A model generated the notes under the pieces. That model ran no database searches. It saw nothing but the letters and a program-made list of their open reading frames with translations, and was not told the DNA's origin. Source: an uncultured Eubacteriales bacterium (GTDB lineage Bacteria > Acidobacteriota > Aminicenantia > Aminicenantales > CALLJL01). Taken from it: DNA of 64,000 bases. The stretch lies in contig CAZVIN010000083.1 in assembly GCA_964627255.1 (NCBI GenBank), positions 86,114-150,113 of the forward strand, written 5' to 3'. Positions 1-64,000 of this stretch are shown here, piece by piece. Position 1 is the first letter of the stretch, and every line of letters begins with the position of its first letter. A program made the translations under genes and the position numbers.

Positions 1-286
1 CATAGGTTTGGTTGCCGAACCGCTCATAAAGGTTGAAAATAACCACCACGCCGAATTCCTTAGCTTTAGCCGCTATCAAGTCCGACGTTGGCCCCGGAAT
101 AGTTTCTGCTAAGGAAATAGATGCCGGGTCATTTGGCCTTTGAGGGAAAAAGGGCAGGAAACTCAATTCAGGAAAAACAATAAGCTCCGCTCCCTTTTGG
201 GCCGCTTCTTGCAGGGCGGCCAAACCGCGCCTAATATTAGCCTGCTTTGAGGGCATAGCTTTCTGCTGGATTAAGGCGAGTTTCAT
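1..286 (-). CDS. Carbon-nitrogen hydrolase (nitrilase superfamily) N-terminal part; the gene continues beyond the window start
   Basis: The reverse strand from an ATG at 286-284 reads MKLALIQQKAMPSKQANIRRGLAALQEAAQKGAELIVFPELSF..., which contains the CN-hydrolase catalytic-Glu context 'LIVFPE'. The reading frame runs off the window edge. Confidence 0.55.
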   Translation of the reverse strand, partial: MKLALIQQKAMPSKQANIRRGLAALQEAAQKGAELIVFPELSFLPFFPQRPNDPASISLAETIPGPTSDLIAAKAKEFGVVVIFNLYERFGNQTY

Positions 287-444
287 CTTAAGCCTCTTTT
301 CCTAAAACCTGTTCTTAATATTAGCCGGTTTATGACGCCTAAGCAAGCTGATAAGCCAAAGAAACAGTTTTAGATAGAAGAGAACGACATTTTTAATTCT
401 TGATTGCTCTAATAAGGTCAGCTTGGATAAAATGTTAGCTTACG

Positions 445-2496
445 ATGCCCAAGCTTAGCTTTTTCCGAAGAGAAGCTCTTTTTAAAATGTTTCTTGACTT
501 ACCGCTCAGAACTAAATTCATTTTAAGTTTTCTCGTGGTTATTGGCTTCGGTGGTTTATTTTCGCTTTTCTTCGGGACGCGCTTAGAACATCGGACTATC
601 TTTTCCTTGGCCCAGGCTAAGGTTCGTCATGACCTGGATTCTGCCAGGACCGTTTATCAAGAAAAAATTAACGATATCCGCGACATCGTGCAGCTTAATT
701 CTATTCGTGACTCTATCCAACGAGCTCTTCTCAGCCAGGACCGCCAACTTCTTCTACGGCAGCTTGGCCGTATCAGGCAGGAATTCAAACTGGACATACT
801 AAACGTCGTTGATGCTCAAGGAATAGTCATGTTAAGAACGAGGAATCCTGAAATTTACGGCGACGAGTTGGCCTCCGACCCTATTATTTCTATAGCGCTC
901 AAAGGAGAGATAACGAATGGCACAGGGGTAGTATCGCGGGAAGTTCTGTTGCGTGAAGGCGAAGAGCTGGCATCGCAAGCCTATATTAAATTTATTCCGA
1001 CCCCGCGGGCTACTCCCAAGGCAGAAGACCACGAAGAAAATGGCCTGATGCTTTTAGCGGCTGCGCCGATATGGGATGGCCAGGGAAAGGTAGCCGGCGT
1101 TTTATATGGCGGCCTTCTTCTCAATCGTAATTACGGCATTGTCGACCGGGTTAAAGATATTGTCTTTAAAGGGGAGAGATATAAGGGAAAGGAAATCGGT
1201 ACGGTGACCATTTTCCAGCACGACCTCCGTATTTCAACCAATGTTACCGACGAATTCGGTGAGAGAGCTATTGGCACGAGGGCTTCTCAGGAAGTAGCCG
1301 AAACAGTCCTCGACCGGGGCGAGCCATGGATTGGCCGGGCTTTTGTCGTTAACCATTGGTACATTGCCGCTTACGAACCGATCCGAGACGTAACGGGAGC
1401 AATTATTGGAATGCTCTACGTCGGCATGTTGGAAAAGCCATATATCGACCTGAGGAACCGCGTTATGTTGACCTTTACTGGCCTTGCCGGACTCTGTGCC
1501 GTAATTCTGCTTGTTATCCTTTCGAGTATTACCTCAACTATTATTAACCCTTTGCAACGGATGGTTCAGGCAACTCAGAAGATTGCTCATGGCGAGCTTA
1601 ATCACAAGGTGGCGATTGACTGGCGAGATGAAATTGGCCAATTAGCTGAATCTTTCAACCGCATGACTGAAGACCTGAAAGCCGCCAATGAGAATTTAGT
1701 CCAGTGGAGTAAAACCTTAGAGAGAAAAGTCGAGGAAAGGACGCGAGAATTAAAGGAGATGCAGGATTATCTTATCCAGTCCGAAAAGCTGGCTTCCTTA
1801 GGCAAAATGGCCGCCGGCATTGCTCATGAAATCAACAATCCTTTGACCTCAATTTTAATTAACGCTCATCTTCTTTTGGAAAAACTGGCCAAGACCGAAA
1901 AAAAAGACGAATTTTACGAAAATCTTAGCCTCATTGCCGAAGAAACAGCGCGTTGTAGCCAAATAGTCCGTGGTTTACTCGAGTTTGCCCGGCAGAGTCC
2001 ACCCCAAAAGGATTTTATCGATATCAACGATTGGCTCGAAAAAACGGTGACGCTTCTGGAAAATAAAGCCTCGTTTCAAAACATCAAAATTGTTAAAAAT
2101 TTTGACCCGAACTTGCCGCTAATTCGGCTTGACCGTTCCAAAATTCAGCAGGTTTTTTGGAATCTGATGGTTAACGCCTGTGAAGCCATGCCCAGGGGAG
2201 GTCAATTAACTATTGTGACACAGTTGGCCGAAAATAAAAAGGCGATTGAAGTTAGCTTTATTGATAATGGAGTCGGTATTCCCGCCGAGAATCTCAATAA
2301 GATTTTCGACCCCTTTTTTACTACTAAAGCCAGCGGCACTGGCCTTGGCTTAGCTATCTGTTATGGCATTATTCAGCAGCATCAAGGTCTGATTGAGGTT
2401 AAAAGTGAAGTGGGGCGAGGAACGGTCTTTACTTTAATTTTACCCTTAGAAACCAAAAGTAATAATCAGATAACAGGAGGAACTTCTGATGACTGA
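445..2496 (+). CDS. Sensor histidine kinase (N-terminal TM, periplasmic Cache-like sensor, second TM, HAMP, HisKA, HATPase_c)
   Basis: H-box '[18 protein letters not shown]', N-box '[12 protein letters not shown]' and G-boxes 'DNGVGIP' / '[12 protein letters not shown]' are present. Two hydrophobic segments flank an extracellular domain of about 280 aa. The stop overlaps the start of the next gene by 8 nt. Confidence 0.85.
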
Positions 2497-3265
2497 AAAA
2501 GAGAAAAGGAAAATTCTGGTGGTTGACGATGAAATTACTGTCTGCAAAAGTATTCGCCAAGCAATACTAAGTGAGGGCCAGGAAGTGGACATGGCATTGA
2601 GCGGAGAGGAAGCCCTAACCAAAGACCGAGAGAAGCGGTATGACTTAGTTATCACCGATTTAATGATGCCAGGAATAAGCGGTCTTGACCTGTTACGGGA
2701 AATTAAAGTAGCGCATCCGGAAGTCAAAGTAGTGATGATTACTGGATATCCCACGATTAAGACAGCGGTTGAGTCAATCAAATTAGGTGCCTTTGATTAC
2801 ATCCCTAAACCATTTACGCCCGCTGAATTGAGAGCCTTAGTGGTACGAGCCCTCAAACAGGCAGAAACCGAGACTAGTACAGAAGCCACAGCGGTCGAAG
2901 CCAAAATTCCTGCTGGCTATTATTACCTCATCGGTCATACCTGGCTCAAATTAGAGACAAGTAATTATGGCCTGGTGGGAGTAACGCATGATTTTTTAAG
3001 AAGCGTCGGGATAATCATGCACCTCGAGCTTCCCAAAATTGGCGATACTCTTTCGCAAGGCGAAGTATGTGCCAAGATTACTGATGCCGACCGCTTCCAC
3101 CACCGCATCTGGTCTCCCGCTTCAGGCCGAGTAATTGAGGTAAATACTGCTTTGCTTCATGATTTCTCTTTATTGCGGCGCTCGCCCTACAACGAAGGCT
3201 ATCTATTTAAGATTGACCTCGTTGCCTTGGAGGAAGACCTAAAGGGTCTTTTGCAAGCTAAGTAG
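2489..3265 (+). CDS. Response regulator: N-terminal receiver domain fused to a C-terminal glycine-cleavage H-protein (GcvH)-like domain
   Basis: REC motifs 'ILVVDDE', 'DLVITDLMMPGISG' and 'VMITGY' are present. The C-terminal half 'GHTWLKLE...VGVTHDF...LELPKIGDTLSQGEVCAKITDADR...SPASGRVIEVNTAL...SPYNEGYLFKI' matches the GcvH fold signature (HxW, SG.V.EVN, PY..GW-like tail). Confidence 0.75.
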   Translation: MTEKEKRKILVVDDEITVCKSIRQAILSEGQEVDMALSGEEALTKDREKRYDLVITDLMMPGISGLDLLREIKVAHPEVKVVMITGYPTIKTAVESIKLGAFDYIPKPFTPAELRALVVRALKQAETETSTEATAVEAKIPAGYYYLIGHTWLKLETSNYGLVGVTHDFLRSVGIIMHLELPKIGDTLSQGEVCAKITDADRFHHRIWSPASGRVIEVNTALLHDFSLLRRSPYNEGYLFKIDLVALEEDLKGLLQAK

Positions 3266-3279
3266 CGCCTTTAATTAAA

Positions 3280-6200
3280 ATGTCACTGGCTGGGAGCCGA
3301 CCATTTTTTGATAGCGAAGAGACTTTTTCGCGAATTGTGAATTCGCTTTTAGAGGAGCTGCCCGAGCACGCCATTTTTTTCTTAAACCCGAAGGGAAATT
3401 GGCAAAAAAGCCCTCGCAGCTGGGAAGAGAGAATAAACCATGAATTCCTTTACCGCCTGAAAACAGAAGCGCCGATTGTCCGGAAAAATTTTATTCAAAT
3501 AACATATGGTTGTCTTAAGAACCCTGATTTTTTATCTCTGGTCCAAAAAATTAGCTCGCTTTGGCTGGAATCTTCATTTCCCTTAGAGAATTGGCTGACC
3601 CTGCCCCCCGAATTGCAAGAAGAGCTAAGGCCTTCCATTCTAAGTGCGGTTTGGAATCAGAAACGGTTTAGCGAGGACGCGAGGATTTTTATAAATTTTA
3701 TCCGACTCGTAACTAATATAATTTTATCCCGTTGTTTAGAACTAAATAGTACTCTTCCTGTTCCTGATTGGGACGTTCAGGTTCGGGAGGTCAAGTCATA
3801 TTTCTGGCACAGAAGACGGGCCTGGGAGGAAGGAGAAGCGGGTCGTTTTTCTTTGAAAGAAAAAGAGCTTTTTTTTGAGCTACGCCAGATTATCGCGGGT
3901 TCGCTGGCTGGCCTAATTGCTCCGATTGCGCAATTAGTGGCTGAAGAGCAAAGAATTTCCTTAATTTTAGTTAATCTTTTTCGAAAGCTTAAAACATCGT
4001 CGGACAAAGAAGAGATTTATCAGACAATTATCGAGAAATGGCGGCCAGCTATGGGAATAGTCGCCAACCTCTCTTCCTCTCTTTTCTTTCTTTCTCTTTG
4101 TCTTTTAATTCTTCCCGATATTGAGTTATCCAGCGGCCTCCAATACGCGGCCTCGGTAAACCTTAGCCTGTTTCGTGATAAACGTTCTACTGACTATTTG
4201 CTTTATGCCTTAGAAAAATTGCCGATAATCAACACTAAAATAAGGGAAAACATTATTTACACCCTTGGCTGTTTAAAGGAAGCGAGAGCTGTGCCGCTTG
4301 TAGCGCAAATTTTAGAACAACCCGATTTTTGGCCTGAGTCTGATTTAAAAGAAGCCAGAATTTGCCCGCTGCAAGAGCAAAAAGAAGAAGCTATCTGGGC
4401 CTTAGGAAAGATTGGCTTGGCCGCGGTCAAAGCAATCCCCATCCTTTCTTTTTATGCTGAACACCCCTCGGCTAAACTAAAAACTTATTTGGCCTGGGCT
4501 TTGGGTGAGATTGGTCGGGCTCAAAAGGAAAATTCTGGCGGAATAAGCGCTGACCTGCTGATAGCCCTCCTAAGACTGCTCAAGGAAAAAAATAAAGAGG
4601 TTTTCGAAGAGGCCACGAGTGCCTTGAAAAAAATTCAAATGCCCGAGTTTATCCACAATCTTTATCTTTATCATGTGGGGGCAGTCAACCTTTTGAGTTT
4701 AAAGCCAGCCACTACTGGACTTAATGAGCTTTCTGCAACCCTAAATCATTTATTGACCAAGAAGAAAAGGACAGTGATGGTGGTAACAGGAGATTCAGGG
4801 ACGGGGAAAACCTATTTTTGTCAGGTTCTGGCTAAAGGTCTGGCTGGCGTCAAGCCGGCGGAAATTCTTTATCTCATGCGAGATTCTAAAAACGGCCGAA
4901 AAATCTTTAACCGTCTTTTAGGCCTAAACTGGCTCAAGCGCTATATTGACCCGGCCTATTATCAGCCTGAATTGACTGACGAGACTACCGCTGACTCTGA
5001 GACCTTTTGGTCGAGCTTTTTAGAGACTCATAAAGATAAAAAATTCATTTTACTCGATGGTTGCCGGGACCGTCATTATTTCCAGCGAGTTGTTGACCTG
5101 TTTTATGAAAGAGGCGAACTCGACGTGGTTGTCAACTTTAGGGCCAATTTCTCCACCCGCCGTCTTAACCTCGAAGCCAGAGAGGTGGCTTTAGAAAGCG
5201 TCCGGCTTCACCTTTCTTTTCTCGAAGAACCGGCTCTGGAGGACACGTATTTCTATCAAGAGGGAAAAACGATCCTTTATGACCTGGATAATTCGGAAAA
5301 TTCGCGGCTCAATCAGGACGAAATAACCGAGCTCTTTTCTCCGAGAGTGATTCCTCGCTGGGAGGAGTTTATTCAGCTCGGCACTTTTAAATATGAACAA
5401 AACATCCCCCTTACCTCTGAAGAAAAAATAGATTCTCAAGAGGCTTCATTGCAAGCTGAGGTTTCTGAGTGGCCAGAATCTCAAGTGTCCTCGCTTCGGC
5501 CAGAAGAACAAATACTAACAATTCAGTTGAATGAAGCTCTCGCCGCCGAACCCAATTTGCTTTACATTCTACCTTTGACCAAGTTAAAGCCGGAGCGGCT
5601 TCAATTTTATGCTCAAGAACAAGTTGGCGGTGTCGATGAAGACGGTGCAATTTTTGTTCTAACTCTTCTTGACCATCGTCTCTTCCGCGTGCCACTGCAC
5701 CCGAAGCCCGCGACTTTTGCTATCCTCAATCAAGCTTTCTACTTAGTGGATGAATTGGGTGGCCTAGTGAGTGTTTCTTTGGAAAAAGAAGAAAAAATTA
5801 ATTATCGCCTCTCAGGGTCAGCTATTTCTGGTCTTGCCGCCATCCCGCCCGACTGTATTTTAGCGGCGGAAAAAAATGGCCTAATTCGGCTTTGGAACTT
5901 CGAAGAAAAGAAACAGGAGCGTTTAAACCTGGAGGTTGGGCCTATTAACTCCCTGGCCTCGGCCCCAGGAAGAAATGTCTATTTATCCACGGCGACGGAT
6001 ATTATTTGTTTAAATTGGGAAAAAGGGGTCATTAATCGGATGCGCTTAGCAGGTGAGACGCCTAAATCTATTTATACTGTATCGAAGGACAAAATTATAG
6101 CCGTGGTGAGCAGAAAAAATGACACTGAATGGGGCCTGAGGTTTATTAATTTTGATCGAGGGGTGGGCACGACTCTTTGGCTTCCTGGGACCAAAAGGAT

Positions 6201-6486
6201 AAAGACCTTAGCCCCTCTTTTAGACGGCCGGGTGGTTATTATTTGCCAACAGGATAGTAAATCATTCAATGAAGGCCCCACTCTTTTTGTTCTAAATCCA
6301 GAAGGAGATTATTTTTCATTAGCCAGAGTAAATAGACGGCCCATTGAGATAAATGACCTGCTTATTTTAGGCCCAAGAATTCTAACGTGTGGTCTCGAAT
6401 CCAACGGTCAAGGTTCTTTTCGCCTCTGGGGAAGCGAATTTTTTGTCCGAGCGGAAAGAAGTAAACTAAAAATTAAGCCCTTTTAA
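3280..6486 (+). CDS. Large multidomain protein: N-terminal helical region, HEAT/PBS-lyase-like repeats, PRK/uridine-kinase-like P-loop domain, C-terminal WD40-like beta-propeller
   Basis: HEAT-like repeats occur around 'EARAVPLVAQILEQPDF...EAIWALGKIGLAAVKAIPIL...LKTYLAWALGEIGRA' (about nt 4240-4640). Walker A 'VVTGDSGTGKTYF' (nt ~4786-4815) resembles the phosphoribulokinase/uridine-kinase motif GDSG(C/S)GK(S/T)TF. The C-terminal ~330 aa contain WD-like strands ('NGLIRLWNFEEKK', 'GSFRLWGSEFF'). The gene sits 15 nt downstream of the response regulator gene. Confidence 0.7.
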   Translation: MSLAGSRPFFDSEETFSRIVNSLLEELPEHAIFFLNPKGNWQKSPRSWEERINHEFLYRLKTEAPIVRKNFIQITYGCLKNPDFLSLVQKISSLWLESSFPLENWLTLPPELQEELRPSILSAVWNQKRFSEDARIFINFIRLVTNIILSRCLELNSTLPVPDWDVQVREVKSYFWHRRRAWEEGEAGRFSLKEKELFFELRQIIAGSLAGLIAPIAQLVAEEQRISLILVNLFRKLKTSSDKEEIYQTIIEKWRPAMGIVANLSSSLFFLSLCLLILPDIELSSGLQYAASVNLSLFRDKRSTDYLLYALEKLPIINTKIRENIIYTLGCLKEARAVPLVAQILEQPDFWPESDLKEARICPLQEQKEEAIWALGKIGLAAVKAIPILSFYAEHPSAKLKTYLAWALGEIGRAQKENSGGISADLLIALLRLLKEKNKEVFEEATSALKKIQMPEFIHNLYLYHVGAVNLLSLKPATTGLNELSATLNHLLTKKKRTVMVVTGDSGTGKTYFCQVLAKGLAGVKPAEILYLMRDSKNGRKIFNRLLGLNWLKRYIDPAYYQPELTDETTADSETFWSSFLETHKDKKFILLDGCRDRHYFQRVVDLFYERGELDVVVNFRANFSTRRLNLEAREVALESVRLHLSFLEEPALEDTYFYQEGKTILYDLDNSENSRLNQDEITELFSPRVIPRWEEFIQLGTFKYEQNIPLTSEEKIDSQEASLQAEVSEWPESQVSSLRPEEQILTIQLNEALAAEPNLLYILPLTKLKPERLQFYAQEQVGGVDEDGAIFVLTLLDHRLFRVPLHPKPATFAILNQAFYLVDELGGLVSVSLEKEEKINYRLSGSAISGLAAIPPDCILAAEKNGLIRLWNFEEKKQERLNLEVGPINSLASAPGRNVYLSTATDIICLNWEKGVINRMRLAGETPKSIYTVSKDKIIAVVSRKNDTEWGLRFINFDRGVGTTLWLPGTKRIKTLAPLLDGRVVIICQQDSKSFNEGPTLFVLNPEGDYFSLARVNRRPIEINDLLILGPRILTCGLESNGQGSFRLWGSEFFVRAERSKLKIKPF

Positions 6487-6557
6487 TTTTCATATTTTTG
6501 TAAAATAAGCTGCAAAGCTAATCACTTTGAATTTTCGAGCCCACAAGAAGGAATATT

Positions 6558-7946
6558 TTACAGAGAGCGAAATGACTCTATCTCTTCTATTGATTTTGGG
6601 ATTCTTTTGCCCAACACCCGATGCCCCTGAGGTGTGACCAAAACATCATCTTCAATCCGAATACCGCCAAAATTAATATAATCCATTACTTTCTCATAAT
6701 TAATGAAAGCGGTGTGTTTCTTTTCTTTCTTCCATTTAGCAATGAGGGCGGGAATAAAATAAATGCCAGGTTCAACTGTTAGCACAAAGCCTGGCTCTAA
6801 CTTCCTTGCCAGGCGGAGGTAAGCTAAGCCGAACTGGTCGCTGCGCTGGAAGGATTCATCATAACCCACATATTTTTCTCCCAAACCCTCCATATCATGG
6901 ACATCTAAACCGAGCATATGGCCCAAGCCATGAGGAAAGAAAAGGGCGTGGGCGCCAGCGGCAATCGCTTCTTCCACCTCGCCTTTCATCAAGCCTACAT
7001 CTTTTAGGCCCGAAGCTATAACCCGGCAGGCCTGAAGATGAACGTCTTTATAAGGAATTCCGGGTTTAATGGCCAAGATAGCTGTTTCTTGAGCTTGCAG
7101 GACTATTTCGTAAATATCTCGCTGTTTCCGGGTAAATTTCCAGCCAACGGGTAAAGTCCTGGTAATATCTGAGGCATAATGCTCCTTGGATTCAACGCCG
7201 GCATCCATAACCAGCAGTTTCCCCCTCTCTAAACGATGGCTATGCTCATGATTATGCAGAATCTGGCCATTAATGGTTAAAATTATAGGAAAAGCCTGGT
7301 GACATCCCTGGCTTAAGCCCACAGCTTCCATGGCGGCCACCAATTCCCATTCCAGCCTTCCAGGCTGAGCCATTTTCATGCCCGCAAGATACATCTCACG
7401 GGTTAAACTGAGAGCCGCCTCGATTTCCTTTACCTCTAACTCATCTTTAACGGCTCTTAAAGCCACTGTAGCTTTGATCAATTCTTCGGAGGCTCCCGTT
7501 TTGATTTCTTTGGGCGATTTTTTTAAAAGTTGGGCTAAATCAACCACCGTCTCTGAGCGATAAGGCGGGAGATAATGCACCCGACGACCAGCAGCAAGAG
7601 CTTTTTCTATGAATGGCTCTATTTCCTTAAGAGGTAGAACTTCTTTGATGCCAGCTTTTCTTGCCTTTTCAGTTAATTTGGGCTGATGGCCCATCCAGAT
7701 AATGTCTTCTAAGGAAAGTTCATTGCCAAAAATAATTTCTTTGCCTTCATCGAAATCAATCAGACCGACCAAGTCCGGACTATCTATGCCGAAAAAATAG
7801 AGGAAGGAACTATCTTGTCGGAAATGATACGTATTAGCCGGATAATTCATCGGGGCCTCTTTATTACCCCAGAAAAGAGCCAAACCCGAACCTAATTTCT
7901 TTTTTAAGGCTTCACGGCGTTGCCGATAAACTTTGCTTTCAAACAT
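6558..7946 (-). CDS. pepP: Xaa-Pro aminopeptidase / prolidase (peptidase M24B)
   Basis: M24 metal-ligand context 'HGLGHMLGLDVHD', 'VLTVEPGIYF' and 'IRIEDDVLVT' is present, with an N-terminal creatinase_N-like region. Confidence 0.85.
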   Translation of the reverse strand: MFESKVYRQRREALKKKLGSGLALFWGNKEAPMNYPANTYHFRQDSSFLYFFGIDSPDLVGLIDFDEGKEIIFGNELSLEDIIWMGHQPKLTEKARKAGIKEVLPLKEIEPFIEKALAAGRRVHYLPPYRSETVVDLAQLLKKSPKEIKTGASEELIKATVALRAVKDELEVKEIEAALSLTREMYLAGMKMAQPGRLEWELVAAMEAVGLSQGCHQAFPIILTINGQILHNHEHSHRLERGKLLVMDAGVESKEHYASDITRTLPVGWKFTRKQRDIYEIVLQAQETAILAIKPGIPYKDVHLQACRVIASGLKDVGLMKGEVEEAIAAGAHALFFPHGLGHMLGLDVHDMEGLGEKYVGYDESFQRSDQFGLAYLRLARKLEPGFVLTVEPGIYFIPALIAKWKKEKKHTAFINYEKVMDYINFGGIRIEDDVLVTPQGHRVLGKRIPKSIEEIESFRSL

Positions 7947-8128
7947 ATTAATACCTCCCTTAACCGAGATGAAAGGAGTTTTATATCAAATTATCCGAAA
8001 CATCGCAAGTTGAATTAAATATTGTGGACAAAATATCACATTTTATGCTGATAGGACCAGAGAAATACGAATAAGTTTTTTTAAATTTTATCTTTTCCTT
8101 ATTGAAGGGACTAAGATTGAATTATCAT

Positions 8129-10492
8129 TTAAAAAGCTTCGTGTTCAGTGCGGCGGATAATTTCGTCCTGTAGTTCCTTGCTCAAGTCAACAAAATAATC
8201 GCTAAAACCAGCGACCCGAACAATTAGGTCTCGGTATTTTTCGGGGTAGCGCTGCGCTTCCCGCAGAGTTTCGGCTGTGACCACGTTGAGCTGAATGTGG
8301 TGGCCGTCAAGCCGGAAATAGGTTCTGATAAGATGTGCCAGGTTTTTGAGCCCGTCTTCTGTAGCTAAAAGTTGCGGCGTAAATTTTTGATTAAGCAAAG
8401 TTCCGCCTGTCCGAAGATGGTCGATCTTGGCCACGGACTTTATTACGGCTGTCGGGCCTTTGCGGTCAGCTCCCTGAACCGGGGAGACTCCCTCGGAAAG
8501 GGGTTGGTGCGCTAAGCGGCCGTCGGGAGTTGCGCCGGTCATCTTGCCAAAATAGACATGAACTGTTGTCGGTAAAAGGTTAATGCGATAAGTCCCGCCC
8601 TTCAAATTCGGCCGACCGTTAACTGCCCGGTAATAAATTTCAAATACTTGTCGGAGTAGGCTGTCGGCATAATCATTATCATTTCCATACTTAGGTGTTT
8701 TATTCAGCAGGACTTGGCGCCAGGCCTCAGAACCTTCGAAGTTACGGGACAAAAGCTCCAGAAATTCAGCCATCGAGGTCGACCGTTTATCAAAAACATG
8801 GAAGCGAAGGGCGCTTAAGGAATCAGTAATTGTGCCCATCCCAACCCCCTGGATGTAAGAGGTATTATAGCGGGCACCTCCGTCATGATAATCTTTGGCT
8901 TTGTCAATACAGTCGTCGATCAGCAAGGAAAGGAACGGGGCGGGCAGATATTCCGCATAAATCCTTTCGATAATGTTGTTGCCACGAATTTTAATATCAA
9001 TAAAATGTCTCACCTGCCGCTCGAAAGCCAACAGCAGCTCGTCGAAAGTTTTAAAATTTCTGGGGTCTCCAGTTTCCAAGCCGATTTTTTTGCCGGTCCT
9101 GGGGTCAATGCCGTTGTTCAGTGTGATTTCAAGGACCTTGGGCAGGTTAAAATATCCTGTCAAGATGTAAGCTTCCTTCCCAAAAATTCCAGCCTCCACA
9201 CAACCGCTCGCCCCACCCGACCGAGCATCTTCCAAAGATTTTCCTTGACGCAGCATTTCCTGAATGATGGCGTCGGTGTTAAAAATAGACGGCTGGCCGA
9301 AACCAGTTTTAAGGATTTTTAGAGCGCGCAACAGGAATTCGTCCGGGGTCTTTTTACTGATTTGCACCATCGAGCTGGGCTGGATGAGACGCATTTCTTC
9401 AATCACATCCAATATTAAGAAAGAAAGTTCATTGACTCCATCCGCGCCGTCATTTTTAACCCCGCCCAGATTAATCAGGCAAAAATCAGTATAGGTGGCG
9501 CTTTCTTCCGCGGTGACACCCACCTTAGGAGGAGCGGGCTGATTATTAAATTTAATCCAGAAGGCCTGGAGCAGCTCTCTCGCCTTTTCTTCCGTCAAAG
9601 TGCCTTCTTCTAACCCCTTTTTATAAAAAGGATAAAGATGCTGGTCTAAGCGGCCAGGATTAAAGGAATCCCAAGTGTTGAGTTCGGTTATAACCCCAAG
9701 ATGAACAAACCAGTAATATTGCAGAGCTTCCCAAAAATCACGGGGCGGGTTTTCGGGTACCCAAGAACAAATTTCAGCCAGGCGTTCCAACTCGGCCTTC
9801 CGCTGAGGGTCTTTTTCTTCGGCAGCTAATGCTCGGGCTTTTTGGGCATAGCGGTGGGCATACATGATGAGAGCGTCCGCCACAATTTCCATGGCCTTCA
9901 ACTCTTCCCTTTTTTTTAAGACTTCCGGGTCATTGAATTCATCCAGCCGGCGTCTTGAAGCCGCGATATCCCTTTTTAGGTCCTTAAAGCCCTTCCGGTA
10001 TATTTTATCGTCTAAGACTGTATGGCCTGGAGCCCGCTGCTCCATGAACTCGGTGAAGATGCCAGCTTCATAGGCATCTTTCCATTCCGCGGTCATCTCC
10101 GCAAAGATTTTTTCTCTGATTGTTTTCCCTTGCCAAAAAGGAATGATTTTTTCTCTATAGATTCTTTTTGTTTCCTCCTCTACCAGAAAGGGGGTTTTGC
10201 GACGGCTGTTAAGAATCTCTAAATCCTGTAAAGAATGGCAGGTGACCTCAGGATAAGTCGGAGTGGCCTTAGGAGCCGGCCCTCTTTCGCCGACAATAAG
10301 CTCGCCTTCGTCGAGCCAAAGAGCTTTTTTTTCTAAGAGATGACGAAAAGCCAGAGCTCTTTTTACCGCCGGAGAAAGGGTCGGGTCATTATTCTCTTGA
10401 TAAAATTCAGTCAAAAGCAAGGCTCTTTCGGGAGTGATATAAGGTTTAGTGTTAAGACTCTTTTCCCTGAGACGGGCAATTCTTTGATTCAT
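8129..10492 (-). CDS. Glycyl radical enzyme, PFL2/eliminase-like family (787 aa); substrate unknown
   Basis: C-terminal glycine-radical motif 'RVAGFSDYFVDL'. Thiyl-radical loop 'SGGASGCVEAGIFG' (Cys-x-Glu as in glycerol/choline/hydroxyproline-type eliminases, not the CC of pyruvate formate-lyase). Size and layout match the PFL2 family. Confidence 0.85.
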   Translation of the reverse strand: MNQRIARLREKSLNTKPYITPERALLLTEFYQENNDPTLSPAVKRALAFRHLLEKKALWLDEGELIVGERGPAPKATPTYPEVTCHSLQDLEILNSRRKTPFLVEEETKRIYREKIIPFWQGKTIREKIFAEMTAEWKDAYEAGIFTEFMEQRAPGHTVLDDKIYRKGFKDLKRDIAASRRRLDEFNDPEVLKKREELKAMEIVADALIMYAHRYAQKARALAAEEKDPQRKAELERLAEICSWVPENPPRDFWEALQYYWFVHLGVITELNTWDSFNPGRLDQHLYPFYKKGLEEGTLTEEKARELLQAFWIKFNNQPAPPKVGVTAEESATYTDFCLINLGGVKNDGADGVNELSFLILDVIEEMRLIQPSSMVQISKKTPDEFLLRALKILKTGFGQPSIFNTDAIIQEMLRQGKSLEDARSGGASGCVEAGIFGKEAYILTGYFNLPKVLEITLNNGIDPRTGKKIGLETGDPRNFKTFDELLLAFERQVRHFIDIKIRGNNIIERIYAEYLPAPFLSLLIDDCIDKAKDYHDGGARYNTSYIQGVGMGTITDSLSALRFHVFDKRSTSMAEFLELLSRNFEGSEAWRQVLLNKTPKYGNDNDYADSLLRQVFEIYYRAVNGRPNLKGGTYRINLLPTTVHVYFGKMTGATPDGRLAHQPLSEGVSPVQGADRKGPTAVIKSVAKIDHLRTGGTLLNQKFTPQLLATEDGLKNLAHLIRTYFRLDGHHIQLNVVTAETLREAQRYPEKYRDLIVRVAGFSDYFVDLSKELQDEIIRRTEHEAF

Positions 10493-10494
10493 CC

Positions 10495-11403
10495 TTAACC
10501 TCCTATGGAGATAGGCAATTTAGTTTTATTAAAAAAATGGGCGATTTTTTCCATGGATTCAAGCGAAGGCTTTTTAAGCTCAGCTAATTGATAACTGCGG
10601 CCCAAGCGGGTGTATTTTTCCTTACCAAAAGAATGGTAAGGCAAAAGCTCTATGCCCTTAATCGGGGGGAGAGAGGAAATAAAAGAGGCCATCTGAACTA
10701 AATTGGCTTCATCATCATTGATTGAGGGAACGACGGGAATGCGAATAACGACTTTATCTGTGAGCCGAGCTAAGCTTATCAGGTTTTCTAATATTAGTTC
10801 ATTTCTTAAACCTGTAGCTAAGCGGTGTCTTTCCGGGTCCATTAATTTCAGGTCATAAAGAAAGAGGTCGACCAACGTCCAAATTCGCTTGAAAACTTTA
10901 AAGGGGGCATAGCCTGAGGTATCAACTGTGGTTGAGAGCCGATTTTTCTTGCTGAGTTCGAGAAGTTCCTCTAAGAACTCAGCTTGAAGAAGCGGTTCAC
11001 CTCCAGAGAAGGTCACGCCGCCCCCAGATTCCTCATAAAACGGAGAATCCTTCATGACCTCGGCCATTACTTCAGCAGCCGTCATTTTCTTGCCTACTAT
11101 TTCCAGGGCTTCTGAGGGGCAAATCTCGGCACAGAGGCCACAACAATCGCAGCGTTGCGCCTCGATTAGGGGCGAGACGCCGGGTTTAGAGATTGCCCCT
11201 TGAGGGCATTTTTCTAAACAGAGCTGACAGCCATCAAGGCAGCGGTTGAGTCGAAGCATAAGCTCTGGTCCGATTTTTTGGCCCTCTGGATTATGGCACC
11301 AGAGGCAGCGAAGGGGGCAACCTTTGAAAAAAATAGTTGTTCGAATTCCAGGTCCGTCGTGGAGGGCGTACTTTTTGATGTCGAACACAATCCCCTGAGT
11401 CAA
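10495..11403 (-). CDS. Glycyl-radical enzyme activating enzyme (radical SAM, with extra ferredoxin-like Cys clusters)
   Basis: 'CPLRCLWCHNPE' CxxxCxxC radical-SAM motif, plus 'CxxCxxxC' ferredoxin-type clusters ('CDCCGLCAEICP'). 302 aa. Lies 2 nt upstream of the glycyl radical enzyme on the same strand. Confidence 0.85.
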   Translation of the reverse strand: MTQGIVFDIKKYALHDGPGIRTTIFFKGCPLRCLWCHNPEGQKIGPELMLRLNRCLDGCQLCLEKCPQGAISKPGVSPLIEAQRCDCCGLCAEICPSEALEIVGKKMTAAEVMAEVMKDSPFYEESGGGVTFSGGEPLLQAEFLEELLELSKKNRLSTTVDTSGYAPFKVFKRIWTLVDLFLYDLKLMDPERHRLATGLRNELILENLISLARLTDKVVIRIPVVPSINDDEANLVQMASFISSLPPIKGIELLPYHSFGKEKYTRLGRSYQLAELKKPSLESMEKIAHFFNKTKLPISIGG

Positions 11404-12092
11404 AGTTCACCCCCAGTCGCGGTTTTTTCTACCGGGTAATATTTTAAGATATAACTTTTTTGAACTTCGAAGGACCAGTGGACGTCCCGAATAAATCGGG
11501 CGGCCGCCTCATAATCCTTTCGTTGCAGAAAACCGAGCAGATGTTCATGCTCCCTTATTGAGGCTTCCTCCCATTCCCGGATATAGGCTGGCTGACGGGG
11601 AAAATCGTAAAGTCTTTTTTTGAGGGTGTTGACGATGCGATTTAATTCGGGATTATGACAACGGGATAAATAAACATTATGAAATTCAAGATTACGCTCA
11701 TAATAGGTATCAAAGTCGTCTCGGCTGAGAGCTTTTTTCATTCCTTCAACAAGCTTTAACATGGTTTCTAAATCTTTTTCGCTGATGCTAGGACCAGCTC
11801 TCAGAATAGCCAAGCTTTCCAAGGCACCGATGACCTCATAGGCATTTTTAATCTCCTCAAGAGTGAGCGGGTTGACTATTACCCCCCGCCGTGGTTTGAT
11901 CGTCACAAAGTTTTCCATAGCTAATTGCAGAAGAGCATCTCTTAAGGGAGTCTTGCTGATTCCCAGCGATTGGGCTGTTTCCTCCATCTTGATTTCTTCA
12001 CCTGGTTTTAGCCTACCGCGGCGTAACTGGAGCCGGAGATAATCGTAGACCTGTTCTTTGAGAGATTTAAAAGTTAGCCGAGGATTACGCAT
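11400..12092 (-). CDS. GntR-family transcriptional regulator (FadR/FCD-type C-terminal domain)
   Basis: N-terminal winged HTH 'EETAQSLGISKTPLRDALLQLAMENFVTIKPRRGVIV'. Helical C-terminal FCD-like domain. ATGA overlap with the activase gene. Confidence 0.8.
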   Translation of the reverse strand: MRNPRLTFKSLKEQVYDYLRLQLRRGRLKPGEEIKMEETAQSLGISKTPLRDALLQLAMENFVTIKPRRGVIVNPLTLEEIKNAYEVIGALESLAILRAGPSISEKDLETMLKLVEGMKKALSRDDFDTYYERNLEFHNVYLSRCHNPELNRIVNTLKKRLYDFPRQPAYIREWEEASIREHEHLLGFLQRKDYEAAARFIRDVHWSFEVQKSYILKYYPVEKTATGGEL

Positions 12093-12101
12093 CGTCGTTT
12101 T

Positions 12102-12128
12102 TATATCTGATATGTAAAATATCAGATA
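12102..12128. promoter_or_regulatory. Perfect 11-bp inverted repeat ATATCTGATAT-N5-ATATCAGATAT; candidate GntR operator
   Basis: Read directly at 12102-12128, about 10-35 bp upstream of the GntR start codon (12092, minus strand). GntR/FadR operators are typically palindromes of this size. Confidence 0.5.
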
Positions 12129-12318
12129 TTAGAGCTTTTGTCAAGTCTTTTTTCCCTCTGCGCCCTAATCAATTCATTCAAATGATATTAAAAAAATCTT
12201 TTCCGGAGGCAAAGATTTTCACCTCCAGGCTCAAACTCTGAGAGAATAAGACCTTCTTTTTTGGATTTTTATTTCCGGTTCAAAAAACGATAGGCTGGGC
12301 GGTGGGAATTCCTTCTAT

Positions 12319-12675
12319 CTAAGGGCGGAGTTGGGTGAAAAATTGGCTGATTTCAGCCGTCACAAAAGGCTTATTGATAATTCCTAAGTGCGGAACCTGA
12401 CGGGCTCTATTTAAAATTAGCTCATCATTATAGGCTGTAATATAAACAAGCTGGTAAGGACCGTTGGCTTGAATTATCTTAGCGGCCTCGATGCCATCCA
12501 GTCTTCCTTTTAGTTTAATATCCATAAAAATCAGGTTTGGCCTTTTTGTCTTAAGCCAGCTTAAACCCTCTTCGGCCGAAGAGGCCACCTGAACTTCCTT
12601 AGCGCCAAGAGAACGGACGAGAAAAGCCAAATCCATGGCCACTATGGCTTCATCCTCGATGATTAAGACTCGCAT
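12319..12675 (-). CDS. Single-domain response regulator (CheY-like receiver)
   Basis: 'MRVLIIEDEAIVAMDL...IFMDIKLKGRLDGIEAAKII...LVYITAY'. The likely start is the internal Met; the six-frame ORF extends to 12720. Confidence 0.75.
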   Translation of the reverse strand: MRVLIIEDEAIVAMDLAFLVRSLGAKEVQVASSAEEGLSWLKTKRPNLIFMDIKLKGRLDGIEAAKIIQANGPYQLVYITAYNDELILNRARQVPHLGIINKPFVTAEISQFFTQLRP

Positions 12676-12783
12676 CGGGAAAAACTCGCCATTTCGGGCA
12701 ATAAAAATAGATGAAACCATATAAAATTCACCAATAATTAAGTCGCATAAGGAAGGAGAATTTCGGAAACTTAGTTAAAAAAA

Positions 12784-12858
<75 letters not shown>

Positions 12859-12975
12859 TTCTTCGAAATTATACCACATTTTTTGCTCCTGTCAAAGGAG
12901 AATACTCTTTAGACCAAAGATTTTTAATCTTGTTTGACAAAATTTCTTGACATCGATTTTTAATCATAAATATAA

Positions 12976-13485
12976 TTGATGGCCGAAAAAATGGCTGCGT
13001 TCTTATTTTTCCTTTTCGCCATCGTTAGTTTGGCCGCAATTATGGGGATGATCTTTTCTCGGCACCAAGCCCACAACGCTCTTTTCTTGGCCGTAGCATT
13101 CACCGCCTTAGGCGGCCTCTTTGCCTTGCTTAATGCTCCCTTTATTGCGGCGGTTCAAATTATTATTTATGCCGGCGCCATCATGGTCCTTTTTATATTT
13201 GTGATCATGATGATCGACCTTCGTCAGCCTTTACCGGCTGCCAAGAAAAGATGGATATATTGGCTTGGCGCGGGGCTCATGATTGTTGTCCTCACAGAAC
13301 TACTTTTTGTTCTGCGTTCTCTTCCTTCGGTCAACAGCAGCGCCGAGCCTGATTTTGGTAGCCCGAGGGCCTTGGGACAAATTCTTTTCACTAAATATCT
13401 TTATGCTTTTGAAATTACTTCCATCCTCATCGTGGCCGCCCTTGTCGGCTCTCTTTATTTAGCACGCAGGAAGGAGAAGGACTAA
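12976..13485 (+). CDS. nuoJ: NADH-quinone oxidoreductase subunit J
   Basis: Hydrophobic 169-aa protein with the NuoJ/ND6-like pattern. First gene of a tightly packed J-K-L-M-N series. Confidence 0.75.
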   Translation: MMAEKMAAFLFFLFAIVSLAAIMGMIFSRHQAHNALFLAVAFTALGGLFALLNAPFIAAVQIIIYAGAIMVLFIFVIMMIDLRQPLPAAKKRWIYWLGAGLMIVVLTELLFVLRSLPSVNSSAEPDFGSPRALGQILFTKYLYAFEITSILIVAALVGSLYLARRKEKD

Positions 13486-13784
13486 TGCCGCCAGCCTCAT
13501 TTTTTATTCTGAGCTGTGTGCTTTTCTCGATGGGCGGGGTGGCCTTTTTAATCAAACGCGACTTGATTACCCAATTTATGGCCATCGAAATAATGCTCAA
13601 TGGAGCCAATTTAGCCCTCGTGGCGGCCGCCAAACTCTGGGGGTCTCTGGCCGGTCAAGTGCTTGTTTTCTTCGTAATTACGGTGGCCGCGGCCGAAGCG
13701 GCGGTCGGCTTGGCCATCATCCTTTTGATTTATCGCCAGAAAAAAAATATCAGGTCTGAGGAGATTAATCAGCTGAAGGGTTAG
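13485..13784 (+). CDS. nuoK: NADH-quinone oxidoreductase subunit K
   Basis: 99 aa, three TM helices, 'FFVITVAAAEAAVGLAIIL' (NuoK/ND4L signature with conserved Glu). Confidence 0.8.
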   Translation: MPPASFFILSCVLFSMGGVAFLIKRDLITQFMAIEIMLNGANLALVAAAKLWGSLAGQVLVFFVITVAAAEAAVGLAIILLIYRQKKNIRSEEINQLKG

Positions 13785-13785
13785 G

Positions 13786-15693
13786 ATGAGTGAGTATTTT
13801 TGGTTAATCCCCTTTTTTCCAGCGGTTAGTTCTCTTATTCTGGTTATTTTTGGCCGCTGGCTGCCCAAAAAATATGTTTCTATCCAGGCTCCACTGGCTG
13901 TCTTTCTTTCTTTTCTTTTTGGGCTAAAAGCTTTTCTCTCTCTAAACCAATCTCACCTCGAGACGGAAGGGCCGGCCTTGGTTAAGACTCTTTTCTCCTG
14001 GATTCACTCTGGCCAGTTTCAGATAGATTTTACGTTCTGGTTTGACCCGTTAACGGCAGTCATGGTGCTGGTGGTAAGCGGTGTTGGTTTTATTATTCAT
14101 GTGTATTCCGTTGGTTATATGGCCGAAGACAGAAGTTACACCCGTTATTTTAGCCTACTCAATCTTTTTACCTTCGCCATGCTCCTCCTGGTTATGTCTC
14201 AGAATGTCGTCCTGATGTTCGTCGGTTGGGAAGGAGTCGGCCTTTGTTCCTATCTTTTAATCGGCTTTTGGTTTGAAAAACCGGCGGCGGCCAGCGCCGG
14301 CAAAAAAGCCTTTATCGTTAACCGGATTGGCGACGCTGCCTTTATACTGGGTATCTTTTTCCTTATTATTAACTTGAAAACAGCTTCTTTTCCGGAGATT
14401 AACCATGCCCTTTTGAGCGGTCAAGTTTCTCCGGCTTTGGCCACACTCATCGGCCTGTTGTTGTTTATCGGGGCCACGGGAAAATCAGCTCAGATTCCCC
14501 TCTATGTTTGGTTGCCTGATGCTATGGAAGGTCCGACCCCTGTAAGTGCTCTGATCCATGCGGCGACCATGGTAACGGCGGGCGTTTATATGGTTTCACG
14601 GTTCAACCTGCTTTACAGTTACTCCTCCGCTGCTTCTGACGTGATAGCGATAATCGGGGCCTTAACCGCTGTTTATGCCGGAACAATTGCTCTAACTCAG
14701 AATGATATCAAGCGCGTCCTCGCCTATTCGACGATTTCTCAGATTGGCTATATGTTTCTTGGTTGTGGAGTCGGCGCCTATGCTGCGGGTATGTTTCATC
14801 TTTATACCCATGCCTTTTTTAAGAGTCTTCTTTTCTTGGCTGCGGGCAGCGTGATGCATGCCCTTTCTGGTGAGTTGGACATGAGGAAAATGGGCGGACT
14901 AAAAAAATATCTTCCGCTCACCTACCCCACTTTTCTAATCGGCGCGATCACTATTGCTGGCGTTCCCTTCTTTTCGGGCTTCTTCTCGAAGGACGCTATC
15001 CTAACGCAATGTTATGCTCAAGGCAAATACCTTCTTTGGGCTCTCGGCCTTGTCGGCGCGGTTATAACAGCCTTTTATATGTTTCGCCTTATTTTCCTCA
15101 CTTTTCACGGCCAGGAACGCTTCTCAGCTGAAGTTCGACATCATCTCCGCGAATCGCCTCCTGTAATGACTATTCCGTTAATTATTCTTGCCTTTTTCTC
15201 CGTGGTCGCTGGTTACGTTGGCCTGCCCGTAGTCTTTGGTCATAACCTAAACTGGTTTGAACAATTCTTAGAGCCGGTTATAAAAGGAAAAGCCGAAGCT
15301 CATCTAACTCTGAGTATGGAATGGCTTTTAATCATCGTTTCGGTAGCGGTCGCCCTAACCGGCATCGCCCTCGCCTACCTGCTTTATCAAAAATCACCCT
15401 TGCTTCCCCATCAACTGGTCCGTCGTTTTCCTCGTTTCTATCGCCTTCTTCTCAATAAATACTATGTTGATGAAATTTATGAGGCGGCCTTTGTTCAACC
15501 CTTGGTTCGTGGTTCTGAGGCGATTTATTATGGCTTTGACCTGCCAGTAATTGATGGGGCCGTTAATGGCTCGGCCCGGTTGACGGCCTTTTTCGGGAGG
15601 ATTTTGAGCCTGTTTCAAACTGGGCAAGTGAGGGATTACGCTCTTATTTTCCTTATAGGAGTGGCGCTAATATTAGGTTTGGTTATATTTTAA
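13786..15693 (+). CDS. nuoL: NADH-quinone oxidoreductase subunit L
   Basis: 635 aa antiporter-like subunit with the long C-terminal extension typical of NuoL/ND5. Confidence 0.8.
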   Translation: MSEYFWLIPFFPAVSSLILVIFGRWLPKKYVSIQAPLAVFLSFLFGLKAFLSLNQSHLETEGPALVKTLFSWIHSGQFQIDFTFWFDPLTAVMVLVVSGVGFIIHVYSVGYMAEDRSYTRYFSLLNLFTFAMLLLVMSQNVVLMFVGWEGVGLCSYLLIGFWFEKPAAASAGKKAFIVNRIGDAAFILGIFFLIINLKTASFPEINHALLSGQVSPALATLIGLLLFIGATGKSAQIPLYVWLPDAMEGPTPVSALIHAATMVTAGVYMVSRFNLLYSYSSAASDVIAIIGALTAVYAGTIALTQNDIKRVLAYSTISQIGYMFLGCGVGAYAAGMFHLYTHAFFKSLLFLAAGSVMHALSGELDMRKMGGLKKYLPLTYPTFLIGAITIAGVPFFSGFFSKDAILTQCYAQGKYLLWALGLVGAVITAFYMFRLIFLTFHGQERFSAEVRHHLRESPPVMTIPLIILAFFSVVAGYVGLPVVFGHNLNWFEQFLEPVIKGKAEAHLTLSMEWLLIIVSVAVALTGIALAYLLYQKSPLLPHQLVRRFPRFYRLLLNKYYVDEIYEAAFVQPLVRGSEAIYYGFDLPVIDGAVNGSARLTAFFGRILSLFQTGQVRDYALIFLIGVALILGLVIF

Positions 15694-15694
15694 A

Positions 15695-17311
15695 ATGAAT
15701 CTACCAATAATTTCGTTAATCACTTTTTTGCCTCTGGCCGGTGCGGTTATCCTCATTTTTATTCCAGGCGAAAGAAAAGAATGGTCCCGGCTTATCGCCC
15801 TTTTGGTTTCGGTTGTCACGTTCGGGCTGTCCCTTGTTCTTCTGGTTAATTTTGACGCCAGCCAAGCTGAACCTCAATTGGTCGAAAAGGCGGCTTGGCT
15901 TGGCTACGGCATTAATTATCATGTTGGGGTTGACGGATTGAGTTTGCTTCTGATTCTTCTCACTACCTTCCTCTTCCCCATCGCCATTCTTTCAGGCTGG
16001 CGCTACATTGACCAGCGAGTCAAGGAATATCATTTATTCTTGCTCTTTTTGGAGACCGGGATTATCGGAGTATTCGTCGCCTTGAATCTGTTCCTTTTTT
16101 ATGTTTTCTGGGAAGTGATGCTTATCCCGATGTATTTTCTAATCGGTCTTTGGGGAGGCCCGCGGCGAATCTACGCTACCATCAAATTCGTTCTTTTTAC
16201 CATGCTGGGAAGCTTACTCATGCTAGTAGCGATATTTGTTCTTTATAGCTTCTACTACCGGGCTACCGGTATTTATTCCTTCGAATTCGCCGACCTGACC
16301 AAAATGATCCTTCTGCCCAAGGTACAAACTTGGCTCTTCTTAGCTTTTGCCTTGGCCTTTGCGATTAAGGTTCCGATGTTTCCATTCCATACCTGGTTAC
16401 CCGACGCCCACGTGGAAGCACCCACCGCGGGCTCTGTTATCCTGGCGGCCGTCCTCCTCAAGATGGGTGTTTATGGTTTTTTAAGGTTGGCTATGCCTCT
16501 CTTTCCTCAGGCTTTGGCCAAGTTCACTCCCTGGTTGATGGTTTTAAGCCTGATAGGGATTATTTACGGCGGCCTAATGGCCCTGATTCAAAAAGATGTT
16601 AAATCCTTGGTAGCCTATTCAAGTGTTAGCCATATGGGCCTTATTATGTTAGCCCTTTTTTCTCTCAATCCGGAGGCTATCGAGGGTTCGATAATTCAGA
16701 TGGTTAATCATGGGTTGAGCACGGGTGCGCTGTTTTTGATTGTGGGCATTCTTTATGAAAGAGCGCATACGCGGCTGATCAAAGATTACGGAGGCGTCAG
16801 TCGGCAGATGCCGGTTTTATCAGCTTTCTTTTTAGTTTGTATGCTTTCCTCCTTAGGCCTACCAGGGCTAAACGGCTTTGTCGGCGAAATCCTCTGCCTT
16901 TTTGGCGTCTTCCAGGTTAATAAGGTAATGGCTTATTTTGCGGTCAGCACAGTTATTTTGGCGGCTGGCTATCTTTTGTGGATGTACCAGAGAGTCATGC
17001 ATGGGCCAATCGTTCATGATTATGTCCGCTCGTTTCGCGACTTGAACAAGCGCGAAATTATATATTTAGCGCCGGTGGTTCTGATGATGTTCTGGATTGG
17101 CCTCTATCCTAATTTTTTCCTGAGAAAAATGGACACCTCAGTTAATCTTTTCCTTAAGAAAATTCAGGAGCGACAAAAATATTTTGTGTTCCACGCACCG
17201 CCCCACCCGCTAGTGTCCGTTGTTTCTGAAAGTGCTGATTTAAGTGATGGCCTCATCCTCAATAATCAATCAGAGGAAAACGCTAATAACAAGGGAATAA
17301 AGAAGCCATGA
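15695..17311 (+). CDS. nuoM: NADH-quinone oxidoreductase subunit M
   Basis: 538 aa antiporter-like subunit (ND4 family), 'WLPDAHVEAPTAGSVILAAVLLKMG'. Confidence 0.8.
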   Translation: MNLPIISLITFLPLAGAVILIFIPGERKEWSRLIALLVSVVTFGLSLVLLVNFDASQAEPQLVEKAAWLGYGINYHVGVDGLSLLLILLTTFLFPIAILSGWRYIDQRVKEYHLFLLFLETGIIGVFVALNLFLFYVFWEVMLIPMYFLIGLWGGPRRIYATIKFVLFTMLGSLLMLVAIFVLYSFYYRATGIYSFEFADLTKMILLPKVQTWLFLAFALAFAIKVPMFPFHTWLPDAHVEAPTAGSVILAAVLLKMGVYGFLRLAMPLFPQALAKFTPWLMVLSLIGIIYGGLMALIQKDVKSLVAYSSVSHMGLIMLALFSLNPEAIEGSIIQMVNHGLSTGALFLIVGILYERAHTRLIKDYGGVSRQMPVLSAFFLVCMLSSLGLPGLNGFVGEILCLFGVFQVNKVMAYFAVSTVILAAGYLLWMYQRVMHGPIVHDYVRSFRDLNKREIIYLAPVVLMMFWIGLYPNFFLRKMDTSVNLFLKKIQERQKYFVFHAPPHPLVSVVSESADLSDGLILNNQSEENANNKGIKKP

Positions 17312-18744
17312 ATCAATTAGCTTCTCTCGCCCCTCTGCTTCTGGTGCTTCTGGCTTCACTACTTATCCTTCTTTTAGAAGCCTTCGGCCGCTGGTCTCAA
17401 CGCATCTGGCACGCCACGGTCGCCATCACGGCGCTGATTGGCTCAATATTCCTGGCTCTTAATTGGTGGGAAAAAACAGCTACCTACTTTTCTGGTGCTT
17501 ACATAATGGATAATGTGGCGATTATTTTTATGGTCCTTTTTTCCTTAGCCGGAATCTTGGTCATTCTTCTTTCTTTCCCTTATATGGTTGACCATGGTTT
17601 TAACCGTGGAGAGTTCTTCTCTTTGCTCCTTTTGGCCATTACCGGTTTGATGATTATGGCTTCCTCTGAAGACTTGGTCGTTATTTTTCTCGGTCTAGAA
17701 ACATTGTCGGTAGCGAGTTATGTTTTGGCCGGGATGAAAAAACACGACGAAAAGTCATCGGAAGCAGCCATCAAATATTTTCTTTTGGGCAGTTTGGCTT
17801 CAGCCTTTATTGTTCTTGGATTAGCCTTTTTTTCGGCGCAAAATCAGAGTTTAAACCTGCAAGAGTTGACTTCGCTGGCGACTGATAAGCTGGAATCACC
17901 TCTTTTTCTCGCCGGTCTTTGCCTTCTCCTTGTTGGTTTCGGTTTTAAAGTGGCCCTGGTTCCGTTTCACATGTGGACGCCTGACGTTTATCAGGGAGCG
18001 CCGACGCCTATTACCGCCTTTTTTTCCGTCGGGCCCAAGGCGGCGGGTTTCCTGGTCCTTTTTAGACTTTTTTATTCCATTATGAAAATAGAGGCAGATG
18101 TTAGCAGTATTCAGACCATCCTTTGGATTTTGAGTGTCCTGACGATGGTCGTTGGTAATTTGATTGCGCTTCGCCAGAAAAATGTGAAGCGGCTTTTAGC
18201 TTATTCTTCAATTGCCCACGCTGGCTACCTCGCTATTGCTCTTTTATCTCGTGATGGCCAGGGTTTAACCTTTTATTTACTGGCTTATCTTTTTATGAAC
18301 GTCGGGGCCTTTGCCGTTCTGGTAGCCTTGAGTGCCAAGGGACAGGAATTTCATGAACTAGAAGATTTCAACGGCCTGGGAGAACGAAGGCCGTGGCTGG
18401 CAGCGGCCATGTCAGTTTTTCTTCTTTCTCTGGCGGGCTTCCCGCCGACCGCCGGGTTCTTGGCTAAATTTTATATCTTCAGCACGGCGGTGAAGCAGGG
18501 TTTTACCTCATTAATCATTATCGCTGTCCTGGCCTCCTTAGTCTCGGTTTATTATTACCTGCGAGTAATCGTTCATATGTATATGATCAAAGAGGCCCCT
18601 GCTCTACCTGCTATGAAAGCTGAACCACCTCTTCTTCTGATCGTCATCTTTTTCTGTCTATACGGCGTTTTTCAGTTAGGTCTCTTTCCTGCCAGATTGA
18701 TAAGTCTCATTCGCCAAGCTCTGACTACTTCTTCTCTCCCCTAA
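17308..18744 (+). CDS. nuoN: NADH-quinone oxidoreductase subunit N
   Basis: 478 aa antiporter-like subunit (ND2 family). Start overlaps the nuoM stop. Confidence 0.8.
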   Translation: MNQLASLAPLLLVLLASLLILLLEAFGRWSQRIWHATVAITALIGSIFLALNWWEKTATYFSGAYIMDNVAIIFMVLFSLAGILVILLSFPYMVDHGFNRGEFFSLLLLAITGLMIMASSEDLVVIFLGLETLSVASYVLAGMKKHDEKSSEAAIKYFLLGSLASAFIVLGLAFFSAQNQSLNLQELTSLATDKLESPLFLAGLCLLLVGFGFKVALVPFHMWTPDVYQGAPTPITAFFSVGPKAAGFLVLFRLFYSIMKIEADVSSIQTILWILSVLTMVVGNLIALRQKNVKRLLAYSSIAHAGYLAIALLSRDGQGLTFYLLAYLFMNVGAFAVLVALSAKGQEFHELEDFNGLGERRPWLAAAMSVFLLSLAGFPPTAGFLAKFYIFSTAVKQGFTSLIIIAVLASLVSVYYYLRVIVHMYMIKEAPALPAMKAEPPLLLIVIFFCLYGVFQLGLFPARLISLIRQALTTSSLP

Positions 18745-19063
18745 GTTAAAAGGTTATCTTCGTTCTTATGGGGCTGGGAAATGAGGCGTTTAAAATAACT
18801 TTACTTCGTTTCTGAACTTTGGCGTCGTTTCGTCCTCACACTCCCCCTAAAGCAGCCGAAATTTGCCTCCCTGGTCATAGGCACACTCTTGAAACAATCT
18901 AAGTCCTCTTGGCCAGTCACTCGAATCTATACATTGCCCTCAATAAGGGCGAATAGTTGTTTGACTCTGTTCTTTGAGAATTTATTTTAAATACTCGACA
19001 TGGGGCGTACCTAGTTGGCACCAATTTTTAACCCCTTAAAATGAAAAGGACCCTTTAAGAAAA

Positions 19064-19456
19064 TTGGTTGGAGCCGACCGTAAGCCGAATTCTGTTCTCG
19101 CCGACTGGCGGGCGAGGGCGGTTATTCGTCTTGTCTTCTGATTGCTCAGAAGCTTAAGCGACCTACCCGCCCCCAGGAGGCGGGCCACCTCAACGGGGGC
19201 CTGTTTGGTCTTGCTCCGGATGGGGTTTGCCTTGCCCCTGATGTCACCATCAAGGCGGTGAGCTCTTACCTCGCCGTTTCACCCTTGCCTGAGGAAACTT
19301 AATAAGCTTCCCTTCGGCGGTCTGTTCTCTGTGGCACTTTCCTCCGGTCACCCGGAGTCGCGGTTAGCGACCATCCTGCCCTGTGGAGTTCGGACTTTCC
19401 TCCCCTCCTTTATCTGAAGACGAAGGAGGAGCAACCGCCTCATCGGCTCCAACCAC
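19064..19456 (-). ncRNA. rnpB: RNase P RNA, bacterial type A
   Basis: The reverse complement contains the universal P4 and flanking blocks 'GGAGGGGAGGAAAGTCCGAAC', 'AGGGTGAAACGGCGAGGTAAGAGCTCACC', 'ACAGAATTCGGCTTA' and 'CCGGAGCAAGACCAAACAGG'. The P1 helix pairs TTGGAGCCGA at the 5' end with TCGGCTCCAA at the 3' end. Confidence 0.9.
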
Positions 19457-20824
19457 TATCTTTATACCATATTGGGCCATTTTTTTGTAGAGGTTACTGC
19501 GAGGCGTCGCAATGGCTCGGGCAGTCTTAGATATATTCCAATTATTTTCTTCTAATTTAGTCAGGATAAAAGCTTTTTCGGCTGCTTCACGGAATTCTTG
19601 GAGTGTTTTGGCCATTTTATCGACAGGCAAGGACGGTGCGGACTTTCCTTGAACGTAATCTGGCAGATGATATCTTTCAATGACTTCACCCTCCACCATG
19701 ATCAACAGCCTCTCCACCAAATTCTTTAATTCTCTAACATTCCCCTTCCAAGAATATTGTTTCATCGCCTCGAGGGCTTCAGCCGAAAACCGCTTTGGCC
19801 GAAAATTGTTCTCCTCGGCAAATAAACGGCCAAAGTAATCAACCAGGAGCGGGATATCCTCGCGATGCTCACGGAGCGGAGGGGAAGTGATAGGAATAAC
19901 ATTAAGTCGAAAATAGAGGTCTTCCCGGAAATGGCCGGCCCGAATTTCGGCCGACAAGTTCTTGTTGGTTGCGGCTATCACCCGCACATCGACCTTAATT
20001 ATCCGGCTTGAGCCGACTCGCTGAACTTCGCCTTGTTCCAAAACGCGGAGAACCTTGGATTGGGTTTTAAGGCTCATGTCCCCAATTTCATCCAAAAAGA
20101 TCGTTCCGCCGTCAGCCAACTCAAATTTGCCCAATTTCTTTTCAGTAGCGCCGGTGAAAGCCCCCTTTTCATGACCGAAGAGCTCGCTTTCAATCAGTTC
20201 TTCGGGGATGGCGGCGCAATTAACCTGAATAAACTTCTCCTTAGCCCTTAGGCTATTCTCATGGATAGCTCGAGCAATGAGTTCTTTGCCGGTGCCACTC
20301 TCGCCATGAATAAGAACCGTGGCATTCGTTGGCGCGGCGCGCAAAATATCCTCCCAGAGTTTTTTCATTAACGGATGATTGCCGATAAGTTCGTACCGTT
20401 TTTCCGTGCGGCAGCGAAGGTCGAAATATTCGCGGCGCAACCGGTTTTGATAAAGAGCGTTGCGCAGGCTGAGAAGAACCCTGTCTCTTTCTAAGGGTTT
20501 CTCGAGAAAATCAAAAGCTCCCAGCTTGGTGCTTTCAACCGCGGTTTGAATCGTGCCATGGCCTGAAATCATAATTACTTCAGGCGGGAAGGGCCGTTTT
20601 TTTACCTCGGCTAAAACATCAAGACCGCTTCTTCCTGGCAGTTTGACATCAAGAAGAACCACGTCAATTCGGGCTACTTCTTCTAACAAGCTAAGGGCTT
20701 CTTCTGAGTCGGCCGCTTCCAGGACTTCGTAGCCTTCATAGGCAAGAATCATTCGCAGAGATTTGCGAATACCCTCCTCGTCATCAACAATGAGCACCCG
20801 GGCAATTGGCCCTTTATTTTTCAT
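19364..20824 (-). CDS. Sigma-54-dependent response regulator (NtrC family: REC, AAA+ sigma-54 activator domain, Fis-type HTH)
   Basis: REC 'VLIVDDEEGIRKSL...VVLLDVKLPG'. Walker A 'GESGTGKE'. GAFTGA motif 'EKGAFTGA'. 'ESELFGHEKGAFTG'. C-terminal HTH 'ISKTARAIATPRSNLYKKM'. The 3' ~90 nt (a low-complexity tail) overlap rnpB on the same strand. Confidence 0.85.
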   Translation of the reverse strand: MKNKGPIARVLIVDDEEGIRKSLRMILAYEGYEVLEAADSEEALSLLEEVARIDVVLLDVKLPGRSGLDVLAEVKKRPFPPEVIMISGHGTIQTAVESTKLGAFDFLEKPLERDRVLLSLRNALYQNRLRREYFDLRCRTEKRYELIGNHPLMKKLWEDILRAAPTNATVLIHGESGTGKELIARAIHENSLRAKEKFIQVNCAAIPEELIESELFGHEKGAFTGATEKKLGKFELADGGTIFLDEIGDMSLKTQSKVLRVLEQGEVQRVGSSRIIKVDVRVIAATNKNLSAEIRAGHFREDLYFRLNVIPITSPPLREHREDIPLLVDYFGRLFAEENNFRPKRFSAEALEAMKQYSWKGNVRELKNLVERLLIMVEGEVIERYHLPDYVQGKSAPSLPVDKMAKTLQEFREAAEKAFILTKLEENNWNISKTARAIATPRSNLYKKMAQYGIKIVVGADEAVAPPSSSDKGGEESPNSTGQDGR

Positions 20825-21462
20825 TCCCTCTTCCCTAATTTAATTTATCCGTAATTGCGGCTTTTATTGCCAATAGCCATTTTAACATATTTTTTTAGGC
20901 TTAGGGAGGTTTCAGTCGAAACTCGGCGAAGCTCCTTTAAAAAAGAAAGATAAACTTTATCGATTTCGCTCATTCCAGGTTTATTTTAAAGCGGAAGCAA
21001 TTTTTAATTCTTAAATTTAACACTTCCAATTAATTCTTTTTCTCCGAGAAATACTTATCAACAATTTAGCCAGAGGGGTGAACTGTTTCGAAAAAATAAG
21101 AGCGCTGGCGGCAAAATAATGAACCCCGAATTAGATTAAAGCGTAGGATTTTTGCTTCACTTTTCGCGGCTGACCCTAAATGGGGTTCTTTCGCCAAAAG
21201 GATGGTGATTTATTAAGCTTATATCGGCTCTATTTCTTTTAAAAACAAGGGGATACAAGATTAGAAGCCGAACATAGACCCGCTTTGAGATTGAAGGACA
21301 ATTTATGGCCCTTCTGGCCTATAAAAGGGAATTAGCGTAATGCATTATAGAATCCCCCTCTTCCCCAACTAAAAAAAATCTCATTTAAAGCGAAAAAAGC
21401 TGAATATTCATGATAAAAAAGCCCTTGATACCACCACTTTTTAAGAACATTCCCCTAAATAA

Positions 21463-22956
21463 TTGACAGTCCCTGATAAGATGGTTAAAGTATCAAAAAG
21501 GACACAGAACACTATTTCTAGCCCAGATTTGAAAATGGGTTTTATATCACAGAGCTGCCAGAAATTCCTTTTTATTAGCCTCCTCGGTATTTTAGCCTCG
21601 ACTATTTTATCGCCGCTAATTTTAGAGCCCCTCGGCCTTTTCCCTTCGTCCCCCCAGCCTCCCGAGCCCAAGGAAGTTGCCTTTACCTTAGATAACAAAC
21701 TGCGGGTACTTCTAATTGACCGCCCCAATTCTCCCTTAGTCCATTTAGTCCTGGCAGTTGGTTTTGGCTCAAGAGATGAAACCCCCGAAGCTTATGGGCT
21801 GGCCCACTGTCTTGAACACGTGGTTCTTTTTCGAGGAACAAGGTCCAAGAGTATTGAGGCAATTAATCGTTCCCTCCGGCAAAAGGGCGCTTGGGTCAAC
21901 GGCCATACCAGCCGGGACTTAACTCTTTTTGAACTTTCTTTGCCGGCAAAGGCGTTGGCCGTGGGGCTTCAGGATTTTATCGACCTCGTTTTTAACGCCC
22001 AATTGGAGGAAGCAGAGCTTGAGCAAGAAAAAGAGGTCATTCTCGAGGAAATGAACCTGCAGGCTTCAGAACCTCTTTCTCTGGCTGTTTCTATCGCTTA
22101 TGAAAATCTTTTCCCGGACCATCCCTACGCTCATCCCCTTATCGGGACAAAGGAAACAATTGGCCAGCTCACAGCCGCGAAGGTTATGGAAGCCTATCAT
22201 CGTTATTATACCCCAGCGAATTGTGCCCTGACTGTAGTTGGCGATTTGAACCGAGGCCAGCTCGAGAAGATAATCAGGGATTATTTTGGTCAACTCAAAG
22301 GCGATAAAGTTAGCCGCCCGCCTATCGGCTCCCCGGCTCCGTTGGCCAAAACGACTCGTATCACCAAGGAATTAGATGAGTCACAAAGCCATTTGCTTAT
22401 TGCCTTTAGAGCGCCCAACTTCAGCCAGGTAGAGCAGTACTCTTTTGATTTATTAACTGCTATTTTAGGCCGAGGTCTTAACCCTCTTTTGGCCTTAGCC
22501 CTGGCCGCGAGAAGAGTCCCTTTGGCTAATTTAGCCATTTCCTATTATTCCCATCAATTTAGTGGAGTGTTTTTAATTCATTTAACTGTCGAGGCCAAAT
22601 ATGCCTCCAGCGCGGAAAACGAGGCTCTCCGTTTCCTGCGTCAGCTCTATCGGGAAAATTTTTCTCCTGATGATGTTCTAGGAGAAACCAGAGATTATGT
22701 TTATGACTTTCTCCAAAGTGCCAAGAACCTGGTTAAGTTGAACGCCGCCAGGTCCTTAGAGGACGGCTTATCCTTGGCGGCTGCAGTCGCAAGCTATCTT
22801 TTATTGTTAGGAGAAATCCAGTTGCCTTCTTACTTAGAAACAATTGACCGGCTCCAATCTTCCGACCTCCGCCAGACAGCTTCTCGGTATCTGGGCCGGC
22901 CCGAGGCAGTCGTTGTTGTTATCAACCAGAAGAAAAAAGCTGAAAAAGAAAAATAA
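21463..22956 (+). CDS. M16-family zinc peptidase (pitrilysin/insulinase-like), active subunit
   Basis: Inverted zinc-binding motif HxxEH in 'GLAHCLEHVVF'. Signal-peptide-like N-terminus; the true start may be the Met at 21532. Confidence 0.8.
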   Translation: MTVPDKMVKVSKRTQNTISSPDLKMGFISQSCQKFLFISLLGILASTILSPLILEPLGLFPSSPQPPEPKEVAFTLDNKLRVLLIDRPNSPLVHLVLAVGFGSRDETPEAYGLAHCLEHVVLFRGTRSKSIEAINRSLRQKGAWVNGHTSRDLTLFELSLPAKALAVGLQDFIDLVFNAQLEEAELEQEKEVILEEMNLQASEPLSLAVSIAYENLFPDHPYAHPLIGTKETIGQLTAAKVMEAYHRYYTPANCALTVVGDLNRGQLEKIIRDYFGQLKGDKVSRPPIGSPAPLAKTTRITKELDESQSHLLIAFRAPNFSQVEQYSFDLLTAILGRGLNPLLALALAARRVPLANLAISYYSHQFSGVFLIHLTVEAKYASSAENEALRFLRQLYRENFSPDDVLGETRDYVYDFLQSAKNLVKLNAARSLEDGLSLAAAVASYLLLLGEIQLPSYLETIDRLQSSDLRQTASRYLGRPEAVVVVINQKKKAEKEK

Positions 22957-22968
22957 AGGGAAAACAAG

Positions 22969-24312
22969 ATGGCTTTTGGACCGAGATATTGGAGACAGCG
23001 CAAATCCTTTTTTTCTCGCCTGACCTTCAAGGTTTTGACCTGTTTTTTTCTCTTATTCCCCCTTCACTTTTTTCAGGTCTTTTTGCTCGGAGCAGAGGTT
23101 ACAACTTTAGAAAATGGGCTCACCTTAATCATCGATAAAAATGAAATTAATAATTTGACGGCCCTTTGCCTCCTCGCCAGTGGTGGCCGGCTAACTGAAC
23201 CCCCTGGCAAGGAGGGTTTAGGTTATTTAGTGCTTCGACTGGGGCTCGACCCGCCTGATTCTGGTTATCTTCGGGAATTTATGAAAACCGGAGCCGAGAC
23301 CAGGGTCTCCTCTCGCGGTGATTTTCTGTTGATTTCAGTGGAATGCCCTTCCGCGCAATTTGAACCTACGCTAAGGCTTATTCATCGCACTCTAAGCCGG
23401 CCTATTTTTTCTGGGATTAGGATAAGCAGCTTAAAACAGATAATGAAAAATAGCCAAAAGAAGGAAACCGACGACGTCGACTCTCTAGCTGAAGCTTCTT
23501 TACTTGCTGCCTTTTTTGGGCCCAAAGGGTATGGAGCCAGTAGCTTCGGAACAGAAGCATCCGTCGAGGCGATTAAGGGAGAGGATGTTTCCGCTTATTA
23601 TCGCCGGCATTTTGTTGGTTCGAACCTAATCCTTTCGGTTGTTTCTGACCTGGAACCAGAAAAAATCAAGTCTGTGATTAAGGCTACATTTGGAGGTTGG
23701 ACCAAGGGAGAAACAATAACCCCTCCGCTTCCCGAAATTCAGCTGCCTGAAAATAAGGAAATTAACTTGGAAAAAGAGGCCACGACGGCTTATTTGGCCG
23801 TCGCCTTCCCTTTGCCTCCGCTAACTCAGGACAATTTTGTTTTGGCTCATATTTTAGAACAGAGCCTCGGAGGTGGTCCGGAAGCGAAAGTCTGGCCGCT
23901 GCGCTGGCGGGAAAAATTGGCCTACGAAGTCGGTTCCAAGGCCATTCTTATGAAATCGGGGGGCTGCCTTTTTATTTATCTTAAGACCTTATCTACCAAG
24001 CTCTCCTTGGCCAAAGAAAAGCTTCAAGAGATGATAGAAGCTATAGCCCAGAATGGATTGACTCCAGAAGAGGTGGAAATAGGTCGCGAGGCTTACCGTT
24101 TTTCAGTTTATAAGAGCCAGGAGATGAAAAAACCGCGAGCCGAGGCTCTGGCTCTTTATTCAGGTTTTGGCTGGGGAATTGATTTTGAAAATTTTATTCT
24201 GAATAAGATTGACAACCTTGGCTGGGAGGAGATTTCTGCCTTTATTTCCACCGTCGTCGATTTAAAACGAGCCGTGTTTTTAACTATTGGCCCTAAGGGA
24301 GTGGCCAATTAA
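22969..24312 (+). CDS. M16-family peptidase-like protein lacking HxxEH (probable non-catalytic partner subunit)
   Basis: M16 fold-like sequence following an active M16 gene. No HxxEH motif. N-terminal hydrophobic segment. Confidence 0.65.
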   Translation: MAFGPRYWRQRKSFFSRLTFKVLTCFFLLFPLHFFQVFLLGAEVTTLENGLTLIIDKNEINNLTALCLLASGGRLTEPPGKEGLGYLVLRLGLDPPDSGYLREFMKTGAETRVSSRGDFLLISVECPSAQFEPTLRLIHRTLSRPIFSGIRISSLKQIMKNSQKKETDDVDSLAEASLLAAFFGPKGYGASSFGTEASVEAIKGEDVSAYYRRHFVGSNLILSVVSDLEPEKIKSVIKATFGGWTKGETITPPLPEIQLPENKEINLEKEATTAYLAVAFPLPPLTQDNFVLAHILEQSLGGGPEAKVWPLRWREKLAYEVGSKAILMKSGGCLFIYLKTLSTKLSLAKEKLQEMIEAIAQNGLTPEEVEIGREAYRFSVYKSQEMKKPRAEALALYSGFGWGIDFENFILNKIDNLGWEEISAFISTVVDLKRAVFLTIGPKGVAN

Positions 24313-25177
24313 GATGGGATGAGCTTCCTCGGGCAATTTTTTTGGCCACTTCTCGAAAATCAGCTTGAGTACCTTCGAATTCAAGGAGTACTGATTTATT
24401 CTCACCTCTAAGTTGCAGCCGCAGCTCTAGGTTGGCGGAAATCCAGCGGGTTTGATAATTGAGATGGCCTAAGCTGACGGCATAGCCCCAGCTGAGCTCA
24501 TCATACTTAAAAGTCGGGTTCTCCCAGTTAACTGAATCCTCAAACGGCGGGCCAAACTTTTCTTGAAGATAGCCTTTGATTTGGTCATAAGTCTGCAAGG
24601 CAGCGTTCTTCTCTCCCGCCACTTGCCAGAGCTCGAGCCGCACCTGAATCAAGCGATTATCGCTGAAAACATAATCCAGATGAGTTTCATAGCCCCTAAG
24701 GCTGTGGTTATATTCTAATACCTCAAGATTCTCCAACCGCCTCTCGTTTTCAGGCTTGCCTTCGATTGCAATTATCTTTTCTTTGGACACTCCCCAAAGG
24801 TCTGGTTCCAGATGACCTAAGGGCGAGTAAAATAGAAGCGAGCCTTCGTCACCCTTGATGGTGATTATCCTTTGCGCCTGGAAGAGGGGTTCCACGGCTG
24901 TTTCCTGTATATAACCTGATTTTGTCACCCCTGCCGAAGATTTATAGCTCACGTAATACCAAGAAAATTTAAACTTGCCTGGAGAAAGCAAGCCAACAAT
25001 TGCTCCCTTTTCTATAATATCCAGAATCGGACTTTTCTCATCAGGACTAAGGTGGAGATTAGCTCTGTCGGCAATAACTCGCATTTTTTTATCGGCAGAA
25101 AATGTCAGACCTACTATCATAAACAAGCCAATTAAAATGAAGATTATCGCCATCACCCCTTTGGGACTTTTTATCAT
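24293..25177 (-). CDS. Membrane-anchored hypothetical protein with SH3b-like N-terminal domain
   Basis: N-terminal TM/signal anchor 'MAIIFILIGLFMIVGLTF'. The segment 'ANLHLSPDEKSPILDIIEKGAIVGLL...WYYVSY' resembles a bacterial SH3 domain. The remainder is unassigned. Confidence 0.45.
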   Translation of the reverse strand: MIKSPKGVMAIIFILIGLFMIVGLTFSADKKMRVIADRANLHLSPDEKSPILDIIEKGAIVGLLSPGKFKFSWYYVSYKSSAGVTKSGYIQETAVEPLFQAQRIITIKGDEGSLLFYSPLGHLEPDLWGVSKEKIIAIEGKPENERRLENLEVLEYNHSLRGYETHLDYVFSDNRLIQVRLELWQVAGEKNAALQTYDQIKGYLQEKFGPPFEDSVNWENPTFKYDELSWGYAVSLGHLNYQTRWISANLELRLQLRGENKSVLLEFEGTQADFREVAKKIARGSSSHLNWPLP

Positions 25178-25585
25178 GCGAAATCTCCTTTAATTGCAGA
25201 CTTGGTCCCTATGACAAAATAAATTTTGCGTCAAAGGCTAAATTAGGTCTATCGCCCTTTGGGGTGAAACGAAGGATGAATTTGAACCTAATCGGGGTTA
25301 TTACCCTATTTTAAGGTTACCCCAGTTTAATTCACCCCACGCAAGCCGTAATAATCCGGCTCTAGGTTTAGATTTAATTTGCTCCTGAGGAAAAAATGGT
25401 TCCCTTCCAAACAGATAAAGGTTGCTTAGGCTGCCACCGTGAAGAAGCAGGAAGGAGACACGGCGGGGAAAATCTAAACAGGAATACGACCAACCTGGAG
25501 CGTCGTTGCTTCCCTTGCAGGATAATGGAGAACCAAAAAGTTGAAAAGGAAGCCTTTTCGCTTCAGAACTTAACTCCGATTCAAC

Positions 25586-26521
25586 CTATTTTAGTTCGGC
25601 TAACTGGTTAAGTTCTTCCCATTCTTTATCCACCTGCTGTTGGATCGCCTCAACGATCCAGGCATTTTCTTCTTTGAAAAGGTGACGGAATCGCCCCTGA
25701 GGTTTCAGCCATTCAGTTACAGGTAGCTTTTGTTTGGGCTTATAATTAAGCCTATATTTGCCTTCTTCAACCTCATAAAGCGGCCAGACGCAAGTATCAT
25801 TGGCTATTTGGGCCAATTTAATGCCCTGGGATTCCTCATATTTCCATTCAGTGGGACAGGGACACAAAACGTTTAAAAAGGCCGGCCCTTCAACCTCAAA
25901 AGCCTTCTTCGCCTTATTAAACAGGTCCAGCCATTTATTCGGGCTTGCTTGGGCCACATAGGGAATCTTGTGAGCGGCCATGATTTTCGTCAGGTCTTTG
26001 CGAGACTGGAGTTTACCAGGACTGGAAGCGCCAGCTGGAGCCGTAGTGGCTGAAGCGCCAAAAGGCGTAGCTGAAGAGCGCTGACCACCAGTATTGGCAT
26101 AGACATTATTGTCGTAACAGACATAGACAAAATCATGGCCTCTTTCAGCCGCGCCCGAAAGAGCTTGGAGGCCTATATCATAGGTGCCGCCATCGCCGCC
26201 GATAGCCAAAAATTTAATCTTTTTTTCCGCCGGGATTCGGCCTTTATTTTTTAGGGCCCGGTACATAGCTTCGATTCCGGCGGCTGTGGCCGCCGCGTTT
26301 TCAAAGGCACTGTGAACCCAAGTGACATTCCAAGCCGTGCGCGGAAAAATGGTGGTACAAACTTCAAGACAGCCTGTAGCGTTGGAAATTATCAGCGGGT
26401 CCTCGGTAGCTCGCAGGATGACCTTAAAAATAATCGGAATACCGCAGCCAAGGCACATCCCATGACCAGCCACCAGCCGGTCTTCCATTTGAGCCAAATC
26501 TTTAAGTCTTACTGCCGCCAT
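25586..26521 (-). CDS. porB: 2-oxoacid:ferredoxin oxidoreductase, beta (TPP-binding) subunit
   Basis: 'GCGIPI' and the 'GGDGGTYDIG' TPP-binding motif. 311 aa. Specificity (pyruvate, 2-ketoisovalerate or 2-oxoglutarate) cannot be called from sequence alone. Confidence 0.8.
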   Translation of the reverse strand: MAAVRLKDLAQMEDRLVAGHGMCLGCGIPIIFKVILRATEDPLIISNATGCLEVCTTIFPRTAWNVTWVHSAFENAAATAAGIEAMYRALKNKGRIPAEKKIKFLAIGGDGGTYDIGLQALSGAAERGHDFVYVCYDNNVYANTGGQRSSATPFGASATTAPAGASSPGKLQSRKDLTKIMAAHKIPYVAQASPNKWLDLFNKAKKAFEVEGPAFLNVLCPCPTEWKYEESQGIKLAQIANDTCVWPLYEVEEGKYRLNYKPKQKLPVTEWLKPQGRFRHLFKEENAWIVEAIQQQVDKEWEELNQLAELK

Positions 26522-26534
26522 TGAAGTCCTCCTT

Positions 26535-27716
26535 TTACTCTCTTAAATTGAGATAGCCACAATGGGTATCAATTTTACCGGTAGTGGCAAGGCGCACCAG
26601 CTTCTGAGCCACTTCTTTAAAATGCTCCACCTTTATGTCCCTTCCTCCCAAGCCATAGACATAATTGATGACCTTGGGTCTTCGGTCATAATCATAAAGA
26701 GCGGAGCGAATTTCAGTGAAAAGGGGTGCGCCGAAGGCGCCCGGACTGGATGAACGGTCCAAAACAGCCACTGCTAACTTATTTTTCAGGGCCTCAGCAA
26801 TTTTCTCATGCGGGAAAGGTCGGAAAACTCTGGGCTTCAGCAACCCAATTTTTAACCCCTCTTCTCGCAGTTCATCGACGGCGTCTTTGCCAGTGCCCGC
26901 CGCTGAACTCATAACAACAATTGCCAACTCCGCATCATCGAGACGGTAGCCCTCAAAAAAACCATAGCTTCGACCAAATTTTTGCTCAAATTCTAGGCCC
27001 ACTGCCTCGATTATCCGGGGCGAATTTTCGATACCTTCAATCTGGTTGCGCTTATGTTCGAAGTAATAATCAGTAAAATCGAGGGGGCCAACAGTGAAAC
27101 GACGGCTAGTATCCAAAAGCGGGTAAACAGGAAGATATTCACCGACAAACTGCCGCACCGCCTCATCGTCCTCGACCTGAACAATTTCAGTGGAATGGCT
27201 GATAATAAACCCGTCCAACCCAACCAGAACTGGGGTGCGGACCTCAGGATGCTCGGCAATCCGGAAAGCCTGGATAAAATTATCATAAGCTTCCTGACAA
27301 TTTTCAGAATAAATTTGAATCCAGCCAGAATCGCGAGCCCCCATAGTATCGCTATGGTCCCCATGAATGTTAATCGGGGCACTAAGAGCCCGGTTGACTA
27401 TGGCGGCCACTATGGGCAGGCGCAGCCCAGCCGCGATATAGAGCATCTCCCACATCAAAGCTAAACCCTGGGAGGAAGTGGCCGTCATCACTCTGCCTCC
27501 CGCCGCCGCCGCGCCAATGCAAACGCTCATGGCGCTATGTTCACTCTCCGGGCAAACAAACTCCCCTTTGAGGATGCCATCGGCCTTAAATTGAGCAATA
27601 GTTTCGACAATGGCCGTAGATGGAGTAATGGGATAAGCGGCCACCACATCCGGGTCTACTTGCCGAACGGCTTCGGCGATAGTTTGATTTCCGTTAAGTG
27701 GCTTAAAGGACTTCAT
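26535..27716 (-). CDS. porA: 2-oxoacid:ferredoxin oxidoreductase, alpha subunit
   Basis: 393 aa, typical POR domain I/II sequence. Follows the delta and gamma subunits in operon order. Confidence 0.8.
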   Translation of the reverse strand: MKSFKPLNGNQTIAEAVRQVDPDVVAAYPITPSTAIVETIAQFKADGILKGEFVCPESEHSAMSVCIGAAAAGGRVMTATSSQGLALMWEMLYIAAGLRLPIVAAIVNRALSAPINIHGDHSDTMGARDSGWIQIYSENCQEAYDNFIQAFRIAEHPEVRTPVLVGLDGFIISHSTEIVQVEDDEAVRQFVGEYLPVYPLLDTSRRFTVGPLDFTDYYFEHKRNQIEGIENSPRIIEAVGLEFEQKFGRSYGFFEGYRLDDAELAIVVMSSAAGTGKDAVDELREEGLKIGLLKPRVFRPFPHEKIAEALKNKLAVAVLDRSSSPGAFGAPLFTEIRSALYDYDRRPKVINYVYGLGGRDIKVEHFKEVAQKLVRLATTGKIDTHCGYLNLRE

Positions 27717-28027
27717 GATTTTCTCCCTTCACCCAGTTTGATTTCTTCAGGCACCATAATAATAGCCTTTTCTTTGGTAGGACATTCCTCCGCACAAAGG
27801 CCACAGCCAGTGCAATAATCATAATTGATACCGGCTACTTTATCCCCTTCGACTTTTATGGCAAAATGCGGACAATAAACCCAGCAGAAAAAACAATGGA
27901 TACAGTATTCAGGCCGGAATTCCGGTTTTCTCCCAGAGCGCCAGGTCCCGGTCAGGTTAGAAACCGAATTTCCGGCGTTGAGGTTAATGGTGCCGATGGT
28001 AAGTTCTTTCCAGGTTTCCTTTTTCAT
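27713..28027 (-). CDS. porD: 2-oxoacid:ferredoxin oxidoreductase, delta subunit (2x[4Fe-4S] ferredoxin)
   Basis: 'CIHCFFCWVYCP' and 'CTGCGLCAEECP' cluster motifs. 104 aa. Confidence 0.8.
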   Translation of the reverse strand: MKKETWKELTIGTINLNAGNSVSNLTGTWRSGRKPEFRPEYCIHCFFCWVYCPHFAIKVEGDKVAGINYDYCTGCGLCAEECPTKEKAIIMVPEEIKLGEGRKS

Positions 28028-28599
28028 CCTTCTTTTACCTCCTTAAAAGCTCGCTCCACCGTCCTTAAATTTCCTTCGACTAGTTCTTTCCGCAGTTTCT
28101 TGCTTAGCGAAGCTTTTAATTTCTCTTTAAACCTTTCTGGCTCCAGAAGCCCGGTAATTTTGATTAAAGCGGCGACCAAGGGAACGTTGGGAATTGGCCG
28201 ACCAATTTCCTCCCGGGCAATGGCATAGGCATCCAGAACATAGACTTTCCTCGAGTCAAGCCCTAATCGCTTTTTTAGTAAGGAAACATCAAAGGTGGTG
28301 TTAAAAAGAAAAAGAGCGTCGTCCTTAGCCCCTTCTGTGATGTCGATGAGCCCGAGCAAGCTGGGGTCAGTAACTACGACGATGTCGGGCTCATAAACCT
28401 GGCTATGAGTGCGGATGGGCTTAAGACTAATGCGATTAAAAGCTAGAATTGGCGCTCCCCTTTTTTCAGCTCCAAACTCGGGAAAGGCTTGAACATACTT
28501 TCCCTCCTCCGAAGCCAGAACATCGGCCAGAGTGACCGCGGCCGTCACTACTCCCTGGCCCGCTCGTCCGTGCCATCGGATTTCAATGGTCGACTTCAT
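28024..28599 (-). CDS. porG: 2-oxoacid:ferredoxin oxidoreductase, gamma subunit
   Basis: 'GRAGQGVVTA' POR-gamma motif. AGGAGG RBS 4 nt upstream of the Met at 28599; the ORF track extends to 28620. Confidence 0.75.
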   Translation of the reverse strand: MKSTIEIRWHGRAGQGVVTAAVTLADVLASEEGKYVQAFPEFGAEKRGAPILAFNRISLKPIRTHSQVYEPDIVVVTDPSLLGLIDITEGAKDDALFLFNTTFDVSLLKKRLGLDSRKVYVLDAYAIAREEIGRPIPNVPLVAALIKITGLLEPERFKEKLKASLSKKLRKELVEGNLRTVERAFKEVKEG

Positions 28600-28648
28600 T
28601 TGACCTCCTCTATTGAACAAATTTACGAGAAGAGAAATAATAAAATCT

Positions 28649-29254
28649 CTATTCTTTAATCTCTACTCTTCCCTCCAGCGCTCTCTTTATGGTTACTTGG
28701 TCAGCAAAATCCAGGTCGGAGCCGACAGGAAGGCCAGTGGCCAGACGAGTTACTTTGACCGGGAACTTTTTTAACAGGTTGACCAGAAAATAAGCAGTAG
28801 CTTCCCCTTCCGCCGTAGGATTCGTGGCCAAGATAATTTCCTTGAAAGAACCCTTTTCCAGGCGACGCAAAAGCTTATCCAGGTGTAATTCATCCGGACC
28901 TTTTCCCTTCAAAGGCGATAATGTTCCGAGCAGAACATGATACCGGCCGTGAAAAACCCCTGTCTTCTCTATAGAAGCAATATTATAGGGCTCTTCGACA
29001 ATGCATAACTGTTCGTTGTTACGTTGGGTGTCGGCGCAAAGGGGACAGGGGTCAATATGGGTAATACCGTTACAGATAGAGCAATAGAAGATTTTCCGCT
29101 TAGCCTCCCGGATAGTTTCAGCCAAGCGGTCAGCCTCCTCCAGGGGCAAAGATAGAAGATAGAAAGCCATCCTTTGAGCTGATTTGGCGCCTATGCCAGG
29201 AAACCTTTTTAAGGCTTCAATAAGTTGATAAAGAGGTTCGGTGTACTCAAACAT
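28649..29254 (-). CDS. recR: Recombination protein RecR
   Basis: Zinc finger 'CSICNGITHIDPCPLC'. Toprim region. 201 aa. Confidence 0.9.
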   Translation of the reverse strand: MFEYTEPLYQLIEALKRFPGIGAKSAQRMAFYLLSLPLEEADRLAETIREAKRKIFYCSICNGITHIDPCPLCADTQRNNEQLCIVEEPYNIASIEKTGVFHGRYHVLLGTLSPLKGKGPDELHLDKLLRRLEKGSFKEIILATNPTAEGEATAYFLVNLLKKFPVKVTRLATGLPVGSDLDFADQVTIKRALEGRVEIKE

Positions 29255-29568
29255 TAGAATAAACCTGGAATTTTTAGGTTAGCCCCCAAGGCCCCAAGTT
29301 TGTTGCTGACTTGTTCATCCACTCGGCTTGAGGCGTCATTAAAAGCGGCCAGAATTAAGTCCTGAAGCATTTCGCAGTCAGCTGAGTTAACTACCTCAGG
29401 GTCAAGACGGATAGAAATTAAATTCTTCTGGCCATTAAGAACCACCTGAACCATGCCGCCGCCGCTCGAGCCTTCGACGCGCATGGCAGCCAATTCTTGG
29501 GCCATTTTCTCCTGCATTTCTTTGGCCGATTGGAGCATTCTTTGTAAATCACCAATATTTTTAAACAT
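29254..29568 (-). CDS. ybaB: Nucleoid-associated protein YbaB/EbfC
   Basis: 104 aa, 'MFKNIGDLQRMLQSAKEMQEKMAQ...'. Conserved dnaX-ybaB-recR context. Confidence 0.85.
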   Translation of the reverse strand: MFKNIGDLQRMLQSAKEMQEKMAQELAAMRVEGSSGGGMVQVVLNGQKNLISIRLDPEVVNSADCEMLQDLILAAFNDASSRVDEQVSNKLGALGANLKIPGLF

Positions 29569-29570
29569 CC

Positions 29571-31118
29571 CTAAACCTCTTCCGTGTTTTCGGATTTCGG
29601 AATGGAGTCAATCGACACCACCCGGGCCTCAAAAAGAGACATAAAGGTCTGGATTGTTGGGTTACTCAAAACAGCCTCTTTTTCTGCAAGGTCTAATTTA
29701 GTCCTCGGCCTCCCTATTTCTCGAAACCTAGCCCGAGCGTCCTCTCCATCCTTTTTTTTATCTTCTCTTTCGTCGGCTGCGGGAAAATTGGTTTTGGCTT
29801 TTAGCTCACCAGAACCAAGTTCCTTTTTTGCCGCCCACTCCCCCGAAATAGTTTTTTCGGCCTTTTCGAGCTGCCTTTCAATAACAGGCCTGGACGCGGT
29901 TTCGACGTTAATATTGACTTTCGTTTCCGTTAAAGAGCTCTCGAGCGGGCTCAAACCCGAGGCCTCTAAAAAGGCCCTCCCCTTCCCCTCTTCAAGCGAA
30001 GAAAAAATTTCTTTGAGGGAAACAAGGTGAGGCAGGTGGCTAAGTTTGATAAATAAAGTCTCGAGATAAATCTGCGGATGGGAAGTATATTTAAGTCCCA
30101 CCTCAGCTTGAAGCAGGGTTTGAAGATAGCGGAGTAAGTCGATAGCCGAGGCTTTCTCAGCTTCTCTTTCCAAGCAGCGTAGCTCCTCGGGTGTCTGAGA
30201 AAGAAGCTCGGCGTCAGCCTGGAGAGTCTTGATTAGAAGAAGGTTTCGAAAGTGCTTGACTACTTGCTCATAAAACAGCCGCAGGTCATAACCCTGCGTT
30301 AAAATTTTATGGATAAAAGTAAAGACCTTCTCGGTTTTACCCTCCAGGATTATCTCGGAGGCCTCGAAAAGAGTTCCTCGAGGTACCAGACCCAAAATCT
30401 CTTTAAGTTGTTCCTCATTGACCTCAGGGCCACCAAAGGCCACGGCTTTGTCTAAAAGACTCTCAGCATCTCGCAAGCTTCCGTCAGCTGCTTCCGCAAT
30501 GAGCTGGGCGCCAAACCTGGAAAGAGCAATTCTTTCTTTTTCCGCGATAAAAAGGAGGTGCTCCAGAATATCCTTCGGAGAGAGCCGCCTGAATTCAAAG
30601 TGCTGGCAACGAGAAACGATGGTTGGAGGAACCTTATGAAACTCGGTCGTGGCGAAGATGAAAACCGTGCTCTCTGGCGGCTCTTCTAAGGTTTTAAGCA
30701 AAGCGTTAAAGGCGGTCGTCGAAAGCATATGGACTTCATCGATAATAATGACTTTAAACCGGCTCTGAAGGGGCTTAACCTGGGCGGTATCGCGAATCGG
30801 GCCAATCTCTTCTACTTTCCTGTTGGAGGCGCCGTCAATTTCTAAAACATCGACTGACCTATCCTCACGAATAGCCACGCAGGAAGGACAAGCGTTACAG
30901 GGATTGGAGGTCGGGCCATGAACACAATTGAGCGCTTTAGCTAAGATTCGGGCGACAGTGGTTTTGCCAACTCCCCGCATCCCTGAAAAAATATAGGCTT
31001 GGGCCAATCGACCAGAATCAAGGGCGTTACGTAAAGTCTGAACAACGGTTCTCTGACCAACAACTTCATCGAAGGTTTGTGGCCTATACTTACGCGCCAA
31101 AATTTGATAGGCTTGCAT
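29571..31118 (-). CDS. dnaX: DNA polymerase III subunit gamma/tau
   Basis: Walker A 'GMRGVGKTTVARILAK'. Zn module 'CVHGPTSNPCNACPSC'. 'SRC' sensor motif. Confidence 0.9.
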   Translation of the reverse strand: MQAYQILARKYRPQTFDEVVGQRTVVQTLRNALDSGRLAQAYIFSGMRGVGKTTVARILAKALNCVHGPTSNPCNACPSCVAIREDRSVDVLEIDGASNRKVEEIGPIRDTAQVKPLQSRFKVIIIDEVHMLSTTAFNALLKTLEEPPESTVFIFATTEFHKVPPTIVSRCQHFEFRRLSPKDILEHLLFIAEKERIALSRFGAQLIAEAADGSLRDAESLLDKAVAFGGPEVNEEQLKEILGLVPRGTLFEASEIILEGKTEKVFTFIHKILTQGYDLRLFYEQVVKHFRNLLLIKTLQADAELLSQTPEELRCLEREAEKASAIDLLRYLQTLLQAEVGLKYTSHPQIYLETLFIKLSHLPHLVSLKEIFSSLEEGKGRAFLEASGLSPLESSLTETKVNINVETASRPVIERQLEKAEKTISGEWAAKKELGSGELKAKTNFPAADEREDKKKDGEDARARFREIGRPRTKLDLAEKEAVLSNPTIQTFMSLFEARVVSIDSIPKSENTEEV

Positions 31119-31189
31119 TTTCGCTATCCGGGGGAAAGCCTTTTCTTTCCCTAAAAATTAAACTATATGATAACATAGCCGCCAAGGAT

Positions 31190-32095
31190 TTGAAAATATT
31201 GACTCAAAAAAAATTAGTCCAGCAAAATGGGCATCCGGCCTTTTCTGGGGTCCTAGCTGCTCATTTTGCCACCCTGCTTTTTGGCCTGGCGGGGTTGTTT
31301 GGCAAGTGGGTCAAAGAACCGGCCCAGGTCATTGTTTTTGGCCGGGTTTTCTTCGCCAGCCTAAGCTTAGCTCTTTGTGTTCGCCTTTTCCATCTCCGCT
31401 TAAAACCAGCTAACAGGAGCGACGGGCTCCATCTTTTTGGCTTGGGAGCCCTTCTCGCTTTCCATTGGGTAGCCTTTTTTCACTCTATTCAGGTATCAAC
31501 TGTAGCTATAGGACTGCTGGCTTATTCGACCTTCCCTGTCTTCACTACTTTTTTAGAACCTCTTTGGCTTAAGGAAAAGTTTCGGCCAGATACTCTGGTC
31601 GGGGCCGCGTTTTGTCTTTTTGGGGTTTTTTGGCTTGTTCCCTCTTTCAACCCAACTCAACCCGCTTTCCAAGGCGTCTTTTGGGGTCTTTGGGCCGGTT
31701 TTAGTTTTGCCCTACTTTCGGTTGCCAACCGCCGCCTGGCTCGTAGATATAACAGCTTAGTCATTGCGTTTTATCAAGACGCGGGGGCGACTATTTTTCT
31801 TTTACCCTTGGTTCTCCTCAACCAGCCTTTGCCTTCTTATCCTGACTTGGCCCGTTTAGTCTTCTTAGGTGTTATTTGCACGGCAGGAGCTCATTCCCTG
31901 TTTATTCAAGCGATGAAAAAAATAACTGCGGCCACGGCGGCGGTTATTAGTTCCTTAGAGCCCGTTTATGGGATTATTTTAGCCTTTTTTTTATTAAAAG
32001 AAATACCGTCGACAAGGACGGTGGGCGGCGGCATAATCATCTTGGCTTCAGTTTTATTAATTACCTGGCGCTCCTCTAAACAGCCTAAAAATTAA
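31190..32095 (+). CDS. EamA/DMT-family transporter (10 TM)
   Basis: Two EamA-like hydrophobic halves. The ORF track starts at 31079 inside dnaX; there is no in-frame ATG, so a TTG start near 31190-31199 is proposed (start uncertain). Confidence 0.55.
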   Translation: MKILTQKKLVQQNGHPAFSGVLAAHFATLLFGLAGLFGKWVKEPAQVIVFGRVFFASLSLALCVRLFHLRLKPANRSDGLHLFGLGALLAFHWVAFFHSIQVSTVAIGLLAYSTFPVFTTFLEPLWLKEKFRPDTLVGAAFCLFGVFWLVPSFNPTQPAFQGVFWGLWAGFSFALLSVANRRLARRYNSLVIAFYQDAGATIFLLPLVLLNQPLPSYPDLARLVFLGVICTAGAHSLFIQAMKKITAATAAVISSLEPVYGIILAFFLLKEIPSTRTVGGGIIILASVLLITWRSSKQPKN

Positions 32096-33242
32096 TCCTT
32101 TCTTTCTTCTTTCTGACGGGCTCGCCGCCTATTTTCTTTTTCTCTTCTTCCTGGCGCTGAGACAGCTCGCTTTTTTCTTCTTGATGCTGTTTTTTTAATT
32201 GTTCCAACTGGATTTGATACCGGCGTTCGACTTCCTGTTTAACCTTTGGGTCCTGGGCCTTGTTTTTTTCTTCCTCCATTTTCCTCTGCAAATATGATTC
32301 TTCTTCTCGCTGCGACCTCTCTAAGGTCCGGCGCTCGAGCTCTAATTCTTGCCAGCGGGTTGCAGGAATTCTCTCCTGGGCTAATTGTTCATGAACTTTT
32401 TCGGGGTCAACAATCTCCTTAGGCTTGGCCAATTCATCTTTGATGACCTCAGGTTTGTGGACCGCGACGGTGGTAAGAGTAATAACTTCTCGTGTCGGCC
32501 GCAACGCCGGCCTTATCTCGTATTTCCTAACTTCTGACTTCGTCCATTTTTGGATAAGCTCTGGCGCCACGCCTTCATTATAAATTGTCGCTCCCCTTGC
32601 AGCTAAGCTTCGTTTATTAACTACAAAATTAAAAACAGTTCGGTTTCGTTCCACTGGCAATATGTACCTGTCAAGATAGTCAGTCGTAAAATATCTTCCC
32701 TCCACGAATACCCAGGCCTGGGGCAAGGGCTCTAATCGCCAGACAGAAAAGCCAACTCCAGGGACCCACTCGACATCGGGAGGGACAGGAGCCCAGCCTA
32801 TATAAAGCTCTCCCCAGGTCCAGATAACCCAGGCCGGAGCCCAAATGGTCCCTGGAACCCAGAACCAGCCGATTCGCTCGTGCCAGCCCCACCGACCATA
32901 ATGGAAAGTCAGCCAACCCCATTCATAATTAGAAACCCACAGCCAGCCGAAATCAGTCCAGACCCAACGGCCATAGGTATAAGGACGCCATCTATACGAC
33001 ACTCGCCGTGGTACCCAAACATGTCCGTAGGGCGAAAGATAAATCCAGTAACCGTAAGGAGATAAATAATCATAAACAAAGGAAAGCCTCACCTGGTTGA
33101 CTCTTTCCCCTACTTCAGGAGGAGTATAAGGCTCTCTCTCTCGGCCTGGTCCTTCTTCGTAGGGTATGTAAATAACACAACTGACCATTAAAACCAAAAG
33201 GCCTAACCCCCCTATTCTTGACGAAATTCTTTTATTTTTCAT
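32085..33242 (-). CDS. Secreted/lipo-protein with Trp/Tyr/Gly-rich tandem repeats and a Glu/Lys/Arg-rich coiled-coil C-terminus; function unknown
   Basis: Signal peptide 'LGLLVLMVSC'. About 120 aa of repeats of the form YGxWxWxxxxxGWxWVP ('YGYWIYLSPYGHVWVP', 'YTYGRWVWTDFGWLWVS', 'YEWGWLTFHYGRWGWHERIGWFWVPG', 'WAPAWVIWTWGELYIGWAPVP'). Highly charged tail (QREEESYLQRKMEEEKNK...). Confidence 0.6.
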   Translation of the reverse strand: MKNKRISSRIGGLGLLVLMVSCVIYIPYEEGPGREREPYTPPEVGERVNQVRLSFVYDYLSPYGYWIYLSPYGHVWVPRRVSYRWRPYTYGRWVWTDFGWLWVSNYEWGWLTFHYGRWGWHERIGWFWVPGTIWAPAWVIWTWGELYIGWAPVPPDVEWVPGVGFSVWRLEPLPQAWVFVEGRYFTTDYLDRYILPVERNRTVFNFVVNKRSLAARGATIYNEGVAPELIQKWTKSEVRKYEIRPALRPTREVITLTTVAVHKPEVIKDELAKPKEIVDPEKVHEQLAQERIPATRWQELELERRTLERSQREEESYLQRKMEEEKNKAQDPKVKQEVERRYQIQLEQLKKQHQEEKSELSQRQEEEKKKIGGEPVRKKKERINF

Positions 33243-33903
33243 AGCTTTACCTTCCTCCGAAGTTTATTCCTTGAAAATCAACTGCAAAATTCAGGCCAGG
33301 TTTTTTAAGCATTTTTCCCCCGGAGATAAAAATATAATGTCCTTTTTTGATGACAATCCCTCTTAAATTTAAAATTATGACCTCTTTCTCTTTCATCTGG
33401 TCCAGTTTTGAGCATAAATCTTTGATGCCTGGCATAATTGTTGAGACAGTTCCTTATTCCTATTCTTAGGCTACAAAACATAACTATTTTTTTCAATACG
33501 CTTTTTCTAACCGGCTTGCACACAAAAATAAGGGATGGCACAAGCAACCATAGAACATTTAGCCTTCCCCAGAGCCGTTCGAGCAAACCTCTGGCCGTCG
33601 AGGGTGTTTGATTAGAAATTAGCCAGAGGAGACAATAAAAATTGGTGCCAGCAGTTCACCAGGTAAAAGATATATAACATGCTACACATCTGCCTATTTA
33701 ACTGACCTTTATAAAGCTGGCCAAAGGGAATGGTCAAGAAGAGGTAGATGGCTTTGAGCTTACCTTTGTGACCAGGGTGGCAAGCGTTACAGGCTCAGAC
33801 AAGGACAAAGGCGGAATGGCGTAAAAAACCTGAAAGGAAGCGAAGTCATTCCGTTCGCCTCATTGCCTAACCTCCACGAGAGAGAAAGAAACTGTGTTTC
33901 TTT

Positions 33904-35109
33904 TCAACTAAGCTGGCGAAAAACCCTTTTCACTTGCTTAAACGCCCAGCGTAGCTCTTTCTCTTTGATCACGAGCGGCGGAGCGAAGCGAATTACGTGG
34001 TCATGGGTTTCTTTACAAAGCAGGCCAGCCTCTTTCAGCGCCTCACAAAAACGGCGGGCTCCTCCCGCCTCTGGTTTGAGTTCAATTCCGATAAGCAGCC
34101 CCCGGCCCCTTGCTTCTTTAATATGAGGACTTTTAATTGTTTTCAACTGGTCTAAGAAATATTTCCCCAAGGTAGAAGCTCTCTCCGGTAGGTTCTCTTC
34201 CTTGATTACTTTAATGGCCTCGCGAGCCACAGCACAGGCTAAGGGATTGCCGCCAAAAGTCGACCCATGTTCGCCTGGTTTAAAAACACCCATAATCTCC
34301 CGGCTGGAAAGAGTGGCTGATATGGGGACAAAACCCCCTCCCAAGGACTTGCCGATAACGACAACATCGGGCCTTATTTCTTCATATTCACTGGCTAATA
34401 GTTTGCCAACCCGGCCCAAGCCGGTTTGGATTTCATCGGCGATAAAAAGAACCTTGTTTTGCTGACAGATTTCGTAAGCTTTTTTCAGATAGCCAGGAGG
34501 AGGAATAATAATTCCGGCTTCTGCCTGGATTGGCTCAACTAAAAAGGCCGCCGTATTGAGGCTTATGGCCGCTTTCAAAGCCTCGATATTGCCATAGGGT
34601 ATTACTCTAAATCCAGGAGTAAAGGGCCCGAATTCGTTTCGATAAAGAGGCTCGGTAGAGAAGCTAATTATGCTGATTGTTCGGCCATGAAAATTATTAG
34701 CGCAGGCAATAATCTCGGCCTGGTCAGGGGGCACGCCTTTTTTTTGATAGGCCCATTTGCGGGCTATCTTAAGAGCTGTTTCCACGGCTTCGGCTCCCGA
34801 ATTCATCGGCAGGACCATTTCATAACCCAAAAGCTCACAGAGTTCTTTGGCCAGCAGCGGCCATTGGTCATTGCGAAAGGCCCTGGAAGTTAAAGTTAAT
34901 TTCTTGGCCTGTTGTTGTAACCTTTTGACTAACCGCGGATGGCAATGTCCTTGGTTAACGGCCGAATAGCCGCTTAAACAATCCAAATATTTTTTCCCTT
35001 CTACGTCCCAGACCCAGGCTCCTTTTCCTTGAGCCAAAACGACATCAAGAGGATGGTAGTTATGAGCTCCATAGATGTCTTCAATTACTATAAAATCCTT
35101 AGTGTCCAT
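33904..35109 (-). CDS. rocD: Ornithine aminotransferase (class III PLP aminotransferase)
   Basis: 'YSAVNQGHCHP' is the OAT signature. PLP lysine context 'FIADEIQTGLGRVGK'. Confidence 0.8.
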   Translation of the reverse strand: MDTKDFIVIEDIYGAHNYHPLDVVLAQGKGAWVWDVEGKKYLDCLSGYSAVNQGHCHPRLVKRLQQQAKKLTLTSRAFRNDQWPLLAKELCELLGYEMVLPMNSGAEAVETALKIARKWAYQKKGVPPDQAEIIACANNFHGRTISIISFSTEPLYRNEFGPFTPGFRVIPYGNIEALKAAISLNTAAFLVEPIQAEAGIIIPPPGYLKKAYEICQQNKVLFIADEIQTGLGRVGKLLASEYEEIRPDVVVIGKSLGGGFVPISATLSSREIMGVFKPGEHGSTFGGNPLACAVAREAIKVIKEENLPERASTLGKYFLDQLKTIKSPHIKEARGRGLLIGIELKPEAGGARRFCEALKEAGLLCKETHDHVIRFAPPLVIKEKELRWAFKQVKRVFRQLS

Positions 35110-35171
35110 AAGAAACTCCTTTCTTTGGCGCTAAATAGCGGGTTTTAAAATAATCTATCCTGACCTAAGGC

Positions 35172-35265
<94 letters not shown>

Positions 35266-35360
35266 GTCTGAGGAAAATGGAGGAAGTCGCTCCTGACCCT
35301 TTAAGCCAGGAAACTTAGGTTATCAAAAAATAGCCTTCAGGTCAATTTAGCCTTTTCAGG

Positions 35361-36380
35361 CTAAAATCGATGATAGATGTTAATAATATCCTTAAGTAAA
35401 GCGGCTGCGGCTCCCCGCGGGTCAGATTGACCGCCAATGAGAGTTATAGTACCCATGGAGTCGGTGACGAAAGATATGCCTTTATTTGTTCCGTCGACAA
35501 AAAAAAGAGCGTGCGAGGGGTTAAGGAGTTCTGGCCTAACCTTAGCCCTGATTGAATCATTCTGTTTCCAGAGAGAACCGATAAGCTTAAATTTTAGTCC
35601 TTTTTGTTTTGCCCTCCTTAACTCTTCAGGGGTAAGCTGGTTAATTCCCACTACTGCCATTTCCTCGAGCTTCAGACAGACCCCAAAAAAAGCGGCTGAA
35701 AGGAGGGCTAATTTGACCGCTGTGTCCCAGCCCTCCACATCATAAGCCGGGTTCTTTTCGGCAATACCTTTTTCCTGGGCTTCCTTTAAGGCCTCGGAAT
35801 AAGAAGACCCTTCGGCCATCCGCGTCAGGAGGTAATTAGAAGTTCCGTTAAGGATACCTTCTACCCGCCTAATTTCTGCGCCCGCCAAGGAAATAAGGCC
35901 GACATCAAGGGCCGGCAGAGCAGCGGCCGTGGCCCCGCTAAATTTGAGCCGAAGATTGTTTTCCTTAGCCAAATTATGAAGCTCGGAGAAATAAACCAGA
36001 AGCGGTCCTTTGTTGGCAGTCACCACGTGCCAGCCTGAAGTAAGGGCTTTTTTTATATGGTCATAGCCTGGCTGACCGGTTTTCAGGTCAGAAGTAGTTA
36101 CTTCAACCATGACGCCCGGTGTCCCTTGGTGGAGTAAGGAATCAAGCGATGGCCGACTGCTCCAGGAGCCTGGGTCATTTATTTTATTTACCAAGGCTCT
36201 TTTATCCAAATTCTCTACTTTCTCATCAAGAAGCAAGGCTGAAGAGCGCCGCAAAATCGCCTTGAGGCTGAAAGCGAGGCCGTATTTTTCCCTCAATTCA
36301 GCTGCTTTGGCGGCTAACAATTCGGCAAAGGCCCGGCCGACAGGACCAAAGCCGACCAGAATAATGGGAAAAGTTTTCAT
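35361..36380 (-). CDS. Homoserine dehydrogenase-like NAD(P)-dependent dehydrogenase (short form, no ACT domain)
   Basis: Rossmann N-terminus 'ILVGFGPVGRAF'. 'GTSNYLLTRMAEG...AQEKGIAEKNPAYDVEGWDTAVKLALL' resembles the Hom catalytic/dimerisation region. Start taken at the internal Met (MKTFPI). Confidence 0.5.
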   Translation of the reverse strand: MKTFPIILVGFGPVGRAFAELLAAKAAELREKYGLAFSLKAILRRSSALLLDEKVENLDKRALVNKINDPGSWSSRPSLDSLLHQGTPGVMVEVTTSDLKTGQPGYDHIKKALTSGWHVVTANKGPLLVYFSELHNLAKENNLRLKFSGATAAALPALDVGLISLAGAEIRRVEGILNGTSNYLLTRMAEGSSYSEALKEAQEKGIAEKNPAYDVEGWDTAVKLALLSAAFFGVCLKLEEMAVVGINQLTPEELRRAKQKGLKFKLIGSLWKQNDSIRAKVRPELLNPSHALFFVDGTNKGISFVTDSMGTITLIGGQSDPRGAAAALLKDIINIYHRF

Positions 36381-36381
36381 C

Positions 36382-38190
36382 TTACCGCTTTTTTTGCGCT
36401 CTGACGATAGCCTTGGGCTGCTTGAGAATGGCCTCGACAATTTTTCCCGCTTCATCTTTAACAAACTCAACACTATAATTGGGGATATTTTTTATCCTAA
36501 ATTCGTATCCTCTATAAGGCTCCAATTCTAGCTCGGGCTGATTAGGAATTTGGAGGGAAAGGGTGTCTTCTCTTTTAAGAATAACTTTGATTGTTATCCC
36601 TTGGAATTCATACTCGCCTGCCAACGGTTCTAAAAAGCTCCTTTCTCTCATGGTTTTATCGCCCAAACGAGTAAAAACAATTTCTTTCACCGCCGGTTCA
36701 AGTTGGAGAGAAAGAGAGGCGATGTGGCCGTTAAGGTCAGTCTGAAAACTTAGTTTTTCTTCCAGCCCAAACCTTTTATTTTCGGCCCAGAAAACATCAT
36801 AATGAAAATGCGTAAGCTTTAAGTCGAAAGCGTGAAATTGGGCTTGCAGTTGAGCGCCGTTTTTGGTTACTGTAATCACTCCATAACCTGGATTTTCATA
36901 ATCACCAACATAATCTTCTAAAGGATGAGAGGGACTCGTCCCTTCTTTTCGTCCCTGGAATTTGTCCTTTCTTATTTTTTCAGCCTGCTCCTTAGCTTTC
37001 TTGGCTTCTTCTTTAAACCTTTGGTTCCACGGGATTTCCGGCAAACGAAGCAACCGGTCAATTAAACTATAGCTCAGAATTTGAGGTAGAGGCGTTCCAT
37101 TCAGGTTAGTGAGGATTACCAGCCCTATTTGGTCTTGAGGCAAAAGGGCTACCAGAGCCGAAAAGCCGTCAATTCCTCCGCCGTGGGAAAGCAAAAGATG
37201 GCCGCGATAAGGAGTGATTAACCAGCCTAAGCCATAGCTGGAATAGAGAATTTCGGGAAAGCGAAGCGGGCCAGGAACCACCATCTGGGGAGAATGAATC
37301 TCTTTGAGGGTAGCTTCAGAGACGACCTGTTTGTCGGCATATCTACCTTGACTTAAATTAAAGATTAGCCACTTAGCCATATCCTGAACGTTAGCATTAA
37401 TTGAGCCGGCTGGCCCGATAGCCTCGATAGCGCGAAAGGGAATTGCCTCCACTTGGCCGTTGAATTCTTGATACGGAAGAGAATAATCAGGGGATTGCTG
37501 GGACTCAGCCACCGAAAAATTGGCCTCTCTTATAGTCAGAGGCTCAAGAAGTCTTTGGCGAACAAATTCCTCCCAGCTCTGGTTGGAAACCTTTTCCACC
37601 AGAATTCCAGCCACCATAAACATCAAATTCTGATATTGCCAGAGATAACGGAGGTCCTTACTCGACTCCAGATATGACAAACGAGAGAAGAGCTCTTCTC
37701 GAGAAAAAGAAGAGCCATACCACATTAAGTCGTGTCGAGGAAGCCCTGAACGATGGCAAAGCAGGTCTCGAACCGTCAGCCTTTGTGAAGCCACCGGGTC
37801 CTGGAGTTTAAAGGCGGGCAAATAATCCCGGACCGGTTTATCCCATTCGACCTTGCCTTCGTCCACTAAAAGGCCGACCGCGGTCGCGGTAAAAGCCTTG
37901 GTGCAGGAACCGATGGCAAAAAGAGTGGAAGCAGTGACTGGCAGTTTTTCTTGAATATTCCGAAAACCAAAGCCGTCGGCCATCACCACCTTGCCCTCTT
38001 TTACTACCGCTATCGCTACTCCCGGAACATTCCATTCCCGCCTTGTCTGGTCAATAAAGGAAGCAAAATTTTTCAGTTCCTTAGGTAATGGTTGCAGCCC
38101 AAATAGAGGTAAAAAAATGAAGATTAGAAACAGTAGATAGCCGTAACGACTGTTTTTCTTAAAATAGACCTTTTTCCTTAAGGAGTTCAT
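36382..38190 (-). CDS. Serine hydrolase of the beta-lactamase / peptidase S12 family with an extra C-terminal domain
   Basis: SxxK active-site motif 'GSCTKAFTATAV'. Signal peptide. 602 aa. Confidence 0.7.
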   Translation of the reverse strand: MNSLRKKVYFKKNSRYGYLLFLIFIFLPLFGLQPLPKELKNFASFIDQTRREWNVPGVAIAVVKEGKVVMADGFGFRNIQEKLPVTASTLFAIGSCTKAFTATAVGLLVDEGKVEWDKPVRDYLPAFKLQDPVASQRLTVRDLLCHRSGLPRHDLMWYGSSFSREELFSRLSYLESSKDLRYLWQYQNLMFMVAGILVEKVSNQSWEEFVRQRLLEPLTIREANFSVAESQQSPDYSLPYQEFNGQVEAIPFRAIEAIGPAGSINANVQDMAKWLIFNLSQGRYADKQVVSEATLKEIHSPQMVVPGPLRFPEILYSSYGLGWLITPYRGHLLLSHGGGIDGFSALVALLPQDQIGLVILTNLNGTPLPQILSYSLIDRLLRLPEIPWNQRFKEEAKKAKEQAEKIRKDKFQGRKEGTSPSHPLEDYVGDYENPGYGVITVTKNGAQLQAQFHAFDLKLTHFHYDVFWAENKRFGLEEKLSFQTDLNGHIASLSLQLEPAVKEIVFTRLGDKTMRERSFLEPLAGEYEFQGITIKVILKREDTLSLQIPNQPELELEPYRGYEFRIKNIPNYSVEFVKDEAGKIVEAILKQPKAIVRAQKKR

Positions 38191-38335
38191 CCTGCCTCCT
38201 GAGTTTAGATATCTTCAAGAACCCTAATTTTAAAAAATAAAAAATAAAATAAAAAGCTTTGAATTATTCGAAGTTTTTATGACTGGTTTAGGTCTTCAAA
38301 AAAAACTCTTATGATGGCAGTGAATTCAGCTATAA

Positions 38336-38429
<94 letters not shown>

Positions 38430-38624
38430 CTTACCTTCTTCAATGTATCATTGGAAAGCCCTGAAATCAACGCGCGGCAATACGCTTTTGCCGCCGTTTC
38501 AGGGATTCAATTCTTCTTTATCGTGACCGATTCTTTCAGTTTTGGGAATATATATATCGATTATTTCGCCTGATTAGGAAAAAAGTTAAGCAGAAAAATA
38601 ATCTCTCGTTTTTAAAACTGCTGG

Positions 38625-39128
38625 TTACTGTTTTGCCTTTTCTCTTCTCCTAAATTGAAAAAAACTGCGCAAAAGCTTAACGGCCTCCGTCTCTAATAGC
38701 CCACCCTGGACCAGAGGTCGGTGATTAATTTTCTCCCAGGGGAACTTCATAATTGATTGGATTGCCCCAGATTTAGGGTCGAAAGCCGCAAAAATTATCC
38801 GTCTTACCCTGGCCTGGACGGCGGCGCCGAGGCACATCGCGCAGGGCTCTAAAGTGACGAAGAGGTCGCAATCAGCAAGGCGGTAATTCTTCAGGCGGCG
38901 GGCCGCCTTCCTCAGGGCCAAAATTTCGGCGTGCGCCGTCGGGTCTGAACGTCTGATTGGCTGATTATGGGCTCGTGATAAAATTTTCCCGCCAGAAGCG
39001 ACTATCGCGCCTACCGGGACCTCGCCCTCCTCGCCGGCCTTCTCCGCCTCCTTAAGAGCCAGACGCATTATCTCTTCTTCAGTTAATCGAGTTTTCTTTT
39101 TTAGACGCCTTCTTACTTCAGACATCAA
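38625..39128 (-). CDS. tadA: tRNA-specific adenosine deaminase
   Basis: CDA-fold zinc motifs 'HAEILAL' and 'PCAMC'. Confidence 0.85.
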   Translation of the reverse strand: MMSEVRRRLKKKTRLTEEEIMRLALKEAEKAGEEGEVPVGAIVASGGKILSRAHNQPIRRSDPTAHAEILALRKAARRLKNYRLADCDLFVTLEPCAMCLGAAVQARVRRIIFAAFDPKSGAIQSIMKFPWEKINHRPLVQGGLLETEAVKLLRSFFQFRRREKAKQ

Positions 39129-39275
39129 ATCGCCTCGAGCATTTTTATCTCTATTTTACTAACTCTAAAAAGAGATAAAAGCCTTTTTATTTTTATTTTC
39201 CCGGCCGCTAAGTTTTTTCCCTCAGAGATTGCTAATTAAATTGAACCACGCTAAACTCAGGGCGGAGGATGAATT

Positions 39276-40484
39276 ATGGAAAAGTGGGAATGTCTTTTTT
39301 GCGAGGAGCCGCGCGAGGCCAACCTATTTTGGCCGTTTTGCCCTCGGTGTAGCCAACCATTGGTAATTTCTTTAACTCCAAAGAAGCGCTCTTTTAGCCT
39401 AAACAAGCTCTCACCGCTCGAAAAATTCCAGCCCTTTTTGCCCTTGCCTCGCCTCGAAAAAAATCTCTTTCTAGGAGAGGGCAACACGCCTTTGCTCAGG
39501 CTTTATCGTCTGGAAAAGAAAATTGACCTGGCTTTCCCCGTTTATGCCAAGAATGAGATGGCCAACCCGACTCAGAGCTTCAAGGATAGGGGCACGGCGG
39601 TGGTCATTCAAAAAGCTGTCAGCTTAAGAATAAAAAAGATAGGCACAGTTTCTACCGGTAACATGGCCGCCTCTACGGCAGCTTATGGTGCCAAAGCCCG
39701 GCTGAAAACCTTTGTCCTACTTAAAGAAGATGCTGCCTTAGAAAAGACGATTTCGACGGGAATCTACGGAGCGCACCTTATTCAGGTCAAAGGCAATTAT
39801 GGCCGGCTTTTTGAGGAAAGTTATCGGGTCGGAAAAAACTTAGGCATTTATTTTGCTAACTCCTGCGACCCTTATCGCCTCGAAGGCTATAAAGTAACGA
39901 GCTTTGAACTTTATTTTCAATTAAAGCGAAAAATCCCCAGTTATGTTTTTGTCCCGGTAAGCTCCGGTGGTCATCTGCTCGGACTTATTCTCGGTTTTCT
40001 TAACCTGCGAAAGCAAAAATTAGTTGGCCGGTTGCCCCACTTTATCGGAATTCAAGCGGCCGGTTGTGCTCCTTTAGTGCAAGCCTGGGAAAAAGGCGAG
40101 GAAAAAGTCCTGTCGGTTAAAAATCCCCAAACAATAGCTCATGCTATTTCTAACCCTTCCCCGCCCGCAGGCCAGCTGGTTCTAAAGCTCTTGAGAAAAT
40201 ATAAAGGGGAAATGCTGGCGGTCTCGGATGAAGAAATAATGAGGGCTCAGGCTGAGCTGGCCTCCCTTGAAGGATTGTTCTGCGACCCGGCTTCAGCCAC
40301 TACGTGGGCTGGTTTAAAAAAATGGCTGAGCTTCACCACCGCTCGAAAGATAGCCAACGCCGTTCTTATTTTGACCGGTAGCGGCCTCAAGGATTTAACA
40401 CCAGTCAAAGAAAGAGGCAAGATAAGTCTGATTCCCGCTACCCTTCCCTGCTTAGAAGAAGTTCTTTCCTCCTTAGCCTTATGA
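39276..40484 (+). CDS. thrC: Threonine synthase-like PLP enzyme (fold type II) with N-terminal Cys4 zinc ribbon
   Basis: PLP-lysine motif 'NPTQSFKDRGTAV' as in short-form ThrC. N-terminal 'CLFCEE...CPRC'. Confidence 0.6.
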   Translation: MEKWECLFCEEPREANLFWPFCPRCSQPLVISLTPKKRSFSLNKLSPLEKFQPFLPLPRLEKNLFLGEGNTPLLRLYRLEKKIDLAFPVYAKNEMANPTQSFKDRGTAVVIQKAVSLRIKKIGTVSTGNMAASTAAYGAKARLKTFVLLKEDAALEKTISTGIYGAHLIQVKGNYGRLFEESYRVGKNLGIYFANSCDPYRLEGYKVTSFELYFQLKRKIPSYVFVPVSSGGHLLGLILGFLNLRKQKLVGRLPHFIGIQAAGCAPLVQAWEKGEEKVLSVKNPQTIAHAISNPSPPAGQLVLKLLRKYKGEMLAVSDEEIMRAQAELASLEGLFCDPASATTWAGLKKWLSFTTARKIANAVLILTGSGLKDLTPVKERGKISLIPATLPCLEEVLSSLAL

Positions 40485-41459
40485 GCTTCTGGCGGTGACG
40501 AGCGCCTTCAAACCCTCTAAGCTGAGGTTGCCGCCTGAAAGGATTAAAGTGACCTTTTTTCCTTTTAGCTCATCCTTTATTTTTAGCGCGGCAGCTAAGG
40601 CGGCGGCGCCCGCATGTTCGGTTAAGGACCTGATATTCTCGAGATAAATAAGAATGGCTCGAGCCATTTCCTCTTCTGAAACCAGCTGAAAATCATCAAG
40701 ATAAGCCCAAAGAATGGTTTGCGTAAACTCGTAGCCCATCATTGTCTGCAGGCCTTCAGCGGCTGTTTTCATCGGCGCCTGCTGGAGCTTATGGTTTTTC
40801 CAGGAAAGATAGGCGGCCGGTGCCTGTTCGGCCTGAACGGCAATAACCCGGGTTTTTTTACCTTTACCTAAGGCTTCCTTGACTAAGCAACAGCCGCTGG
40901 CCCCGCTACCCCCGCCCACCGGCACGATGACGACCTCTATCTGCGGCTGGTCTTCAAAAATTTCCAGGGCATAAGTGGCCACACCGGCCACTAAATCGGG
41001 TTCATCAGCCGGATGGATGAACCGAGCTCCCTTTTTCTCCGCCAAGCTAAGAGCAAAATCCTTGGCCTCGTCAAATATCTGCCCCTCGAAGATGACCTTA
41101 GCTCCCTGGCTGGCTACGGCTTTAACCTTAACTGGATTCGCTCCTTCAGGCATGACAATCGTCGCCTCAACCCCGAAGAGACGGCAAGCATAGGCAATAG
41201 ACAGAGCGTGATTGCCGGTAGAGGCGGTTACTACTCCGCGGCGCTTTATTTCTGGGCTGAGATGAGCAATAAGGTTGAGGCCGCCGCGCACTTTAAAAGA
41301 ACGCGTGGGTAGATGGTCTTCATGCTTGATAAAAACTTCCGTTCCTACCAGGTCGTTAATTTGAGGATACGAATAAAGCGGCGTTTTAGGCAGAAAAGGC
41401 GCAATGGTTTTTCTGGCTTCGAAAATATCGCCGAGCGTTGGCCATTTTAGTTCTTTCAA
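40479..41459 (-). CDS. Threonine/serine dehydratase-family PLP enzyme (fold type II)
   Basis: 'TRSFKVRGGLN' PLP-lysine motif. 'GGGSGASG' glycine-rich loop. 326 aa, similar in size to catabolic TdcB/serine-racemase-like enzymes. Confidence 0.65.
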   Translation of the reverse strand: MKELKWPTLGDIFEARKTIAPFLPKTPLYSYPQINDLVGTEVFIKHEDHLPTRSFKVRGGLNLIAHLSPEIKRRGVVTASTGNHALSIAYACRLFGVEATIVMPEGANPVKVKAVASQGAKVIFEGQIFDEAKDFALSLAEKKGARFIHPADEPDLVAGVATYALEIFEDQPQIEVVIVPVGGGSGASGCCLVKEALGKGKKTRVIAVQAEQAPAAYLSWKNHKLQQAPMKTAAEGLQTMMGYEFTQTILWAYLDDFQLVSEEEMARAILIYLENIRSLTEHAGAAALAAALKIKDELKGKKVTLILSGGNLSLEGLKALVTARSS

Positions 41460-41501
41460 TTTTTTCTCCTTTTTTCATCGCCAATAAAAATTGGCTGCCT
41501 T

Positions 41502-42575
41502 TTATTTTTTCAGCCTATTTAAGATTTTTTGTCCATAGGCAAAAAGAGCCGGTGTACCGCCGGTATGGAAGAAAACAACGGAATCATTAGGTTTAAAATA
41601 GCCTTGATTGATAAGGTCAATTAAACCCAGCATCGCCTTGGCAGCATAAACCGGGTCCAAGACAATTCCCTCTTGCTGCAGGAGTAGCCGCAAGGTTCGA
41701 GCGACTTTTTTTGAAATGACTCCATAACCTCCTTCGAGGTACTCATCAAAAACAATTATTTCTTCAGGTTTGATATCCAGGGCCAAATCTAAAGCCGCGG
41801 TAGTCGCCCGAGCGATCTTCCATACTTCTTGAGCGAATAATCCTCGCTCCTCGGAAACGCTTATCCCGATAATCTGACACTCGGGATTTAGCAATTTAGC
41901 CCCCACTAATAACCCGGCTTGCGTTGCCCCTGAACCAGTAGCATGAACCACATGCGTAAAAGAATAACCCGCGGCTTTGGCTTGAATCCAGGTTTCATAA
42001 AATGCCTGGACATAGCTTATCGCTCCGAGCGGCAGACTCATCGACCCCAGAGGCATCGACCCGCCCACCGAGACCACATAAGGCCGCAGCCCCTGCGCCT
42101 CGAGTTCAGGGACCAGGCCTTTAATCAGGTTGAGAGCCAATTCCCGGCTAACAACCTTCCCCGGCGGTGCTGGGTGGAAGTAAATTTTTGCGTCCAACAA
42201 GTAATCAAGCAGCAGGTTTCCTCTCGCTGCGGGCAGCTTCTTATCTTGAATAAAAAGAAGAAGAGCTGGTTTTAGACCGAAACGTCGGGCGGCCAGCGCT
42301 GTTTGGAAACACCAGTTAGATTGAACACTTCCCCAGGTAAATATCGCTTGATAATTGTTTTGGACGGCGTCAGCAATAATAAATTCCAACTTCCTTGATT
42401 TATTGCCTCCAAACCCAACGCCGCTCAGGTCATCCCTCTTGATGTAGATCTTTGGTCCCCCGAGGTATTGACTCCAATTGGCAAGGAAGGCCAAGGGCGT
42501 GGGCAAGTGGAGAAAACGAAGGCGAGGCAAAGAAGCAAGCTTAGCAGCAAGTTCCTTTTCTGTTAATAGTGACAT
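41502..42575 (-). CDS. ACC deaminase / D-cysteine desulfhydrase-family PLP enzyme
   Basis: 'GGNKSRKLEFI' is the diagnostic motif of the DcyD/ACCD family. Confidence 0.7.
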   Translation of the reverse strand: MSLLTEKELAAKLASLPRLRFLHLPTPLAFLANWSQYLGGPKIYIKRDDLSGVGFGGNKSRKLEFIIADAVQNNYQAIFTWGSVQSNWCFQTALAARRFGLKPALLLFIQDKKLPAARGNLLLDYLLDAKIYFHPAPPGKVVSRELALNLIKGLVPELEAQGLRPYVVSVGGSMPLGSMSLPLGAISYVQAFYETWIQAKAAGYSFTHVVHATGSGATQAGLLVGAKLLNPECQIIGISVSEERGLFAQEVWKIARATTAALDLALDIKPEEIIVFDEYLEGGYGVISKKVARTLRLLLQQEGIVLDPVYAAKAMLGLIDLINQGYFKPNDSVVFFHTGGTPALFAYGQKILNRLKK

Positions 42576-42584
42576 TGGCCTACC

Positions 42585-42788
42585 TCATTTATCCTGGTGC
42601 CGCGGCTTTTTTTCTGAGGCTAACTCCCCGGCGATACCCCAGCGGCTTTTCGGCACCTCCTGAATAATTACGCGGACAGCCTCGGCTGGTATCCCTAAAT
42701 CAGTAAAAACCTTGGTAATACCATAGATAATTTGTTTGGCTCGGTTGTCATCTAAGCCTTCCCACACATAAGTATGGACTAAGGGCAT
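42585..42788 (-). CDS. 4-oxalocrotonate tautomerase-family protein (67 aa, Pro1)
   Basis: 'MPLVHTYVWEGL...' gives a catalytic N-terminal Pro after Met removal. Beta-alpha-beta size of the 4-OT family. Confidence 0.65.
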   Translation of the reverse strand: MPLVHTYVWEGLDDNRAKQIIYGITKVFTDLGIPAEAVRVIIQEVPKSRWGIAGELASEKKPRHQDK

Positions 42789-42799
42789 AGCAACCTCCT

Positions 42800-44995
42800 C
42801 TATTTCGAATTTTTCTGTTGAGCCTTTAATCCTTGAAGTACCCTCTCTCGAGTCAAGGGAAGCCGAGTTAGTCTGACTCCCGTGCGGTCAAATAAAGCGT
42901 TAGCTAAAGCTGCCCCGACATTAATAATGGCTGGCTCTCCGCCCCCTTGTGGCGGAAAAGAGGGGTTACTTAAGACAACAGCTTTAATTTCCGGCATCCA
43001 GGAGAAACGAGGTATTTCATACCGGTCAAAATTAAGGTCGAGTATTCGGCCTCCCTGAAAATGAATTTCCTCACTCAAAGCATAACCTAGGCCCATCATC
43101 AGGCAGCCTTCAATCTGTTCCTTTGCACCTTCGGGGTTGATGACTTCGCCCATATCTTGGACGCCAGTCATTCTCTTGACCCGAATTATTCCCGTCGCTG
43201 GCTCAACGTCGATTTCAACCATAGCGACAACGTAGGTTCCAAGATAATCAGCGCAGGAAAGCCCCAAACCACGTCCGCTGGGTGGTGGGGCTGGCTTCCA
43301 GCCGAATTCTTCTGCCACCTTTAATAATACTCGTTTCATCCTCTCGTTTGTTAAGTGGCGCAACCTAAACTCAAGCGGGTCGAGGCTGCAACGGGCTGCT
43401 AAGGTGTCAATGTGGGATTCGCGAGCAAAAACGTTGGTATTACTTCCAGGAGCTCGCCAGGGGCCGACGCCGAAAAGATGGCCGGATACTCCGCCTCCCC
43501 AGCCTCCCTTAGAGACAACCCGATAATGGGGAAAATCATAAAAAACTTGGGAACTTCGGTCACCAGCCCAAAAAACCGTATAATCCCAAAAACTGACTCG
43601 GTTATTCTCATCCAAGCCAGACCTAATCTTGACAATAGCGGCCGGCATAAAAGTGTCATAAAAGAATTCCTCCTCGCGGCTCCAGATTACCATAACGGGT
43701 TTGCCCGTTAATTTTGAAAGCCGGGCTGCTTCCACCGCCTGCTGGTTCCGGTTTTTACCACCAAACCCGCCGCCTACATAAACCGGAAATACTCTTACTT
43801 TGTTTATCGGCACTCCTACGGCCTGAGCCACCTCGCTTTGAACTCCAAAAGGCCGCTGCGTGGAGGCCCAGACTTTAACCTCATCTGATTCAATTGTGAC
43901 TAAGGCGGTGTGGGTCTCGATAGGAGCGTGGGCGACATAGGGATTATAATAAGTTTCCTCGACCACCCGGCGAGCCATCTTTTCTCCTTCTTCCAAGCTT
44001 CCTTTCTGGTCCACAACATTGCCAGCCGGTGCTGCTTCTATTAAATGTTCATGAATATTTTCGTTCGAAAGCGGTACATCGGGAACCTCAAACTCGGCTT
44101 TGACCATCTTTAGCGCTCTATCTGCGGCGTCAAAAGTGGGGTGAAGGACAGCAATCAAATCGCCATCCTGAATAATTTGGATATCGGGAATTTTCTTTGC
44201 TTCTTCCAGGTTCAAGCTTTTTAATTTGGCTCCGTGGGCCGGCGGCCTTATAAGACGGGCATAAAGCATATTAGGTAGCATTATGTCGCCGGTATAAAGT
44301 GATTTCCCCATTACTTTTTCCCAAGCGTCTAAACGCGGCTCCGGTTGACCAGCCAGACGATGTTTTTCCACCGGCTTGGGCTGAGGTCTTCCGGTCACTA
44401 ATCGCTCTATTCTTTTACCCTGAGTAAGCTGGCCATAGGCGACTCTAATTGGGCGGTTTTGGCGGTCAAAGATAAACCCATTTTCCGTTTCCAGCCGGTC
44501 AATTGGCACCCGGAGTCTTTCTGAAGCCAACTCCAAGAGAACAGACCGGGCTTCAGCCGCCGCCTGACGGAGGGCGGGACCGAAATACTTGATTGTCCTG
44601 GAGCCAAATGTTCCCATATCCCAGGGACAAAGGGCAGTATCGCCAAGAACCATGTCAACCTTATCCAGACTGATATCGAGCTCTTCGGCCAAAATCTGGG
44701 CTAAAGCGGTTTTGATACCCTGGCCCAGCTCCACCTTGCCCGAAAAGCAGCTGACCCGGCCATCTTCGCGAATAAGAAGGTAGGCATTAAAATCTTCGGG
44801 GTTTTCCCTTTGCCTGGCTTCTTGTTGGGCCCAGGATAAAAAAGAAGGAGGCTCCCCGACAAAGAAAAAAACGAAAAGACCGCTGCCGCTTATTTTCAGG
44901 AAGTCACGACGACTGAGAAGCGAAGAAGAATAATCTATAATATTAGTTTTAGCACTCAAAAGTTCAGCTTCTTCCCATTTTTCTCTCTGACTCAT
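42800..44995 (-). CDS. Molybdopterin-dependent hydroxylase large subunit (xanthine dehydrogenase / aldehyde oxidase family, IorB-like), Tat-exported
   Basis: Twin-arginine motif 'SRRDFLKISGSGLFVFF'. Mo-hydroxylase 'GGGFGGK' motif. About 730 aa. The likely start at 44995 forms an ATGA overlap with the small subunit; the ORF track extends to 45070. Confidence 0.75.
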   Translation of the reverse strand: MSQREKWEEAELLSAKTNIIDYSSSLLSRRDFLKISGSGLFVFFFVGEPPSFLSWAQQEARQRENPEDFNAYLLIREDGRVSCFSGKVELGQGIKTALAQILAEELDISLDKVDMVLGDTALCPWDMGTFGSRTIKYFGPALRQAAAEARSVLLELASERLRVPIDRLETENGFIFDRQNRPIRVAYGQLTQGKRIERLVTGRPQPKPVEKHRLAGQPEPRLDAWEKVMGKSLYTGDIMLPNMLYARLIRPPAHGAKLKSLNLEEAKKIPDIQIIQDGDLIAVLHPTFDAADRALKMVKAEFEVPDVPLSNENIHEHLIEAAPAGNVVDQKGSLEEGEKMARRVVEETYYNPYVAHAPIETHTALVTIESDEVKVWASTQRPFGVQSEVAQAVGVPINKVRVFPVYVGGGFGGKNRNQQAVEAARLSKLTGKPVMVIWSREEEFFYDTFMPAAIVKIRSGLDENNRVSFWDYTVFWAGDRSSQVFYDFPHYRVVSKGGWGGGVSGHLFGVGPWRAPGSNTNVFARESHIDTLAARCSLDPLEFRLRHLTNERMKRVLLKVAEEFGWKPAPPPSGRGLGLSCADYLGTYVVAMVEIDVEPATGIIRVKRMTGVQDMGEVINPEGAKEQIEGCLMMGLGYALSEEIHFQGGRILDLNFDRYEIPRFSWMPEIKAVVLSNPSFPPQGGGEPAIINVGAALANALFDRTGVRLTRLPLTRERVLQGLKAQQKNSK

Positions 44996-45471
44996 GACTT
45001 GCCTCCTCTGAGAATGGCTACAGCCCTTTCTACGGCGTGAACAATCCGCTGATGAGCCCCGCAGCGACAAAGATGGTCGTCAAGGGAGTTGATAATTTGA
45101 TCGCGGCTTGGCTTGGGCGTCTTCTGAAGCAAAGCATAAGCCTCAAGAATCATACCACTTGTACAGAAACCGCACTGGAAAGCCTCCTGCTTGAGAAAGG
45201 CTTCCTGAAGAGGATGGGGTTTTCCGTTTTGGGCCAGGCCTTCCAGGGTCACAAGCTGACGTCCGTTTATCCGGCCCACCTCTGTCTGGCAAGAGCGGAC
45301 CGGTTCGCCATCAATTAGAACCGTACAGGCCCCGCAATAACCCTCCCCACAGCCAAACTTGGGACTGGTTAGCTTTAGGTCATTCCTAAGAACCCAGAGT
45401 AAAGGCCGGGTATTCTCAACTTCTATGCTGATAAACCGCCCGTTAAGATAAAAAGAAACTTTTTGATTCAT
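44992..45471 (-). CDS. [2Fe-2S]-binding small subunit of molybdenum hydroxylase (IorA/CoxS-like)
   Basis: Two 2Fe-2S motifs: 'CGEGYCGACTV' and 'CGFCTSGM...C.C'. Confidence 0.8.
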   Translation of the reverse strand: MNQKVSFYLNGRFISIEVENTRPLLWVLRNDLKLTSPKFGCGEGYCGACTVLIDGEPVRSCQTEVGRINGRQLVTLEGLAQNGKPHPLQEAFLKQEAFQCGFCTSGMILEAYALLQKTPKPSRDQIINSLDDHLCRCGAHQRIVHAVERAVAILRGGKS

Positions 45472-45594
45472 GCTTCCTACCCTCTTTTTTGTTTTTCAGA
45501 GTTAATTTTATCTCCCCCGAAAAAAAAAGAAAGATTTTTGTGGACTTGATTAGGCAAATTTAAAAAGATAAAAGTAGTAAAAAGGAGGCGAGTA

Positions 45595-48123
45595 ATGAAA
45601 AAAGGGAAAAGAAGTAGCCTTCTTTATCTTTATTTTAGCCCATTTATTTTTTCTATTTTACTTTTTGCCTCATGCCAGAAAGCAAAAAGCCCTCACGTCA
45701 TAGGCTTATCCGGAGAAGAGGCATCCTGGCCAGCACCATTTCCTTGCCGGGTCGAGGACGGAGATAATCCGGACCTTTTCCTCCTAAGCTTAGGAAAAAT
45801 AACCACGCCTTTGGCCAAGGCTACCTATGACCCGGTTCAAGATAAGGTTACTTTAGATGATGGCTCGGTGATAGAGGGGTATTTTCGCGAGAAATTAAAA
45901 ATTAAATATTTTTCGCCGATAGAAAAAACCGTCTTCCCCCTACCACCTTCAGGCTGGTGTTCCTGGTATTATTATTATCGGGAAATTAACGAGGCCGAAA
46001 TTATCAAGAACGCCCACTGGTTAGCCGAAAATCTCAAAGAATACGGAGCTCTCTATTGTCAGGTTGATGATGGTTGGCAGGGCCGGGGAAGCGAAAAAGG
46101 CAACTATCGGGATTGGTCAACCGTTGACCCGCGCTTCCCTTCAGGGATGGCGGCTCTGGCCGCGAAGCTCAGGGAATTCGGCCTTAAGCCTGGGATTTGG
46201 TTAGCACCTCACGGCCAGAGCAACCCGGAAGTAGTAAAAAAATGGGGCGCTTTCTTGGTGGATGAAAACGGCGAGTCGCTTTCCCGGACCTGGGAAGGAG
46301 ATTATCTCTTAGACCCCTCCCGACCCGAAGCTCGGAACTATTTGGCCGATTTATTTCGGACATTATCCGAGGATTGGGGATATGATTATTTTAAAATAGA
46401 TGGACAGCCGATAGTAGTGCGGGAATACAAAAATAAATTTTCTCTGATGAAAAACCCAACTGGAGAAGCCGAAGAGCTTTATCGGCAAACAATTAAGACA
46501 ATTCGCGACACCATCGGTCCGAGTAGATATCTCTTGGGATGTTGGGGAATCCCGCTGGAAGGAATTGGGTACATGAATGGTTCTAGAACAGGTGGAGATA
46601 TTGTCATTCCTTGGGAAGGTTTCTTGGTAGCCTTACAAGCGACGATGCGCTATTACTTTCTTCACAACATAGCCTGGTATTGTGACCCTGACGTGATGCT
46701 GGTCAGGTATCCCTTGACCATTGACATGGCCCGAGCCTGGGCCACCCTGCAAGGTTTAACCGGCCAGGCTTTAATGGCCTCAGATTGTCTTTATGACCTG
46801 CCCGCAGAAAGAGTGGAAATTCTGAAAAGAGTTTTTCCCGCGGTTGATATCCGGCCAATGGATTTATTTCCCGTTGAACAGAATAAAAGAATCTGGGACT
46901 TAAAGATTCATCATTTAGGCCGCGATTATGACGTGGTGGGTTGTTTTAATTTCGAGATTAGCGAGTCTTCTGGCCTCGAGCTCAAGTGGTCTGACCTTGG
47001 ACTTCCTGAAGGTGCCTTAGTCCACGTTTTTGATTTTTGGAACCAGGAATATCTGGGTTGCTGGGAAAAGGGAATTTATGTTCCCCTTAACCCGGCGAGT
47101 GTTCGCGTTTTCGCCCTTCACGTGGCAACCTCTGAACCTCAGCTTATTTCTACTTCCCGTCATATCACTCAGGGTTGGGTCGATTTGAACTCCCTCAGCT
47201 ATGATTCCGCGAAGAAAAAAATGAACGGGAAATGCCAGGTTATTGCCCACGACCCCTATGAATTACGTTTTGCTTGGCCACGGCAGGAAAAACTCCAGAT
47301 AATTCGAGCTAAGGTGGCCGGTGCCAAGGTGCAAATCAAGAATTTTCAAAACTGGGGAACAGTGAGTTTCATTCCCCAAAAATCGAAGGAAGTGAGTTGG
47401 GAAATTGAATTCGGACCAGCCGAGGTTTACTCCTTTCCTCCTCGGTCTCCCAGCCGTCTTCAGGCCGAACCCTTAGGTTTAAACGGCCTTCGACTTCATT
47501 GGGCTCCGCTTTATTACTTGTGTGCTGGCTATTTGATATCTGTGGATAACGGGGCCGTTTTATATACGCCCGTGCCTGAGGCGCTGGTTACATCTATAGA
47601 CCCTCATCAAGAGCATTTAGTGAGCGTCCAATCAGTGTGGTGGGACGGAACTTCGAGCCCCGAGCCGGCAACAATAAAGGTAAAGCCCAGCAGCCTTCTT
47701 CCCCCCGAAATCTTTTTGGAAACACTTCGGCCCCAAAAAATGACTGCGGGCTGGGGTCGAGTCAGGATAAACCGGTCAGTTTCAGGCGCCGAGCTGAAAA
47801 TCGGCAATCGTTCTTATTTAAGGGGTATTGGCACCCATGCGCCGTCGGAAATTATTTTCCCTATTTTAGGCCTCTTCCGCTGGTTTGAAGCTGAGGTGGG
47901 CGTTGATGCCGCTTCGCCTCGGCAGAGAGGCTCAGTAGAATTTATTGTGTGGGGTGATGGCCGCGTTCTCTGGCGAAGCGGTCTGATGAAAGCAAACACG
48001 CCAGCTCGAAGATTCCGTCTGGATATTAGCCGCGTTCAAGAACTCAGGTTGGAAGTCATAGACGGTGGCGACGGAATAGAAAGTGACCACGCCGATTGGG
48101 TTATGCCGCGTCTAATTCGTTAG
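45595..48123 (+). CDS. Lipoprotein glycoside hydrolase of the GH27/GH36-like (alpha-galactosidase/melibiase) class with C-terminal NPCBM-type carbohydrate-binding module
   Basis: Lipobox 'LLFASC'. 'YCQVDDGWQ' catalytic-region motif. The C-terminal ~120 aa resemble the NPCBM domain ('GIGTHAPSEI...DHADWVMP'). Confidence 0.6.
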   Translation: MKKGKRSSLLYLYFSPFIFSILLFASCQKAKSPHVIGLSGEEASWPAPFPCRVEDGDNPDLFLLSLGKITTPLAKATYDPVQDKVTLDDGSVIEGYFREKLKIKYFSPIEKTVFPLPPSGWCSWYYYYREINEAEIIKNAHWLAENLKEYGALYCQVDDGWQGRGSEKGNYRDWSTVDPRFPSGMAALAAKLREFGLKPGIWLAPHGQSNPEVVKKWGAFLVDENGESLSRTWEGDYLLDPSRPEARNYLADLFRTLSEDWGYDYFKIDGQPIVVREYKNKFSLMKNPTGEAEELYRQTIKTIRDTIGPSRYLLGCWGIPLEGIGYMNGSRTGGDIVIPWEGFLVALQATMRYYFLHNIAWYCDPDVMLVRYPLTIDMARAWATLQGLTGQALMASDCLYDLPAERVEILKRVFPAVDIRPMDLFPVEQNKRIWDLKIHHLGRDYDVVGCFNFEISESSGLELKWSDLGLPEGALVHVFDFWNQEYLGCWEKGIYVPLNPASVRVFALHVATSEPQLISTSRHITQGWVDLNSLSYDSAKKKMNGKCQVIAHDPYELRFAWPRQEKLQIIRAKVAGAKVQIKNFQNWGTVSFIPQKSKEVSWEIEFGPAEVYSFPPRSPSRLQAEPLGLNGLRLHWAPLYYLCAGYLISVDNGAVLYTPVPEALVTSIDPHQEHLVSVQSVWWDGTSSPEPATIKVKPSSLLPPEIFLETLRPQKMTAGWGRVRINRSVSGAELKIGNRSYLRGIGTHAPSEIIFPILGLFRWFEAEVGVDAASPRQRGSVEFIVWGDGRVLWRSGLMKANTPARRFRLDISRVQELRLEVIDGGDGIESDHADWVMPRLIR

Positions 48124-48130
48124 TTGAGTC

Positions 48131-49909
48131 TTAATTACCAGGCTTTTTAAGGAGCTTGACCCCATGACCTAAGGGAAAAAGCTCGGGAATTGAAACTGGC
48201 AATTTACCTTGGATGTCAATCTCGCCAAATAAGGCCAGGGCGACAGCCGTATGAGCCTGAGGGGCATTGCGGTAGGCGCAAAGATAGACGGGAATCTCAG
48301 GGAAATTCCGGAGGAAATAGGGACTACCAAAAGAGATAACGATAAGAGGTTTTTTTAAATTAGCCAAGTCCTTGACTAAATTGACGTGCTTTGGCTCTAA
48401 CCCTACACTTCCCTTGCCAGCGCGCAACGTGGAAAAAAGACCGATAATTATGGTTTCGGCTTCGTTGGCCATTTTTTTGGCCAATTCTAGCTCTTCTACC
48501 CCAGTATCAGCGTCGGCGTAGAAGGCTTTAGCTTGAGGGCAGCGCTGCTCTATTTCTCTGGTCAGTTGGCGGCCAGCATAATAATCGCCAGGGTCGGAGC
48601 TAAGCGAAAAAACAACTAAATTCGCCGCGCCTGCGCTTAATGGTACTATAGAAGTATCATTTTTAACCAAGGTAATCGCTCGTTCAAAGGCCCGGGCCGC
48701 AATCTGCTGGAAATCCTTAAGCCCCACTCGATAAGGTAAACGATTAATGTCCACTTGTTTCCTCTGGTGAAGGCCCAAAGACGCCTTAACCTGAAGAATT
48801 CTCCGCACCGATTCTTCTATCCTGGAAACAGGGATTTGGCCAGAAATCACAGCTTCCTTTAACGCTTGGCTTACAGCCTCAATATCTGGCGGGAGAAGCA
48901 GACAATCCACCCCTGCCCTGACCGCTTTCACGGCTGCTTCTGCCGGCTGAAAAGACTTGGTTATTCCGCCCATCGTCATGGCATCAGTAACGATTATTCC
49001 CTGGAAATGAAGCTTTTTCCGGAGTAAATCGGTTAGAATTAAGGGCGAAAGGGTAGCTGGAAGTCCGGGGGTGGAATCAAGAGCCGGAACATGAAGATGG
49101 GCGGTCATAATCGCTTGGACTCCCGCTTCAATCGCCCGTCGAAAAGGCCAAAACTCAACTGATTCTAACCGGTTCAAGTCAGCCCCGATAGTCGGTAAAA
49201 GAGTATGAGAATCAAGGTCAGTATCGCCATGGCCGGGGAAGTGTTTGGCCGTGGCAATCAGTCCGTTTTCCTGACAACCACGAATAAACCTAACCGCAAT
49301 CCGACTTACCCACTCTGGGTCCTCGCCTACCGATCGCGTGTTAATAATGGGATTATCGGGATTAATATTGACATCTACTACTGGCGCATAGGTTTGATGA
49401 AGACCAATGGCTCTGGCCTCAAGAGCGGTAACTCTGCCCATTTCATAGGCCAATTCCTCAGAGTCCGCCGCTCCTAAGGCCATAAGGGGTGGAAAAACCG
49501 TAGCGCCGTTTATTTGATTGCCCGTGCCTCGCTCCAAGTCGGAGGAGACAAGGAGCGGTATTTTCGCCCAGCTCTGGAGTTGATTGAGCAAAAGAGCTGT
49601 TTCGTAGACTTCTCCGCCGAAAACAATGACGCCGCCGACTTTTTTTTCTCGAATTAGTCGCAAGAGCCGACTCATCTCGTCGCTATCCGCGGGGTAAAAA
49701 CGGCCACTCACGGAAACAAAAAGAAGTTGGCCGATTTTCTCTTCTAAACTCAGACGACGCAGTGTTTTTTCTACCCAAGGATGTGGTTTGAACGCCGTTG
49801 GCTGAGAACTAATCTTAGGCACAGGTCGCGGCAGACAACCGGAAGCTATTGCAAAGCTAAGAATGATTGCAGGCCAAGAGGCCTGAATTTTTTTTAAAGA
49901 ATAAATCAT
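48131..49909 (-). CDS. Glycoside hydrolase family 3 (beta-N-acetylhexosaminidase / beta-glucosidase-like), lipoprotein
   Basis: GH3 signature 'KHFPGHGDTDLDSH'. GH3 C-terminal domain. Signal/lipobox 'AIASGC'. Start taken at the internal Met to avoid overlap with the preceding gene. Confidence 0.75.
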   Translation of the reverse strand: MIYSLKKIQASWPAIILSFAIASGCLPRPVPKISSQPTAFKPHPWVEKTLRRLSLEEKIGQLLFVSVSGRFYPADSDEMSRLLRLIREKKVGGVIVFGGEVYETALLLNQLQSWAKIPLLVSSDLERGTGNQINGATVFPPLMALGAADSEELAYEMGRVTALEARAIGLHQTYAPVVDVNINPDNPIINTRSVGEDPEWVSRIAVRFIRGCQENGLIATAKHFPGHGDTDLDSHTLLPTIGADLNRLESVEFWPFRRAIEAGVQAIMTAHLHVPALDSTPGLPATLSPLILTDLLRKKLHFQGIIVTDAMTMGGITKSFQPAEAAVKAVRAGVDCLLLPPDIEAVSQALKEAVISGQIPVSRIEESVRRILQVKASLGLHQRKQVDINRLPYRVGLKDFQQIAARAFERAITLVKNDTSIVPLSAGAANLVVFSLSSDPGDYYAGRQLTREIEQRCPQAKAFYADADTGVEELELAKKMANEAETIIIGLFSTLRAGKGSVGLEPKHVNLVKDLANLKKPLIVISFGSPYFLRNFPEIPVYLCAYRNAPQAHTAVALALFGEIDIQGKLPVSIPELFPLGHGVKLLKKPGN

Positions 49910-49925
49910 GAACACTCCAGAAAAT

Positions 49926-51251
49926 TTATTTAAGGAAATAGCGGACAATAAAAAGCACCGAAAAAAGGTAAATTACCCAGTGCACTTGGCGAGCGCGACC
50001 GCTAACCAGCTTCAGTAAGCAATAGGTGATGAAGCCAAAGGTGATTCCTTCCGTAATACTCACTGTCAAAGGCATGATAATTATAGTCAAGAAAGCGGGG
50101 ATGGCCTCGGTTAAATCATCCCAATCAATCTTCGTCACCGCCTTCATCATTAAATAGCCGACGATGATTAGCGGCGGCGCAATAACCGGCCTCAGGGTAA
50201 GATTTTTATAAGAAAACTCACCGCCAATCATTTCGGCCAAAGGGTTAAAAAAAAGGGCGATAAAAAAGAGCAACGAGGTAAAGATGTTGGCCAGCCCGGT
50301 GCGGGCTCCCTGGGCAATTCCGGTGGCGCTCTCGATGTAACTACTGACAGTCGAAGTGCCAAGCATGGCGCCAAAAGTAGTCGCCATACTGTCAGCCAGC
50401 ATGGCTCGATTGGCTCGGGGCAGTCGGCCATCTTTAATAAATCCAGCCGGAGCACTAACCCCAATCAGAGTCCCAACGGCGTCGAATAGGTCCAGGAAGA
50501 AAAAGACAAAAATGACCGTGAGCAGGCCAACCTGGAAAGCGCCGGCGATATCTAGCTTAAGGAAGGTAGGAGCGAGGCTGGGCGGTGGAGAAAGGAGGCC
50601 GTGGTAGCGAACTATTTGAAGCGGAATCCCTGCCGCGGCCGTGGCCAGAATTCCTAACAGGATTGCTCCTCTTACCTTTAGAACCATCAAACAGGAGGTT
50701 AAAGCGACGCCAAAAAGCACTAAGAGCACTGGCCGGCTGGTGAGGTCACCAAGGCCAATTAGAACGCCAGGGGAAGCCACCACCAAACCACCATACTCCA
50801 GACCGATAAGAGCGATAAGTAGACCGATGCCAACGGCAATGGCGTGTTTTAAAGAATCGGGGACAGCGGCCACCAACCCTTCCCAGACCCCAATCAAGGA
50901 AAGGATTATCTGGACCGAACCTGAGACGAAGATTGCACCCAGGGCGACCTGCCAGGAATAGCCCATCACACCGCAGACAATAACGGCAAAAAAGATGTTA
51001 TGACCCATGCAAGGTGCCAGAGACACCGGATAGTTGGCCAAAATTCCCATAAGCAGGGTGCCTAGAGCGCTGCTAAGGCAGGTGGCAACCATGACCGCAC
51101 CCTTGTCCATCCCCGCTTGGCTTAAAATAGCGGGCTGAACAAAAATGATGTAGGACATAGTCATAAAAGTAGTCACCCCGCCGACGGCCTCAGTTCGCAG
51201 TGTAGTGCGGTTTTCCTGGAGACGGAAAAAGCGGTCCAGCCACGACCTCAT
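49926..51251 (-). CDS. NCS2-family purine permease (AzgA/PbuG-like adenine/guanine/hypoxanthine transporter)
   Basis: The N-terminus 'LRTEAVGGVTTFMTMSYIIFVQPAIL...' matches the AzgA subfamily. 12-14 TM helices. Confidence 0.7.
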   Translation of the reverse strand: MRSWLDRFFRLQENRTTLRTEAVGGVTTFMTMSYIIFVQPAILSQAGMDKGAVMVATCLSSALGTLLMGILANYPVSLAPCMGHNIFFAVIVCGVMGYSWQVALGAIFVSGSVQIILSLIGVWEGLVAAVPDSLKHAIAVGIGLLIALIGLEYGGLVVASPGVLIGLGDLTSRPVLLVLFGVALTSCLMVLKVRGAILLGILATAAAGIPLQIVRYHGLLSPPPSLAPTFLKLDIAGAFQVGLLTVIFVFFFLDLFDAVGTLIGVSAPAGFIKDGRLPRANRAMLADSMATTFGAMLGTSTVSSYIESATGIAQGARTGLANIFTSLLFFIALFFNPLAEMIGGEFSYKNLTLRPVIAPPLIIVGYLMMKAVTKIDWDDLTEAIPAFLTIIIMPLTVSITEGITFGFITYCLLKLVSGRARQVHWVIYLFSVLFIVRYFLK

Positions 51252-51261
51252 TGGTCTTCCC

Positions 51262-51801
51262 TTATTGGTCGAGTTTAATTAAGGCTAAAATATCGACTTC
51301 AGGATGGACCTTTTTTATGTTGGCTACTCCGTTAAGAAAGGTTAACTCGACGACAGCCGCGAATCCCACCACTGAAGCCCCCAATTTCTGGATTAAAGAA
51401 ATGGCACTTATTGAAGATGAGCCGGTCGCAATTAGGTCATCGACAATAAGCACACGGTCGGCAGCCTGGACGGCGTCGGCGTGAATTTCGAAAACTTCAA
51501 GGGCATATTCATTGGGGGCCTCGATGGAGACCGTTTTCCGAGGTAGCTTACCCTTCTTGCGGATAATACTCATCCCGACTCCCAGCTCATAGGCCAAAGG
51601 AGCGGCAAAAAGATAGCCGCGAGACTCAATCCCGATAACCAGGCTTGGTCGCTTGGGACGGGCCCAGGAAGTAAACTCGGAAATGATAAACCGAAAGCAC
51701 GCGGCATCCTGAACCAGCGGGGTGATGTCTTTGAAATTTACTCCCGGCTTGGGAAAATTAGGAACCTCACAAATCTTGGCTTTGAGAACTTCCACGTCCA
51801 T
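51262..51801 (-). CDS. apt: Adenine phosphoribosyltransferase
   Basis: PRPP-binding motif 'VLIVDDLIATGSS'. 179 aa. Confidence 0.85.
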   Translation of the reverse strand: MDVEVLKAKICEVPNFPKPGVNFKDITPLVQDAACFRFIISEFTSWARPKRPSLVIGIESRGYLFAAPLAYELGVGMSIIRKKGKLPRKTVSIEAPNEYALEVFEIHADAVQAADRVLIVDDLIATGSSSISAISLIQKLGASVVGFAAVVELTFLNGVANIKKVHPEVDILALIKLDQ

Positions 51802-51934
51802 TTTTCTCTCCCTTCAAGCGCTATTCATGTTAAGAAGAAAATCCAGCCTTTGTCAACGGAGACTTTTAAAACGTTTTTATCGAGGGCCAGGACAAAATCA
51901 TTTTCACTGTTGATAAACGACCAATAGCCGGTTC

Positions 51935-52372
51935 TTAAGCTTGAAAAGAGATTATTCTTTCTTCTTGTGGACCAAGTTCGATGTTAACTTTGTAAACAAG
52001 AAGACCGAGGGGGAAAGTTATTTTTTCGCCCCATTCGATGATTACAACTCCCTGGCCAAGCCAGTCTTCCCAACCCAAATCCAGGATTTCCTCTTCCCGT
52101 TCTAAACGATACAGGTCAACATGATAAATGCGGTACCGGCCATCGTAGATATTGACTAAGGTAAAGGAAGGGCTACAAACTTCACTCAGGTCCTTAACTC
52201 CTAAACCAGAAGCTAAACCACGGGTAAAAACAGTTTTCCCGGCCCCGAGCTCGCCGATGAGAAGGACAATCTCCTTGCCTTTCCAGGACGAAGCCATCTT
52301 TTTAGCTACAGCCATGGTTTCTTCCTCTGAATGACTAACATAAACTCTTCGCTTCGGCCTCATTAACTTCAA
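51935..52372 (-). CDS. tsaE: tRNA t6A biosynthesis ATPase TsaE (YjeE)
   Basis: Walker A 'GELGAGKTVFTRGL'. 145 aa. Confidence 0.8.
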   Translation of the reverse strand: MKLMRPKRRVYVSHSEEETMAVAKKMASSWKGKEIVLLIGELGAGKTVFTRGLASGLGVKDLSEVCSPSFTLVNIYDGRYRIYHVDLYRLEREEEILDLGWEDWLGQGVVIIEWGEKITFPLGLLVYKVNIELGPQEERIISFQA

Positions 52373-53982
52373 AGAGAAGATAGGGAAACTAAACCTGACT
52401 CTGAGCTGAGCGACGACTTTTCCTCTTGAGCGGATTCTTCCATGAGTTTAATTGCCGCTGGCAGGAAGCGAATTAAATCACCCGCCACCAAAGCCCTCTC
52501 CCCTAATTTTTCCCGGGCGAGGTCGCCGCTCAAACCATGAATATAAACTGCGGCCGCCACGGCTAAAAGAGGGTCCTCAACTTGCAGGAGAAAAGAAGCA
52601 GCCAGACCGCTTAAAACATCGCCCGTGCCGCCCGTGGCCATCCCAGGGTTACCGGTCGGGTTGATGAAAACCTGGCCGTCGGAGCCGCTGATAATTGTTC
52701 GATGTCCCTTAATGACCAGAATTATCTTATATTTTTGAGCTAATTCCTGAGCTAACTTAAGTCTTTGACCGAGAATATCGGCCGTGGATTTCCCAATAAG
52801 CCGGGCGAGTTCGCCAGGATGAGGCGTTAACACACAAGGCTTGGGCAATCTTTGGAGCCATTCTGGTTGCTGTGCCAGAATATTAAGACCGTCAGCATCA
52901 ATTAAGCAAGGCACGCTAACAAAAGGCAAAAAAGAAAAAAGCAGAGCGGCAGTAGCAGGGTGAGTTGAAAGACCGGGACCAATGAGCAGGGCATCTTTTC
53001 CTTTGATTAATTCTTTCAACCGGGGCAAAGCTTCAGGCGAAAGAGTGCCTTCAGCGGTTTCTGGCAAATGTTCAGTCATTATCTCCATCGTCGACCGCGC
53101 AATGATGGGTAAACAACTTCGGGGTGTAGCCACTGTAACCAGACCCGCGCCTGCCTTTAAAGCGGCCCGAGCAGCCATTATTGCCGCGCCTGTTTTTCCT
53201 AAGGAACCGGCCAAAATTAAGAGATGACCGTAGGTTCCTTTGTGTGAGTCCTTTTTCCTGGGTCGAAAAGACGAAAGGATTCTGGCTTTCTCCAATAATT
53301 CTATCTTAAGCTTTTTGTCGGCTAAAATGGCCAGCGGGATGCTGATATCAGCGACTAACACTTCGCCCACAAAGTCTTCAGCAGGCGGAAGGACGTGGGC
53401 GATTTTGGGCGCGGCTAGGGTCACAGTGAGGTTCGCCTTCACCGCTGGCCCAATTATCTGGGGGGTATCAGAGGAAAGACCGGAGGGAATATCTACAGCT
53501 ACTTTAAAGGCGCGGCTGCGGTTGATCATTTCTATCGCTCGAGCATACACTCCGGAGGCGGGCATTTCTAAGCCCGTGCCAAAGATGGCGTCAACAACGA
53601 TGGTGGCCTGATTAAGAGCCCGGCTGAAAGCTTGCCAAGCTTTTGGCTCCAAGAGTTCTATTATTTTCAGGCCCATGTTTTCTGCCACCCGCAGATTTAG
53701 GGCGGCGTCTCCTTTTACCTCCGTCTTGGAAGCAAGCAAAAAAACCTGAGAGGAAACTCCATGATTAAAAAGATAGCGTCCGACAACCAGCCCGTCACCA
53801 CCGTTATTTCCCTTCCCGGCCACAATAACTATCTTGTCATCCTTTAGCTTCGGGAATCGCTGGGCTATAGCTCGAAAAATTTGGCGACCGGCATTTTCCA
53901 TTAGAACCGGGCCCGGAAGACCGACTTCCTCGATTGTTTGGCGGTCAATTTCTTTCATTTCGCTTGCGGTCAGAACTTTCAT
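52369..53982 (-). CDS. nnr: Bifunctional NAD(P)H-hydrate repair enzyme Nnr (epimerase + ADP-dependent dehydratase)
   Basis: YjeF-N motif 'AGKGNNGGDGLV'. YjeF-C motif 'GGTGDVLSG'. Confidence 0.85.
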   Translation of the reverse strand: MKVLTASEMKEIDRQTIEEVGLPGPVLMENAGRQIFRAIAQRFPKLKDDKIVIVAGKGNNGGDGLVVGRYLFNHGVSSQVFLLASKTEVKGDAALNLRVAENMGLKIIELLEPKAWQAFSRALNQATIVVDAIFGTGLEMPASGVYARAIEMINRSRAFKVAVDIPSGLSSDTPQIIGPAVKANLTVTLAAPKIAHVLPPAEDFVGEVLVADISIPLAILADKKLKIELLEKARILSSFRPRKKDSHKGTYGHLLILAGSLGKTGAAIMAARAALKAGAGLVTVATPRSCLPIIARSTMEIMTEHLPETAEGTLSPEALPRLKELIKGKDALLIGPGLSTHPATAALLFSFLPFVSVPCLIDADGLNILAQQPEWLQRLPKPCVLTPHPGELARLIGKSTADILGQRLKLAQELAQKYKIILVIKGHRTIISGSDGQVFINPTGNPGMATGGTGDVLSGLAASFLLQVEDPLLAVAAAVYIHGLSGDLAREKLGERALVAGDLIRFLPAAIKLMEESAQEEKSSLSSESGLVSLSSL

Positions 53983-54331
53983 CTTTGTCCTCCAGACAAT
54001 AATTTTATCACAGACGGTTGTTTTTTCGTGCTAATTTTGAATGGACCATGCAGTTGATTATGCTCTGGGCCCATCCTTAGCAATTTGACGTTTTGGCTTT
54101 GACCGCGCACCTTTCCACCCAGCCAAAGACCGCTTTTTCTAACCTTTAAAACGAGATTGGGCTAATGTCTAATAAAAACCCATGCTCTTGGTAAATAAAA
54201 GAGCTCTTTTAGGTGACGTAGTATTAATTATTCCTGATAAAGAGTTGCTGAATCCAGAACCCACTTTAAGGATATGCCGCCCCTTATTTGACATTAGGAT
54301 AAAAAGGCGACTACGATAGTCTTTATACCAA

Positions 54332-55537
54332 ATGAATTTTCACTCTCTGTTTACTCTTGTTATTGCCGGTTTCTTGGGATATCTACTCGGCTGCCTCTCG
54401 CCCGCTTATTTTTTTGGCCGCTGGCTGAAACGCGTTGATATTCGCGAGCATGGAACCAGGAATGCCGGCACAGTTAACACCTTTCATGTTCTGGGCTTGT
54501 TCCCCGCCGTGATTACCGCCTTAATTGACGTGAGTAAAGGACTGGTGGCGCTGGTTATCGGTCAGGCGATTGCTGGTTCGCTGTTGGGTGGTTTCATCGC
54601 GGCTGCGGCGGCGATTTTCGGGCATGTTCTGCCTTTTTACCTTCGTTTTCGCGGGGGCCAAGGTGTCGCTACCGCCACGGGACTGATGCTTTATTTTTTA
54701 GGCCAGTTCTATATAGCCAAGATGCTCCCTTTATTGTCCCTGGCTTTTTTAGCCTCGGCTGTAATCATCTTTGCCTGGATTTCCCGCCAAGGTGAATTTG
54801 TTGGTGCCTTCATTTTGCCGGCTCTTTTTTTTCTTCTTTTAATTTTTGCTCCCCTTTCACCCTCAAAGATTTTTCTCCTTTTAATAATCGTCTATGTTTT
54901 TGGGGTTAATTTATTTAATATTTGGAAACAAGGCCTTTGGCGGCCAGCTAATTTTACTGAAAAAGGGCTTATCGGCTGGCGTCTTTACCTTCGCCCCTTG
55001 GCTTTTTTGCTGGTAATCTTGTTTTTTAAGTTAGACAAAAAAGTTGTTCTTACCCTGTTAGGGATTTTGACGTTATTTTTTCTTCTTCCTGATCTTCTCC
55101 GCTTAGCTTCAGGCCGAATCAATCGTTTTTTCTTTATCCAGGTCCGCCAAATTTATCGACAAAAAGAATGGCGCAAATTCTCCTCAATTACTCTTTTCCT
55201 GCTTTCCTTCTTTCTAACCATGCTTCTTTTTGACCTCAACATCGCTTCCCCCGCGGTTTCTTTCCTCGTTTTTGGTGATTTTTTCAGCAAAATCTACGGT
55301 CTTGGGTTTGGCCGGATTCCTGTGTTTGAGAAGACCCTTGAGGGAAGCTTGGCTCATCTGGCAGCTTGCTTGATGTCGGGTTATCTTCTCCAGCCCTTTC
55401 TCCAGATTTCATTGCCAATTATCATGCTGGGGGGCTTAGTCGCAACTATAACTGAAGTTCTTCCTTGGGGAGTAGATGACAACCTGAGCGTTTCTTTGCT
55501 CAGCGGTTCCGTGATGCATATCGCCCTGTTTTTCTGA
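54332..55537 (+). CDS. plsY: Fusion protein: glycerol-3-phosphate acyltransferase PlsY domain + C-terminal CTP_transf_1 (CdsA / dolichol-kinase-like) domain
   Basis: The N-terminal ~190 aa match PlsY ('GYLLGCLSPAYFFG...KRVDIREHGTRNAGTVNT...DVSKG'). The C-terminal ~200 aa carry the CTP_transf_1 motif 'GDFFSKIYGLGFGRIPVFEKTLEGSLA'. Confidence 0.65.
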   Translation: MNFHSLFTLVIAGFLGYLLGCLSPAYFFGRWLKRVDIREHGTRNAGTVNTFHVLGLFPAVITALIDVSKGLVALVIGQAIAGSLLGGFIAAAAAIFGHVLPFYLRFRGGQGVATATGLMLYFLGQFYIAKMLPLLSLAFLASAVIIFAWISRQGEFVGAFILPALFFLLLIFAPLSPSKIFLLLIIVYVFGVNLFNIWKQGLWRPANFTEKGLIGWRLYLRPLAFLLVILFFKLDKKVVLTLLGILTLFFLLPDLLRLASGRINRFFFIQVRQIYRQKEWRKFSSITLFLLSFFLTMLLFDLNIASPAVSFLVFGDFFSKIYGLGFGRIPVFEKTLEGSLAHLAACLMSGYLLQPFLQISLPIIMLGGLVATITEVLPWGVDDNLSVSLLSGSVMHIALFF

Positions 55538-55728
55538 TAATTTTCCCCAAGAAATTCCACCCAGCCGGCGCTTTGGTAATCCTCGTCTTAATTCCGCTAA
55601 GACAGCGGCCTGCCTGAAAGTATGGAACTGACTTAACTCATTTCGGCTTTGAAGGGCGGAAAAAACTTTAGGCCGCTGGGATTGGTAATCTGGAGTTCGT
55701 TGATTCTTGGAATTATTTATGATACTAA

Positions 55729-56760
<1,032 letters not shown>

Positions 56761-56764
56761 GACC

Positions 56765-57940
56765 ATGAAGACTCTCAGCGACCTCGATTTTCGAAACAAA
56801 ACAGTCTTCCTCCGGGTTGATTTCAACGTCCCCTTGGATGACGCTGGTCAGGTACGGGATGACACGAGAATTAAAGCGGCCTTACCGACGGTTCGTTATA
56901 TCTTGGATGAAGGAGCTAAGCTCGTTATGGCCTCCCATTTAGGCCGGCCTAAGGGAAAATATGACCCTAAGCTGAGCCTAAAACCGGTAGCCCTTTGCTT
57001 ACAAGAACTATCAGGTCGGCCCGTCATTCTGGCTCCGGAGGTCGTGGGGCTAGAAGTTGAGCGGCTCAAAGGGGAACTGAAACCCGGAGAAATTCTTCTT
57101 CTGGAGAACCTGCGGTTTCACCCAGGAGAAACGGCTAATGAAGAAGCCTTTGCCCGGCAACTGGCCTCTCAGATAGACATTTTTATTAATGATGCTTTTG
57201 GGGCTTCTCACCGAGCTCATGCCTCAGTTGTGGGGATGGTTAATTTCGTTTCAGAAAAAGCGGCTGGTTTCCTCATGGAAAAGGAAGTTACTTATCTCCG
57301 TAAGGTCGTTGAGGAGCCCGTAAGACCGTATGTTGCTGTCTTAGGTGGAGCCAAAGTTTCTGACAAGATTCCCATCATTGAAAGCCTGATAGCTAAAGCC
57401 GACGATATCCTCATTGGTGGGGCTATGGCTTATACTTTTTTCCGGGCTCAAGGCGTGGATGTGGGCCAATCCTTGGTGGAACCAGACCAGTTTCAAACAG
57501 CCTCAGACATTCTCAAAAAAGCCAAAGAAAGAGGGGCTAGTCTCTATTTCCCCATTGACCATGTGGTTGCCCCTGCTCTTAAGGCTGAGGCCTCGACAGC
57601 TATTTTGGAATCCTTCCCTTTTCCCACTGACCTGATGGCCGGAGATATTGGTCCGAAAACAATTGCCATGTTTCAGGCAGTCCTCAATAAAGCAAAGACA
57701 ATTTTCTGGAATGGTCCTTTAGGGGTTTTCGAACTCGAGCCTTTTTCAAAGGGAACGGTCGAGATAGCTAAGGCCATTGCCGCCTCCAAGGCAATCTCTG
57801 TTGTTGGAGGCGGCGATTCCGTGGCGGCCTTAAAAAAGGCGGGTGTCTTAAGCCAAATTACTCATGTTTCCACAGGCGGCGGGGCCAGCTTAGAATTTAT
57901 TGCTTACGGCACGTTGCCCGGACTCGAAGCCTTGGAATAA
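56765..57940 (+). CDS. pgk: Phosphoglycerate kinase
   Basis: 'FLRVDFNVP' and 'ASHLGRPKG' motifs. Start taken at the ATG 5 nt after the gap stop. Confidence 0.9.
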   Translation: MKTLSDLDFRNKTVFLRVDFNVPLDDAGQVRDDTRIKAALPTVRYILDEGAKLVMASHLGRPKGKYDPKLSLKPVALCLQELSGRPVILAPEVVGLEVERLKGELKPGEILLLENLRFHPGETANEEAFARQLASQIDIFINDAFGASHRAHASVVGMVNFVSEKAAGFLMEKEVTYLRKVVEEPVRPYVAVLGGAKVSDKIPIIESLIAKADDILIGGAMAYTFFRAQGVDVGQSLVEPDQFQTASDILKKAKERGASLYFPIDHVVAPALKAEASTAILESFPFPTDLMAGDIGPKTIAMFQAVLNKAKTIFWNGPLGVFELEPFSKGTVEIAKAIAASKAISVVGGGDSVAALKKAGVLSQITHVSTGGGASLEFIAYGTLPGLEALE

Positions 57941-57963
57941 ATATTAGACGAGGTTAACTCATT

Positions 57964-58764
57964 ATGGTTTCAGAAAATAAGCTTTCTAAACGAATTCCCT
58001 TCGTTGCTGGCAATTGGAAAATGAACAAAACGCTGCAAGAAGCCAAGGAGCTGGCGACTGAAGTGGTCAAGGCTTCGAGTTCGCTCCTCGGGACCGAGAT
58101 TGTCCTCTGTCCACCCTTTACCGCCCTCAGCGAGGTCGCTAAAACCGTCGAAGGAAGCTCAGTCCAGCTGGCCGCGCAGGATGTATTCTGGGAGGACAAG
58201 GGGGCTTTTACCGGAGAAATCTCCGCCCTAATGCTGAGAGACGTGGGTTGCCAGTATGTGATCGTCGGCCATTCAGAAAGGCGACAGATGCTGGGTGAAG
58301 ATGATTTAACGATTAATCGTAAACTTAAAGCGGCCTTACGCCAACAAGTTTTCCCTATCCTCTGTATCGGTGAAACCCTCGAGGAAAGGGACTCAGGAAA
58401 GACTCTTCAACGCATTGAAGGCCAGTTAAAACAAGATTTAGAGGGTCTAAATAAGGCTGAAATCAGTCAGGTAGTGGTGGCCTATGAACCAGTCTGGGCT
58501 ATTGGTACTGGCCGGAACGCAACTCCATCGCAAGCTCAAGAAGTGCATCAATTTATCCGACAAATCTTGGGCCAAAGCTATGGTCAGGAGCTTGCCTCCT
58601 GTGCTATAATTATTTATGGTGGCTCAGTTAAGCCTGAGAACGCTTATGCTTTGATGGCTGAGCCCGATATTGACGGTTTCCTCGTGGGAGGGGCTTCCCT
58701 CGAGGCCAAAAGCTTTATTAAAATTATCGAGCAAGCTCTGAAAGCCAAGAAGGAGAAAGAGTGA
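57964..58764 (+). CDS. tpiA: Triosephosphate isomerase
   Basis: 'AGNWKMN', 'GHSERR' and 'AYEPVWAIGTG' motifs. Confidence 0.9.
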   Translation: MVSENKLSKRIPFVAGNWKMNKTLQEAKELATEVVKASSSLLGTEIVLCPPFTALSEVAKTVEGSSVQLAAQDVFWEDKGAFTGEISALMLRDVGCQYVIVGHSERRQMLGEDDLTINRKLKAALRQQVFPILCIGETLEERDSGKTLQRIEGQLKQDLEGLNKAEISQVVVAYEPVWAIGTGRNATPSQAQEVHQFIRQILGQSYGQELASCAIIIYGGSVKPENAYALMAEPDIDGFLVGGASLEAKSFIKIIEQALKAKKEKE

Positions 58765-59150
58765 GCGCGCTATTAATTTTATTCCATGTTATTATTTGCG
58801 TGATTTTGATTGTCGCGGTACTGCTTCAGTCAGGCAAGGCGGCCGACCTGGCCGGCTCCTTTGGTGGTGTCGGCAGCCAGACAGCTTTTGGACCGCGGGG
58901 AGCAACAACCCTGTTGGCCAAAGTCACAACTGGAGCCGCTGTTCTTTTCATGGTAACCTCAATCGGTCTTTGGCTCCTCTCTACTAAGGAAGAAAAATCA
59001 GTCATGAAAGGAGCCCCCGCGGTAACTGAAACGCAGAAAAGCGAATCAGCGCCAGCAACGCCGACAGAAAAGAAGCAGACGACCCCTGCTCCGACTCAGA
59101 ACGAAGAGAAAAAAGAGACCCCGGCCAATAAACCCGACACTCAGAAATAA
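58761..59150 (+). CDS. secG: Preprotein translocase subunit SecG
   Basis: 'LLQSGKAADLAGSFGG' SecG motif. GTG start overlapping the tpiA stop. Confidence 0.8.
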   Translation: MSALLILFHVIICVILIVAVLLQSGKAADLAGSFGGVGSQTAFGPRGATTLLAKVTTGAAVLFMVTSIGLWLLSTKEEKSVMKGAPAVTETQKSESAPATPTEKKQTTPAPTQNEEKKETPANKPDTQK

Positions 59151-59157
59151 AAGGGAG

Positions 59158-59245
59158 GCCGAAGTGGTGGAATTGGTAGACACGCTAGCTTGAGGGGCTA
59201 GTTCCCGTTAATATGGGAGTCGGGGTTCGAGTCCCCGCTTCGGCA
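59158..59245 (+). tRNA. tRNA-Leu (GAG)
   Basis: GCCGAAGTGGTGGAATTGGTAGACACGCTAGCTTGAGGGGCTAG-(long variable arm)-CGGGGTTCGAGTCCCCGCTTCGGCA. Anticodon loop TTGAGGG. Confidence 0.85.
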
Positions 59246-59374
59246 CTCCTGCTTAGAGCCCTCCTATTGTAAGCAAATAATAGGTTCTTGACCTTTCTTA
59301 TTTTTCGGCAAACTCTTGATAACCATAAAGGCCCTTATGATTACCATTCACTTATTTGTCTTATTAACAATTGA

Positions 59375-59488
<114 letters not shown>

Positions 59489-59658
59489 CGGGGTTTTAAA
59501 AAAACGGGCGTTCTCTCCTTGCCTTTTTTGCTGAAATTGGTCTTTGCTTTACTCTTAAGCGGGTCCCTTTAGAGATATTGCCTTCCACAGGAAGAAAGCG
59601 GCCTCAAAGTCCAAATACTTAAAAAAGAAAAATCTAAGAATGAGGGAAGAACGAGGCG

Positions 59659-60114
59659 TTAGGTGCGGCTCGCTACCCAAAGAGAGAACTCCATCTCCTC
59701 CTTGGAACCAGAAAGACGGTCTATTTCTGTCCCTCGATTCACAATGATAAAGGTGGGAACTGAGTTTATGCCGTAGCCGGAGGCTAATTCTGGATACTGG
59801 TCAACGTTGACCCGCGCTACCATTATTTCTCCTGCTCGGCGGCGGGCTAATCTTTCCAGAATCGGTTTCATCCGCAAGCAATGAGGACATTCATTCGAAT
59901 AAAATTCAAAGAGGATTGGCAGGCCCGCATTTTTTACCAGGATATAAACTCGTTCGGGTGAGAGGTCAAGAACCGACCCCGGTTCAGGTAAAGCGTTATG
60001 GCACCGACCGCAGAGAATCCTTTTGCCCTTGGCCACAGCTTCAGCCGGAAAACGGTTAGTCGCCCCACAATGAAAGCAGACAGTTTTAAGCGTTTTCCTT
60101 TCATCCATCCCCAA
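59659..60114 (-). CDS. Thioredoxin-2-like protein (N-terminal 2xCxxC zinc ribbon + thioredoxin fold, CPHC active site)
   Basis: 'CFHCGATN...CGRCHNAL' Zn ribbon as in E. coli TrxC. 'YSNECPHCLRMKP' redox motif. Confidence 0.7.
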   Translation of the reverse strand: MGMDERKTLKTVCFHCGATNRFPAEAVAKGKRILCGRCHNALPEPGSVLDLSPERVYILVKNAGLPILFEFYSNECPHCLRMKPILERLARRRAGEIMVARVNVDQYPELASGYGINSVPTFIIVNRGTEIDRLSGSKEEMEFSLWVASRT

Positions 60115-60134
60115 TTGCCTTCGGCCTAATTTTA

Positions 60135-61475
60135 TTATAACAGTTCAAAGGAAATTAAACCTGTTTTCTCTCTTATTGCTTTAAGAATCATCTCCTTGGA
60201 GACTTTCTTTTCTTTTTCCGCTTTGACCGCAAAAAAGAGTTCCGCTGTAGTCAAAAGACCGTTACCGTCAGCCACCGCCTCTTCGATTTGTTCGGAAGTG
60301 AAAGGGACTGGCCGGCTTCGAGCATCCTGGCGAAAATGATAGTTACCGACGAGCAAGGCCTTCATTTTGGTGTTATCGAACTCCTGCATCCGTCGGGCTT
60401 TGAACTTTTGGAGAACAACCAGGTCATTTTCAGGAGCTGAGCTCGGACCGCTGCGAATAATTACCAAGAATAAAGGGCTGGTCCTAATTTTTTCCTCGAC
60501 CGTTCGACCCTTAGCGTCATCTATTAGCCAGAGATCTTCTTCCTTAATCCGAATAACTCTTTTCCAATATTCATCAACATCGACCACATGCGGCCATTCA
60601 AGGTAAGTAAAGGCGTTGAAAACGGCTTTTTTCAAGTCTTCTCCCTGGCCAGTCAGCAATCGAAAAAAAGGCTCCTGTTCGTTTTTCTTTAATTCTTCCG
60701 CTTGCTTCCTTAAGTGAAAAATGGTCTCTCGATGCCGCCGTGATTCTTCCTGAATCTCCTTAAAGATATTAATTAAAGCCGGGAAATAATAATCAGGGCT
60801 TTCGACCCAGGCAAAGGGATTTTCCTCAAAAAGCGGCGGGACAAGCGCGGGTAGAGTTTGCCTAAGCATAAACCGCACTACCTCGATGTTCTTCTCGCCG
60901 AACCAAGGGAGAAGAAAAAGCCAACCCTTCCCTTTCCGCAGGGCCGCGGCTATCGGGCGCTGTCGATAATTCCGGGCCAAAATCTGCGCTTCGACCGCAA
61001 CCATTCCTTGTGCTGCAGGGATCGAAAGAAGCTCCTTACTTTCATCTTCATCAGGGAACAATTCATAGGACTTGACGATATGAGAGGCGAATTCCTGGAG
61101 CAGCCGGCCGGCCGGGTTTTCGGCGACAGAATTGATCAGAGCAGGTCTTTTATTTGCTTCCAGCTTCAAACTCGGGATTGGCCCGAATAAATTTTCTAAA
61201 TGAAATTCCTCACCAGCGCCCAAGAAGGCCACTATTACTCCTCCTTCAAGCAAAAGAGCCTCAAAATTGGCCGCATCTCCGACATGAAGTCCTGAGCCCG
61301 CGTCTCCCAAATTGAGTTGGAAAAAAACTATCCGGCAATCAAGCGGCGGGACTAAACTCTCTACCCGGCCTGATTTCCAGTTTGTTTCGAGCACCTCGAC
61401 GTCCCATTTTTCAGCCTGAAGCTGCCGCGCTTCTTCCCCTAAAAAGTCAAGAAGGAGAATTTTAGCCATGGCCAC
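60135..61475 (-). CDS. Hypothetical 446-aa protein, no recognisable family; co-transcribed with the Trx2-like gene
   Basis: Long ORF with ordinary composition, 20 nt upstream of the trx-like gene on the same strand. No Walker, HTH or catalytic motif recognised. Confidence 0.5.
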   Translation of the reverse strand: MAMAKILLLDFLGEEARQLQAEKWDVEVLETNWKSGRVESLVPPLDCRIVFFQLNLGDAGSGLHVGDAANFEALLLEGGVIVAFLGAGEEFHLENLFGPIPSLKLEANKRPALINSVAENPAGRLLQEFASHIVKSYELFPDEDESKELLSIPAAQGMVAVEAQILARNYRQRPIAAALRKGKGWLFLLPWFGEKNIEVVRFMLRQTLPALVPPLFEENPFAWVESPDYYFPALINIFKEIQEESRRHRETIFHLRKQAEELKKNEQEPFFRLLTGQGEDLKKAVFNAFTYLEWPHVVDVDEYWKRVIRIKEEDLWLIDDAKGRTVEEKIRTSPLFLVIIRSGPSSAPENDLVVLQKFKARRMQEFDNTKMKALLVGNYHFRQDARSRPVPFTSEQIEEAVADGNGLLTTAELFFAVKAEKEKKVSKEMILKAIREKTGLISFELL

Positions 61476-62131
61476 CCCCTCTATCCAAGGTTATTCCCAT
61501 CGGGAAAGGTCCATTTCGTACCCTATTATCACTATTAGCTTGCTTCCTGTCAATCATCAGGCAGGGGGAAATCCTCACCTCACCGGCTCTCACCCAAACT
61601 GTCTAACCTTGACTTAGATTAAATGATTCTCTCTATGTTGTGTGAGGCGATCATGGTGCGCTTGGAATGCCCCGCTTTTAATCAGGTTTTTGACACCACT
61701 CCCTCTTCGCTTCTCTCGGCGCCGCCAGAACTTAGCTCACTAAACACTGCGGAAGCCTGGAAGTCTTTAGACCAGTCTTCTCTTCTTCCTTTGTCCGGTT
61801 TAGGCTCAGACACATTCAGGGGCCAGAAGCTGCCAAAAGGTGATTCGGGAACCCCAAACTTTCGCCCTTGCTTTTGCCTCTCAGGTCTGGCCCACAACGC
61901 CACCAATAAAAATAGGAGGGAAGCAATTAAAAAATTTTGTCAGCAGAAAAAACGGCGCTCACCCGCCGTTGATAGCCCTTCGGAACAAAAAAGAAAGCAG
62001 CAAAATAAAGTAACTGGTCGAGTTGACAAAATAAGGCGGATAAGGCATAATTATAAACGGTGCTGGCTGAAAACAAATCATAAACCCCCTCCTTTCGCTA
62101 TTTATCCCCCAAAACCCCTTATAGCCAGCAC

Positions 62132-64000
62132 CTATCCTTTTTGCTTGAGACTCTCTAAGAAGACAGCGACTACCTCTGGGTCAAAAAGCCGGCCGCTTTG
62201 CTGCTTAATAAAAGCTATGGCTTCCTGTTCAGACCAAGCGCGGCGGTAGGGCCGGTCACTGGTCAAAGCATCATAGACGTCAGCTACTGCAAATATCCTG
62301 GCGGCCAGAGGAATTTCTCCCTTTTTTAGCCCGCGAGGGTAGCCAGACCCATCCCAGCGTTCATGGTGACAATAGGGAATATCAAGGGCTGGCCTTAAGA
62401 ATTTGATGGGATAAAGCATTTCATAGGCAGTTCGGGGATGCTGACGCATTACGTCCCATTCGGATTCGTCAAGCGGCCCGGGTTTAAATAAAATATGGTC
62501 AGGTACAGCGATTTTACCTATATCATGAAGAATAGCCCCGCGACGGATATGAACTAACTGTTCTTCTCTTATTCCCATAGCCCTGGCTATTTGCAGAGTC
62601 ATTTTAGTCACTCTTTGAGTATGACCTTCTGTTTCTTTATCTCTTAAGTCTAGTGTTTTTACCCAACCCTCAATAGTCGCGTCGTAGGCAACTGTTAACT
62701 CAATATTTGCTCTCTGTAATTCTTCATAAAGCTGGCTGTCGGCAATGGCGACAGCGGTTTGCGCGGCGAGGGCTTCCAAAAATTCGAGCCATTCCTTTTG
62801 GGGGAAAGACCGCCCACTCTGGAAAACAGCCAAAACACCTTTAATCTCGCCCTTAGCCACAAGCGGGACGGCATAGCCTTGAGAGAAACCTTCCTCCTTC
62901 CAGAAACGACGGAAAATGGTTGGCTCCTGTTTTAGTTCTGCCTCGGTTAAGGAGAAAAGACGCCTTTCGAGAGCGGCCTGGCCCAAAAATCCTTCACCCA
63001 AGTGAAAGCGCAGGCTATCTCTAAGATAAGTGCGAAGGCCGCTGCCCGCAGCATATTCCAGCTGATTAAGAACAGGATTAAAAAGGAAAACAGCCGCGGC
63101 CTCAGCCTCAAGATGGGTCTTTACTTGCTCGCTCAAAATATCCAGGATTACTCTTAATTCCGTCGTGGCGGAGATGGCTAAATCTATCGTGCGTAGGGCG
63201 CTTAAATGTCTTAAACGACGCTGCGTTTCTTCGAAGAGGCGAATCCGATGCAAGGCTATCCCCGCTATTTCCGCTAAAGAAAAGAGAAGCTTCGTTTGTT
63301 CTTTCTTTAACGGTCGAGAAGCGGGCGCAGAAACAAAAATCAGCCCCATGTTCTTTTCCGCCACTTTAATCGGGAGACAAAAAGCCTGCCAATTCTCTGG
63401 GATTAGACCCTTCCTCGGTTTCAAAACAAGCGGGTCCTCGCTTACATTATGGGTAAAATAAGCTTGGCCCGTAGAAAAAACATGCCCGACTATCCCCTCC
63501 CCCGGCTTTATAACCTCCTCCTCGAGAGCTCCTAGCCAGCCCCGGCCAGCGACAAGACGCAACTCTTCAGTCTCGGAATAATAAAAGTAAATGGCTCCAG
63601 CCTCGAGGTCCAAAACGGCCAAAATCTCTGTTAATAAAATAGAAAGAGCTTCAGACGTTTTTTCTGCCTGGCGTAGGGTGGTTGATATTTTATTAATAGC
63701 CTCAAGTTCAGCCAAACGTTGGCGTATTTCCCGCTCCAACCTTATTTTTTCCAGGGCTGTTCCTAACTGAAAAGCAACTGTCGCGAGCAGGCGTTCATCA
63801 TCCTCGGTAAAATAATTGGGAGAAGCGCTCTCGGTGTTAATTACGGCGATGACCTTATCACCTATCTTGATAGGTACAGCTAATTCGGAAAGAGTTTTGG
63901 GGTTAGCGGCAATATAATTTTTTTCCTGACTCACGTCGGCCACTCTTTTTGGCTTGCCTTCTTCCGCCACCTGGCCGATGACGCCTTCGCCAAGGGGGAT
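62132..64000 (-). CDS. GAF-GAF-HD-GYP signalling protein (probable c-di-GMP phosphodiesterase); N-terminus continues beyond the window end
   Basis: HD-GYP signature 'HDIGKIAVP...HHERWDGSGYPRGL'. Two upstream GAF-like regions. The reading frame is open to the window edge. Confidence 0.8.
   Translation of the reverse strand: MPLGEGVIGQVAEEGKPKRVADVSQEKNYIAANPKTLSELAVPIKIGDKVIAVINTESASPNYFTEDDERLLATVAFQLGTALEKIRLEREIRQRLAELEAINKISTTLRQAEKTSEALSILLTEILAVLDLEAGAIYFYYSETEELRLVAGRGWLGALEEEVIKPGEGIVGHVFSTGQAYFTHNVSEDPLVLKPRKGLIPENWQAFCLPIKVAEKNMGLIFVSAPASRPLKKEQTKLLFSLAEIAGIALHRIRLFEETQRRLRHLSALRTIDLAISATTELRVILDILSEQVKTHLEAEAAAVFLFNPVLNQLEYAAGSGLRTYLRDSLRFHLGEGFLGQAALERRLFSLTEAELKQEPTIFRRFWKEEGFSQGYAVPLVAKGEIKGVLAVFQSGRSFPQKEWLEFLEALAAQTAVAIADSQLYEELQRANIELTVAYDATIEGWVKTLDLRDKETEGHTQRVTKMTLQIARAMGIREEQLVHIRRGAILHDIGKIAVPDHILFKPGPLDESEWDVMRQHPRTAYEMLYPIKFLRPALDIPYCHHERWDGSGYPRGLKKGEIPLAARIFAVADVYDALTSDRPYRRAWSEQEAIAFIKQQSGRLFDPEVVAVFLESLKQKG

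Follow-up and report, generated by a model that had tools for sequence, protein, structure and literature searches.

The window, by which we mean the whole 64,000-nucleotide stretch of DNA that was analysed, carries five adjacent minus-strand genes that are a lineage-specific composite of known families; their full arrangement is confined to one genus-level clade. We think it probable that they form a composite transcription unit in which three modules of independent evolutionary origin are combined, namely a molybdenum (Mo) hydroxylase with its [2Fe-2S] (FeS) subunit, a small tautomerase and a pair of PLP enzymes, and that they do not make up one pathway. The host is an Aminicenantes (OP8) MAG belonging to a genus of uncultured hot-spring Aminicenantes. 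Aminicenantes are abundant uncultured degraders of sediments and hot springs, and a literature search returned no paper that joins them with these enzymes.

Layout and transcription of the locus

In agreement with the preliminary description, the open reading frames and their translations, together with Pfam and NCBIfam, place all five genes at positions 40479-45471 in the order and families that it had claimed. The features of the locus are as follows.

39276..40484, plus strand: threonine synthase ThrC, a neighbour outside the unit (TIGR00260 thrC, 186.7 bits, cut-off 167.1)
40479..41459, minus strand: accessory threonine/serine dehydratase (serine-racemase-like), 326 aa, here called TD-like (PALP, 240 bits)
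41502..42575, minus strand: D-cysteine desulfhydrase / CuyA-family fold-type-II PLP enzyme, 357 aa, here called DcyD-like (NCBIfam, PDB match)
42585..42788, minus strand: 4-oxalocrotonate-tautomerase (4-OT)-family protein, 67 aa (PF01361, 36.7 bits, cut-off 22)
42800..44995, minus strand: molybdopterin subunit, IorB / membrane-bound aldehyde dehydrogenase type, 731 aa (Pfam, PDB alignment)
44894..44914, minus strand: twin-arginine motif S-R-R-D-F-L-K, with a hydrophobic stretch and SWA-QQ behind it (translation of the Mo subunit)
44992..45471, minus strand: [2Fe-2S] subunit of a two-subunit molybdenum hydroxylase, IorA/PaoA-like, 159 aa (Fer2, Fer2_2)
45472..45594, minus strand: presumed promoter region, the sole sizeable intergenic stretch 5' of the five genes
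45595..48123, plus strand: GH27/36-like glycosidase with an NPCBM domain, a neighbour (Pfam)

The genes follow each other as FeS, Mo, tautomerase, DcyD-like and TD-like. The measured gaps of -4, 11, 9 and 42 nt bear out the earlier statement that all junctions are at most 45 nt and that one is an ATGA overlap; this overlap joins the FeS stop to the Mo start, with the Mo ATG inside it. The preliminary description read the five genes as one new catabolic route, in which an enamine or imine from the PLP enzymes would pass to the tautomerase and the Mo enzyme would oxidize an aldehyde or N-heterocycle, and we consider this improbable. The ATGA overlap and the gaps of 9-42 nt speak for such a route, but short gaps are the genomic norm: 25 of the 35 same-strand neighbour pairs in the window lie 45 nt or less apart (median 10 nt), and the tight spacing of the five genes is not special there. 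In compact genomes like this one, short junctions, even start/stop overlaps, connect unrelated genes, so that what looks like an 'operon' in one genome alone may have come about recently by chance.

All five-gene junctions carry Shine-Dalgarno sites and leave almost no space for internal promoters, so that co-expression is likely and the five genes are probably co-transcribed. The 42 nt gap between the DcyD-like and TD-like genes contains a small hairpin that lacks a T-tail on the coding strand. The presumed promoter region is common to the five-gene unit and the divergent GH27/36-NPCBM gene. A consensus promoter scan found no site within it, and promoter and terminator scans of the window against shuffles gave no enrichment (7 versus 5.7 and 10 versus 11.8).

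On the other side, the neighbour that had been called threonine-synthase-like does converge on the TD-like gene, with a 6 nt overlap. It passes the thrC equivalog cut-off and is part of an order-wide ThrC-TadA-homoserine dehydrogenase backbone, and hence does not belong to a catabolic route.

Enzymes encoded by the five genes

Both cysteine motifs of the FeS subunit, C-x4-C-x2-C-x11-C and C-x2-C-x31-C-x-C, are present in the translation, which has no signal peptide. The Pfam domains of the Mo subunit are arranged as MoCoBD_2, hammerhead, MoCoBD_1 and MoCoBD_2, which is the permuted IorB type, and its residues 24-719 form a single colinear alignment with residues 13-762 of PDB entry 8gy3_C, the aldehyde dehydrogenase large subunit of a membrane-bound enzyme of Gluconobacter. 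The locus shares with 8gy3 and isoquinoline 1-oxidoreductase IorAB, both FAD-less members of the xanthine-oxidase family, a small subunit with two [2Fe-2S]-binding motifs, a large subunit of permuted domains with a putative twin-arginine signal, a GGGEP motif near the large-subunit C-terminus and the lack of an FAD (CoxM/XdhB) subunit; the sole PF00941 (FAD_binding_5) gene in the genome, C84:16221, adjoins the other Mo enzyme. It differs from 8gy3 in that the match is low (189.7 bits) and no gene for a cytochrome c third subunit is adjacent, and from both in its host, an anaerobic or thermophilic member of the Aminicenantes. The hydroxylase missed the cut-off of every NCBIfam equivalog. The two subunits would make up a self-contained FAD-less hydroxylase that probably oxidizes a periplasmic aldehyde or N-heteroaromatic compound and may pass its electrons to an acceptor encoded outside this locus.

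The preliminary description called this hydroxylase Tat-exported. The SRRDFLK motif, the hydrophobic stretch behind it and a TatC gene elsewhere in the genome (contig C109) agree with this, and the Mo subunit is predicted, from its motif, to be exported to the periplasm. The tautomerase, DcyD-like and TD-like proteins carry no signal peptide and look cytoplasmic. This predicted difference in compartment, a Tat signal on the Mo enzyme and none on the PLP enzymes or the tautomerase, counts against a single route.

As had been proposed, the 67-residue protein is a Pro1 tautomerase: it begins Met-Pro, matches PF01361 and aligns from Pro1 of the 4-OT structures in PDB alignments. Like 4-OT (DmpI/XylH), it consists of one β-α-β unit of about 60 residues with an N-terminal Pro1, a counterpart of Arg39 and, at position 50, an aromatic residue. 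Unlike 4-OT, it has Leu in place of Arg11, as judged against 7puo and related 4-OT chains, and it has no meta-cleavage pathway context. Arg11 and Arg39 of 4-OT bind the two carboxylates of 2-hydroxymuconate, with Arg11 holding the distal one, and a protein without Arg11 is therefore expected to use a substrate other than 2-hydroxymuconate. Judged by these residues, it is a member of the family by fold and not a 4-OT by function. All NCBIfam cut-offs were missed, and the genome has no other PF01361 gene.

The closest NCBIfam model for the DcyD-like enzyme is that of the D-cysteate sulfo-lyase CuyA (312 bits, cut-off 450), ahead of ACC_deam_rel (252 bits, cut-off 289) and the DcyD models (223-231 bits, cut-offs 429-610); all were missed. 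Its best PDB match is 7ysk, a D-Cys desulfhydrase. Residues Asn58, Lys59, Ser86, Asn87, Tyr310 and Thr338 are invariant in 14 members of its clade and correspond in the alignment to Asn50, Lys51, Ser78, Asn79, Tyr287 and Thr315 of StDcyD, the roles of which have been described (PMC11193023). The window protein thus shares with CuyA and DcyD the fold-type-II family, the PLP lysine, the Ser-Asn pair, the catalytic tyrosine and the threonine of HTGG, and since these are kept, D-specific α,β-elimination would be expected. The clade differs from StDcyD by an invariant Trp-Cys in place of His80-Val and by a seven-residue insertion, and the window protein is the only one with Ala in place of Thr behind the catalytic tyrosine.

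ACC deaminases have Glu after the catalytic tyrosine and Leu in H-L-G-G. The active-site comparison suggested earlier, ACC against D-Cys, comes out in favour of the desulfhydrase: its residues are kept, those of ACC deaminase are absent, and the assignment as an ACC deaminase is ruled out by Y-A and H-T-G-G as well as by a TIGR01274 score of only 177 bits against a cut-off of 392. An analogy between the PLP pair and CuyA-CuyB was also ruled out, as CuyB is a PLP-independent PF01177 cysteate racemase (PMC11193023) and no PF01177 gene is adjacent. The window holds no PF01177 gene, and the best match in the genome, the only good family member, lies on contig C114.

The TD-like gene starts with TTG behind an AAGGAG site and its product has no ACT domain. 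It shares with TdcB, Thermus TD and serine racemase a single PALP domain, the SFKVRG lysine motif, S-x-G-N-H and a glycine-rich loop. It matches the catalytic domains of IlvA and TdcB and the serine racemases about equally (approximately 160-172 bits), and all NCBIfam equivalogs fall below cut-off, the best being 271 versus 378.75 and 265 versus 317. It differs from these enzymes in being a second, accessory paralogue that is linked to a DcyD-family gene. A housekeeping IlvA beside ThrC and homoserine dehydrogenase is ruled out by the order-wide threonine/serine dehydratase on contig C124 (366 bits, cut-off 371) and by the patchy distribution of TD-like orthologues, which is tied to the DcyD-like gene.

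Distribution of the modules among Aminicenantes

In 20 genomes of the order the backbone reads HSDH-(S12 hydrolase)-TadA-ThrC-[HflKC-like pair and/or TD-like]-DcyD-like-GH3, and the DcyD-like gene occupies the same position in 38 of 41 related genomes. Within the 20-genome comparison, FeS-Mo-tautomerase together with the NPCBM glycosidase occurs in genomes of the same genus only. Likewise, among the compared genomes this glycosidase stands beside FeS-Mo-tautomerase in the genus-level clade only (L013, L014 and L159), with L159 having a shorter, Melibiase-only gene at this position. Gene-neighbourhood conservation had been set beforehand as the test of the single route, with a lack of conserved synteny as a refuting result. 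The route fails this test, the five-gene synteny being confined to this one clade. There the order is kept in every examined genome although the proteins have diverged to 61-77% identity, which is a point in favour of a common route. The flanking genes are equally syntenic, however, so that the conserved order is weak support for a functional link. Outside the clade, none of the loci compared has the Mo module, tautomerase and PLP pair side by side, and this unlinking, with the predicted difference in compartment, argues against the claim that they serve one route.

The FeS-Mo module is widespread in Aminicenantales, at shifting genomic sites. Of 151 genomes of the order, 97 have orthologues of the Mo subunit at 53-74% identity, and all 16 loci inspected outside the genus are on other contigs or at other positions. 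FeS adjoins Mo in 15 of the 16, which are all those that include the upstream flank, and none has a tautomerase or DcyD-like gene beside Mo. A search of eight wider contexts found no neighbours common to several loci.

Tautomerase orthologues at 65-73% identity are limited to the genus, with the rest of the order having 30-39% paralogues elsewhere. A 66% relative shows the identical five-gene order, and relatives at 58-61% are found in unrelated contexts, with an SDR gene or a NADAR-Memo pair next to them. We describe the tautomerase as a probable orphan 4-OT-family gene that takes this position in this genus only. It might serve the Mo hydroxylase, by tautomerizing the hydroxylated product or readying the substrate, in which case a two-part module would have landed beside the PLP pair. 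The 11 nt junction with a strong ribosome-binding site after the Mo gene fits this, as does the fact that a tautomerase is seen at this position only together with the Mo module. Nevertheless, such a link is very unlikely given that 0 of the 16 Mo loci outside the genus have a downstream tautomerase, and that a protein without a signal peptide, whose Pro1 has to be freed by removal of Met, should stay in the cytoplasm, whereas the Mo enzyme is predicted to leave it.

The DcyD-like and TD-like genes are the truly conserved unit. In Aminicenantes a TD-like orthologue nearly always follows immediately after the DcyD-like gene, and among 75 TD-like loci this arrangement is seen in about 55 Aminicenantes loci. 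Only three of these 75 loci, each of them in the genus, have FeS-Mo-tautomerase, and the Mo-linked rows form one clade on the TD-like tree (SH-aLRT 99, quick IQ-TREE). In the Thermogemmatispora, Thermodesulfobacteriota, Actinomycetota and Thermomicrobiales loci no TD-like neighbours are common across lineages; two Thermogemmatispora genomes have neighbours common to each other only.

A link between the tautomerase and the PLP pair, with the Mo enzyme as a bystander, was weighed as well. Here the 4-OT homologue would aid the enamine-to-imine step or detoxify 2-aminoacrylate or 2-aminocrotonate. The 9 nt junction between the tautomerase and DcyD-like genes is compatible with this, and so are the loss of Arg11, which points away from 2-hydroxymuconate, and the finding that two other Aminicenantes genomes carry a 4-OT gene at a locus where the genus has none. 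However, none of the approximately 55 other Aminicenantes loci has a tautomerase beside the PLP pair, the nearest relatives of the tautomerase sit in unrelated contexts and the genome encodes RidA. We know of no enamine/imine tautomerization activity in the tautomerase superfamily, and the literature search brought up no paper on one. In our judgement there is little chance that the two are linked in this way.

Chemically, a single route gains from the fact that DcyD- and TD-type PLP families both release 2-aminoacrylate-type intermediates. On the other hand, RidA is a known handler of enamines and imines, and two RidA genes lie elsewhere in the genome. A full-text literature search yielded no paper joining the tautomerase superfamily with 2-aminoacrylate. 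The xanthine-oxidase family is also not known to accept the 2-oxo acids that lyases of this kind make.

Proposed roles and origin of the arrangement

In seven loci the two PLP genes enclose a gene for a Peptidase_M55 / DppA-type D-aminopeptidase, of which two further loci retain C-terminal remnants. On the TD-like tree this link was seen in a single clade of 40 rows, and it was not seen in the genus of the window itself. Judged from the predicted family of the intervening gene, the arrangement points to D-amino-acid or peptide catabolism, which gives the earlier suggestion of a D-amino-acid substrate some support, from relatives. In Aminicenantes generally, the DcyD-family lyase is almost universal, often with a second dehydratase/racemase-like PLP enzyme and sometimes with a D-aminopeptidase. 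This arrangement suggests that Aminicenantes degrade peptide-derived D-amino acids, which may stem from cell-wall debris. Most likely, the cytoplasmic PLP pair turns peptide-derived D- or β-substituted amino acids into 2-oxo acids and ammonia. Candidate substrates would be of the D-Cys, D-Ser, D-cysteate, Ser or Thr type, with or without release of H2S or sulfite.

For the composite transcription unit, we propose that in the ancestor of the genus a glycosidase-FeS-Mo-tautomerase block came between the GH3 and DcyD-like genes. The PLP pair would now probably be read from the promoter of the Mo enzyme. Co-expression in the genus clade could reflect a newly selected functional link. It is unlikely that this amounts to a new pathway of the genus, with a periplasmic Mo hydroxylase and a laterally acquired, Arg11-less 4-OT homologue recruited in front of a D-amino-acid lyase pair. 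We equally doubt the example of such a pathway in which a D-, sulfur-containing or heterocyclic amino acid is degraded and the tautomerase acts on an enamine or imine product of the PLP enzymes.

As regards the origin of the DNA, the stretch was found in two hot-spring DNA runs only and in no listed RNA run, and the two DNA runs may be its source.

Gene content and packing of the five-gene unit

The unit was defined from the six-frame ORF list, the translations and the minus-strand sequence, and these bear out the five co-directional genes of the preliminary description within positions 40479-45471. Pfam and NCBIfam concur with its family names, and the junctions between successive genes are indeed tight (-4, 11, 9 and 42 nt). 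A Shine-Dalgarno-like site precedes every start.

Genes of the unit and their convergent neighbour
44992-45471, minus strand: [2Fe-2S] (FeS) subunit of a molybdenum hydroxylase, 159 aa
42800-44995, minus strand: molybdopterin (Mo) subunit, 731 aa; ATG overlapping the FeS stop as ATGA
42585-42788, minus strand: tautomerase of the 4-oxalocrotonate tautomerase (4-OT) family, 67 aa; Met-Pro start
41502-42575, minus strand: PLP enzyme of the DcyD/ACC deaminase family (DcyD-like), 357 aa
40479-41459, minus strand: PLP enzyme of the threonine/serine dehydratase family (TD-like), 326 aa; AAGGAG followed by a TTG start
39276-40484, plus strand: ThrC, convergent, with a 6-nt overlap with the TD-like gene

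This packing is not special within the window. In a greedy ORF map, gaps of at most 45 nt separate 25 of the 35 same-strand neighbour pairs (median 10 nt), including clearly unrelated pairs such as S12 hydrolase/homoserine dehydrogenase and GH3/purine permease. The five genes are probably transcribed together from the 123-nt region 45472-45594, because the unit has no other intergenic space. Such co-transcription would be a by-product of rearrangement and not the mark of a shared pathway.

The molybdenum hydroxylase and the tautomerase

The window belongs to a 3.09-Mb MAG (93% complete), and its DNA is present in hot-spring metagenome runs. The FeS, Mo and tautomerase genes and a divergent NPCBM glycosidase lie between GH3 and the DcyD-like gene in genomes of the same genus only, the exception being one metagenome lineage in which the FeS-Mo-tautomerase block has the same placement (tautomerase 66% identical). 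Of the order's 151 genomes, 97 have an orthologue of the Mo subunit (53-62% identity). The 16 loci examined outside the genus are all at other genomic positions; FeS adjoins Mo in 15 of them, that is, wherever the upstream flank could be read, and none of the 16 has a tautomerase or DcyD-like gene beside it. No common neighbour of the Mo orthologues was found in eight wider contexts. The window's genome has a single Mo orthologue and the module was therefore relocated rather than duplicated. On the TD-like tree the four Mo-linked rows form one clade (SH-aLRT 99), and the juxtaposition therefore has a single origin.

The preliminary description had read the five genes as one new catabolic route. 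Their order is retained within the genus clade, but this says little because the flanking genes there are equally syntenic; outside this clade the modules are unlinked at the loci compared, which is the absence of conserved synteny that the description itself had named as refuting, and we consider a unified route improbable. The Mo module, the tautomerase and the PLP pair are thus shown to be three modules of different evolutionary histories. Their combination is an accident of gene order at the level of the genus, and each protein is a new, uncharacterized member of a known family.

The N-termini also differ. That of the translated Mo subunit is of the Tat type (S-R-R-D-F-L-K followed by a hydrophobic stretch) and TatC is encoded in the genome, while those of the tautomerase and both PLP enzymes look cytoplasmic. 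The FeS subunit would hitch-hike to the periplasm with its Tat-targeted partner, where the enzyme would oxidize an aldehyde or an N-heteroaromatic compound. The domain order of the Mo subunit (MoCoBD_2, hammerhead, MoCoBD_1, MoCoBD_2) is that of IorB, and the protein aligns end to end with chain C of PDB entry 8gy3, the large subunit of a membrane-bound aldehyde dehydrogenase from Gluconobacter. A GGGEP motif near the C-terminus presumably, by analogy, holds the catalytic glutamate of the family. The only FAD_binding_5 gene of the genome lies next to another, unrelated Mo enzyme (contig C84), and the window enzyme is therefore of the FAD-less two-subunit type. This second hydroxylase (C84, 13909-16862; MoCoBD_1 219 bits) is of the three-subunit type and is 33% identical to the window Mo subunit; similar matches (31-34% identity) are found in many genomes of the order.

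Orthologues of the tautomerase (65-73% identity) are confined to the genus, while other Aminicenantes carry paralogues of 30-39% identity at other loci. A global search yielded no more than 13 close homologues; relatives of 58-61% identity either adjoin an SDR gene, on a contig resembling archaeal DNA, or form part of a tautomerase-NADAR-Memo arrangement. Pro1 and the Arg39 equivalent are retained, as is an aromatic residue at position 50, but Leu takes the place of Arg11. The tautomerase is encoded directly after the Mo subunit, but with no tautomerase beside any of the 16 non-genus Mo loci examined a functional link to the Mo enzyme is unlikely. Service to the adjoining PLP enzymes, whose pairing extends far beyond the genus, has an equally small chance of being correct; RidA is a known handler of enamines and imines, and two RidA genes are present elsewhere in the genome. 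In two other Aminicenantes genomes (G004, locus L057, 632-2652; G012, locus L058) a 4-OT match is flanked by genes of 247 and 286 aa. Their counterparts in the window's genome (contig C56, 20207-21900) are adjacent and only about 95 bp apart; in the genus, therefore, this locus is devoid of a 4-OT gene, and the only one follows the Mo enzyme.

The conserved PLP pair

The DcyD-like gene is present in 38 of 41 related genomes. Its backbone in 20 genomes of the order reads homoserine dehydrogenase, (S12 hydrolase), TadA, ThrC, a variable slot, DcyD-like and GH3, where the slot holds the TD-like gene, an HflK/HflC-like SPFH pair or both. In the window, 35361-39128 corresponds to the homoserine dehydrogenase, S12 β-lactamase-family hydrolase (with DUF3471), TadA and ThrC block of related loci. 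Most of the 20 order-level loci have this block, sometimes with single genes missing, and in other genomes the SPFH pair separates ThrC from the PLP genes. The upstream GH3 scores best as a NagZ-type β-N-acetylhexosaminidase, below the cut-off and barely above glucosidases.

ACC deaminases typically carry a Glu and Leu pair, which is absent from the DcyD-like protein. Its best NCBIfam model is CuyA (312 bits versus a cut-off of 450). Residues Asn58, Lys59, Ser86, Asn87, Tyr310 and Thr338 correspond to Asn50, Lys51, Ser78, Asn79, Tyr287 and Thr315 of the D-cysteine desulfhydrase StDcyD, which contact the PLP-substrate complex (PMC11193023). The Ser-Asn is followed throughout the clade by an invariant Trp-Cys (window residues 88-89) where StDcyD has His80-Val, and the clade has a seven-residue insertion; both are possible specificity determinants. 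In the window protein the insertion reads P-L-G-S-M-S-L (about 174-180) and precedes the conserved PLGA-SY segment. Ala replaces Thr after the catalytic Tyr in the window protein alone. No racemase of the CuyB family (PF01177; PMC11193023) adjoins the DcyD-like gene.

At about 55 of the recovered Aminicenantes loci the DcyD-like gene is immediately followed by a TD-like orthologue (at least 60% identity); in one genome that position holds just a truncated remnant. A paralogue of 30-38% identity is also present in every genome, and that of the window's genome (contig C124) nearly reaches the threonine/serine dehydratase equivalog cut-off (366 versus 371 bits). The TD-like gene of the window therefore encodes an accessory enzyme, and we rejected its assignment as the housekeeping IlvA. 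Outside Aminicenantes, orthologues of 48-65% identity stand alone and no neighbours are common across lineages; two Thermogemmatispora genomes share neighbours with each other only.

The two PLP genes flank a Peptidase_M55 gene at seven loci.

Peptidase_M55 genes and remnants
L117, 5982-6941, plus strand: Peptidase_M55; also at L129, L107, L151, L087, L153 and L122
L133, 1030-1152, and L112, 6853-6966: C-terminal remnants of about 40 residues

The family is that of DppA-type D-aminopeptidases (Pfam 342-351 bits; NCBIfam DppA 241 versus a cut-off of 430). The remnants at two loci suggest repeated loss of this gene, and this fits the scatter of M55 loci within a single clade (40 rows) of the TD-like tree. 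The cytoplasmic PLP pair would deaminate D- or β-substituted amino acids, supplied by import or released by a D-aminopeptidase. It is this Aminicenantes-wide pair, with M55 in some lineages, that merits experiment.

The PALP-family genes of the window's genome number only five (TD-like, ThrC, DcyD-like, the C124 threonine/serine dehydratase and a TrpB-like gene), and no CysK/CysM-type cysteine synthase was seen among them in this 93%-complete MAG. Three loci labelled Syntrophaceae/Thermodesulfobacteriota (L085, L113 and L115) have TD-like orthologues of 64-65% identity without a DcyD-like neighbour. These group with Aminicenantes in a starred clade (SH-aLRT 100), through lateral transfer or else because the contigs were mis-binned. 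The labels 'uncultured Eubacteriales' and 'Clostridiales' look wrong for many species-representative MAGs, which have the Aminicenantes backbone synteny and fall within Aminicenantes in the TD-like tree.
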